In this document: positions 1 to 64,000 of the stretch, piece by piece
Layout: the number at the start of each line of letters is the position of its first letter
How positions within the stretch are numbered: the stretch's first letter is position 1
From: Eledone cirrhosa
Lineage: Eukaryota
NCBI GenBank assembly: GCA_964016885.1
Contig: OZ024741.1
Span: 336,908,001 to 336,972,000, forward strand
Direction of reading: 5' to 3'
DNA length: 64,000 nucleotides
Notes under the pieces: model-generated
What the model saw: the letters and a program-made list of their open reading frames with translations, nothing else
Databases searched by the model: none
What the model was told of the DNA's origin: nothing
Position numbers and translations under genes: made by a program

Positions 1-545
1 ATATAAACAAACGTATTTATTTCACGAGGCTGGATAAGGATAAATATACATCAAATGTATAAGAAACCTAGAGCAAATTCCGAGCAACGCCGGGCCATTC
101 TGCTAGTCTAAACTATAATAAAGTAAGAAGTGCGGGACTGCGTACGGTTTATAATTTTTTATGCCCTTAGTAAAATAAGTTGGATTACTTTGAATAAGTA
201 ATGAATGAATATTACATAATTTATCTACTAACTTTCGTGGCTGTTCATTAAACATATTTTATTACTTATTTAAAGATTCACTTCTTTAAAGTTTTCAAAT
301 GTTCAACACTTCCAGTTACCGATCGTTTAAATAAATATTCCTATATTTCTGTCACTAATCTAAACTATAATAAAGTAAGAAGCGGGGGACTGCATAAGGT
401 TTATAATTTTTTATCCCATTAGTAAAATAAGTTGGATTACTTTGAATAAATAATGAATGAATATTACATAATTTATCTACTAACTTTCGTGGCTGTTCAT
501 TAAATATATTTTATTATTTATTTAAAGATTCACTTCTTTAAAATT
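1..545 (+). mobile_element. Non-autonomous Helitron pieces: a 3' end (hairpin + CTAG at 103-106) joined to two tandem 5' ends starting TC at 107 and 359
   Basis: ccgagc-aac-gccgg...ttctgCTAG|TCtaaactataataaag. About 185 bp repeated with a 252-bp period. Same family as 51926-52627. Confidence 0.7.
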
Positions 546-643
546 TTATATATATATAGTTGTGTATAATGGTAGCTATGGTGCTTCCGTAGGCGGTGTG
601 CCAAAATTAGCACTCGATATTCAGCAGAGTAGAGTGTAGATAG

Positions 644-959
644 TATAAAGAAAACGAAAAATCAGTGATGCATCTGGACTTAGTTTATTGCGTATTACAA
701 ATGTTTCGCCGGCAGGTAGCTTGAGACATGGTCCTTGTATGGATCTAGCTGATTCTACTTCTGCGGGTTCTTTCAGACACGAGTGTTTCGTCTGGATAAA
801 ATTTGCTCCAGACGAAACACCCATGTCTGAAAGAACCCGCAGAAGTAGAATCAGCTAGATCCATACAAGGACCATGTCTCGAGCTACCTGCCAGCGAAAC
901 ATTTGTAACACGCAATAAACTAAGTCCAGATGCATCACTGATTTTTCATTTTCTTTATA
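644..959. mobile_element. Fold-back element (about 153-bp arms, 10-nt loop) carrying the 3' half of a hammerhead; probable Penelope-like inverted pLTR remnant
   Basis: Arms 644-796 and 807-959 are near-perfect reverse complements, which explains the twin ORFs 621-824(-) and 803-1078(+). The centre reads gtctgga-taaaatttgc-tccagac-GAAAC-acccat-GTC. Flanked by (TA)n/(CA)n. Confidence 0.65.
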
Positions 960-1053
<94 letters not shown>

Positions 1054-2037
1054 TGATAATCAAAAGATATTGCATTAGATAATTCAAGTGTATAATTATA
1101 TAAAACAAGAAATATCTTAAATACTTTTTTAAAAATTGATTAAGAAAGAAGACAAAATAATTTAATAACAACAAGAGGTTCACAAAACAGTTGTATATAA
1201 ACATTGAAGTGTTGAAATTAATCAAACTATGAAAACTGTATGTTTTTAACTTCATCTTTCTTTCACAATATTTCTAATATATAATAAATAAAGGATAACA
1301 TAATCAAATTAAGATATTGATCTTCAAAGAAATGTAGCTTAATGAGAAAAGAAAAATATATATATATAAAATGTTTTCAAAAACTGAGAAAGGCTCCATT
1401 AATCCTGACACAGCTCCTATAATTTGATCTAATCTGCCAGTGTAGTCTGCAAAGGATTTCACACAAAATGGTGAAGTTTTGAACCTCCGTCGGTTCTAAT
1501 GAGGAGTTTTTCAGTTGTTTGATCAATCAATTGAAACAGCCAACTCATAGAATGTAAAATAATCGTGATAATTATTCACTTTGTTCTACACAAGGGGTTT
1601 TCACCCTTTTTTACATAATTGCGGCACTTTCACATGGAAAAATTTTCCACCTCCCGCTTGTGTAGTAAATATTCAAAAGCATACCAAAAATATTTAATAA
1701 AAGTTTGTTACTGGTTTGTTATTCCTGATTTTATTTTTATTTTTCTATACAGGTTTTAGCATATCTCCTTTGAATATATTTTTCAGGTGGCATATGTTGA
1801 AATACCTTCTTAATACTCAAAATCCTATATCGTCCACCAAAATTTCCAATCTGCCACCCTTTTCTATTCAGTTGCTCATTCCCACCTAACAGTTTAAACT
1901 TGTCACTGGTGGGTAAGATTACCCAAGTTGGGAAACCCTGATTTACATCAACATGATGATATCATGAGGCATTACCACTTTGTTGTAGACCAACATAGTG
2001 ATATCATGAGGAATATATACTTTATTTATCTGTGTGT

Positions 2038-2260
2038 TCAACCCTTTCACATTTAAACCAGCTGTATCCGGCCAGAATTCCCTTCCTGTTGAGACTGGAT
2101 GTAACAAGCCACTTATACCAACGTTAAGTTATTGTTCTCAAAATAAATATTAACATCATCAAAATCTTATAAATTCAATATTATGTGAGATAATTATGTG
2201 AGATAAAGCCTTTACCACAAAAATACAATAGTAGAGTAATGTAAATCGCTAAAGAGTTAA
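2038..2260. mobile_element. piggyBac-type MITE
   Basis: tcaa-cccttt ... aaagag-ttaa ends. Inverted homolog at 29290-29505. Confidence 0.6.
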
Positions 2261-2479
2261 ATGTTTTCACTTTCTTACTAATCATGTTTATGGAAGTAAA
2301 TGTAATCTGCATGCCACCACCACCACAACCATAAATGAAATTTCAGAGTCAGTCTGCCTCATGGTCCTAGTCAACTGGATGGAGAAGACATTGCCCTTCA
2401 GGATGGCAAAGGAGACATAATGGAACAGCCATTCCACCTTGCGAGGCTTACACCTGTGTGTAGCCAACTCTACTCTGAT

Positions 2480-2668
2480 AGTAATTGTTTCTACTTTAGG
2501 CACAAGGCCAGCAATTACCCAGTGCATTACTGGTACTTTATTTTATCGACCCCGTAAGGATGAAAGGCAAAGTCAACCTCGGCGGGATTTGAACTCAGAT
2601 CGTAAAGAGACGTAACTATGCTGGAAAGCATGGCGTCCGACTCTCTACCGATACTGCCAATCCACCTA
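2480..2668 (-). mobile_element. SINE family A (tRNA head, Nin/Deu-like core, (ATT)n tail)
   Basis: Reverse complement: ggattggcagtatcggtagag...gagttcaaatccc...gcctttcatccttacggggtcgataaaataaagtaccag. Confidence 0.85.
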
Positions 2669-4009
2669 ATGAACAGGGATATGGTCCAGGGGACAAGAAT
2701 GCTGGATGTCTCCCCTGATATGTGGAATGGAAGGGAATAGAATGGTTTTGATTACAAGGGTTCCAGCTGTTTGATCAATGGAACATTTCTGCTTGTAAAA
2801 GTAACATGCAAGTGGCTGAGCATTCCACAAACACATGTGTTCTTAACCTATTTCTCAGGGAGATTCAGCATGACACAGTGTGTGACAAAGCTAGTTTTTT
2901 GGATTACATGAATTAAATGAATTCCTCACACCATCACCACCATCAGCACCACCACAATTACCCATTTTGATACCAACCCACCTGAAACCACCTCTTGTCA
3001 TTTGTTAGACATAGCAATATCTAATAACCTTTGTTAAGTCACGTTCCAGCTTAATAATTATAATGTTAGTTTATATTACAAAATTCTTAATTATTTTCAA
3101 AATTATTTGACAAGTCATAAGCAGGGTCTTTCATTAGAAATATGGCAAAGAAAAGGTTACTTACGTCTCAGATAATTATACTGTGAGAATAACAACTGAA
3201 AGAGAGAAATACTTAAAGAAGAATGGTTACTGAATTGTGCATATATATATATATTATGTTTATAACAAAGTACTTCAAATTATTATATAGTGAGAATAAT
3301 AACTGAAGAATAGATGCTCAATAGTGTATGTATATAATGTATTTGTAAAAGTGCATAACATTGTGAATGTAGTTCACCGACCCCCAGTTCTGCTTCTGCA
3401 ACCTCCAATTTAGAAATTATTGGACTAGAAGAATGGTTTACTATGTGTTCTGATGAACAATATTACAATAGTGGTTTGTATCCGCTTTACATAAATAATG
3501 ATTGGTGGACTGCGTTGTAAATTAAATACAGGTGTACTGAAACAGTTAATGCTGGGGAAATAATATATAGTTTGTTACACTGGAAATAAATTTGAAAGGA
3601 TGCAAAAGCACCTGCACTTCAATTCACTTGGCGTACACATGCAAGCTATTGAAAATGACAGAAGTCATCTAACTTAGTAGTTATCTATTGCTTAATAATC
3701 ACAACAACAGCTTCATTGACAGTTAATTGATCAATATTACAGCTGCAATATAATCTTTAAGTCTACAGATCTCCAATGATAAGTTGTATTTTGTCTCCTC
3801 TTTGATGTATAAAATTTCCCCAGTAAATGAAATTCGAAATAAAAAAAAATAAAAAATCCAATGTATATATTTATATACTGTAAAGTGAAAGAAGAAAAAA
3901 ATTGCTCATAAAATTTCTTTTTGTTAAGTGTTTCACTAACGTCTGAAAAGGCATCAATTATATTCAAAATGTACACACCTTAGTTTTTGTCATATCTCTA
4001 TCTTCCTCC

Positions 4010-4640
4010 TTCTCATCATCATCATCATCATCATCATTGCCACTACCACTATCATCATCATCACTGCAATCATCATCACCATCGATACCATCATTATCAT
4101 CACCATCACCACTGCCATCATCGTTATCAGCATCCTGCTATTGCTGTTATCATCATTATCATTGCCACCATCACTATCACCATCACCATTGCCATCATCA
4201 TTATCACCACTGCCATTATCACCATCACCATTGCCATTATCATTATCACCACTGCCATTATCATTATCACCACTGCCATCATCATTAACCACCACTGCCA
4301 TCATCATTAACCACCACTGCCATCATCATTAACCACCACTGCCATCATCATTATCACCACTGCCATCATCATTATCACCATGGCCATCATCATTATCACC
4401 ACTGCCATCATCATTACCACCACTGCCATCATCACCATCACCACTGCCATCATCATTACCACCACTGCCATCATCATTATCACCACTGCCATCATCGTTA
4501 TCACCACTGCCATCATCACCATCACCACTGCCATCACCACTGCCGTCATCATTATCATTACCATCACTACTACCATCATCACTATCATTACCCCACTATT
4601 GGTGTCATTATCGTCATCATCACTATCATCATTGTAATCA
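4010..4640. repeat. (CAT/CAC)-derived compound repeat with 21-22-bp units (atcatcattatcaccactgcc)
   Basis: Directly visible. Confidence 0.92.
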
Positions 4641-5980
4641 TGATCAGAGTCACAGAGTTCCTGAAAGAAAACCAAGTGTCACAGTTACAACCCTTCCCTC
4701 CCTCACTAAAATATGAAAAAATATAATATGATAAAATATAAAATAATATGATAAAATATAAAATAATATGATAAAATATAAAATAAAAAATGTTTGTTTG
4801 GTAAGAGGCAGTAAGTCAGTTGAATTAACCATTTTGATACCAAGCTGCCTAAAACATTCCTCGTTCTCTGATATAAAGCTGTTTATTTTGAAGTTTTTAT
4901 ATTATCTAAAAAATCTTCCATCATAATTTTATGTAAGAACCTTTATTATGTTTCAACCACCATCTTAATAATACATGATTATTTTCAAAATGATTTGAAA
5001 ATCAAAATAGCAAATGTAACCACACACACATATAACCACCACCATCATCATCATCATTTAATGTTTTTCCTGCTAGCAAGGATTATATGGGTCTTCATGG
5101 ACTAAGTCAGCATTCATTTGATCATGATACCAGCATTAGGGAGGCTGTTGTTTCTTTGACATGGTTGAAGGGTCCTCATCACCCTTTGGCAGCTTTCTAC
5201 GACTGGAAACCCTTCCTATCCCCAACCACTTTACAGAGTGTACTGGGTGTGTTTTATCATGGCACTAACACTATAGAAGTTGACACTACTTTGACATAAC
5301 TGGAAAGTCATTCTGACCATTTGTTTGGTAGGTTTTCTACGGCATGATGCCCATCTAACCACAACATATTTCATGAGAAATATGGTAATGAAAGGGTTAA
5401 CCATGCTGCCATGTCTATAGAGGAAGAATTTATCAATTAACTTGCCAACATAATATTAAATTGTTGCTGGTTCACCATTGACCCTTTCTGTTCCCATCCC
5501 TCACCAACCAACTCCTCTTCTCATAATCCCCACCAACCCACCCATTCTCAGCCCCCACCGACACCTCCACTCACAACGCCCACCCAATTCACCCCACCCC
5601 ACCCTCCTTTCCATTCCCACCATCACCCACCAACCTCTCACTCACAAACCATCACCAACCCCTCCACTCCCATCACCCACCTACTCCGCCACTCTGTATC
5701 TTCTATGCTATTAAACATTGATTATATGTCATATTGATTATGCTGTCCCTTTGGCTGATTACTGATTCCTATTTCGATATTGCTAGCACCATTAGAATAC
5801 ACTTTCTCTCTACTACAAACCAACAAAGGTTACTTTACTAGTTATGCTTAACCTGCTAGAAATAGCAGCCAAATTTTCTTCAAACAACACTATCTTACTT
5901 TCTTTAACTCTTTTGATACGAAATTGCCTGAAACCTCCTCTGGTTCTTTGAAACAAAGCCAATTATTTTAAAGTAAACTA

Positions 5981-6174
5981 CCGTATATATTTGAATATAA
6001 GCCGAGGAATATGTGACCAAGAAAAATCGATGGTAGAAGGGACTTGGTTTATATTTGAGGGTCAATATTTTGATGATTTTCACCAACTTCAAATTCCATA
6101 TAAATAAGGATTGAATTTTTGCCCATTCCTCAGACATAAAATAGTGGGGTTGGCTTATATTCGAATATATATAG
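5981..6174. mobile_element. Tc2/pogo-like MITE
   Basis: TA-ccgtatatatttgaatataagcc ... ggcttatattcgaatatatatag terminal inverted repeats. Confidence 0.65.
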
Positions 6175-6761
6175 TGTATTTATCTAAAAACATTCTAGCA
6201 TAATTTTATGTAATAATTCACATAATTTATGTAATAAAACACCAGCTTATTAATGAGAAGGTTAGTTATATTACTAAAACCTTTCAAATTCTTGATTATT
6301 TTCACGATCATTTGCAAATTATAGGTAGTCTTTCATTAGGAATAAGGAAATGAAAGTGTTGAAGTCTTTCTATTTATCTAAAATCTCCATCATAGTTCCG
6401 TATAAAACCTTTTGTTAAATTATGTTCCAAACGCCAGCTTGATAATGAGAAAGTTAGTTATATTGTTAAATACCTCCTAATTCTTTGGTTCTATGATACA
6501 GAACTGTTTATTTTAAAATACTTATATTTATCTAAAGATATTTGATTATAGTTTTATAACAGAAACTTGGTTAAATTATATTCCAAACATTAGATGTATA
6601 AGTTAGTTATTTTACTAAATCCTTCCGAATTCTTAATTATTTTAAAATTTATTTGAAAACCATAAACTTTGACATTCATTAGAAATAAAGTAAACCAAAG
6701 AATTAAATAGGAAGAATACATTAGATAAGGATTGAAAATTATAGGTTGGTTATCACTGGAA

Positions 6762-7255
6762 TGGTGGTGTGTGGCTCAGTGGTATGGGTGTTGGACTTAT
6801 GATCATAATGCTGTGGGTTTGATTCCTGGATTTGGTTGTGTGGTGTGTTCTTGAGCAAATGACTTCATTTCACATTGCTCCTAGGAACACTGTCTGATGG
6901 CCAGTAACACTAACTACAATACTGTACATTAAATAATGTTGTCCTAGATAGTAAAGGCATGTGACCTTGTAGTATGGGTGTTGGGCTAATGATCATAATG
7001 CTGTGAGTTTCATTCCTGGACTGGGTTGTGTGTTGTGTTCTTGAGCAAAACATTTCATTTCACATTTCTCCAATATACTCAGATGAAAATGCATACCAGC
7101 GATAGTTGGGGTTTTAACCCTGTGATGGACTGGTGTATTGTCCCAGGAGGGTGTCTTGAACCCTCCTGGGGTTTTGCTATTTTGATTTTACACTATGGAA
7201 ACCGGGATAAGCACTGGCCTGATGAGCTTTTGGGCCTGTGACAAACTGTAGACTG
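6762..7255 (+). mobile_element. SINE family B, one partial and one full copy
   Basis: Aligns to 23053-23337. Confidence 0.75.
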
Positions 7256-8913
7256 TTAAATATCACTGGAATATCTTTAATCAGAACTGACATTGATGGT
7301 GGGGACTAAACAACAAGATATCTTTAGTAAGCATATATTTTTCTCTCTCTCTCCTTTCTACTTATCTCACTGCTATCCCTCACACTCTTTGTGCTCTTTA
7401 ATGAAATTTTATTTCCACTTGTTCTATTCCCCAACCTATAAACCTACTTTTTAGTGAGAGGTGAATGGGGAGAAAGGTATGATCTGCATTCCAGACATGA
7501 CCAAATTATTATTATTATTAAAAAGCATTGTTAGCTTTACCTTTCATCCTTACAGGGTCGATACATTAATTGACTAACCCCTCTCCCCAAATTGATGGCC
7601 TTGTGCCTATAGAAGAAATCACTATTAAATATTGTCATCTCAAAAATTATCAACAAAGCATGATTGTATTTGAAATTCATAAGAATAATTTAAAAAACTC
7701 GAATGCAAGGAATAGTTGTTAAAAGAGTATTCCATGCTTTTGTCATTGACGACATTCGGCTGTTTTAACAGCTATTCCTTGTGTTCGAGTTTTTAAATTA
7801 TTCCTATGAATTTATTATTTTTTCCCAAAATAGTATATCTCAGACAATCTAATTTATCCATTTTAAAGATGGTAGGGTGTATGCAAGATGGTAAGGTGAT
7901 CATAAGATAGTTGTGTGTATGTAACATGGTCGATTTCACAGATCCATTAGAGCATTGGATATTTGTTCCAGGTCTCTGCATTCTCAGTTCAAATTCCGCC
8001 AGAGTCGACTTTACAATCCATCCTTTTGAGGTTCATAAATAATGTACCAGCCTACTGTCAGCCCCCACTGACACCTCCACTCTCAACCCCTGTCATATCC
8101 TAGATGTTCTGCTGGATTAAGAGATGGATGGAGGGAGGGTTGAAAGTGTATCAATATCTACTCATCACTGCATGTGCTCTTACAATAACAACAACAAAAA
8201 CATGGTATATACTACCAAATCATACTCAATTGTAAGTGACGGCTGAAAAGGATGTGTGTATGTGTGCAGGAAATTTGGCTGCTATTTCTGACAGGTTGAC
8301 TAGCTACATAGAAGCTCACTCATTGGTTCACGATCATATAATAGCTGCTTACATAAGCATGGAGACAGAGGTTTTAGAAAGAGAAACACGAAAGTGTAAT
8401 GTTCATAGCTCTGCACTTAAGCAGTTCCAAATGGATGATCAAAATTTTCAACTGAAACTCTATCAGCTGTAAAATAACCAGTGAACTGTAACGCTAACCA
8501 CAAGTGACAATATAATACCCTCTTAAGTGCAGGTGAAATAATAACACCACCATCTACCTCCTCTCTATTTTAGTGTAATGCCAAACAAAATATCCAGCCA
8601 TGAAATTTTCAAATTATTTGTGAAGCACATACCCCTACTAGGCATATCATCCTCATCATCATCATCATATATATATATATATATATAAATATACACACAC
8701 ATACATATTATATAGATATATACGTATATATATATGTATGTATACAACCAAACAGTGAGTGTGTTCTGTTATTAATTCTGGCAATATTACGCAAATATGA
8801 CCCTCCCCAAATATAACAATATGTATGTATATATATATATATATATATGTATATGTATATGTATGTATATATATATATGTATATATATGTATTTGTATAT
8901 TTATATATATATA

Positions 8914-8966
<53 letters not shown>

Positions 8967-9057
8967 GTATGTATATATATATATGTATATATATATATGT
9001 GTATATATATATATATACAATATATTAAAATGGAAACTATATTTATAAAACCATAAT

Positions 9058-9122
9058 TATTTTATTATATATATTTCAAGAGCAACCAAGGCAGTCTTGG
9101 TGCGCTTTCATCAGATAAAATA
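9058..9122 (-). ncRNA. Type I minimal hammerhead ribozyme motif (mirror copy)
   Basis: Reverse complement reads tattttat CTGATGA aagcgcaccaagactgccttggttgctctt GAAA tatatata ataaaata. Confidence 0.8.
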
Positions 9123-9235
9123 CAAAATTTGTTTTATAAATAGTGACATAACCATGGTAAATTCGCTATCCAGCAAATTTTCAACCGTTAAGGTTGTTTT
9201 CCACAGTTATGTCACTATTTATAAAACTAATTTTG

Positions 9236-9300
9236 TATTTTATCTGATGAAAGTGCACCAAGACTGCCTTGGTTGCCCTTGAAATATATATAATAAAATA
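9236..9300 (+). ncRNA. Type I minimal hammerhead ribozyme motif
   Basis: Stem I tattttat/ataaaata; CTGATGA 9244-9250; stem II aagtgcaccaag-actgc-cttggttgccctt; GAAA 9281-9284; palindromic mini stem III ATATATAT; predicted AUA cleavage triplet ending 9292. Confidence 0.8.
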
Positions 9301-9430
9301 ATTATGGTATTTTAAATATAGTTTCCATTTTAATATATTGAATATTTACTCCAGTAACTGTTGAGTGCTCTATATCAGTTATAAACTTTTAAGTTTGTTG
9401 GAATCCCAACAAATTAAATATAACTTCTGC

Positions 9431-9437
9431 ATGTATA

Positions 9438-9480
<43 letters not shown>

Positions 9481-9525
9481 GTATATATATATATATATGT
9501 ATATATATATGTACATATATATATG

Positions 9526-9556
<31 letters not shown>

Positions 9557-9661
9557 GAATATATATATATATATGTATATATATATGTGTGTATATATAT
9601 ATATATGTATATATATATGTATATATATGTATATATATATATATGTATGTATATATATATG

Positions 9662-9744
<83 letters not shown>

Positions 9745-9773
9745 GTGTATGTATATATATATGTATGTATATA

Positions 9774-9830
<57 letters not shown>

Positions 9831-9905
9831 ATATATATATATATGTGTATATATATATATATGTGTATATATATATATATGTATATATATATATGTATAT
9901 ATATA
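9431..9905. repeat. (TA)n/(TATG) microsatellite, representative of many tracts (8820, 10362, 37470, 37975, 38485, 40335, 42135, 42553, 43390, 53950)
   Basis: Directly visible; source of the YIYI/MYIY pseudo-ORFs. Confidence 0.97.
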
Positions 9906-10078
9906 AAATACAATATGTTGAAAAGGTAACACGCCAGAGTGAGATATACAGTGCGCTATCCATAAAACAGGGAAAAACCACCAGTGTATGGAATCTATAA
10001 CCTATGAAAGGCAGACTATAGACACGATAATTAAAAATATAAATTAAAGCGTAAATAAATACCTCTATAACTATATAA

Positions 10079-10156
10079 CACACGTACAAATCCAAAGAGA
10101 TGTTTCACCAGTAATTCGCTGACAGAAACGGAACAACCTCGGCTCATCAACGCGTG
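10079..10156 (-). ncRNA. Hammerhead-like motif with C3U core variant
   Basis: Reverse complement: cacgcg TTGATGA gcc...ggt GAA ACA tctctttggatt TGT A cgtgtg. All three stems can form. Confidence 0.55.
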
Positions 10157-10361
10157 CAAGGCTACACATTTCAGACAACACTAAGAGAATTCTAAAAGTG
10201 ACCGCCCAGCCACACGTGGGAGAGAGAAGTCACAGCGCGCCCAAGGGCAATGAACCAGTGGCCTCTGAGGGACGAACCGCCAGAAAGGGCAGCCCAAAAC
10301 CACTCAGAGAAGTGTGCTCAACCAAACAGAGAGATAGGAAAGACTGTTATAAATTATCGTG

Positions 10362-10490
<129 letters not shown>

Positions 10491-10496
10491 TATATG

Positions 10497-10715
10497 TGTG
10501 AAGGCATGTGGCTGAGTGGTTAGAGAATTGGATTCACAATCTTGAGGTTGGGAGTTCGATTCCTGGACCGGGCGATGCGTTATGTCCTTGAGCAAGACAC
10601 TTTATTTCTTGTTGCTCCTTCTACCTGGAGTTGCGACCGATAGATAGTATTAGAAATTGGAAAGACCAATGGAAACATTGTTTCCTAGGTCTGATTTGAC
10701 GAAAGTCGATCGATC
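10497..10715 (+). mobile_element. tRNA-derived SINE with a structured 3' tail
   Basis: A box tggctgagtgg, B box gagttcgattcc, central gtccttgagcaagacact, tail ...gatttgacgaaagtcgatc. Confidence 0.8.
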
Positions 10716-10825
10716 CAAAAATATATATATGTATATATATATATATATATATGTATTTATATATATATATGTATTTATATATATATATATGTGTATATAT
10801 ATATGTATATATATATGTATATATA

Positions 10826-11270
10826 TCATCATCACCGTTTAATGTCCATCTTCCATGCTTGCATGGGTTTGGATGGGAGTTTTCCCACTTGAGGCAAGAT
10901 TGGTTGTCTTGCTCGTATAGGACTGTCTGGCAGGTTTTCTATGGCTGGATGCCCTTCCTAATACCAACCACATTTACAGTGTGGACTGGAAGGTTTTTAC
11001 CGTGTTACCTACACGGCCACATTACAGCGTGGACTGTGTGTTTTTTTGTTTTTTTTCGGCCTCAATGTTGTGGTACCAACATAACTTTACATCGAAAGGG
11101 GTGGTGTGGATGGGGTGGGGTGGTGCGGCGAGGGTGTATTTTTGTTAGAGGTGCCTACTGACTGTAGGTTTCGCTTTGTACTTAGGAAAGGCGGGTCTTC
11201 TGTATTACTGTGTAGCGCCAAAGATCTCGATCCAGTGACATTGTCTTGGAGAGCTGTAAGTGTGTGGCTA
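10826..11270 (-). mobile_element. Short 3' fragment of RTE subfamily A (ORF end + 3'UTR)
   Basis: Aligns to 11592-12070 and 15990-16470 (ctggcaggttttctatggctggatgcccttccta...ccagtgacattgtcttggagag). Confidence 0.85.
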
Positions 11271-11371
11271 CCGTCTATTTTTAATGTATATATATATATA
11301 TATGTATATATATATGTATATATATATATATATGTATATATATATCTATATCTATATATATATATATATAA

Positions 11372-11590
11372 GGAATGATCGACTTTCGTCAAATCAGACC
11401 GAGGAAACAATGTTACCATTGGTCTTTCCAATTGCTAATACTATCTATCGGTCGCAACTCCAGGTAGAAGGAGCAGCGTGAAATAAAGTGTCTTGCTCAA
11501 GGACATAACGCATCGCCTGGTCTGGGAATCGAACTCATAACCTCACAATTGCAAATCCAATTCTCTAACTACTCAGCCACACGCCTTCAC
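11372..11590 (-). mobile_element. Inverted copy of the 10497 SINE
   Basis: Reverse complement aligns over about 215 bp (twin ORFs 10657+ and 11087- both begin MERPM). Confidence 0.82.
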
Positions 11591-11591
11591 T

Positions 11592-14100
11592 ATCATCATC
11601 ATCAGCATCATCTTCGTTTAACGTCTATCTTCCACGCTAGAATGGGTTAGACGGGAGTTGTCCCACTTGAGGCAAGGTTGGTCGCGTGACCGTGTTTCGC
11701 TCATATAGGACTATCTGGCAGGTTTTCTATGGCTGGATGCCCTTCCTAACACCAACCACATTTACAGTGTGGAACTGGGAACTTTTTACCGTGTTACCTA
11801 CACGTTACATTACAGCGTGGACTGTGTGTTTTTTTGTTGTGACACCTACACGATCTCGATCTCATTATCTCATTTATTTGGACTGGATGTTGTGGTACCA
11901 ACTTTACAGAGCGAGAGCGGTGTTGGTGGGAGTGGGAGGATAGGGTAGGGGTAGTGGATTGGGGTGTATATTTGGTTAAGAGGTGCCTACTGACTGTAGG
12001 TTTCGCTTTGTACATAGCGCCAAAGATCTCGGTCCAGTGACATTATCTTAGAGAGGTGCAAGTGTGTAAGGCCGGAATTTATCAGATCGTCCCAGGTTTT
12101 TCTGGGTCTACCTACTCCGTAACTACCATCAATTTTGATCGCTCTGCACTTTTTAGCTGTCATCTTTCATGCGCATCACGTGACCATACCAATGTAGTCT
12201 TCTCTCAAGTAAACAGCATCTGATCCCTCTTATTCCTAATTTCTCACTTAGTTCATTTATGCTTTGCCACTCACGTATATTACTATTACACATCCAACTG
12301 AGCATACAAGCTTCATTCCTCTCCAGTCTGCACAGGTCCTCTGCACGTAATGCCCATGTCTCACTGCCATGTAGCATTGCTATTCGTATACAGGGATCAT
12401 ACAATCTGCATTTCATTTTTAGAGAGAAACCTTTTGTGGCCAACAGCGGTATAAGCTCTCTGAACTTTTTCCCTCCCGTTCTGACTGGCTACTGTATTTT
12501 CAGAACACCCTCCACCACTGCTGATTTCGTCACCCAGGTAACGGAAAGTATCCACTATTTCTATAGAACCATCTGGGCAATAGAAGGAGCCTACTCCTTT
12601 CCTACACATGGCCATTTCCCTGAGAGCACCTGTGCCCTATTTTCCTTTCTACAAACTAGAACTTTAGTCTTAGACAAGTTAACTTTAAGGCCTTTTGATT
12701 CTAGGCAATGCTTCCATGTTTGGAATTTCTTCTCTAGTTCAGCCATTGATTCAGCTATGAGCGTTAGAGCATCTGCGTATAGGAGTTCCCATGGGCAGCC
12801 AGTCTTGAACTCCTCTGTTATAGCCTGAAGGGCAATAATAAATAGGAGGGGGCTAAGGACAGAGCCTTGATGAACACCAACTATTACACTAAACTCTTCA
12901 CAATATTCATTGTTAATTCTAACCTTACTGACTGTTTCTTTATAGCTTGTATAGCTCTCACAAGCCATTCATCTACACCTAGTTTTCTAAGAGCCCACCA
13001 GATAATGGAGTGAGCGAATCTGTCAAAGGCTTTCTCCAGGTCTACAAAAGCTAAGTAGAGGGATTTACCTTTAGCTAGGTACTTCTCCTGTAGTTGTCTT
13101 ATAAGGAAAAGAGCGTCTGTGGTACTTTTACATGACACAAACCCAAACTGCATTTCATCTAGATCAATTCACTCTCTGATTAGTTGCGCTATAACTCTTT
13201 CTGTAACCTTCATGAACTGGTCAACTAACTTAATGCCTCTATAGTTTCCCCTATCTAGAGCATCCCCTTTACCCTTGTAGCAGTTAATGATGATGCTGCT
13301 ACACCAGTCTTTTGGTATGACCCCATTCTGTATTACTTGGTTAACTATATGGGTGACCATAGTATGTCCCACCATTCCAGATGCCTTCAACATCTCAGCA
13401 ACTTTCTCCGAAGGCCCAGCTGCCTTGCCTGTCTTCATATCTTTGATTGCCTTACTTATTATACTACCTTCAACTTGCACCGCTGGTCCTTCTATTGGAT
13501 CGATTTGGGGCAGACTATCTTTTTCCCATTTATTCTCCTCATTTAATAGTCTCTCATAGTGACACTTCTAGGCTATCTTCTTATCAGTATCAGTGAGGCC
13601 AAGTACACCATTATCATTACGGACACACTTCTCCCCGACAATATCACGGTTTTCCTTGACACATTGTCTAGCAATCCTGAACACCTCACGTTTTTGGTAC
13701 TCACGTTGTAGAATATGCTTGAACTTTCTATCCTCTGCTACCCTTTTTGCAAGATACACTTGTCTCCTAGCTTCTCTCCTGGCCACTTGATAGTGTTCTC
13801 TACTTCCCCCATCCTGCAATACTTTCCAAGCCTGCTTTTTGGCCTTGATTGTCTCTTCTACCTTACTGTTCCACCACCAAGTTACTCTCCTCCTGCCAAT
13901 AGGTCTGCTCCAACCACAGATTTCATCCGTTGCTTTCAGCAGGTTCACTTTCAAGAATTGCCACTGTTCCTCTATATTGCATGTCTCTAATTGCTCTTCC
14001 TTATTTCCAAAGGCATCAAGTAATAAGCTTTTAAATTTGTCACTGGTTATGGGGTCCTTCAACTTCCATATTCTTCTCCTCAAGGTAGGCCTTCTCTGAT
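11592..14100 (-). mobile_element. Decayed RTE-clade LINE (subfamily A), frameshifted, YADD changed to YADA
   Basis: ORF fragments 13568-14083 (TWWWN), 13169-13480 (KGKGDALDRGNYRGI), 12884-13153, 12591-12968 and 12153-12443. Shares the 3'UTR with the 15990 copy. Confidence 0.9.
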
Positions 14101-14686
14101 GTCATATATATATATACACACACACACAAACATATGTGTGCGTGCGTTAAACTGATGTTTATGTCGGTGGTGGTGGTGGTGACAATGCCGATGGTGGTGA
14201 TGACGATGATGATTTATAAAACATATTTTATATATTTTAAATCAAATAGTACAACTTCCCTAATATTTTCAATTGACATTTAAATCTTTCTCTTTCTCCT
14301 CAATCAATAATACCTCCATTTATATTTTAACACTTAATATTTTGAAATAGTTATAAATTTTTTCTTTCCTGTAGCTATCCCATAATTAATTTTGAAAGGT
14401 GCTTATTGCAAGTGATTAACGACTCACATTAATTTTCAAATTTATTCATTTAGTGCTTTAGCAGGCAAACAGAGTCATATTAAGTTCATATTTGTTTGGT
14501 ATGAAAAATTTCTGATACAGTATGAACATGTTTTATAGTAACCCCAAATAATTGGAGAAATGGAACTCTGTACAAGCTTAACATTTTTCCTTGTTAATAA
14601 TTATATGGTGTTCTCAATCCATGAAGCAGAGATCTGTATATACATATATATATATGTGTATGTGTATATATATATATGTGTATGTG

Positions 14687-14765
<79 letters not shown>

Positions 14766-14812
14766 GTATGTATATATTGATATATGAATGCATGTATGTA
14801 TATATATATATG

Positions 14813-14846
<34 letters not shown>

Positions 14847-14849
<3 letters not shown>

Positions 14850-15858
14850 TCATCATCATCATCATTTTATGTCTGCTTTTCCCTGCTTGCAGGGGTTGGA
14901 TGGGTCCTATTCAGCACAGCATCACTCCACTTGCCACGGTCCTTCGTCATCTCCTTGGTGAGTTTCAGCGATCTGAGGTCTGCTCTTACCACCTCCGCCC
15001 ATGTTTTTTGTGGTCTACCTCTACTGCTTCTTCCTTCTACTGGGATTTCTTGGCACTTCTTTACCCAGCGGTCATCCTCCATGCGCATCACATGTCCATA
15101 CCATCTCAGCCTTCTCTCCTGCACACCCCAACTCATCCCTCTTATACCCAGTTTCTTTCTCAACTCATCTATGCTTGGTCATTCACGCACATTGGCATTC
15201 CACATCCAATAGAACATACTTGCCTCATTTCTCTTCAGCCGTCGCATATATCCTGCAGTTGCTGCCCATGTCTCACTACCATGCAGCATCGCACATCTCA
15301 CACAGGCATCATATAACCGTCCTTTCGTATACAGGGAGAAACCCTTCTTTGTCAACAAAGGAAGCAGCTCCCTAAACTTCTTCCAACCCGTCCTTATTCT
15401 AGATACTATGGCCTCGGAACACGCCCCTCCTATGTTAATCTGATCATCTAGGTACCAGAAGCTATCAACCACTTCTATAGAACCCATCTGCATTGGAAAA
15501 ATGTGTCTATCACTGCGGTTACTACTGCCAACTTTCTCTGTACATCTACTGCATACGTAGTTTTCCCTACCTGTTAGTTTGCCTGCTATTCCACTACATC
15601 CCTTGTGTACCCAAGATCTGCATTGCGTACATTTTGGGGAATTTATGCCAGTTCCTTTCCTACATATCGAACATGGCCATTTCCCTGATGGAATCAGAGT
15701 ATTGTCCTCTCTTCTACTTATCAACACTTTTGTTTTAGTTATGTTCACTCTCAGTCCTCTTGATTCCAACTGCTGTTTCCATAGCCAGAATTCATTCTCT
15801 AGCTCCTCTACTGATTCTGCTATAAGAACCAGATCATCAGCATAGAGAAGTTCCCAGC
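14847..15858 (-). mobile_element. 5'-truncated RTE-clade LINE (subfamily B)
   Basis: ORFs 15179-15904 and 14867-15163: WELLYADD, CSIC..C..C..H..C..C..C, RLRWYGHVMRM; (GAT)n tail. Confidence 0.88.
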
Positions 15859-15988
15859 TGTAGAAAACCTGCCAGATAGTCCTATATGAGTGAGACACGG
15901 TCACACGACCAGCCTTGCCTCAAATTGGGACAACTCCCATCTAACCCATGCTAGCATGGAAGATGGATGTTAAACGATGATGATGATG
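15855..15988 (+). mobile_element. Inverted 3'UTR fragment of RTE subfamily A
   Basis: Reverse complement of 11610-11735; ends in (GAT)n. Confidence 0.8.
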
Positions 15989-15989
15989 A

Positions 15990-17670
15990 TCATCATCATC
16001 ATCATCATCAACGTTTAACGTCCGTGTTCCACGCTTGCATGGGTTTGGACGGGGGTAGTCCCACTTGAGGCAAGAGTGATTGTCTTGCTCGCATAGGACT
16101 GTCTGGCAGGTTTTCTACAGTTGGATGCCCTTCCTAACACCAACCACATTTACAGTGTGGGTCTGGGAGGTTTTTACCGTGTTGCCTACACGGCCACATT
16201 ACAGCGTGGACTGTGTGTTTTTTTGTCGTGACACCTACACGATCTCATTTGTTTCGGCCTCGATGGCGCGGCACCAACATAACTTTACATAGAACGGGGT
16301 GGTGTGGATCGGGTGGGGGTGGTGGTGGTGGGACGGGGTGTATTTTGTTAGAGATGCCTACTGGCTGGAGTAGGTTTTACTATATATTTAGGTAAGGCGG
16401 GTCTTCTCTGTTACTGAGTACCGCCAAAGGTCTCGGTCCAGTGACATTGTCTTGGAGAGGTGTAAGTGTGTGATGTCGGAGTTTATCAGCTCGTCCCAGG
16501 TTTTTCTAGGTCTGCCTATTCCGTGACTACCGTCTATCTTTATTGCCCTGCACTTTGTTATACAGCTATCGACTTTCATGCGCATCACGTGTCCATACCA
16601 ACGTAGCCTTCTCTCGAGTAAACAACATCTGATCCCTCTTATCTCTAATTTTTTCCTTAGTTCGTTTATGCTTTGCCGTTCACGTATATTACTGTTACAC
16701 ATCCAGCGGAGCATGCAAGCTTCGTTCCTCTCTAGTCTGCGTATATCCTCTGCACACAATGCCCAGGTCTCACTGCCATGCAGCATTGCTGTTCGTATGC
16801 AGGCATCGTACAACCTGCCTTTCATTTTTAGTGAGAACCCTTTAGCAGCTAATAGTGGTATAAGCTCTCTGAACTTTTTCCAACCAGTTCTGACTCTAGC
16901 TACAGTACTTTCAGAGCACCCTCCCCCACTGCTGATTTTATCGCCCAGGTAACGGAAGCTGTCCACTATTTCTATAGAACCCTCTGCGCAATTGAAAGAG
17001 CTAGTAGTTTGTGGGCACTTGCTGCTACTTATTGCACCAGAGCACCGGCCACATGTAAAATCTATGTTCTTAGTTAGCTTACCTGTGATCCCACTACATC
17101 TTTTATGCACCCATACTTTGCATTTAGGACATAAAATGGAGTTTCTACCTACGCCTTTCCTACACACCGAGCACGACCATTTCCCAGAAGGGACCGCCGC
17201 CTTGTTTTCTTTCCTACAAACTAGTACTTTGGTCTTAGCCAGGTTAATTTTAAGTCCTTTTGACTCTAGGCCGTGCTTCCATGTTTGGAATTTCTTCTCT
17301 AGCTCGGCCATTGATTCCGCTATGAGTGTCAGGTCGTCTGCGTATAGGAGTTCCCATGGGCAGCCTGTCTTGAACTCCTCTGTTATAGCCTGAAGGGCAA
17401 TAATAAATAGTAGTGGACTGAGAACAGAGCCCTGATGGACGCCAACTTTTACGCTAAACTCTTCACTATATTCGTTGTTAATTCTAACCTTGCTGACTGT
17501 TTCTTTATACATGGCTTGTATAGCCCTCACAAGCCATTCGTCAACGCCTAGTTTTCTAAGAGCCCACCAGATAATGGAGCGGGGGACTCTGTCGAAGGCT
17601 TTCTCCAAGTCGACAAAAGCTAAGTAGAGGGGTTTACCTTTAGCTAGGTACTTCTCCTGTAGTTGTCGTA
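15990..17670 (-). mobile_element. 5'-truncated RTE-clade LINE (subfamily A); uninterrupted RT C-terminal ORF 16388-17670 plus 3'UTR and (GAT)n tail
   Basis: AFVDLEKAFD, GVHQGSVLSPLLF, LLYADD, FRYLG, RLRWYGHVMRM and GRPRKTW motifs. The ORF start at 17698 is a SINE/(TA)n artefact. Confidence 0.92.
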
Positions 17671-17687
17671 CTATATATATATATGTG

Positions 17688-17968
17688 TGGAGGCGCATGG
17701 ACTAGTGGTAAGGGTGTTGGACTTATGATCATAATGTCGTTGGTTCGATTCCTGGGATGCGTGTTGTGTTCATTTCACATTCATTGGTCCAGTATACTCA
17801 GCTGAAAATGAGTACCTGCAATAGCTGGGTGTTTAACCCTGCAATAGACTGGCATTCTGTCCAGGGGGGTGGGGGTGGGGGGTCTTGTACTCTCAGTGGC
17901 TTCACGCCATTAAACCTGGATAAACACCGGCCAAATGAGCCTTCTGGCATAAGACAGACGTTAGACTT
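17688..17968 (+). mobile_element. SINE family B
   Basis: Aligns to 23053-23337 with an internal deletion. Confidence 0.8.
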
Positions 17969-17994
17969 TATACATATGTACATATGTATATATA

Positions 17995-18570
17995 TCATCA
18001 TCATTTTCATCATCATTTTACGTCCGCTTTTCCCTGCTTGCAAGGGTCGGACGGGTTCTATTCAACACAGCATCTCTCCACTTGTCATGGTCTTTTGACA
18101 TCTCCTCCGTGAGCGTCAGTGATCCGAGCTCTGCTCTCACCATCTCCTCCCATGTTTTTCGTGGTCCTCCTCTACTGCATCTTCCTTCTACTGGGATTTC
18201 TTGGCACTTCTTTACCCAGTGGTCATCCTCCATGCGCATCACATGTCCATACCATCACAGTCTTCTCTCCTGCACACTACAACTTATCCCTCTTATACAC
18301 AGTTTCTCTCTCAACTCGTCAATGCTTAGTCATTCACACACATTGACATTGCACATCCAATGGTGCATACTTGCTTCATTTCTCTTCAGCCGTAGCATAT
18401 CCACTGCAGTTGCTGCCCTTGTCTCACTACCATGCAGCATCACGCATCTTACACAGGCATCATATAACCAGCCTTTCGTACGTAGGGAGAAACCCTTCTT
18501 TGTCAACAGAGGAAGCAGTTCCGTAAACTTCTTCCAACTCGTCCTTATTCTAGATACTATGGCCTCGAAA
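17995..18570 (-). mobile_element. RTE subfamily B 3' fragment
   Basis: Colinear with 14850-15420 (MRMEDDHWVKKCQEIPVEG). Confidence 0.88.
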
Positions 18571-18804
18571 CATATATATATACACAGATCTCTGCTTCAA
18601 GGATATAAATATATATATAATTAGCTCCAACAGTGACATATACAGGCAATTAAGTTTTATTGAGTTATACACCCAACTCATTCAGCCTATTATCACAACA
18701 AAGATGTCCTCTGTGTGTGTGTATGTGCGTGTGTTAAACTGATGTTTATGGTTTAGAGCCACATGATCCTTATATATATTATATATTTATCTCTTCTGAT
18801 ACAT

Positions 18805-18963
18805 ATCATCATCATCATCATCATTATTTTACGTCCGATTTTCCTTGCTTGCAAGGATGGGATGGGTCTTATTCAGCACAGCATCTCTCTATTTGTCACG
18901 GTCCTTCATCATCTCCTACATGAGCTTCAGCGATCTGGGGTCAGCTCTCACCACCTCCGCCCA
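18805..18963 (-). mobile_element. RTE subfamily B extreme 3' fragment
   Basis: Aligns to 14850-15002. Confidence 0.8.
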
Positions 18964-19414
18964 TAATTTATATACATATAAATGACAGTCTAGCACACAT
19001 AAGACTTAACCAACAGTTATATTGATTGTGCTATTGTGGGTGAATTATGACATTTAAGAGCTTTATATCCAACTTTGGTAGAAGACATGTGCCTATGGTA
19101 CTCTACAGAGAAGTTGAAATGTGAATCACGGAGCTGCAAATAAATTTTCTTACCCTTTTATAACCATATTTTTTAATAAAATATATTGCCTGTGATTTCC
19201 AAATTTTGAAAGGATTTAGTAAAATAACTTTTTTATTATTTAGTTGGTGTTTGAAAAATAACTTAACAAAGATTCTTATTTAAAATTATGATAGAGTTTT
19301 AAGATAATAAATATAAGCATTTTATAATAGACAGCTTAGTGTAGTAGAATCAGTAGCAGTTTCAGGTGGTTTGATACCAAAAGAGTTAACAATACAACCA
19401 TGCATGCACTCATT

Positions 19415-19910
19415 AACTCTTTCAATACCAACCTTCCAGTAGGTTTCTATGAAACAAAATGTTTTTTTTTAAAGGGTTGATATTTATTTAAAATCCTTCC
19501 ATCATAGTTTTATGTGAGAACCTTTGTTAAGCTATGTTCCAAACCTCCTGAAACCATCCCTGATTCTATGATACAAACTGTTTCTTTTAAAGTGTTGATA
19601 TTTATCTAAAAACGTTCCATCTTAATTCTATGTAAGAACCTTTGTTAAGCTATGTTCCAAATTCCATATTAACCCTTTTGATACCAGCTCACCCAGAACT
19701 ACTACTATTTCTATGAAACAACACCCCACCATTTCAAAAGTTTCCTACCTATGTTAAACCCCACCAACAATTTTATATAAGAACATCTTATGTTGCAAAT
19801 ACCATGTTAATGAAATTAAAATTTTAGTAAGTCCTTCCCAAATTCTTCCTAAATTAATTAATTAAAATACAAAGTATTTCATTAGAAATATGGTAATTAA
19901 ATGATTAATT
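19415..19910. mobile_element. Cluster of a second TTAA-flanked MITE family
   Basis: ttaacccttttgatacca...atgttccaaac...ttcattagaaatatggtaa. Relatives at about 2960, 4825, 6180-6710, 19160-19390 (inverted) and 26150-26292 (ends aaagggttaa). Confidence 0.55.
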
Positions 19911-20932
19911 AAGTACATAATAACAGCTTAGTGGACAATAGAAAGTTGAAAATCTTTGCCATGGTCAAAGTATCCCCTCATGGGTACTAGTAGTGAAATA
20001 TTATCACTAGTAGTACTGCAGATTGTCATATCCTAGCTTAGCTACTCCGTCAGTTACCAAACTAAAAGCTAGAAGACAGGTAAAAAAAAAAAAATAGGAA
20101 GGAAAAGAAAACAATATAGTTGACATTCTTCACATTTATACCTTTTTATTTTTTGCTGGAAAAAAAATTTTTCTTCTTTTCATGAAAAAATTTTTTTTTC
20201 TCATTTTTTTCCTTTATTTTTTTTTCTTGAAAAATGTTTTTCTTTTATTTTCATTATTTTTATTTTATATTTTATTTTTAGTTTTTTTATTTCATTTTAT
20301 TTTATTATTTTTATTATTTCTTATTTTTATTATTTTTTTTTGCATTGGGAGTACAGTGTAAAAGAAAATTGTCTAACAGTAAGAATGCCATTGTAAAGAT
20401 ATAGTTTTACTGAAATACGTATTTTCCTTTTCCCCAGCAAGATAACGACTAACCGTAAAGGAAATATATAACCTGATCAATAATAAAAAAGAAAAGAAAA
20501 TCAATTCTATTTTTTTCAAATTTATAGCTCACATTTCACCATTATCATCATCATCATCATCATCATCAGGTTCATCGTTTAACATTCGTTTATCCTTTTA
20601 TTTTTATTCCTACACCACTTTTTTTTTCTACAACACTATTATTATTATTTTTTTTTTTATACAATATTAAAATTCTAAGCACATTTAAGACAGTGGAATT
20701 GCAAGAAACTTACCTGTAATTAACATATTAAATTACCTTTACTTTGTCCCTGTGTTTAATTGTTTTATTTTGACTTTTCTTTTTTATTCCACTATAATTC
20801 AATATGAAATAAGAGGCAAAGCAGATTCTCTAAAGCAATATATCAGGTTACTCTCGTCTAGTATTATTCCATGCATTTATTTTATCAATCTTGGTAGGAT
20901 GGGAGAGATGGATGAACTCTATTGTGTTAATA

Positions 20933-22290
20933 TATTATCATCATTATCACCATTATCATCATTATCATCATTATCACCATTATCACCATTATCATCATTA
21001 TCATCATTATCACCATTATCACCATTATCACCATTATCACCATTATCACCATTATCCCCATTATCCCCATTATCCACATTATCCCCATTATCCCCATTAT
21101 CCACATTATCACCATTATCCCCATTATCCCAATGATCCCAATTATCCCCATTATCCCTATTATCATCATTATCCCCATTATCCCATTATCACCATTATCC
21201 CCATTATCACCATTATCACCATTATCACTATTATCCCCATTATCCCATTATCACCATTATCACCATTACCCCCATTATCACCATTATCCCCATTATCACC
21301 ATTATCCCCATTATCACCATTATCCCCATTATCCCCATTATCACAATTATCACCATTATCCCCATTATCCCTATTATCATCATTATCCCCATTATCACCA
21401 TTATCCCCATTATCCCCATTATCCCCATTATCCCCATTATCACCATTATCACCATTATCCCATTATCACCATTATCCCCATTATCACCATTATCACCATT
21501 ATCCCCATTATCCCCATTATCACCATTATCCCCATTATCACCATTATCACCATTATCCCATTATCACCATTATCCCCATTATCACCATTATCCCATTATC
21601 ACCATTATCCCCATTATCACCATTATCACCATTATCCCCATTATCACCATTATCACCATTATCCCCATTATCCCCATTATCCCCATTATCCCATTATCAC
21701 CATTATCCCCATTATCACCATTATCCCCATTATCCCCATTATCCCCATTATCACCATTATCCCCATTATCACCATTATCCCCATTATCACCATTATCCCC
21801 ATTATCACCATTATCCCCATTATGCCAATTATCACCATTATCCCCATTATCACCATTATCCCCATTATCACCATTATCCCCATTATGCCAATTATCACCA
21901 TTATCCCAATTATCACCATTATCGCCATTATCCCCATTATCCCTATTATCATCATTATCCCCATTATCACCATTATCACCATTATCACCATTAACACCAT
22001 TATCCCCATTATCCCCATTATCATCATTATCCCCATTATCACCATTATCCCCATTATCCCCATTATCCTCATTATCACCATTATCCCCATTATCCCCATT
22101 ATCCCCATTATCCTCATTATCCCCATTATCACCATTATCACCATTATCCCCATTATCCCCATTATCCCCATTATCCTCATTATCCCCATTATCACCATTA
22201 TCACCATTATCACCATTATCCCCATTATCTCCATTATCACCATTATCACGATTATCACCATTATCGTCATTATCACCATTATTACCACCA
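20933..22290. repeat. 9-bp minisatellite (CCATTATCC / CCATTATCA), about 1.35 kb
   Basis: Directly visible; generates the HYP/IIP/SPL and DNG/IMG pseudo-ORFs. Confidence 0.97.
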
Positions 22291-23052
22291 CAACCACCAT
22301 CATCATCATCAACATCAGCATCAGCAGCAATAGTGACAGCATCATTCTGATGTCTATTTTCCACATCCCATACTATCATGTCTTGGATGAGTCTACTCCA
22401 TCACATCATTCCACCACGTGTCTCTTACCTTTTCCATCTCAGCATCACTCCCCCCTTCTCACATTACCATAACTCCCTCCATTTCACATCTCCACCATCA
22501 TAACTCCCTCATCACCACCAAAACTCAAGACAATCATAACCCTCAAAATTTTAAGTCTGACACAGCTCAAAATTTCTCAGAGAAAAAAAAAAAATAATAA
22601 ACCAAATATTCATCATCATCATCATCATCATTATTTAACATCCATTTCCTATGCCAGCATGGGTTAGACAAGTTGTCCCATTGTGAGACAAATGAGATCA
22701 GGTGACTGTGTCTTGTTCATATAGAACTGTTTCTGGCTTAGTTTCTACAGCTGAAACAAAAACAAAACAAACAATAAAAACTAAAACAATATACTTACTA
22801 ACTGAAGTTGTTTACATTTTCTTCATTGGTATTTTGTTCAGATGCAAAATATATTTAGCAGTTAAAGCAGAATATAATATTATATGAACTAATCAATATT
22901 TAATTTCAAATAATTACATCAAAGACTGTCTGTGTTTATTGGGAAAAAATAATAAATAACGGTTTTATACTGGCAACAAGGTCAGTGAGGCATTACATAA
23001 CACTTGTAATGATTTATAAAAAATGATTTAAGAGAGTGGAGAGTAGATTAAT

Positions 23053-23337
23053 GTGGAGGCATGTGGCCTAGTGGTAAGGGTGTTGGACTTAAGATCATAA
23101 TGTTGTGGGTTTGATTCCAGGACTGGGTTGTGTGTTGTGTTCTTGAGCAAAACACTTCATATCACGTTGCTCCAATATACTCAGCTGGAAATGAGTACCA
23201 GCAATAGCTGGAGGTTTAACCCTGCAATGGACTGCTGTCCTGTCCCAGGGGGGAGTCTTGTACTCTCAAGCATTTCACACCACAGGAACTAGGATAAGCA
23301 CCAGCCTGATGAGCCTCTGGGCTCAAGACAGACTTTA
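23053..23337 (+). mobile_element. tRNA-derived SINE family B, full-length representative
   Basis: ggaggcatgtggcctagtgg A box, ggtttgattcc B box, gttcttgagcaaaacactt core. Other copies at about 6762, 6955, 17688, 23964, 30940 and 43895 (+), and 35290 and 61870 (-). Confidence 0.85.
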
Positions 23338-25199
23338 GAATGGATGAGTAATTATATATTGCTTTTTTAACATATAGCTCACTAATAGAGTATGACAGTA
23401 CTGAGGGGATATACCTCCTTATGATGTTTATTTACTTAATTTAGCTTCCTGCTTTTCTTCACTGTTGATCTGAATGGATCTCCAAGTGAGACCAACGAAG
23501 GTTATAGATGGTATCCTACCATATTGCTTGTGGCCTACCTCTGATTCTATTGCTGGATGGTTCTTCCCCTAAAATAGGTGGAAGGCATGTCTGAGAGCTC
23601 CACTTCCTCGATTCTCTCATGAATAAGTGAGCAAAGAAGAAGACACTGCAGCCTCTTATAATTATGAACTCAGCACATGGACAGTTATTAGAAACTTGGT
23701 GAACCTCCAGGAGTCTGTAAATTACACATTCTGAACTGTTGTTCTATAATTGTAATGTACACATGTATTTTGTTTTGTCAATGAAGCCACCTGCTTTTGA
23801 TTTGGGATACCTGCAATATTCAATTTGGTAATATTTACTGTAACTTTCTTTGGGGACTTTTCCACAATGTATGTATGGACCTGTAACTCCTGATGGTGTC
23901 ATAGCGGTGTTATAGTGACATATGACATGTCTTTGGCATTTTAAACTTGGCATAGCCCATTGTGGAGGCATGGTCATACAATCATAATGTAATGTGTTTG
24001 TTTCCTGAACTGGGTTGTGTATTGTGTTTTTCAGCAAAATCACTTCCTTTCATGTTGCTCCAGTATACTCAGCTGAAAATGAGTACTAGAAATAGCCGAG
24101 GGTTTTACTCTACAAAAGACTGGTGTCCTGTCCAGGGGTAGAGTCTTCTACTCTGAGTCACTTCATGGCATGGATAAGCACCAGCCTTATGAGACTCCAG
24201 GCTCAAGACAGGTCTGAACACAGCCAATTTCTTCCAGAGGAAGAAAGAGATATAGAGGAAGAATCAACTCCAATACTGGACTAGTATTTTTTTTATCAAC
24301 CTTGAAATGATGAAAGACAAAGTTGACCTCGGTGGGATTTGAACTGAAAGCACAGAGAGCCAGAACAAATTCTACATTAAAGCTACTATGTTATACCCCA
24401 ATAGCTAGATGTCTGTGGTCATAAGTCTCCTATCTGTAGAAATATATCAAACATTAGACATTTAATGAATGACTTATTATAGGAATTAATATTCTAGCCA
24501 GAGTTGAAATAGAAGGATGTGAAGGTCAGGTCGGGGAGAGACTTGTAAAAGTGATAATTCATGAAATACATTATAATAATTCTTTTTAAATATAAGAATA
24601 ACATTCTAAAAATGTTGAATGATGTTTAAAAGAAAAAAAGAAAGAAATGAAATATAGACACTTATTTTGATAATTGATTGTTAAAACAACAAAAAGATAA
24701 ACAAATAATTCAACAATTTTGATAATTGAGGATTGCAGGATTATTGTCTTTGATAAAACTATCAATTTTGTGAAATGATTTTTTATTCTTTTCACTTATT
24801 ATTATTATTTTTTGTTTTGTTCCTGATTTAGCATTTTTTTTTTCATGCTAGCAGGTGCTAGATAAATTTATAGAATAGCTTCTTGATCCCAGTTGCTTAC
24901 CATTGTTTTTTACTTTTTCTTTACAACATTATTATGTTAATTCATCATCATTGTCTTAGCAGGAATACTATGGTATTGCCTATGTTGTATAGCAGTCTGA
25001 TTCACTGACATGTATTCTTAATGGTTTCTCTTCTACATGCTAACCATAATATTTGGCTTTGGCAGATGCAGCATTCACCAAATGGTCAAGGAGTTTGCTT
25101 CACACTCATCAGAGCCCATGTTTAATCCCTTTGTGTGGTATGTTGAGCAAATGTTATTTACCATAGCCTTGGATTAATCAAAACCTCAAATTGATCCAA

Positions 25200-25420
25200 G
25201 CCTTGTGAATGAAATTAGTCAGATGGATCCTGTCAGAAGCAACTATCTTCAATTGATCCGGCTGGATTCCTAAGTGAGACAAGTCGAGCTCATGGATGTT
25301 ATCCAACCATCTTGATTGAGGTCTGTCCCTGGGTCGTCTGCTAGTTGGTTTTGCACCCCATAACATCTGTCCAGCGATTATTTTCTGAGACATTCTAATC
25401 ACATGCCCTTAATATTAGAC
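25200..25420 (-). mobile_element. Old RTE-like C-terminal fragment
   Basis: HVIRM...RRPRDRPQSRWLDNI resembles the GHV.RM...R.RGRP..RW.D.I motif. Confidence 0.5.
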
Positions 25421-27215
25421 CCACTAGAAGGAGTGTTTGAGGACTCTGCTCCCATGAGCTTCTCAGGAATAAGTGGGCAGCAAAGAAGAGAGAGAGGAGA
25501 CTGTTTGGTAGCTTAGAACCATAGTAGCTGGACTGTACTAGTAATTTCAAGAGCCAGTCATATCAAACACCATGCCATGCTGGATCTCCCTCAATATTAC
25601 ATTAAGGGTATTATTCCTGTTGTGCAATACTCAGTCACTTTCGAGTTAATTTCTTGATCAAGCTGTTCCATTAATTAAACAACTGGAACACATGTACAGT
25701 CCATCTGGTGGGCTTCCAAACAATTGCCCTCTACCCAACTTCATTTACACATGGATCAACTTGAGGCTATGGTAAATAACTCTCACTCAAGATGACATAC
25801 TGTGGGATCCATCCTGGGATCATGTTAGTGAAACTAGTGAGGGATTAAATAAAAGAATACAGATTAACTAAAGGATTTCTATAATTTCCTACAGTAGGTT
25901 TTGCTATATTTCCTGTAAAAAAGTTCAAATAGAAAAGAATAATTCCATAATTGACCAAATATTCTTTAACTTTAATATATCCTTTAATGATTTAGCAGAA
26001 AATATATAAAAACAGGCTTGTTTATTCAAATGTTCCTAGTATCTTTACTATTGGACAGATTAATGTAAACATTTGCAATACACCATGTAATGATTTGGCA
26101 GAAAGTATCTAAAAATTGGTTTGTTAATTCATATGTTTATAGTATTGTTCTGAAGTTATGTTCCAAACACCAGCTTATAAATGAGAAAGTTAGTTATATT
26201 ACTAAATCTTTCCTAATTCATGATTATTTAAAAAATTGTTTGAAAATCATAAGCAGTGTATTTTACTAGAAACATGGTGATGAAAGGGTTAAATGGACAA
26301 AAGCATGTAGAATGGTAGAATGTGGTGTTTTTTTTCTTTTTTCTTTTCATGTCTAAAACATGCAAATGTCCATCAAACTATAACAATGTATTTTGTCTGG
26401 AATCTTTCTGATGTATAGAAAAAACCCACCACAATAGCTATGTAACTTATAGGTGCATTAAGTCTGTTTGCCAAGGAAAGGTTACTGAATAAAGACTTTG
26501 AAAGAGAACATTAATCAAAGAACATCTGACGTACTCAACAATCCTGAAACCCTGTTAGGGAGACAAAAATAAGGGTAAGATAGAAAGGGACCAGGAAAAT
26601 AAAATGCAGTTAATGCATATCTCATGTATGCATAAATATATATACATGAATAAATAAATAAAGAGGTGGTTTAAAGCAGGATGACTTGTTTACAAGGAGC
26701 ACCATTAAGAGGAAGGAGCAAGTGGCTATTTTTACCATAATTAGGTCTGGGTGCCAAATTACAACCATCACCATCATTTAAATCAATTCATTTTTTTCTC
26801 TACTATACATTTATGTGCAACGGCCACCACACTCACAAAATAATACCCCATTTGATGTTAGTTTATTTATCATACTCATATATAATTTTTTTCATACAAC
26901 TATTGCCAATGTGATATTATTGATTTATTATATATTTACATTTCTGCTATGATAATATTTATAACTAACACTTTCTGACTTTGCTGTTTGCTCACTAGAA
27001 AAGGTTTTCTCTTTACATTAGCATTAATATATCTATATAGTTATTTGAGTTGATAAATGCTATTTTCCTGCATAATAATATATTTTATATCACAGCAGAC
27101 TAGAGTCCACACCATTTCATTTTGCTGTTAGCTACTCTTTCATTTGCTTCTCAATATATTTTGTAACTTTGTGTCTACTACACGATAGTTTTAATATTAT
27201 TTATCAGAGGGCTAA

Positions 27216-27672
27216 GGGTGGTGGATTGGCAGTATCGGTAGAGCATCAGACAACATGCTTTACAGCATAGAGTTATGTCCCTCTCTGTACTCTGAGTTCA
27301 AATCCCACTGAGGTTAGCTTTACCATTCATCTTTACAGGGTCAATAATATAAAATACCAGTAATGCACTGGGGTTGGTTTAATCCTCTTTCCCCTCCTCC
27401 CCAAATTTGTTGGCCTTGTGCCTAGATCAGAAACCATTGTTACCAGAGTGCTAAGGCAGTGGATTGGCAAAATTGTTAGAACATCAGGCAACATACTTTG
27501 CAGCATATAGTTACATCTCGTTACATTCTGAGTTCAAATTCCACCGAGCTTAGCTTTGTTTTTCATCTTTACAGTTTTGGTAAAATAAAGTACCAGTAAT
27601 GCACTGGGGTTGATTTAATCAACTTTCCTCTCCTACCAAACTGTTGGCCTTCTGCCTAAATCAGAAACCATT
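27216..27672 (+). mobile_element. Two tandem SINE family A copies
   Basis: Both show the A/B boxes and the core motif. Confidence 0.8.
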
Positions 27673-29289
27673 ATATATCAAGCTTGAAAAGATGAAAGGC
27701 AAAGTTGATCCTGGTTGGTTTTTAACTCAGAATGCAAAGTGCCAGAACAAATAGTGCAATACATTATATCCAACATTTTAATGAGTCTGCCAATTTGCTG
27801 CTTGGATACTATTTACAAAATTCTTATGTAAAACTTATAACTTCTGGGGTGGGGGCACTCAACTTTATAAATTGTATTGTATAACACTTAGAGCCGTTAC
27901 AATGAACATAATCTATTGTTATAAATTGACAAATTAATCTGCCAAGAGTCTCAAAGACAGATTAAGTCAGTCATATTTGTTTATATCAATTTTATATAAA
28001 TTATTTTACTTTTCAATATTTCTGTACGTAGTTCTCTGAACTAATATATACAAATACCATGACACTTCCATGAATTCTTCACACCAATAACTATATTAGT
28101 TTCTATCATGTCATGTTATTGTTGTTGTTGCTGTTGTGGCTGTTCTTCATAATTCAAGACTCATTAGTAATTCTGTTCAAACATTTCCATCACTCTTATG
28201 TTCTCTGTTATTGGCAACTTACAAATACTTCAACGGTTTAAAACAACTGTGTATCATGAATATTAAAATTGATCATTTATTATATAGAGATGGTCATTAG
28301 CATGTCTATTGTGTGCAAAATATTTTGCTTTCTTTCAATAAAATTAACACTGTTTTCTTGAACAATCTTCAGCAGTAATGTAGCTAAAATATGCATGTTA
28401 AGAACTGATGCCAAAAGAGCTGTAAATTGGTAATTATTGGATGTAATTGTTTAACCCCAGGTCAGGTCTAATCAAGCAGACATGTTCCAGTCATGATCAT
28501 CTATCTGTCTCTTATTCAGCTATACTACTTCTAGAACTATAACTATCAAATGTGTCTTTTTATTCTTAAGACAGTATGATGCAATTTAACGGAGATTTAG
28601 CTGCTATTTTCAGCAGATAAAATAATCATGTAGAAGCCTCACTTATTGATTTGAGTAAGAGAGTATGTATATATGTTTCCTGATAAAGTACAGGATTAAG
28701 TAAACATTATCTATTCTATTAAGAGATAGCAAAATAGGATATCATTCTAGATGTATACGACTTTCACCCTTTTGTTATCAAACCACCTGAAACTGCCTTT
28801 AATTCTATGTAACAAGGACTTGTGAGTGAATTTAGTAGACAGAAACTGTAAGGAAGCCTGTCAACTTGTCAGCTGGTCATTTTGGTGCCACAATAAAGAG
28901 CCCCCAGTTCACACTGGAAATGTGGTTGGCATTAAGAAGGGCATCCAGCCATAGAAACCAAGCCAGAAACAGTTCTGTATGAGCAAGACACGGTCATCTG
29001 ATATGACTTGTCTCATAATGGGACAACTTGTCTAACCCATACTATCATAGAAAAATGAATGCTAAACGATGATGATGCATGCATGAAAATCACTATGGTG
29101 TTGAATTAACTCAGTATTTGTTCCTGCATACTGTACTGTATCCTGCTGGAGTTTGTCTTTCATTTTTTCATGTTTGATAAAGTAGCAATCCAATAATGGG
29201 ATCAGTTCTTCCTCTATATCTCTTTCACTCTCCTTCTTTGGAAGAAATCAGCCATGTTCAAACATAAAGGGGGATGGGCTTTACCAGGT

Positions 29290-29505
29290 TTAACCCTTTA
29301 CCATTTACATTACTCGAAATATACTTTTGTATTTTCACAATAAAGGCTTTATCTCACATAATATCAAATCTATGAGATTTTGATATTATTTATTTTGAGA
29401 ATAATACCTTAACATCAGTATGAGTAGCAAGTTATGGCCAGTTTAATCAGAAAGAAGTGGGAGAATTCTGGCCAGATATAGCTGGTTTAAATACTAAAGG
29501 ATTAA
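29290..29505. mobile_element. piggyBac-type MITE
   Basis: TTAA-cccttt ... aaagga-TTAA; internal gaattctggccagatatagctggtttaaat is shared with 2038-2260. Confidence 0.65.
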
Positions 29506-29984
29506 AATGTCCAATTCAACATATCTTAGGGTAGTGTACTTATGACTCCATTATGAATTAAGGGACTTTTCCTTTCACCTGCCTGTATGAGTGTCTATGT
29601 GTTAGCATGTGGGGTTGTGTTTATTTTTCTTGTCTCTTCTCAGCACTTTTTACATCACAGGTGGTGATATTTGTTTACAGCCCATCTAAATGGAGATCTC
29701 ACTGCTCAGTAGTTAGACATGTGAATATCAAAACCTTACTTAAAATAACAAGTGAGAATTGGTGTCAGGTAGGGCCACCAGCTGTATAATTCAGCCACAA
29801 ATGTCTTATCCTACTCATGCCATTGAAAATGAATGTAAAACTGACGATGATGATTATGATGAATCCATGTTTCTTTGTTGACGTGTTAATTCAAGAAAGA
29901 AATATTTATATATCTTCTCTTCTTAGCACCAACATTTCCAGGATTTTGGGCATGTATTTGGCTTCTTTTTTTGTTTAAGCTTCT

Positions 29985-30021
<37 letters not shown>

Positions 30022-30053
30022 GTGTGTGTGTGTGTGGGGGGGGGGGGGGGTTG

Positions 30054-30094
<41 letters not shown>

Positions 30095-33000
30095 ATTCCT
30101 TCCATATACTGTACCGATTGTGTTGTTATTTTTGTTTACCTTTTACATACATATATACACATAAACAATGTATATACTCTAAATTCTCACTGTTTCTCCT
30201 GTCCTGAATAGTATTGTCTCTAAGTCTTTAATGGTTTGTAACTGTTAGCTTAAGTCATCTTTCATGTCTTTCAAAAGCCATTACTCATTCAGCGTAGCAG
30301 TCAAATATCATTACATTGATATAACAATAAATTCTATGTGGAATTTATCAGCTTGCTTTACCAAAACTCTTCCATATATGCATTAAAAAGGGAAAAACGG
30401 TCCACAAATCTCTCTGCCCACTTTTCTACAAGGAACTACACAGTTTCTTAGCTGGCAGTTCTAAATTCAATTTTCTCTATATTTATAGCTTGGAGAAGGA
30501 TAGGTTCCACCAAATTTATTTGCCCCAGATCAACTATATTCAGATGAATTATTACCAGTTTTCTATGGGAAAAAGGATGATGGTGAATAAATAGATAACC
30601 AAGATGTGAATTCCACCGAGGGTTTCTATATAGATAATTTCTTGATGATGGAGAGATTTTGACCAAATGAAATGACATTAGCAAGACATTCTTGAAAAGT
30701 ACAAAACAATACTATGAGTACATTGCATGAAAACTTTAAATCTTCTCTATAGTTAATTCTGCAGTTCTTCATGTGTCCACTAGCATTTATAAGCATTTGA
30801 ATTAACAAACCTGTTTTTAAATATTTTCAGCTAAATCATTACAGGCTGTTGAGTTTACCTGCAAATTTTTCTCAACAGTCTGAACAATTTATAAACATTT
30901 GAAATAAAAAAACCTGGTTTTAGATATTCCTTTTTGTCAAGCCACATAGTCTAATCGATAGGTTGTTGAACTTATGATTATAATGTTGTTGGTTTGAATC
31001 CTAGACATGGTGTTGCATTGTATTCTTGGGCAAAACACTTTATTTCATGTTACTCCAGTATACTCAACTGAGAGTGAATACCAGCAGTAGCTGGGGAGTT
31101 AATCTTGTGATAGACCAGTGTCCTGTCCTGGGAGAGTTTTGTACTCTGTCACTTAACATCAAAGAAACCGGGGATAAGCATTGGCCTGATGAGCATAACT
31201 TTTAAATATTTTCAGTTAAATCATTATAAGATACTAAAATTTAAACCAACTCATCAGTTCTAATTCTGAAATGAATATTTTTGAGAAGTCAGAAAATGCA
31301 ATATGAGATTTTTTTGGGGGTCCTAAATAGGGAAATAGGGGCCAAATTGGCTGAGTCATGAGAACATCAGATAGTATGATTTTCAGTATTTGTTCTAGGT
31401 CTGTGCACTCTGAGTTCAAAGCTTGCTGATGTCAATTTTACCTTACATCCATTCAAAGTTGAGAAAATGTTGATAAAAAGTACCAGTCAAATACTGGGAG
31501 CTGGTCCTTTTTCTATATCTCTTTTCTCCTTCCTATCTCCTCCTTCTTCTCTGAAAGAATTCAGCTGTGTTTAGACCTGGAAAGGAGATGGACTCTGCCA
31601 GGTTTAAAATGCCCAGGAAATGCTGTATGTTACTCCAGTGCCCCTACAACTCCACCAGAGGTTATGGGTCTATACATATAAAGAGGGAAATATATATAAA
31701 GTTTTTTTCTTTATTCTTTTGAAACAAAATATTACAATTTTAGGAGGAAAAAATAAGCCTGGCAATTTCTCTGATTTTTTCTTCTTTTTACTGTTTGTTT
31801 ATCATACCATCATATCATAAACGACTTGGTAGTTACAGAAATGCAAATATAATTTGATGGACATTTTATTTAGGTTGGTATGTTAATGAAGTCATTTTAT
31901 TATATTACTACAACAGTACCTGTCAAAAATGATGGCGTGTATAGTAAAATAAAAATATGTAATTTAATATTAGAGACTTCTTGTTGGCTCAAAGAATTTT
32001 TGTGGACTCTGTTAAAATCACCAAGTGCTAGATGGTGGTGTTAAACCAGGCATCAGATTATGTCTATCAACCCAACTGGATTTGAACTAAGAAAACAAAG
32101 AACTAGAACAAACATCACAAAGCATCCCATCTGATGCTTTAACTATTTTGTTGATCTACTCTGCTTGACCGACTCTTCAGACGTCTTCCAATTACACTCA
32201 ACTGTCTTAAAAAATAGAACTCATATATGAGGCTCGACTGAAAAGTTCCTGGGCTGAACAAGATACTCTCATGGAATGACCAGATAAGGTTTATTTTTTC
32301 AAAATAGTCTCTGGAAAGAAACAATGCAGTTATTAATAAAAGGAGTTGAAATTAATGCATGCAAGATTTCACAGCTCTAGCATCACTCCTTCATAGGCAG
32401 CCTATCATAATGTTGTCTTGAAAACATATTGGATAGTTACATCTTGAATGCATAGGATTAAAGGTTTTCTCCTTCAAGGCATATCTGGGGCTAAATAGTA
32501 TATATTAGAAAGACATTTTTGAAGTGACCACTGTATGATAAACAGGGGTTGACAACTAAAAGAAGACTTGGACAATAGAATTTCTATTATGAGAATTCAA
32601 ACTATAGCTTGCTTATGGAAATTCTTGTGTGCTGATAATTCAGTTAGTAAGAACTAGGTCATCTGCAAAGAGGAATTCTGTGGACAACCAGCCTTAATTA
32701 AACTCCAGTTTTATGGCCTTGAGTCATATAAACAGGAGGAGACTGATAACTGAGATCTGATAGAAACTTGCCTGGATGCTAAACTAAATTCTTTACTGAC
32801 TTCATTGTTGAGTCTGACCTTTCTAACTACACATGACTTGGCCCTTATATTATATATACTAAAAGTTGACTGAGACAATAGAATCTCTAATCTCTATGAT
32901 GTGTTTCAAACTATAACTTTGTAACCAATGTCCTAACTACTTGGTTTCTTCTTAAGTTTGATAAATGTCTTTCTGTTGATTGCTGCTGCTCTGTCATAAA

Positions 33001-33904
33001 AGAATTTAGCATTCAACTTTCAATAACCTATCAATAAAATCATATATTTACATTACTGCAACACAATCCCACCGCCACACTTAATGTCTTCAAACATGTT
33101 TGCTAAAGCTATTATTTTGATTTCAGTAAGAAAATTGCGTTAGCTTTCAAACAGTCCATATATCATTTTATACATCAACGGCAGTATAATTTTGACAAAT
33201 ATACTATTAATTTTCTATTTGTTAGCGCATATATCTAAGGACTTCTTTCTACAGCAATCGTATTTACTTTTCTTATTTGTATTTACACCAGTGCAAATAC
33301 AAACATGTATATTTATCATAGCATTGTCATGATCAACACCCTTGCTTTTGTCGCAACCATTATTGCTGTTTTAAACATTCATTTATTCATCAGTGTGGAG
33401 TCTGAATGAATAGTTGCCATACATCAGAAATTGCTGATCCAAGAATTTTGTATGTTAAACTGCTTGCAGTGAAGTTGCTGAAAACATTTATTTTTTTAGT
33501 TCTTGAGTTTTTTTTTTCCCCCATATTTACAGTTTTTTGTGAGAGGCAGTTTCTACAACCTTTTTAACCACTACATTCTGACATGCACACTTTTTGTACA
33601 CATGTGTATATATATATATATATGTATTTATATATATATATAGGAAAAGAGTCAGGACCCCAACTCTACTACCCTAAGTATTGAGTACTCTGGTCGTTAT
33701 GGTCCACCTGGTATCTTACCACACCCTCTTGGTTATCTATATATATAGTATGATGAGCTATTGATTTCAGAGTTGAGCCCGATCACTACTGATCATAACT
33801 TGAGCTGATCAATCATGAAATGTACATCATGTATGAATAAACATAATGATGCTATATTGATACTTTGTTTTTGCTCCTTATTATTATTATTATTGCTATT
33901 ATTA

Positions 33905-34620
33905 TCCAGCATAGTTACGTCCCTTTACGATCTGAGTTCAAATCCCTCCGAGGTTGACTTTGCCTTTCATCCTTACGGGGTCGATAAAATAAAGTACCAG
34001 TAATGCACTGGGTAATTGCTGGCCTTGTGCCTAAAGTAGAAACAATTATTATTATTATTACTATTATTATCCAGCATAGTTACGTCCCTTTACGATCTGA
34101 GTTCAAATCCCGCCGAGGTTGACTTTGCCTTTCATCCTTACGGGGTCGATAAAATAAAGTACCAGTAATGCACTGGGTAATTGCTGGCCTTGTGCCTAAA
34201 GTAGAAACAATTATTATTATTATTACTATTATTATTATTATGCTTTGCAACATAGAGTTATGGTCCTTTACGTTCTGATTTCAAATCCCGCCAAGTTAAC
34301 TTTGCCTTTCATCCTTACTGGGTTAATAAAATAAAGCACCAGTAATGCACTGGGGGTTATTGCTGGCCTTGTACCAAAAGTAGAAATATTATTATTATTA
34401 TTTTTATTGTGGATTGGCAGTATCGGTAGAGGGTCGGACGCCATGCTTTGCAGCATAGTTACATCCTTTTACGGTCTGAGTTCAAATCCTGCTGAGGTTA
34501 ACTTTACCTTTCATTCTTACAGGGTCGATAAAATAAAATACCAGTCATGCACTGGGGTCGATTTAATGTACCCCTCCCCCCAAATTGCTGGCTTTGTGTC
34601 TATATAAGAAACCATTATTA
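33905..34620 (+). mobile_element. Head-to-tail array of four SINE family A copies
   Basis: Units start at about 33905, 34070, 34240 and 34408, separated by (ATT)n. The first two are nearly identical (165-bp period). Confidence 0.88.
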
Positions 34621-35227
34621 TTTTTATTATTATTATTATATATATGTATGTTTGAATTAAGTTTAAGACAGATATTAGATAATCATATTTATTGCATAAT
34701 GCACATTTCAGTAACACCAGTGTAAAGCTGTAATGCCATCATTACAACAACAACTGGCACTGGTGTGACATCATCAGATGTTAACACAAAGGAGTTGATA
34801 TGGCACAGGCAAACACTTCCATGTTTCCAAAAGTTCAGTGAACATATGATTTGCTAATTGTTTTTTTCTTCCATTAGTTTTCATGTGGTATTGGTATTTA
34901 TTTTTTAATTGGTCAATTTAAAAAACATAGGCAGTGAGTTTTATTATAAATATGGCAACAAGATGGTTAATCAATGGAATTGGCTCTGGTATTGAACATA
35001 TTTAGTCAATTTTATTGATCCCTGTATATTAATTGGTACTACTTATTTGATCATCTGTACAAAATGAAAAGCTATGTCAACCTGACAGAAACGAATAACA
35101 TACAATGCGATTAAGCAACAATTCTAACATTCATCCCTCTTGGCTGTCTCCATCATATTTATATATATTATTAAATTAATAACAATTATGTAATGGCCAA
35201 ATCGCCTATCACCAATAATCATATATT

Positions 35228-35815
35228 TGATGATATTATAAACCTCTGATAATATTATGAAACTCTGATAATATTATCTAAAGTTTGTATTGAGCCTGGA
35301 GGCTTGTCAGGCTGGTGCATATCCCAGTTTTTGTGGCATGAAGTGACTAAGAGTGCAAGACTTCCCCCTGGACAGGACACCAGTTCATCACAGGGTTAAA
35401 ATTTGTCTCAAGCCTGAAAGCTTATCAAGCCAGTATTGATCCTGGTTCCCATGGTGTGAAATGACTGTATTACAAATTTTCCCCCTGGAAGGAACATCAG
35501 TTCATCAATGGGTTAAACCCCCATCTATTGCTGCTAGTGCTATTTTCAGCTTAATATACTGGAGCAATGTGGAACGAAGTATTTTGCTGAAGAACACAAC
35601 ATGCAACCCAGTCCAGAAATCAAATTGACGACATTATGCTCCAACACCCTGACAACTAGGCCATGCAGATCCACTGATAACATTATGGAGTGTTGATAAT
35701 AATATAAAGCTTTGATAATATTATGGAGTTTTGATAACATTACGGAGTTTTGATAATAATATTGGGTGTTGATAACATGAAGGAGATTTGATAATAATAC
35801 AGGGCTCTGATAATA
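35228..35815. repeat. Degenerate 19-bp minisatellite (tgataatattatggagttt) interrupted by a SINE B
   Basis: Units at 35228-35285 and 35675-35815. Confidence 0.75.
35290..35672 (-). mobile_element. SINE family B with a duplicated 3' part
   Basis: Reverse complement aligns to family B; the 3' ~110 bp is present twice. Confidence 0.7.
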
Positions 35816-36237
35816 AAATCATTGGGCACTTCCCTCCCTCCACTGACTAAACAGCAAAAAAAAAAAGAAAAAGAAAATGTTGTGTTATTGCTGCTTAATG
35901 CCAGGTATGCCCTACATGAACAAAGCTTTGATCATATGTATCCTAGTTTTATTCCCATATTTTATTAAGACTTTGTCCTTTTATCTTTTTTGATATGGTC
36001 AGGTAGGATTTGAAGTGGTCAATAACATCAGCAACAGCAAGCATTTTAAGGCTCTCTTCCCCTCCAAAGATTAGTCTTATGAGCCTCATGATGAGCTTCT
36101 TTGTTTTTCCCTATTGTCTAACTTCCCTCTCACCAATCTTTGGCTTTCATTTCCTTCTCCAACATTTTTGGTTATGTCTTTCTTGGTCTTCCCCTTTGTT
36201 TACTTCCTTCGACATTTATTCCCATAATTCCTCTCAC

Positions 36238-36505
36238 CCAGTCACTTTCATCCTTCCTCAACACATGACCCAACCATCTCATTCCATTTCTCTTCACAAC
36301 ATTCGTCACTAGCTATATTTCCATCATTCCACTCCTCCAGTCACTTTCCTCCTTTCTCAATACATGACACAACCATCACATTCTATTTCTCTTCCCAACA
36401 TTCATTACTAGCTATATTTCCATATATACCCAATCATTTTCATCTTTCCTCAAAACAAGAACCAACCATTTCATTCCATTTCTTTCTCTACAACATGCAT
36501 CACTG
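36238..36505. repeat. Triplicated 93-99-bp unit derived from an old minus-strand RTE fragment
   Basis: ccagtcactttc...caaccatc...ccatttctctt at 36238, 36337 and 36430. The minus strand reads W.GHVLRK. Confidence 0.65.
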
Positions 36506-36610
36506 GTTTTATTCGTGATTGTCTAGTGTGATTTGAGGGAGGGAGGGAGATTTGGCTGATATTTCTAACTAACAGTGATGACTTATAATGTTGTTTGTTC
36601 TATTTTTCAG

Positions 36611-36649
36611 GTTCAACCTCCTACAAGCCCACTATACACTCAAGTTCAG
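36611..36649 (+). CDS. Candidate 39-nt microexon (VQPPTSPLYTQVQ if phase 0)
   Basis: Polypyrimidine acceptor ttgtttgttctatttttcag| and donor CAG|gtaaga. Length is a multiple of 3 and frame 0 is open. The sequence is non-repetitive. Confidence 0.55.
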
Positions 36650-37000
36650 GTAAGACACCATTACAAAAAATAACAGATGTGCGACTAAACACAAATCTCT
36701 AAACCCTGACAGAAACATTATTTCCAGAAGAATTACAAGTTGAATAACAGATGCAATATATTGTAAACATTCGAGACATTCTTCTTAACTTCATGGAACT
36801 TCTGATTATAAAGAATTGGTCAAATTCTTTGCTCAAAACCATTTTCTGTTGAATGTGTGAAAAAAAAACCAGCAAAAACAAAATACCCCCCGAAAATATT
36901 CAAAATCAGACAAACATGCCAATTGGCTCTGGAACTCTAATATATATATATATGGATATATATATGCATTTCTGTGTATACATATGTATATGGATATATA

Positions 37001-37035
<35 letters not shown>

Positions 37036-37687
37036 TCAGGCGATTTTGAAATGTTTATTTAAAGAAGTCAATAAAATATACAGTTACATATCACAGAAAC
37101 TCTGAAAAAAAAGGACCCCCACAAAAAAAAACAAAAAAAAAAAACAAAAAAAAACAAAAAACAAAAAACAAAAACCAAATGCGATATCGATAATATTTAA
37201 CAACCCAACAATTGACCAAATATAATAACTGAGTAAAAAAAAAGGAATAAAGAAACTAAAAAAAATCCCCTCCCAAAAAACAAACCCTAACACATATTTT
37301 TACTAGCTCGGAAAAGCATTGATTTAAATTGTTCATAATGGTATAAATTGAATGGAATTTTACCACTTCATTAAAATGATGAAACACTTTAAAGACAACA
37401 TTGAAAAAACATGTAATGAAATATTGTTACATTAAGGAACTCATTTTGTTCAAGAAATGTTTGCGAATGTGTATATATATATATAAATGTATGTATATAC
37501 ATGTGTGCATATATATACATGTGTATATATATGTGTGTATATATAAGTGTGTATATATATGTGTGTATATAAGTGTATATATATATATATGTACATATAT
37601 GTGTATCTATTTGTGAGTATATATGTGTATATATATGTATATCTATGTGTATAAATGTGTATATATATTTATATATATGTATATATT

Positions 37688-37753
<66 letters not shown>

Positions 37754-37972
37754 TTAATGTGTGTGTGTGGGCCTGTGTGAGTGTGTGCATTTAGCTATAT
37801 AAAAACACCATAACAAACATAAGAATCATTTGCCAATGCATTAATGTATGCTATTTATATCATTTAGTTGACTGAAACCAATGTTGATAACTGCCACATG
37901 TAGTTTCATCATGTGGTTATTTGTGTAGGGAAACTGCAAGTAGCTGTGCACATCAATATCAGTCAACCAAGT

Positions 37973-38012
<40 letters not shown>

Positions 38013-38167
38013 GTTTATACATATAACACAAATATATATATATTTGCAACTATATATACATGTATATATTGATATACATATATATATGTAAATATACATA
38101 TATACACACATATATATATATGTATATACAAATATATATATATACATACCTACATATAAACATACCA

Positions 38168-38220
<53 letters not shown>

Positions 38221-38573
38221 ATATGTGTGTATGTGTGTGTACATATATATTAATATATAAATATATAAGCATCGTTATACAAAAACATACAAGCATACAC
38301 AGACAAATTATTGCTTTCTACTTGAAATCTCTACAGTTTTCATTGTGTATAAATAAAACCCACCCTCCCATGAGAATATAATGGGTCTTCCCTCCCCGAC
38401 CACCACATGGCAAGAAGATATACAAAAAAAACTGAAAAAAATTATCTTTATAAAGAATGTTTTTGTTGTTCTTTTTCTCCAAATGTATATATATATGTAT
38501 ATATATATATGTGTGTGTGTAAATATATATACATATATATGTATAAGTATATATATATATATATATGTATAAG

Positions 38574-38619
<46 letters not shown>

Positions 38620-38669
38620 TGTGTATAAGTATATATATGTATAAGTATATATATATATATATGTATAAG

Positions 38670-38701
<32 letters not shown>

Positions 38702-38775
38702 ATATGCATATATGTATATATATATTATATATATATATATGCATATATGTATATATATATATGTATATATATGTA

Positions 38776-38813
<38 letters not shown>

Positions 38814-38837
38814 CATATATATGTACACACACACATA

Positions 38838-38877
<40 letters not shown>

Positions 38878-39352
38878 TACATATATGTACATATATATAT
38901 ATATGTATATATATAAATGTAAACTAATTTTACGTTGTTATTGTTTTATTGTTGTTTTTGTTATGTAGTAGTCCATGATAATTGTGAAATCAGATAATGA
39001 TATCATTTTTAGCTTGATATAATTTGCTATATTGTTTTGATATCATTAAAAAATATATAATGCAACTGTTGAAGATATGTGTTTAATACAAATTTATCAA
39101 TAATTCAAATTCATTTCAGCAAAGAGTTGTTATGTACTGCTGTTTTTTCATATACACTGCTGTTTATCCCCAAACAAAGGTTGTTCTCTGTACATTTATT
39201 TATATTTATACTAAAGCTGTTTTATATTTTTTTAAAAATCAAATCCAAAATCATTGACTTTTATTCATAAAACAAAGAGTCCGTTTTCTATGTAGTATAT
39301 GTTACATCTTCATTTGTTCATTAGATATTATATGTATACATATATCTTTACT

Positions 39353-40085
39353 AGGTGGTAAATTGGCAGAGTCACTAGAATGTCGGATAGTATACTTTGC
39401 AGTATTCGATTTGGCTCCCTGCTCTCTCTGAGTTCAAATCCCGCTGAGGTCAACTTTGCCTTTCATCAATTCAGGGTTGATAAAACAAGTACCAGCCAAG
39501 TACTGGGGTCGATTCTTCCTCTATATCTCTTTCTCACTTCCATTCTCTCACTCTCATTCCTTCTCCGGAAGAAATCTTCTGTATTCAGACTTGGAGAGGA
39601 GATGAGCTCCGCCAGGTTTTTAAAAAAAAATAATACCCTAGAAATGCCGTATGACAATACAGCACCCCTACAACTCCCTTGGGAGTTATGGGACCAAACA
39701 TACATATCTTTACTAGGCGGTAAATTGGCAGAGTTGTTAGAATGCTGAATAAAATACTTTGCAGTATTTGTTATAGCTTTCTGTGTTCTCTGAGTTCAAA
39801 GCCTGCTGAGGTGGCCAACTTTGCCTTTCATCCTTTCAAGGTTGATAAAAAAAGTACCGGTCAAATACTAGGCTCGATTCTTCCACTAATTTCTTTTTCT
39901 AACTTCCTCTCTGTCATTCTCTCTCTCTCACTCTCTCTTTCTCTGTCTCTCCTTCTCTGGAAAAAATTGGCTGTGTTCAGACCTAAAGAGGGGATGGGCT
40001 CCACCAGGTGTAAAATGTCCAAGACATGCTGTATGTCATTATGGCATCCCTACAACTTCATCAGGAGTTACGGGCCCACATATAC
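39353..40085 (+). mobile_element. Two tandem long-tailed SINE A variants
   Basis: SINE A head and core plus an extra tail (gaagaaatc...ccaggttt...cccctacaactcc). Relatives at about 31380-31680, 29150-29290 and 24215-24370(-). Confidence 0.75.
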
Positions 40086-40487
40086 AAACATATCTTTGCT
40101 CCTCACTTTTAACCAGACAATTCACTCTGTTAGTCTCATTCACCTTTTCATTCTCTACCTATCTATCTATATTTTTTTCCTTTGCCTTCTCTATCCTTCT
40201 CTGTATATAGAGAAGATGTACATGTATGATGTTATATAGCATTAAATAAACGTATATAGTAACAATGTGTGCACACACACATATATATATGTATTTAAAT
40301 ATGTACACTGACAAGTATATATTATACAGTCATGTGTGTATATATATATATATATATGTGTGTATATATATATATTTATATGTGTATATATATCTATTTA
40401 TATGTGTATATATATCTATTTATATGTGTATATATATATATTTATGTATGTATGTATATATATGTATATATATATATATGATATATG

Positions 40488-40520
<33 letters not shown>

Positions 40521-40545
40521 ATGTATATATATATATATGATATAT

Positions 40546-40577
<32 letters not shown>

Positions 40578-40603
40578 ATGTATATATATATATATGATAT
40601 ATG

Positions 40604-40656
<53 letters not shown>

Positions 40657-40949
40657 TATATGATATATTTTTCATTATTCTTCTCCTAAATGTTTAGCAA
40701 ATGTTTTCTCCCAGTTCATGTTTTCATATTTTACAGAAAGGAAAGGAATCCCCTATTTAATGCAAAACACATTATTCCCTTCTCATTCACATACCCCTTT
40801 CCCTCTCTCCTTTCAATCACTCCTGTCACTCTCTCGCCCATTCTCTCTTGTCCATTTCTCTCTTGCCTGTCTCTCTACCCCACCCCCTAATCCCACTGAG
40901 CCTCTTTTTTTTCTTTTATTTATAGATGACGTCTAAACAGTATTATTAA

Positions 40950-41130
40950 TCAGTAGAGCGTCAGACACCATGCTTTGCAGCATAGAGTTATGGCCCTTTA
41001 CATTCTGAGTTCAAATCCCATGGAGGCTAGCTTTGCCTTTCATCCTTACAGGGTCGATAAAATAAAGTACCAGTAATGCACTGGGGTAATTGCTGGCCTT
41101 GTGCCAAAAGTAGAAACAATTATTATTATT
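40950..41130 (+). mobile_element. SINE family A
   Basis: Core motif and (ATT)n tail. Confidence 0.82.
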
Positions 41131-41840
41131 AACAACCTATATTATTAGATTTTATACATTATTTTAGGAAAGTTTCAAATTCACATATTTTCTTTTAAAA
41201 TTTCACTGACATTGATAACAAATTCATAGAATTTCAGTATTGTTTAAACATATGTGTATGTGTATCTATATCAATCTATATGTGTGTATGTATATATATG
41301 TATATATATGTATATTTATGTATATATATATATATATAGAGAGAGAGAAGCACAAACAAATAACACAAAGAAAAAATATAAAAATAAATATATATATATT
41401 TATATATATATATATTTATATATTTATATAAATATTTATTTATTTATATTTTTTCTTTGTGTTTTTGTTTTGTGCTTCTCTTCGTCCATCGTCTGTTGTG
41501 TTTCTTCCTGGATAGCTCTCCATTTTAGCTATTAACAGTCTGTGATGAAAAGTCCTGTCTTTAATGCATTTTTAACTTTAGTAATCCACAGAAGACAGCC
41601 AATGAGCAGGAATTGTTCTTGTGTTTGTGTTTTCACCTACGTTTTCTAAATGATATATATATATATATATATATACTTATATATACATAGAGGGAGAGAG
41701 AGAGAGAGAGAGATAGAAAGAAAGATTGGGGCTTACTAGTTTTGACTAATAAGCCCATTTTCAGCTAAGTACTCAATACTTTGGAAAGTGGAGTGTACGT
41801 ATTGTGAAAAGCTAGTGCCCGGCGCCTGAGCTTATGCCAC

Positions 41841-41895
<55 letters not shown>

Positions 41896-42134
41896 ATTTG
41901 AGAGATAAAATAAAAAAAGGAAAGAAAAGGCAAAAGTTAAATACACATCACCATCATTGTTGTCATCATACAACTGTTTTTTCTGCTAGCAAAGGCTGGA
42001 GGGATAAATGATGATGATGATGATGGCGATGGGTCTTTGATTTTTGCCTTTTGTTTTCTCATTCTAACTTTGCTTTCCTTTAAAATTCAATTTATTTCTT
42101 TGAGAAATCAAATTTATTTTCTATTGTAAGTGCG

Positions 42135-42179
<45 letters not shown>

Positions 42180-42286
42180 GTATGTATATATGTATGTATG
42201 TATATATATATATATGTATATATGTGTATATATATGTATGTATATATGTATGTATATGTATATATGTATATATATATGTATATATG

Positions 42287-42322
<36 letters not shown>

Positions 42323-42446
42323 AATATGTATGTATATATACATATATAAATATATATAGGTAAGTTATTCCGGGTTGAATCGGAGGTAACCACAGTAAGT
42401 AAGGTACTCAATACATAGCAGAGTATAAAAGTTTTAATATAGATGA

Positions 42447-42495
42447 GATTCTACATGACTAGAACTGTTTCATTCTTTAGAAATCATCAGGAATC
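42447..42495 (-). ncRNA. Type I hammerhead ribozyme motif (mirror copy)
   Basis: Reverse complement: gattc CTGATGA tttctaaagaat GAA ACA gttctagtca TGT A gaatc. Confidence 0.68.
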
Positions 42496-42499
42496 TCAG

Positions 42500-42548
42500 G
42501 ATTCCTGATGATTTCTAAAGAATGAAACAGTTCTAGTCCTGTAGAATC
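42500..42548 (+). ncRNA. Type I hammerhead ribozyme motif (variant U.U at base of stem II)
   Basis: gattc CTGATGA t-ttc-taaa-gaa-t GAA ACAG-ttctagtc-CTGT A gaatc. Stems I and III pair, and the predicted GUA site ends at 42543. Confidence 0.72.
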
Positions 42549-42619
42549 TCATCTATATATATATATATGTATATATGTATATATATATATATGTATATAT
42601 GTATATATATATATATGTA

Positions 42620-42656
<37 letters not shown>

Positions 42657-42761
42657 ATATATGTATATATATATATATGTATATATGTATATATATATAT
42701 ATGTATATATGTATATATATATATATATGTATATATGTATATATATATATATGTATATATG

Positions 42762-42826
<65 letters not shown>

Positions 42827-43620
42827 GTATATATGTATATATATATGTATATATGTATATATATATATATATATGCTTATATATATGTATATATATATAT
42901 GTATATATATGTATATATACACACATATAAATAATTACACACATACACACACACATATATATACATACACACATTCATTTTCTTTCACTGCATCTTATTT
43001 TTTTTATTTATTTACTTGTTTATTTATTTATTTATTTATTTTTGTTGGTAGCTGACAACAACTCTGTTTCGGAAATTATTCTTGCTTTACATTATTGTGT
43101 TGAAAATTGGAATTTTAATTTGTTAATTCAAACTGAGGCTGGGTTTAATTCAAACCAGACAGATTGCTATCTGTTTTCATTGTAAAAAAAAAAAAAAAAT
43201 ATATATAACAACAACAACAACAATAATAATAATAATAACAACAATAATAAGAGAAAACAATACAATTTATGCTTTGAATCAGTTTATCTTCTCCATTTCC
43301 CATGCAATTAAGGTGAATATCTTTTTTTTTTGCAAAGAAAAGCACTTTGTCAACTAAACTTATCAAATCACAAATGTATACTTGATATATACATGTATAT
43401 ATTCATATATATGCATACATACATCTACTACAAATTATCTACACACCCATATATACATACGTATGGATTTACATATATGATGATGATGTATGTGCATATA
43501 TATATGTGTGTATATATACATATATATATAAAAATATATATATTTATTAAAATATGTATGTATATAAGTGTGTATTTATGTATATGTGTATGTATGTATA
43601 TGGATATGGATGTATATATG

Positions 43621-43653
<33 letters not shown>

Positions 43654-43894
43654 GTATATATGTATATATTCATGTCATAGGGAAAGTTAGTTGTAGCATA
43701 TCCTTGGGTGTGTTAACCTTTTCTGTTTTAGGAGAGGAATATAGGGATTAAATGGCAAATCTATTTAAAGAATTCAAATATATTCCCATTGAGTATTTAT
43801 TTAATGAAACTTCAATTGGATACACATTGCAGTTGATTATTCTGTCAATTCCTGTTACCCTGGTGTCCAGCAAGGAAACCTCCTGTTTGTGTTG

Positions 43895-44122
43895 GCCATG
43901 TGGCCTAGTTTTAAGGGTGTTGGCCTTACAATCATAATGATTCCTAGACTGGTTTGGGTACCACTTCATTTCACATTGCTCCAGTATACTGAACAGAAAA
44001 TGAGCACCAGCTGGTAGGTTTAACCCTGCGATGGACTGGTGTCTTGTACTCTCAGTTGCCACAGGCTAAGGAAACTGGAATAAGCACCAACCTGATGAGC
44101 CTCTGGGTTTGAGAAAGACTTT
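43895..44122 (+). mobile_element. SINE family B (internally deleted)
   Basis: tggcctagt...cacttcatttcacattgctccagtatact...cctgatgagcctctggg. Confidence 0.7.
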
Positions 44123-44868
44123 TTAGATTGATTCTGTTGCCAACTCAATGTCTTGCGTCTGGACAAAACAACCATATATTTTGATTAAAGTAGTAATCTT
44201 GATCAATGAATTGCAAGTCAGTATAACCTTACATACCAATCTACTCAAAACTGGCCCTGGGTTTATAAAAAAACCTTCCGTTGCCTCATTTTAAAGATTT
44301 CTAACTAAAATTTAAATCTTCAAGAAGAATTATGCTCTTAGTAATGAAATAATAAATAATTCTAATAAATCACTCAAACTCTTTCATGAATTTTATTGAA
44401 ATAGATTGTGATGGCCGAAACAGTTACTTGAGTGGGGTTTCTTTTCTGAAGGCCTTCTGTTGTCCAGCTTACATCATAGTTTCATACCACTATATCATAG
44501 AATTATGGTCATGAAACAGTCAATGCAGGTTATTTCACCAATTCTTAACCCATATCTCGACCCCTATATTATTGTAATTAAATTGTTATTCATTTTAGAA
44601 GCTAGAGTTTAGATAATTACAAATTGTTATTTTGTCTAATTTTTATAGAAATTAATTTTTCTGTGAGTGTGTTTTTGTATATGAATATGTATGTGTGTGT
44701 GTGTAACTATTTCATATTGGAATCAGACTATAAACTAATGATGAAACTATTTTAAGGATAAGAACATTTAAATCCTGATTAGGAATATTTTTTATCTAAA
44801 TATGAATACTGCTGCTGCTACTACAACTACTGCTACTACTACTACTGCTACTACTACTACTACTACTG

Positions 44869-44904
<36 letters not shown>

Positions 44905-45012
44905 ACAACAACAACAACAACAAGCAAATTATGATGTTAGAAATGCCCAACAAGAAAAAAACCAAAATCTATATATTTATCCACCAATGCTCAATGCTAG
45001 CAAGGAAAGGAA

Positions 45013-45054
<42 letters not shown>

Positions 45055-45787
45055 GTGAATCACGGGTTCAACATGATATATATATCACTTCACTTCACTT
45101 TTCTCTTGATCCTCCAGGTCCATAGGTGCACTGTTTTGCAGTGTTTCTTGGTCAAATACAACCCAGGGGGCACCCATCTATCTCCAGATTTGAACATGAC
45201 TAATATCTTCCAATATGTAAAAGATCTCTTTCCATAGATTTCATACAATTTCTCCATGTAGTTATTTTAAAAGTATTTCTTGTGGTACATTTTCATTAAT
45301 ATCTGGTTGTTATTTTTTTATAAAAATAGTTCATAGATAGAAACAAAGAAATTATCTAAGGAGAAAAAATACTGCAGCAACTACAAAAAAAAAACAAAAA
45401 CAAAAAAAAACTCCAATTTTTGAAACAAAATTAGATTTTAACTCTACAATAACAATTGGAATTATTGTTTACATTTAAATTACTTTGTGTAAAATAAAAT
45501 AAATGTCAAACCGAATTTAAAATTGTTCCATTCCAAAAATGTTTCCAGTTAATATTGATACACATATAGTTTTAAATGAGACTAAAAGGCAAAGATAAGG
45601 AACCAATTTCTAAATCAGACCAATGAAACTATGTTTTCCTGTAGATCTTTCCTTTGTTGATGCTGTTTGTCAGTCACAACTCCTAGCAGAATCTATATGA
45701 ACACTCACGTAAGCACATTCATTTCACTTAGCTATAAGAAAAAAAAATGAGATTTTTTTTCATCTCCACCTATTTAAAAAAAAAGTC

Positions 45788-45821
<34 letters not shown>

Positions 45822-46082
45822 TTATTCTTTGCCTACTTATTCTGGAGAGAATATATACATATATATAACAAGCACTTGTGGTGTAATATTATCAATAGAA
45901 ATAGTATTTGAATTGGTTATTTTATCATATATATATACATACGTATATCATCATTTAACATTTGCTTTTCCTGCTAACAAATGTTGCATGGGTCTTTACA
46001 GACCAAGTCAGTATTGAAGGTTGTCTACTAACCTGACAGGCAAGCCAGGAGCCCACACCTCGCTTATATATATATTTATGCT

Positions 46083-46128
<46 letters not shown>

Positions 46129-47199
46129 AGTATGTGTGTGTCTTAACATGTTTAGGAGTAAGGAAGAATCTGACTGTTGTTTCAGCAGTAAGAGACAACT
46201 TTACAAACATGTTTCATTCTATTTGGTCTCATCAGCATACCACTGAACAGGTGATTACAATTTAACAAATGCAAAAACAATTAAATATATTCTTAGTTAA
46301 ATGTAAAATGTGTAATTAAAATGCAAAGGAAATGAGGGGAAAGAACTCAAAAAAGCCAGTGGCATGAATTTGGATAACAAAGTCATTAGTGGTAGGAGAC
46401 TTTAAACGAAGCACATAATGTTTTCTTATTTCTTTTTAAATTTCCTCCTCAGACAGAGAGGGTAATTAACGACTTAACAACAGTTGTTAACAATAGGTGT
46501 GTACAAGGGTACCCACTGTAAATTTGAAGCAAATACTGACTTCCTACGTCCCAGGTGTCTGGGTGCCATTATAAGCCCTTTCGTTCTTACCCAGAAAATT
46601 TATATATATGAATGTATGCATATATTTTTGTTGTTTGTATCTCCACTTTTATGTGTATATATTTTTGTTTAGTTAATATAAGATGGCAGGTCTTCTCAGA
46701 TTGGTAAAACCAATGTCTCCACGTGTTTAGTGCTCAGTATGAACTTCTGAATTTGATGCCTGTTGGCAGGGAAGGGATTTCAATATGGCTGTAGTTTTGG
46801 GTAGCACGGAATTTGGGGTTATTGAGAGTAGAGATGAGTTAAACATGATAAAGTGTTAAACATGATAAAGTGTAACTGTCTTTTTCATCTTTGACATTTT
46901 GGAAGTGAGATTGATATGTCAGAAGTTGGCAAAATCTGAGAAGCTGGCTGCTTTGCTTCAGACACAAATATAAGCACCTGAAAACAATTGTTTTTTAAAA
47001 ATAAAGAATCAGGGTAATTTGATGTTTTTAGTGCCCCACCAAAAAACAATAAAAATGTTTAATATAGCATATCACCATTTTACCTTCAGAGAAGCTGGTT
47101 ACTTTGCTTGAGACACATTGTTTACATGTATTCATAAATTGGAGGTAGATATCTATAAAATGAAGGGGAGAAAGTTTGAAGAGTTTGATGGAAATAGCC

Positions 47200-47950
47200 A
47201 TCATCTGTATTTTCCACTGTTGGATAATATCTTAATTGATGGAAGTCATTGAATTTCTATAGATGTTATAGACATTGTTTCATGCCTGTTCAGTTACACT
47301 GCTTCCATGTTGGAACCACACTTGTGTGATATTAAGTTGTGGGCTTTGGCATTATAAAGGATCTTGGGGATCGTACCTAAGAACCTAGTATCAGTCCCCC
47401 TTTCCTTTCTATTGCCTTGAATGCATCAGCGGTGATGTGAAGCATATACCTGCTGCCAGTAGTCAATGTAGACTTGATAAATTTCCAACAAGATTGTTAT
47501 TTGATATGAAGTGCTCGAGATTTATTGGGCAGGGGCTGTTGTTTTGTTAAGATGGCATGGATTTAGTTGCCTTGATTAGGCTGTGGTCAGATGATCCTAC
47601 ATATGGGAGAAGAGACTCTGTTGGCAGGGCAAACAGTTTGGTTGTAAGGGATGAGAAAGTGTCTAGAAAGATGGTGGCTTGACCATGGGTACGGGTAGAT
47701 GAGGAGACTAAATTGTGTAAACTGTTCAGTGAAACAGTGGAAAATGATTTAGATTCCACATCAAACAGTATTGGAGTATTGGTGTCAGAAGAATAAGAGA
47801 TAAACAGAGAGAAGTTTTGAGCATTGATGTTATTAATAATGTTGGATTCAGGCAGATTTATGTGCAGATATCTTCACTGCATGATGAAAAATAGTCAAAC
47901 AACTGCTTATGGCTGTGAAGGTTTGAAAAGCGGTATATACACATAACATA
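47200..47950 (-). mobile_element. Highly decayed non-RTE LINE (CR1/Jockey/I-like) endonuclease region
   Basis: ORF 47547-47759: LHNLVSSSTR...LDTF...VGSSDHSLI, matching the APE SDH motif. Boundaries uncertain. Confidence 0.55.
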
Positions 47951-49087
47951 ATGGAGCAGTGCGACTTTTAGTCAGAGTAACTGAAAAATTGCTATAGATT
48001 ATAAAGATACTTTCAGCTGGAACTGAGAGTACCAGAAATGGGCATCTATCCAAAGTTATGGACCCTCTCTATCATGACTTTGAGGCTCTAGGTTAGTCTT
48101 TGGCCTTTGTTAAGAAAGGAGGTGGGATGGAGCACAAGACTAACAACCTTACCTCCCTTAATCAAAATTACAACAGAAATGATGAGTAGATCCCTGACTT
48201 GGGAATAATCCCATAGCAAGTCTTGCCATGTAGAAGATAGATCTCTTATCACAGAATGCTTCATAGGGAGCAACAGGAACAAAAGAAGATAAATATATTT
48301 AAAATACTAGAAAAGTGAGATTTTTGGTGAGGGGAACTGAAAGATTTTCATTGGTCTCCAGGAAAGAGAGCTGAGTAGTAGGAGTATACAGCATTTGGGG
48401 TGGAAGCTAGAATATAATAAAGTGGATAAAAAAGATGTTTATGTTACATAGGATTATGAAATAACAGATTTATGTGCATAAGTGAGTAGAGCACCTGCCA
48501 CTAACAGGGGAGAAATATGTATATATATTTATGTATGAAACAATACATGCATAAGTGTATATATATATATATATATATCGACAGTCAATCAACTTTCGTC
48601 AAATTGGACAGAGAAAACAATGCTTCCATTGGTTTTTCCAATTGCTTGTGTGTGTGTGTGGGGTGTAACAATGTTTTAATTTTGAAGATTCCTGTTAATA
48701 CTCTCTCACACTCACACACACATATAGGGGAAGGTATGTATGTCTGTATCTATGTATATATTTAGATAACTTCAGATGCAAATAGCTTGCTTGTATGCGT
48801 GTGTATATGTGCCTAGATCAATAAAAATCGTATCCTAACCAATAACTCATTAAAGACTTTTTTTAAAGTTCATGACGTCTGGGACAAATCTGCCATTTAG
48901 AGTTTCATAAAACTTTGGATGGTTATCAACAATAAGTTGATGAGAGGGGGGTCAAAGTGAAAGTGAAAATAGATCATAGATTTTCCATGGAAGCTGACAC
49001 ACTATAGCACATACTAAAACAATGTTTGTGTTTGCACACATGAACAAATAACACATCATCATATGTGTGTATGTGTGTATGTGGGTA

Positions 49088-49130
<43 letters not shown>

Positions 49131-49237
49131 GTATGTATTATGTAGTTATGTAATAGTTATATAGTTTCTGGGTTATTAAAACATTTTGTTTTGAACTATT
49201 AAAATTGAAACACACACACACACATATATATGAGTCC

Positions 49238-49357
49238 TGGGTTCAATCGAGGGTAACCATAGTAAGTAAGGTACTAAATACATTAGTAGAACATATACAA
49301 AATTTAATAAAGAAATGGCTTCTACAGGTCTAGAACTGTTTCATTCGAAGGAAATCA
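49238..49357 (-). mobile_element. Truncated second copy of the 42371 element (hammerhead lacking its 5' CTG and stem I)
   Basis: ggtaaccatagtaagtaaggtactaaatac...ttctacaggtctagaactgtttcattcgaaggaaatca aligns to 42385-42486, then is cut by (TA)n. Confidence 0.7.
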
Positions 49358-49737
49358 TATATATATGTATATATATATATGTGTGTGTGTGAGTGTTGAA
49401 CAATGAAACAAAAGGTGAAGTTTAGTACTTAATCACCTCATAGTTTCAGAAGGTTGATTATCATGATAAATCAATGTAGCAACTAATCAATAGTAGTTAT
49501 ATATATATATATATATAACAACTGAATCTGAATTGGCAATGCCTTACAGATATATAACGGTATGGCTGAGATAATTCCATTTATTTGAGAATCCACAAGT
49601 CTCATGAGCTATTGATTGCAGAGTTGGGCCTGGTCACTACCGATTGTACTTTGAGTTGATTGATTGCAAGATGTGTGTCATGTGTGAATAAATATGTTGT
49701 TGTTATATTGATACTTCATTCCTGCTCCTTATATATA

Positions 49738-49769
<32 letters not shown>

Positions 49770-51068
49770 ATTGGTGTGGGATGCTTAAAGCATCTGTAAG
49801 CGGTATGCTGTTTGAGCACTCGTGCCTCGAGCTGGTCGCCAGAGAAACGATTGTAATATGTCTAATAAATCTTATTCGTTGCACCACTGATTCTCCGTTT
49901 CTTATGGGATATATATATATATATATATACATATATAGTAGTAATAATAAATACAAGGTATATAATCCAAAGGGCTGTCATCATCATTATATATAGTTTA
50001 AATATATCCGTAAAGCAGATATTTATTATTAGTACAGATAAAAAAATATAAATATACATTCATAAATTGATAATAGTTATGTTTTTCATCAGAGAAAAAT
50101 AATAATTAAAATACTAATATATATAATTCAGTAAAATTACACATTCAACATTGTAATTGTAATTTAGAGTAAACATTATTGAGTATTTTCTTCCTTTTTT
50201 TTTTTCTTAATTAGTCTCAAAGATAAAAATAAATTGATTGGGATGAAATTCATTCATTTTCTAAAAATATTTTATAAGTGATACTGAAGTAAAATGATCT
50301 CATTTGTAGATATTTTCCTTTTCTTTGATTAATGAGTTAAGTTGATAAAGTAGAAAGAAAGCCACTTTATATGAGACGGTAACCCTAGATGTTCTATGGA
50401 GATTTAAAAAGTATAAAACAAAACAACAGAACAAAGAAAAAAAATAGTAATATACAAATAAACAACAGAAAAAATGATGAAACAAAAGTCTTCTGCAATA
50501 ATCCTAAAATTGAAAATCAATAACTGATTCCTGTTGTACTGATCTCTAAGGTGAGGAATATGACTCTTTTATTTTACAAGCAATTCTTTAATGAAATGCA
50601 ATTATTAACCAGGTTTATTTCTTCATATTTTCATAGTATTTCAGAACATAATGAAGAAAATTTTCTCAAATAAGTATATTCTTTAACATAAATGACAATT
50701 AAAAAGCTATGTTGACTAGATACATCATTATTATTTGACTGTTGCTTTGAGCCAGGTTTCTTAAGGAATACCGGGCTACAACTAGTAGCCTGGGGTACCA
50801 CCAACATTTTCATATCATTCCTTGTGTTTTACTACTGCTTGTAATCCAGAATCTTTCTCAATATTCACGTCTTCTGGAGTGGTTTAATCCCTGGTGCAAA
50901 GTCTCTTATTATTATCATTATTTGTTCTTTTGCAGTTTTTATGCAATTTCTTGCCAGGTCATTTTCTATGACCTGAAGCAGGAAAAGATAAGTGCACAAA
51001 TAGTTGGCTTCAGTCCTCTGCATATGTTGTGTCATAAAAGCACCTCACTCACAGAAAGAGATGGGTGC

Positions 51069-51109
<41 letters not shown>

Positions 51110-51339
51110 ACCCAATTCTCTATAATGAGAAAAAGGAGCTGAAGAAGGAACAACAAAGAGCCGAGTTTAATTTTTATACTATTTAGTTCAGTGTCTTTAT
51201 CTAAGTTGAAATCCTGCTCAGTTTGACTTTCTTCTGTCATTTCAAAGTTGAGTAAATACATACCAGTAATATATTGAGACTGATTCCAATCACTGATACC
51301 CCCATCCCCATCCTCAATTTCTTTCTAAGTTTGTAAATT

Positions 51340-51925
51340 CATAGAGCGTCAGACACCATGATTTGCAACATAGAGTTATGGCCCTTTACGTTCTAAGTTC
51401 AAATTCCACCGAGGTTAAATTTGGCTTTTCTTCCTTACGGGAGTCGATAAAATAAAGTACCAGTAATGCACTGGGATAATTTCTGGCCTTGTGCCAAAAG
51501 TAAAAACAATTATTACATTTGTTATTGTTGTTGTTCTCCTTATTGCTGCAGTCGCTGTTGTTGTTGTTGTTGTTGTTGTTATTATTGTTATTATTTTTAT
51601 TGATCAGTGGATTGGCAGTAATTGGTAGAGCATCAGACACCATGCTTTGCAGCATAGAGTTACGTCCGTTTATGTTCTGTGTTCAAATCCCACCGAGGAT
51701 AGCTCTGCCATTCATCCTTACAGGGTTGATAAAATAAAGTACCAGTAATGGACTGGGACTGGTTTAATTGACATTTCCCTTCCTTCAAAATTGTTGGTCT
51801 TATGCCTAAATCAGAAACCATTATTAATATTATTATCATTATTATTGAGGGTGGTGGATTGGCAGTATCGATAGAGTGTCGGACAACATGCTTTGCAGAA
51901 TATAGTTAAGTCCTTTATGTACTGA
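51340..51925 (+). mobile_element. Three SINE family A copies; the third is split by the Helitron and resumes at 52628-52770
   Basis: Aligns to the family A pattern seen elsewhere in the window. Confidence 0.8.
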
Positions 51926-52627
51926 TTAGCAGAAAAACCAGCCTTTGGGTGGTTTTCTGCTAGCATGTAAAATCGTAATTGACAATATAAACAGAAATTG
52001 AACTAATACTGTGTTACACTGTCTTATGTAATCAGTAACGTAATCCATGATACATTAAAAAAAGATGATATTATATATAAACTGCATTAGGAGAAAATTA
52101 GTGACAGAAAATTAGTATGTTTATTTAAGTGATCGCCACCGGAGTGTTGACATCACACACTCTCTCTTTCTATATATATGGTAATTGAAGTGGGGGTGGT
52201 GGCAACGATATACCGGAAGTGCAACTTTGAAAAGAAGTCAAATTTAAATTATTTATTTTTACGAAATTATTTTTGTTTACGAAATTTAGTAGATAAATTA
52301 TGTAATTCATTATTTATTCAAAGTAATGAATGAATATTACATAATTTTAGGGCGGTTAATTGGCAGTATCGGTAGAGGGTCGGACACCATACTTTCCAGC
52401 ATAATTACGTCCCTCTACAGTCTGAGTTCAAATCCCGTCGAGGTTAACTTTGCCTTTCATCCTTACGAGGTCGATAAAATAAAGTACCATTTATGTACTG
52501 GGTAATTGCTGGCCTTGTGCCAAAAGTAGAAACAATTATTTATTCAAAGTAATCTAACTTATTTTACTAACGGGATAAAAAAAAAAACGTACGCAGTCCC
52601 ACAGACCTTCCTTTATTATAGTTTAGA
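51926..52627 (-). mobile_element. Complete non-autonomous Helitron inserted at an A|T site in a SINE
   Basis: Minus strand starts TCtaaactataataaag (52627) and ends with a hairpin + CTAA (51926). Removing it rejoins the SINE as tatgtactga|tttcaaattctgctgagg with no TSD. Confidence 0.8.
52349..52534 (+). mobile_element. SINE family A nested in the Helitron, with a 19-bp TSD
   Basis: TSD attatttattcaaagtaat at 52309-52327 and 52535-52553. Confidence 0.85.
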
Positions 52628-53059
52628 TTTCAAATTCTGCTGAGGTTATCCGTGCCTTTCATGCTTACAGGATCGATAAAATAAAGTACTAGTCATACAC
52701 TGGGGTCGATTCAATCGACTTTCCCCTTCCCAAAAATTGTTGGCTTTGTACCTAAATCAGAAACCATTTTTATTATTATTATTAGTAGTAGCAGCAGTAC
52801 TAGTATTATTGCAATTCTCATGTAGTTTTATATGAGGAAACCATTGTTCGTCAATAAATTCCATCTTAGTTATTGCTTCTGTAAGACGTTGAAGAACTCC
52901 TCCTTCATTGGTCGGTCGGCTGGTTGTTCGATGTGTATGCTTCTTTCCCAACAAAAATTACTTTAAGTTGAGTTTTTAAAGTATTATTTCACTTCCTAGC
53001 TGCAGGTTGCAGTTGCAAAGATATTGATGCATATCTCCCACAACTCTTCCTTGTTCCTC

Positions 53060-53401
53060 AATATGATTGGTAAGCAGCTAGCTATTGGCTGCTTAGAATA
53101 CATGACACCTAGGTCTATAATATTTTATTTGTAACTGTTTGCCATCTCCCATCCACCTTCTCATCTCTCTCCCCCCTTCTCTCTCTCTCTCTACTCCCCC
53201 ACCTCTATCTATCAATCCATCTATTGATTAATCTGTCACATTCTCTCTCTCTCTCTCTCTCACACACACATATTCCCCTCTCCAAACACAGATCAAAGGG
53301 CTTTAGTACTACTAGTACCACCTATTAGAGCAGTAACGACACAACATTAATGTGTAAGATCTACCTACAATTAACGCAAGGGAATTTTCTCATTAAAAAA
53401 A
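53060..53401 (+). promoter_or_regulatory. Candidate promoter and non-coding first exon of the protocadherin
   Basis: Two ATTGG boxes (53066, 53084), (CT)n tracts, a unique segment and a donor-like AA|gtgagt at 53402. Confidence 0.3.
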
Positions 53402-54104
53402 GTGAGTAAACGCATAGTCCTTCACCTCATTTCTTAAGTAAGCACTTTATCAAAATTGTGAATATTCTTTTAAAAATATATAAATATAAAAAATAATATT
53501 TTACTTTGAAAAACTAAACAAATTATCCAAGGGTTATGCAAATAATGGAAAGAAAAACATTCCAATATATATTTATGTACTGTAAAAGAAAACTGTGTTA
53601 TCAAATTGTCATATGTCTGGTAAAAAATATTTTGTCCCCTGCATTTTTAGTTGAATTCATATGCTTTTATTTTTATTTAAAAAAGAATTATAATTTCATT
53701 TTTTTTTTTTTTTTTTTTTTTGTATTTTGAAAAAAAAAAATGTTAACTGCTGGTTAGATAAGATTTCATGATCTGTTATATATTTTGTTAGTTTGTAACT
53801 TCTCGAAAAAGAATTCATATTCAATTAGGTATATCTTCCTACAGTTTTGATATCAAAACCACAGATAACATAACTTCACCTCTACTAATGTACTAATGTC
53901 TGTGTAAATTAATCTATACTCATATTTCCATTTGACCAATCTGCGTGTATGTATGTGTGTATATATATATATACATAGTCTATATATTATATTATATATA
54001 TATATATACACATATATACAGACAAACAATATATATATATATAAACATATATATATACAGACAACCAATATATATATATATATATTACATAAACATATGT
54101 ATGT

Positions 54105-54148
<44 letters not shown>

Positions 54149-55176
54149 CTAAAACAAGCCACTCCTTTATTACCATTTCATGACTTGATCTTTCCTTCCT
54201 TGTATTTTTAAAAGTATTTTTATCTGTTTTAATCAAAGTTTATGAGGTTTGTCTATCTTTGAAACTAATATACCAATTTTATACACTTTTTAACATTGTT
54301 GAAGGATGTAAACATTGTTTAGCTGATATTGTGTAGTGTATTAGAAACTCTTAGAACTCTAGGTGTTGGAAAATGGTTAAAAAAACAACAAACAAACAAA
54401 GAAACAAAACAAGCAAAAGTTTAATGTTATTGAGAATCCCACCATAAAATAATTACTCTTATTTTCAATAATCTGCTAAGATTATTAAAGCTATGATGTA
54501 TTAAAAAAAAAAAAAGGAAAGAATGTAATATCTATTTTTAATATAATTGCTATGTGAACTCGTAAATGAAACCTGTCCACAGATTATTAATGTAAATCTT
54601 TTTTCAATTTCTGATCGTGAAGAACAATCCTGTATAAAAGATACTAAGTCAATTAAAAAAAGAGAGAAAAAGCAAAAAAAGCAAAAAAACAAAAACAAAA
54701 TCAAACAAAAACCAATACAAACAAACACAAAAAAAAAAAATCGGTAACATAAAACCATGTGGAGTTAACTGCTGTTTAAGACAAAAAATTACATAAAGAA
54801 TATTAAATTCAATTTTATCAATTCTGTCCAATAAAAAGTAAAATGGAAAATTTTAAGAAATTAAAAAAAAAATGTAAAGCAATAAAAAAAAAGAAATGTT
54901 TGTTTTCTTAGTATTTTTGCCAGTTATTTCTCTCTTCCAGCAAACATGAAATTACCAGTGGAACACTGCGAAAATAATCGGTATCACCAAAGTCAAAAAT
55001 AATACCAATCCAATTAGAGAATCAAACAACTATTATCCTCACACACACACATATATATATACATACACACACATATATATACACACATACACTTGAAAAG
55101 GCTCACTGAACACACAAGCTGAAACTGCTTGGCTCCGCAGTTGGGATTTTACCTATCTATCTATACGCATTTGCAA

Positions 55177-55210
<34 letters not shown>

Positions 55211-55566
55211 GCTGGCATGGATTTACTGTCATGCACGACAGGTAGTGGGGGGCCACATCTGACTTATATAGGTTCTCATTTTGGTATGGTTTCTATGGCT
55301 GGATGGGTTCCATCTTGCCTATCATTAACTTCGCTTCCTTGCAATTTTATCAACTGGAAAACATAAATATATTCTGTATTCTTCTATTAACTCAGTAATT
55401 AGTTATTGGTATTATTTACATTTATTGTGATAATTTCCTCTCATTTGTAGCATGATAAGTAATACTAGTGTTACTAGTCTAACACTGCCACTAGTAATAC
55501 TAGTGACTCAGTAAAAAGGAAAAAAACTTAGGTTAGTGTGTAACTAAGGTTCATTTATTGATCTAG

Positions 55567-55850
55567 TTTGTCAATATTTGAACATCTTAAATTCAAGAAT
55601 CTGAACATCTTAGTTTACCCTGCTTTCTTTAGTTTGCCTTGTTTTGCCTAATATTTAAATATTTTGAATTCAGAAATCAGTGTAGCCTAGTTAAAATTGT
55701 TTACCCTATTTTGGCAATATGTAAATATCTTAAATTCAGGAATCTGAAGGGCATAGTTGAAATTATGTTTGCCCTATTTTGTCAATATTTAAATATCTTA
55801 AATCCAAGAATCAGAAGGACATAGTTGAAATTATGTTTGCCCTGTTTTGT
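55567..55850 (+). repeat. Degenerate ~68-bp tandem repeat overlapping the protocadherin start codon
   Basis: catagttgaaattATGtttgccct with ATG at 55765 and 55833; more decayed units further upstream. Confidence 0.8.
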
Positions 55851-58232
55851 ATGATATTGTTTTATTTATATAGTTATTGCTTGAGTGTAGATTTTACATA
55901 TCACATTAAGGAGGGTAATATGCCAATGTCATATGTCGGAGATATTGCAGTGGACACTCATATGATACAGAAGATTAAATTTGAGGAACAACATTTAATT
56001 AGGTTTACTCAACTACAAAAAGACAAAGAAAATGCTTCCCAGTTGTTTAATATTTCAAAAGAAGGGAAATTCTACGTAATCCAAACTCTAGATGCAGAAA
56101 AAATTTGTAAATATAAAAAGAAATGCTTCAGAATTGTAGATGTTGCTATGCAGAAGAGGGAAATATTTGTTCAAATTTTAGAGATAAAAGTGGTTGTAGA
56201 AGACATCAACGACCATGAACCTGTTTTTCCAGTGAAGCAGATAACTCTTAAGTTTTCTGAGGGGGATAAAAGGGGAACTACTTTATCAATTCCAAATGCC
56301 ATTGACGAAGACATTAGTGAAGAAAATTCAAAGATAGTATATGAGCTATTGACTAAAAATAATAACGGTCCTTTTATAATGGTGGTTTCTGAAAGAGTAG
56401 ATGGTTCATATTCCGTTGGAATAACTTTAGAAAAAGAATTAGATAGAGAAATGAAAGATCATTATTATTTCGAAGTAATTGCTAAAGATGGAGGAAAGCC
56501 ATCTAAACATGGAATCTTGAAAGTTTATATATCTGTTTTAGACATTAATGATAACTTGCCATTTTTTTCTCAAAGTGCTTATAATATTTCAATAAATAAT
56601 AGATATGACGTAAAGAAAGTATTAATAGATTTAGATGCTAATGATCTTGACGCTGGTAAAAATGGTAGAGTCTCCTACCATTTTAGCTCAAAAACTTCAG
56701 AAATAACAAAACTACAATTTCGATTGAATGAAATAACTGGAGAAATATTTCTCTGTGAAGATTTCCCTTTTGAGAAACGTCAGACATATGAATTGTATGT
56801 GGAAGCCACTGATGGAGGAAATCCTCCTCTCATTTCTATTACTATGGTACTTGTCAATGTTGTCAACCAACAGAATAATGCTCCCATTATTGACATGAAT
56901 TTTGTTTCTAAATCATCCAACAATATGGCTACCATATCAGAAAATACAAAGATTGGTAGTTTTATTGCATACTTAAAAATTTCTGATAATGATACAGGAC
57001 AAAATGGAAAAGTGACTTGCTATCTGCATCATGATATATTCAAACTTCAAAATCTAGGTGAGAAAAAATACAAAGTAGTTCTGAAAAGTCTTGTTGATAA
57101 GGAAAAGGAAAGCCTTATCACTTTTAAAGTAATTTGTGAAGACAGAGGTTTTCCACGCTTGAGAACAGAAAAACAGTTCTCTGTTTTAGTAACTGATATT
57201 AATGATGTAATACCACAGTTTAACAAGGAAACCTACAAATTTTTGACCTATGAGAATGAAGGGTCCAATTTTCCAATTGGATTTGTCAATGCTACTGACC
57301 CAGATATGGGATTAGGTGGGCACTTGACATTTTCTTTACTTTCTAAGAACAATGTTGCTCTTCCTTTCCAAATAACAAACTATGGATTTATATCAACAAC
57401 AAAATCACTTGACCGTGAACGCAAAGATATATATATCTTTCAGGTCTTAGTTAAAGACAGTGGAACTCCATCACTAAATAATACTGTTGATGTAATTGTT
57501 GAAGTCATGGATAAAAATGACAATGCTCCATATTTTACTTTCCCTAGTGTTAACCCTTTTAGCCTGGATGTCTTTTTCCAATCCCAAAATAACAATGATA
57601 TAACTAAATTGAAAGCTTATGACATAGACAGTAGAGAGAATTCTTTTCTTAGGTATGAAATATTAGATGGGAATAAAAAGGAATTATTTACAATTAATTC
57701 TTACACAGGGATATTATCTTTTTCTCGAAATGTTTACCAAAGCGAGGCAGGAGTATATAATCTCTTGTTTGTTGTCAAAGACAATGGAATTCCAATTCTT
57801 TCTACAACCACCTCTCTGTCCTTAAATCTGGTTGCTAGCAATAATACATTTCCCTTGTTAACAATACCAATCAATGAGTTAGATTTCAAAATACAAATGA
57901 ATTTATTTCTTGTGATCATAGCAGCAGCAGTATCGGGCTCTATCATTATGGTCATTTCAATAACAATATGTGTTGTAAAGAAGTCCAACCAGAGAATGTC
58001 TTCTAAACAGAGAATCAATCCTTCAGACAGAATCTTCAGTATTGATAAGGAAATACAAAATACTCGTAAGCGAACACCTTATAATCCTCCACTACCTAGA
58101 GAAGAGACTCAGCAACATAATTTTCTTCAACAAGATAAAGAGAAAAACTTATCCAGTTATACTGCCACAATGAATGGGACAAACTTTAATAGCAGAGTTC
58201 CATACCAAGCAACTAGCAAGGAAATACACCAG
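55833..58232 (+). CDS. Pcdh: Protocadherin, large coding exon (signal peptide, 6 EC repeats, TM, start of cytoplasmic tail); continues in downstream exon(s)
   Basis: ORF track 55779-58259. First in-frame ATG at 55833 (MFALFCMILFYLYSYCLS, signal-like). Cadherin motifs TLDAEKIC..CF, DINDHEPVF, LDRE, DINDNLPFF, DINDVIPQF, DKNDNAPYF. Hydrophobic FLVIIAAAVSGSIIMVISITICVV. Phase-0 donor CAG|gtaaga after 58232 gives 800 codons. Family-level call only. Confidence 0.93.
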
Positions 58233-58884
58233 GTAAGATCTATATCTTCATTTTTTTAGTTTTGTTTTTATGATTCAAATTGTTATTAATTGTATAAACT
58301 GTACTATTGTATAAGTTGCAACTTATCTACTAGCCTTACAAAGCTTCAAATAAAAATTTATGGCCCATAGCACATAATAAATGTTGTATGAAAAAGGTGG
58401 TGTGAGTTGTAAAATCTATTCTGCTAGTTCTCAGGTTAGCCTTTGTTGATGGCAATGTTACTCCATTCTTTAAAGATTGTAGAGTATAGAGATTATTTAA
58501 TATAGTTCCATCTCTCAAGACAGCATTGGTCAACCTGAGGCTATGACAGAAGACAATTACTCAAGGTGCCAAGCAGTGGGGCTGAACCCAGAACCACATG
58601 GTTTTGAAACAAACTCCTTAACTCCACAACCATGCCTGGACCTGGCACTCTGTTTCACAATCGTTCACTACCTATTGTTGTAGGGGCAGTGATAAAGCAG
58701 CTAATATATTGTTTTTTTTAATGATATTGGACACATACAAAGATCAATCAGTACAGTTGGATATCTGGGAGCCATACTACCATGAAGAGTGTTATAATTA
58801 ATTAATTTATTAATTTATGTAAATATTTGTGAGGGAGTATGTATTTATTTTGTTTCTGTTTGTGATGATATGTATATCATTGAT

Positions 58885-59118
58885 ATCATCATCATCGTTT
58901 TCGTGTCTACTTTTTCATGCTTGCATGGGTTGGTTGTTTCCAGCACAGCTTCCTTCCACCTACTAATTTCCTTTGTCATCTCTTTTGTCAGGTTCAGCAT
59001 TTTGGGATCTGTTCTCACCTTCTCTGCACAAATCTTCCTTGGCTTTCCTCTACTACATTTTCCTTCCATGACACTTCATCCAACAATCATCATCCATACA
59101 CTTCACATGTCCATATCA
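58885..59118 (-). mobile_element. Old RTE 3' fragment in the protocadherin intron
   Basis: EGKCSRGKPRKICAE...WKEAVLE resembles the RTE C-terminus; (GAT)n tail. Confidence 0.7.
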
Positions 59119-59372
59119 GTGCACTACTTTTGATAGAAATATGTTGCAATTTGTAAACATTTCCATTGTAAACAATATTAAGGTGTGTATGTGTAAGAGT
59201 GGGACATGTGTAGCTAATTAAATAAACACATCAAAAGCTGGTATTGCATTTTTATGTTGACATCTTCATGGCCCTGTCACATACATGTGCACACACACCT
59301 GAAGAAAGCTTGTGGTAGGTACAAAGGCTAATAAATTGTGACTATAATTACCAAGATAAAGACCTTAGTTCA

Positions 59373-59972
59373 ATAATAATTGTTTCTACTTTTGGCACAA
59401 GGCCTGCAACTATCCAGTGCATTACTGGTACTTTATTTTATCGACCCCGTAAGGATGAAAGGCAAAGTTAACCTAGGCGGGATTTGAACTCAGAATGGCA
59501 AGGGCCGTAACTCTATGCGTCAAAGCATGGAGTCCGACTCTCTACCGATACTGCCAATCCCGCCTTTTCTTGTATAATATCAAGATCAATGTATAATAAT
59601 GATTTCTAATTTAGACAAAGCCAGTAATTTGGGATAGGGAATAGTTGATTATATATACCCCAGTTCGTTACTGGTACTTTATTTCATAAACTTCAAAAGG
59701 AGGAAAGGCAAATCTAACCTCAGCGGGATTTGAACTCAAAACATAAAGGAATGTAACTATATGCTGAGATGAGTGTATAATAATTGTTTCTACTTTTGGC
59801 ACAAGGCCAGCAATTATCCCAGTGTATTACTGGTATTTTATTTTATCGACCCCATAAGGATGAAAGGCAAAGTTAACCGGGGCGGGATTTGAACTCAGAC
59901 CATAAAGGGCCGTAACTCTTTGCTGCAAAGCATGGCGTCCGACCCTCTACCGATACTGCCAATCCACCGCCT
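59373..59972 (-). mobile_element. Three tandem SINE family A copies in the protocadherin intron
   Basis: Reverse complements align to family A; spacer gatcagtgtataataat is repeated. Confidence 0.82.
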
Positions 59973-61059
59973 TGAGATCAGTGTATAATAATGATAATTC
60001 TTCATCTCAGAAATCCAGAAAATTTCAGAATACCACCCTTTAATTTAGTTATCCAAATTCAATATATATATGTATATGTATGTATGTGTATATGTATATA
60101 TATATGTATATGTGTATGTGTATATATATGTATATATATGTATGTGTATTACACTAAAGTATTTATGATAAAAATGGAATATGCACAAATAAAAAGCTTT
60201 ATCATTTCATGACAGTAAAAATGGTAGCAAAGTAATGCGGGAATAAAACTAGGTGACAAGGGAGGTAACGAATTACTACTACTATTACTACTACTACTTC
60301 TACTACTACTGCTACTACTACTACTACTACTACTACTAATAATAATAATAATAATAAATCAATATTTATTATCACTTTTCTTAAGCTTTCAGAGGGCAGA
60401 AGATTCGTAGAATTATTAAAGCATTGAACAACACGATTTACAGTGATTAGTTATGGCCCTTTACATTCTAAGTTCAAATCTTACCGAGGTCCACTTTGCC
60501 CTTCATCTCTCTGGAGTTGATACAATAAAGTACCAGTCATGTACTGGGCATGATAAAGTCATTATTAACAAAGTTTCACTGGTGGTTGTAGGACCATGCA
60601 ATACACAAGCCATAGATTGGTTTTTAAAAATCTCACTAAGTTTCTCAGGAAACTCGACATTCCCATTACAGTTGACACCCATCTAAATCCAGTATGCTTC
60701 ATGGGTCTCTCCTAGAATTAAACAATTCTATATATGTTATCTACAAAAGGACCAATGAAATTCTGATATCATTATTATCATCGTTATCATCACTGTTTAA
60801 TGTCATATTCTGAGGATAGACCAGTTTCATTGTGGCTTGGTTTCTATGGTTTGAAGCCCTTTCTAATACAACATAAAACCACTTTACAACATATACTGGG
60901 AATATTTTATTGTGACCCAGCACTACCGCCTTACAGGGTGAGCTCAGTGCTTTTTGTCGTAGTACCCACACTACATCATAATCATCATAATCATCATGCA
61001 TGCCTTGTTCTGTCTTTTGTTTATTTTCATGTCATTAATAACTAACTTCTGCTAGGCAG

Positions 61060-61450
61060 TGCATTCTTCCCAAGGGAAAGCTTTAGTATTTATTACAGTC
61101 TGTTTGTCTTGTTGTCTAACAAGTAAGTAATCAATTTGTCTTGTGTGCTCACCAGATTGATTTGAAATCAGGTGTTTGGCTGATTTCAAATGGTCTCTTT
61201 TGTCAATACCTGAAGTTAGTTATCTGCAAAAATTCCTCATTGAACCTGTCCTTTTGTTCTTTATCCAGTCCTTATCCTAACTACCTCTATCACCTTATCT
61301 ATCCCTTCCTCAGCTAGTAAGATGCCTACACCTCTTCCCCCATTGTCATTTCCTACCCAGTAGAGTTTATATCTAAGTTGCTTGCCCATGCTGGGGCACC
61401 TCTCCATCTCACTTCTTGTACACAGCATACATCTAATCCTCTTCTCTTTA
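61060..61450 (-). mobile_element. Decayed RTE apurinic-type endonuclease fragment
   Basis: Manual minus-strand translation gives YKLYWVGNDNG, GLDKEQKDRFNEEFLQ and SGEHTRQIDYLLVRQQD. Confidence 0.65.
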
Positions 61451-61869
61451 ATTGTTCCACAATTTCACCTGATTTACCTTTTAGGGTACCAATACTGAGG
61501 GTGGCAGCCCTAAGATTTATACCTTGATACCACCTTATTAAATGGACTGTGTGCTTTTTTTGTCATGTCACCAGCACTACCACCTTACAGGGGGGACTGT
61601 GTGCTTACAGGATGGACTGATGCAAATTTAGAAATCTTCCAATGGCCAAATAATTTAGGCATGAAAATTTGGTAAGGCATTTCCCCAACCAAAAATATCA
61701 TCAACTATTAGTACCAGTAATGCACTGGGTAATTGCTGGCCTTGTGTCAAAAAGTAGAAACAATTATATAAATTTCCTACTATTTAGCCTAAAATATTGC
61801 TGAACCAATTTCTATCCAAAATATTCTAAAGTTAAAATCCCAGATCCTCCTTAAGTACAACTGTCTAAA

Positions 61870-62147
61870 ATCTGTCTCAAGTCCAGGTGCTCATCAGACC
61901 AGTGCTTGTCCCTGTCTCTGTGGCATGAAGTGACTGAGAGTACAAGACTCCCACCTGCGCAGGGTGCCAGTCCATCACAGAGCTAAATCCCCAGCTACTA
62001 CTGGTAGACATTTTTTGCTGAGTATATTGGTGCAATGTGAAATGAAGTGTTTTGCTCAAGAACACAACACACAACCCAATCAAGGAATTAAATCCACAAC
62101 ATTATGATTGCAAGTCCTACACCCTTACCATAGGTCACACACCTTCA
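61870..62147 (-). mobile_element. SINE family B
   Basis: Reverse complement aligns to 23053-23337. Confidence 0.78.
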
Positions 62148-63325
62148 CAAGTATAACTGTGCAGATACTAATGTATGTCCACTCAAGTAAAAGAAGTTCT
62201 CACTAGTGCCTCAGTAATACAATCTTATGCCCCCCCCCCCTCCCCCCTCCACATATATATAGGCTTAACAGTTAATTCATTCAAACAATAACATTACAAA
62301 ATTCATATAGTTAACATGTCCTCATTCTGTTGCAAAAACAGCAAATTTTCAATCAACAAATCACATGTCTCATCCTTAAAAGTTCCTCAACATCCTCTTA
62401 TATTGTTTGAAAAACTACTATTTGCCAGGCAATACAGCAACAATAATGGTTTCTGATTTAGGCAACAATTTTTGGGGAAGGGAAAGTCAATTAAATCTAC
62501 CCTAGTGCATTACTGGTACTTTACAGCCATAATAATAAGCCATGCCAACTCCTGAATCATATGAATTGCTTCTCTCTAAACTAAATTTACTCAGCAAATA
62601 CTCCAACTTTATCTTTATGAGCTGCCATCAAACCTTCTAATCCTGACCTATTTTAGACCTAACAATTTCTCAATCGAGTTACACCTTCTTCCAATACTTT
62701 TACATTTACCCACAAACAATGCCAATAAGAACCCACACACCATATTTTTGTTCCTTCTTTTTTCTTTATCTATATAGAAGAATATTAATTCATTGATATC
62801 TGTTTTTCTTTTACCCTCGTATCTGTCTATATATATGTTTGTAAACAAACATATTTGTAGAAGCATAAAATGACTTTATATATTACAATGTACACATCTG
62901 TGAGAAAATCTTAACCACACACAAGAACACTAATGTTTACATTTATTTTGAAGAAAATAAGAAGTTCTCTAGTGTAAGGACGAAAACTCTAAATGCTTCT
63001 TCTGTCATTTATCTTCATTTTCACTTTGGAAAACGATGTTCATGTTTGTGAATTTTATCGATTTTTTTGCAGTCTTTTTCTCAATATTTTTCTTAATATT
63101 TTTCTTTAAAAAAGTGGCTGCTAAGCATTCTATCAAAGACGATGTATAACGATGATTTAATCAATGAATTAACACAAGTTATAAGAATATTTTGCTTTCG
63201 GAGATGTTTTTAATGTTACTTAATATTATCATGTAATCAATTAACAGTTGTGGATACACAACATTATTTTTAGAACAAAAGACTACCTCACATTTAAAAA
63301 CAAAATTTATCCTGCAACACTATCA

Positions 63326-63494
63326 CTGTGTATACTCGAGTATAAGTTAACTCCTAATGTATGTCTGAGAAATAAGCGAAAATCTAAACCCCATTTATAA
63401 ACCGAGACAGCTAATCAACATATATAAGCCAACCTCCCATTTTACTATTGAATTTTGGTCGCATATTCCTTGGCTTATATTCAAGTATATATGT
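63326..63494. mobile_element. Tc2/pogo-like MITE, same family as 5981
   Basis: ctgtgtatactcgagtataag ... ggcttatattcaagtatatatg. Confidence 0.6.
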
Positions 63495-64000
63495 TGATCT
63501 GCCAGTAAAGATATGATAAACATTTGAATAAATAAACACATATTTAGAATAGACAAATCTATTTATAATTAGTGTTGGGGTTGATCAAAGAACAGAGGCA
63601 AGAATAGTTTATATAAGTTATTCTGCCCTTGTGATGATGAAAATGTTTCTTCAATTTTTGTTATAATGAATGTGAACTTTTTGAACTTTTCATCCAACTC
63701 ATAATAAAATGTCAAATATCTTGAGAATTATTCACTTTGATGAATACAGGGACATAACTAGGGAAAATAGTGTCTATGGCAAGTAATGAAATTGCATCCC
63801 TGCCCAAACGATCCCAGCACTGTATTTGTACTTATCGGCCTTGTAATAATTTATATAAATGGTTTAATAATCCAGCTCCCATAGTGTTTATCAACTATGA
63901 TAACCAAAGAGAGATCATACATATGAAGTTTATTTTTTCTCTCTTTGATGTTAGCGTATCTACCTTTAATAGAAAGTGCCCCTTATCCAAGTGGTGCCTA

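Follow-up and report, generated by a model that had tools for sequence, protein, structure and literature searches.

A back-to-back hammerhead pair in Eledone cirrhosa as the probable stub of a high-copy Penelope-like element with an inherited U·U at the base of stem II

Two hammerhead motifs lying back to back near 42 kb in a 64,000-nucleotide stretch of Eledone cirrhosa DNA (hereafter the window) are, judging by their sequence, a 199-bp stub left where a high-copy Penelope-like element (PLE) inserted in truncated form. We consider it quite probable that the stub derives from a likely Hydra-clade element, consists of one tailed and one short arm set between (TA)n tracts, carries an inherited U10.1·U11.1 at the base of stem II, and arose by the mechanism proposed below. 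Read across genomic copies, U10.1·U11.1 is an inherited state of this family's predicted ribozyme, and the back-to-back layout is a known inverted-repeat insertion structure rather than a two-ribozyme device. The U·U variant and the inverted layout have both been published previously; what appears worth following is how widely U·U prevails in the genome and how sharply the palindrome ends fall into classes, the copies being likely to record how Penelope-like elements copy themselves. Publications are cited here by PMC identifier.

A strict type I hammerhead descriptor applied to both strands of the window matched only at 42447-42495 (minus) and 42500-42548 (plus), exactly where an earlier note on this DNA had placed two opposite-strand hammerheads, and a relaxed descriptor over the same 64 kb added solely a pair near 9 kb. 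Each arm reads, in order, stem I, CUGAUGA, U-UUC-UAAA-GAA-U, GAA, a stem III of 4 bp capped by a loop of 8 nt, and GUA, and the type I core (CUGANGA / GAAA / NUH) is present with its three stems, which in the plus arm measure 6 bp (I), 3 bp (II) and 4 bp (III), with stem I open. The plus-strand motif has C3 at 42505, U10.1 at 42512, U11.1 at 42523 and a GUA triplet ending at 42543, after which cleavage is predicted; the minus-strand motif has C3 at 42490, U10.1 at 42483, U11.1 at 42472 and a triplet ending at 42452, and the U·U noticed earlier at the stem II base is present in both. Alternative stem II registers with a bulged U paired no better.

The whole insertion occupies 42360-42558 and is 97% identical to an element copy. 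Its long, tailed arm (42360-42496, minus; 97% over 137 bp against the element copy in locus L093) is a 5'-truncated Penelope-like terminal repeat that opens on the first base of stem I, takes in the hammerhead and closes with a tail (42360-42436, minus), a portion of the element leader that is found on this arm only and that in longer copies continues into an RT and GIY-YIG ORF. The short, tail-less inverted arm (42500-42558, plus; 98% over 59 bp against the element copy) carries the consensus form of the motif, and the sequence places the head-to-head junction of the two arms at 42497-42499. The segments 42437-42495 and 42500-42558 constitute a single inverted duplication with one mismatch in 59 bp, at 42456/42539, through which the minus copy has A at position 16.4 and, in stem III, a G·A mismatch in place of one pair; C occupies this position in 100 of 100 arms of the unbiased sample described below, and the A at 42456 is private to the minus copy. 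The (TA)n-type microsatellites on the left (42135-42358) and right (42554-42919) are the putative target site, and the identity of 97-98% to the element copy suggests a young insertion. The "back-to-back ribozymes" of the earlier note are thus real as a layout, although what they represent is one sequence duplicated during insertion, and not two cooperating ribozymes. A tblastn search of the window for an ORF remnant of this element was empty. We also considered a non-LTR retrozyme, built of head-to-tail tandem non-coding units of ~150-500 bp, and set it aside because the locus is a head-to-head pair.

Rfam scans of 42360-42560 and of the whole window made no hammerhead call (Hammerhead_3 scored at best 16.1 bits against a gathering score of 48.5) and returned only hairpin and microsatellite matches below threshold. 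Such a scan lacks sensitivity here, because at the gathering score it likewise found none at four retrozyme loci, including the G-C loci L097 and L100.

Elsewhere in the window, a diverged second copy belonging to the other subfamily lies at 49239-49358 (minus; 80% over 121 columns) and comprises the tail and a hammerhead without C3-G5 and without the 5' strand of stem I. As had been claimed for a homolog at 49319-49357, it keeps U·U and has CUUC as loop II; the copy extends further than that claim allowed. Equally sound was the view that the 42 kb motifs are unrelated to the family at 9 kb, with which they share words of at most 11 nt (best E 0.11). The 9 kb pair (9055-9303; C3 at 9114 on the minus and 9244 on the plus strand) also consists of divergent inverted hammerhead-like motifs; they have A10.1-U11.1, their stem II is long and their stem III is formed by an AT palindrome, and the pair probably represents another Penelope-like family. 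The window further contains an open frame of 832 codons with five cadherin repeats, protocadherin-like (55761-58256, plus), a 165-bp tandem of about three copies that resembles a SINE-like repeat seen at other loci (33880-34402), and several minus-strand RT fragments at 12184-18621, which from their motifs we take to be LINE-like.

The state of positions 10.1 and 11.1 across the family was read from the 3.0-Gb genome with a pattern that left all 12 stem II positions free and fixed the core and half of stem III. It returned 24,564 matches against 0 for a reversed control, and because so much of the motif is fixed, this count and those derived from it are lower bounds. U..U stood at 10.1/11.1 in 23,720 of the 24,564 (96.6%); neither position was U in 13, only two of which had G..C, and these double changes compare with 7.5 expected under independent decay (P 0.04). 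A hidden G-C subfamily was sought among them and rejected, the two G-C cases being mutually dissimilar. An unbiased sample, the first 100 family-pattern matches on contig C1 refetched in full, gave the same picture, with U·U in 97 arms across 20 loop II sequences, the two commonest of which were roughly equal in frequency (30 and 25 of the 100 arms). The proposal that U·U is a family feature rather than decay is therefore upheld: in the pattern search it is near-fixed, with no canonical-pair consensus, and the family departs from the R10.1-Y11.1 pairing rule (usually G-C) of type I hammerheads.

The stems of this family differ in how their pairing is supported. Stem I shows a compensatory change between subfamilies, A-U in 48 and C-G in 15 of the 68 arms in which it is intact (the other 32 of the 100 being truncated or unscorable). 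No covariation within the family was seen for stem II in the 100-arm sample, and its pairing consequently rests on complementarity, while half of stem III was preset by the search pattern. An apparent arm-specific difference at position 16.4, where 30 loci first gave A in 30 of 30 tailed arms and C in nearly all short arms, proved to be an ascertainment effect, since the query itself had A and words of very high frequency are ignored by the search; in unbiased samples C stood in 57 of 59 and 100 of 100 arms, 30 arms being common to both.

The suggestion of the earlier note that the U·U motif may be an undescribed hammerhead variant does not stand, as natural U10.1-U11.1 hammerheads are already in print. 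One was reported as a tolerated exception (PMC3088659, section 8), about 60,000 copies of the self-cleaving axolotl HHR_Amex2 have U·U at the base of helix II (PMC7229834), and File S2 of PMC8557442 has U at both positions in 14 of 25 Hydra-clade families by our own tally, in which two rows are identical, even though the table labels them canonical.

The carrier of the family was recognized from copies in which the longer 3' end continues into an ORF, three of which were extended. In all three the first ATG lies 136 nt past the cleavage site and the frame is shifted or interrupted; the ORF carries the motifs RWR, DKT, YRDD, CxCx5C, TYIG, CxxC and CxH. One of them, L094, has the full layout of repeat, ORF, interrupted 3' region and a second direct repeat with tail. 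Pfam found nothing for the RT part of the element ORF and a sub-threshold GIY-YIG match (E 0.008), and a PDB sequence search with the RT part gave nothing meaningful (best E 0.17); scoring of 8,000 candidates identified 1,853 ORF homologs, RVT_1 or GIY-YIG matches being present in some. A single RT and GIY-YIG ORF (recognized by YRDD, TYIG and its homologs, its own Pfam matches being weak or absent), direct pseudo-LTRs around that ORF, an inverted 5'-truncated copy and a one-sided tail together match an EN+ Penelope-like element. Within these, the replacement of DKG by DKT, the CxCx5C linker, CxxC and CxH near the end of the endonuclease, insertion into (TA)n and the presence of a hammerhead point to the Hydra clade, which is defined by such motifs together with (TA)n targets (PMC8557442, section 11). 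On these features the element likely belongs to the Hydra clade. Endonucleases of that clade lack a CCHH motif; in the present one, by inspection of the sequence, a pair of Cys spaced 9 residues apart precedes TYIG and HxH follows it. No description of this octopus family, as Penelope or as retrozyme, was found in the literature searched, repeat databases and subscription journals lying outside the scope of that search.

Several further observations attach to the copies of this family. Logan contigs from four runs of unrecorded kind were compared with L093; contigs of this sort say nothing about RNA starts, RNA ends or expression. At L093 (2271-2349), those of three runs link the short 3' end to just upstream of the hammerhead, and the resulting 77-78 bp head-to-tail unit may be a minimal tandem retrozyme that arose from this family. 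At L093 (2331-2465) and L094 (2464-2598), no stop codon interrupts the frame between the base following the cleavage site and the first ATG, a stretch of 45 codons that continues into the ORF; chance, a non-AUG start or a leader with an intron might each explain it. Other GIY-YIG or RT ORF fragments adjoin family copies at L050, L051, L057, L059, L061 and L092, and show that several other families of Penelope-like elements exist in this genome.

An inverted, 5'-truncated copy whose tail is on one side is a PLE structure already described (PMC8557442, PMC3846280), the origin of whose inverted repeats and tails is called open in PMC8557442. In this genome two family cores lie within 15 nt of each other at 4,755 loci (control 1). 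The 100-arm sample held 19 divergent pairs, in 18 of which exactly one arm was tailed (both in 0, neither in 1), and loop II was identical between the arms in all 19. Most copies end ~20 or ~90 nt past the cleavage site, and both the short and the tailed 3' ends also occur in arms for which no partner was detected nearby. Among 58 distinct arms of the main subfamily, the 5' end fell 0-8 nt before C3 in 37 (at 5-6 nt in 22), 9-90 nt before it in 3, and at least 94 nt before it in 18. A TATA box begins 36 nt before C3, so that the position 6 nt before C3 is TATA + 30 nt, the usual distance to a transcription start. Junction length varies among loci; many junctions overlap in the 5' strand of stem I, which is a near-palindrome, and extra bases are often present at junctions.

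These end classes are consistent with a mechanism of insertion modeled on the anole PLE, for which in vitro work showed that AT-rich DNA is cut on both strands by the protein and that, with uncleaved sense RNA as template, two internal RT starts bound the tail (PMC11167929). In our proposal, transcription from a promoter in the terminal repeat would begin on stem I, at its first base, TATA + 30 nt, and the element protein would cut both strands of a (TA)n target. With the 5' repeat of an RNA still uncleaved as template, both target ends might then prime RT, one ~20 and the other ~90 nt past the cleavage site, and each copy would run off the 5' end of that RNA. Joining of the two cDNA ends, with short overlaps or extra bases, would yield a small palindrome with one tailed arm, one short arm and its junction at the start site. 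The ribozyme, for its part, would process multi-unit transcripts, weakly, as a dimer or with the aid of protein.

The strongest competitor, which we regard as unlikely though deserving of attention, keeps the same element and the same U·U but has the palindrome arise by fold-back self-priming, of either an antisense template, as proposed in PMC3846280, or the first cDNA strand, the pile-up of 5' ends then marking an RT stop at stem I. PMC3846280 infers self-priming from palindromic junctions, and the near-palindromic 5' strand of stem I, in which many junctions overlap, speaks in its favor. Fold-back also accounts for the sharing of loop II in 19 of 19 pairs when the two main loop sequences are near-equally frequent, although this fits copying of one strand no better than two primings on one RNA. 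Against it, arms without a partner show both the short and the tailed 3' ends that two priming sites predict, the 5' pile-up coincides with TATA + 30 nt, extra bases are frequent at junctions, and the template in vitro is sense RNA (PMC11167929). Two-site priming on a single RNA remains our preferred account.

A different doubt concerns the ribozyme itself, and is to our minds slightly less probable again: the family hammerhead may be a catalytically dead relic, its U·U and other features being kept as promoter or protein-binding sequence. Folding predictions lend this some weight, the active fold differing from the MFE structure in the plus arm (-4.2 vs -7.6 kcal/mol, 3.4 kcal/mol above) and in the minus arm (-1.8 vs -11.6 kcal/mol). 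Insertions, moreover, traverse the cleavage site, which implies uncleaved templates, ribozyme mutants of the anole element were without effect on insertion in vitro (PMC11167929), and PLE hammerheads cleave poorly in vitro, in a weak and dimer-dependent manner (PMC4209133). A dead relic is harder to reconcile with an intact core, a stem II that holds while loop II varies freely, a stem I that covaries, and the recurrence of U·U with unrelated stem II sequences in other families of this genome; nor does the mismatch preclude activity in axolotl, where a monomer of the U·U ribozyme reaches 22% cleavage in 1 h and a dimer does better (PMC7229834). When two hammerheads pair via the CUAG loop, the predicted double-hammerhead fold lies within 0.6 kcal/mol of the dimer MFE (-20.6 vs -21.2 kcal/mol). 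The family ribozyme is modeled here as probably weak, acting as a dimer or with protein help on multi-unit transcripts. The 42 kb stub itself is probably inert, because read-through RNA is predicted to form a 59-bp hairpin that would hide the ribozyme.

It is highly improbable that the pair is a selected, locus-specific two-way device, such as a both-strand terminator near the protocadherin-like gene, despite two intact cores facing apart and a cadherin-repeat ORF 13 kb away, given 4,755 such loci in the genome, a private stem III mismatch in one arm, a -93.7 kcal/mol palindrome hairpin predicted for any transcript across both arms, and the near-identity to the element copy that marks the insertion as apparently young.

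Beyond this family, a general core pattern run genome-wide returned 91,896 unfolded matches with U..U (control 402) and 13,875 with G..C (control 228), a ratio of 6.6 to 1 in a census that covers these two patterns and leaves A-U, G-U and bulged forms outside the count. Eight loci drawn from the two lists (L095-L102) include tandem repeats with the canonical short palindromic stem III; L096 and L102 (U·U) and L097 and L100 (G-C) represent families whose flanks are visibly homologous by eye. Tandem units in these loci measure ~310, 424-500 and 466-470 bp, and orientation switches inside arrays. The literature searched, within the same limits as above, yielded no account of these tandem families, whether U·U or G-C, and the available part of a bioRxiv retrozyme preprint makes no mention of octopus.

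A bolder reading, which we offer tentatively and hold to be somewhat more doubtful than not, is that U·U is the main hammerhead form in this genome, found in several Penelope-like and retrozyme families that are unrelated and exchanged with G-C among homologous retrozymes, its slowness being tuned, and that two-site internal priming on the 5' repeat of uncleaved RNA produced the 4,755 mini-palindromes as finished insertions that mark the transcription start. If so, a slow U·U ribozyme would let RNA survive to be copied, and the mini-palindromes would amount to a genome-scale test of Penelope inversion and tail formation. Thousands of short palindromes with sharp 5' and 3' end classes make rival inversion models testable by counting. 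Searches requiring a 10.1-11.1 pair would miss most hammerhead-like motifs in this genome, and it was hits lacking this pair that were rejected from the final alignments of PMC3088659.

The known systems closest to this family resemble it in different respects. The hammerhead of PMC3088659 has the identical mismatch at the identical position, natural and tolerated; U·U is rare there (the garbled text of Figure S6 was read as naming phage PaP3), whereas it is fixed here. The axolotl HHR_Amex2 (PMC7229834) is likewise of type I, with U·U at the base of helix II and tens of thousands of genomic copies, but it belongs to a non-coding retrozyme in tandem units of 350 bp, and its helix III has 2 bp, while the present family is the terminal repeat of an ORF-bearing element and has a 4-bp stem III; activity has been demonstrated for HHR_Amex2 and is predicted for this family. 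Hydra-clade elements (for example Penelope-1 to -18_HM, Hydra-1_aJap, Hydra-1_cRog and Hydra-1_Obim; PMC8557442) share with it a short single ORF, a C-terminal GIY-YIG, DKT, the CxCx5C linker, CxxC/CxH, (TA)n targets and a type I hammerhead with a stem III of 3-4 bp, and an inverted 5'-truncated copy is noted for Penelope-13_HM. This family differs from that clade in a stem II of only 3 bp above the U·U, in a loop III of 8 nt with a CUAG palindrome instead of 1-3 nt, in an N-terminal RWR where the Hydra clade has RWK, and in its at least 24,564 copies; Hydra-1_Obim differs by eye in both hammerhead and N-terminal protein sequence, and is thus a separate element. Finally, the Poseidon element PAc of the green anole (PMC11167929) also has a terminal-repeat hammerhead, two 3'-end classes that bound the tail, and AT-rich targets, but it belongs to a different clade, and its ORF begins inside the hammerhead with RT starting within the ORF, whereas here the first ATG lies well downstream of the cleavage site, at 136 nt, and the tail ends before it.
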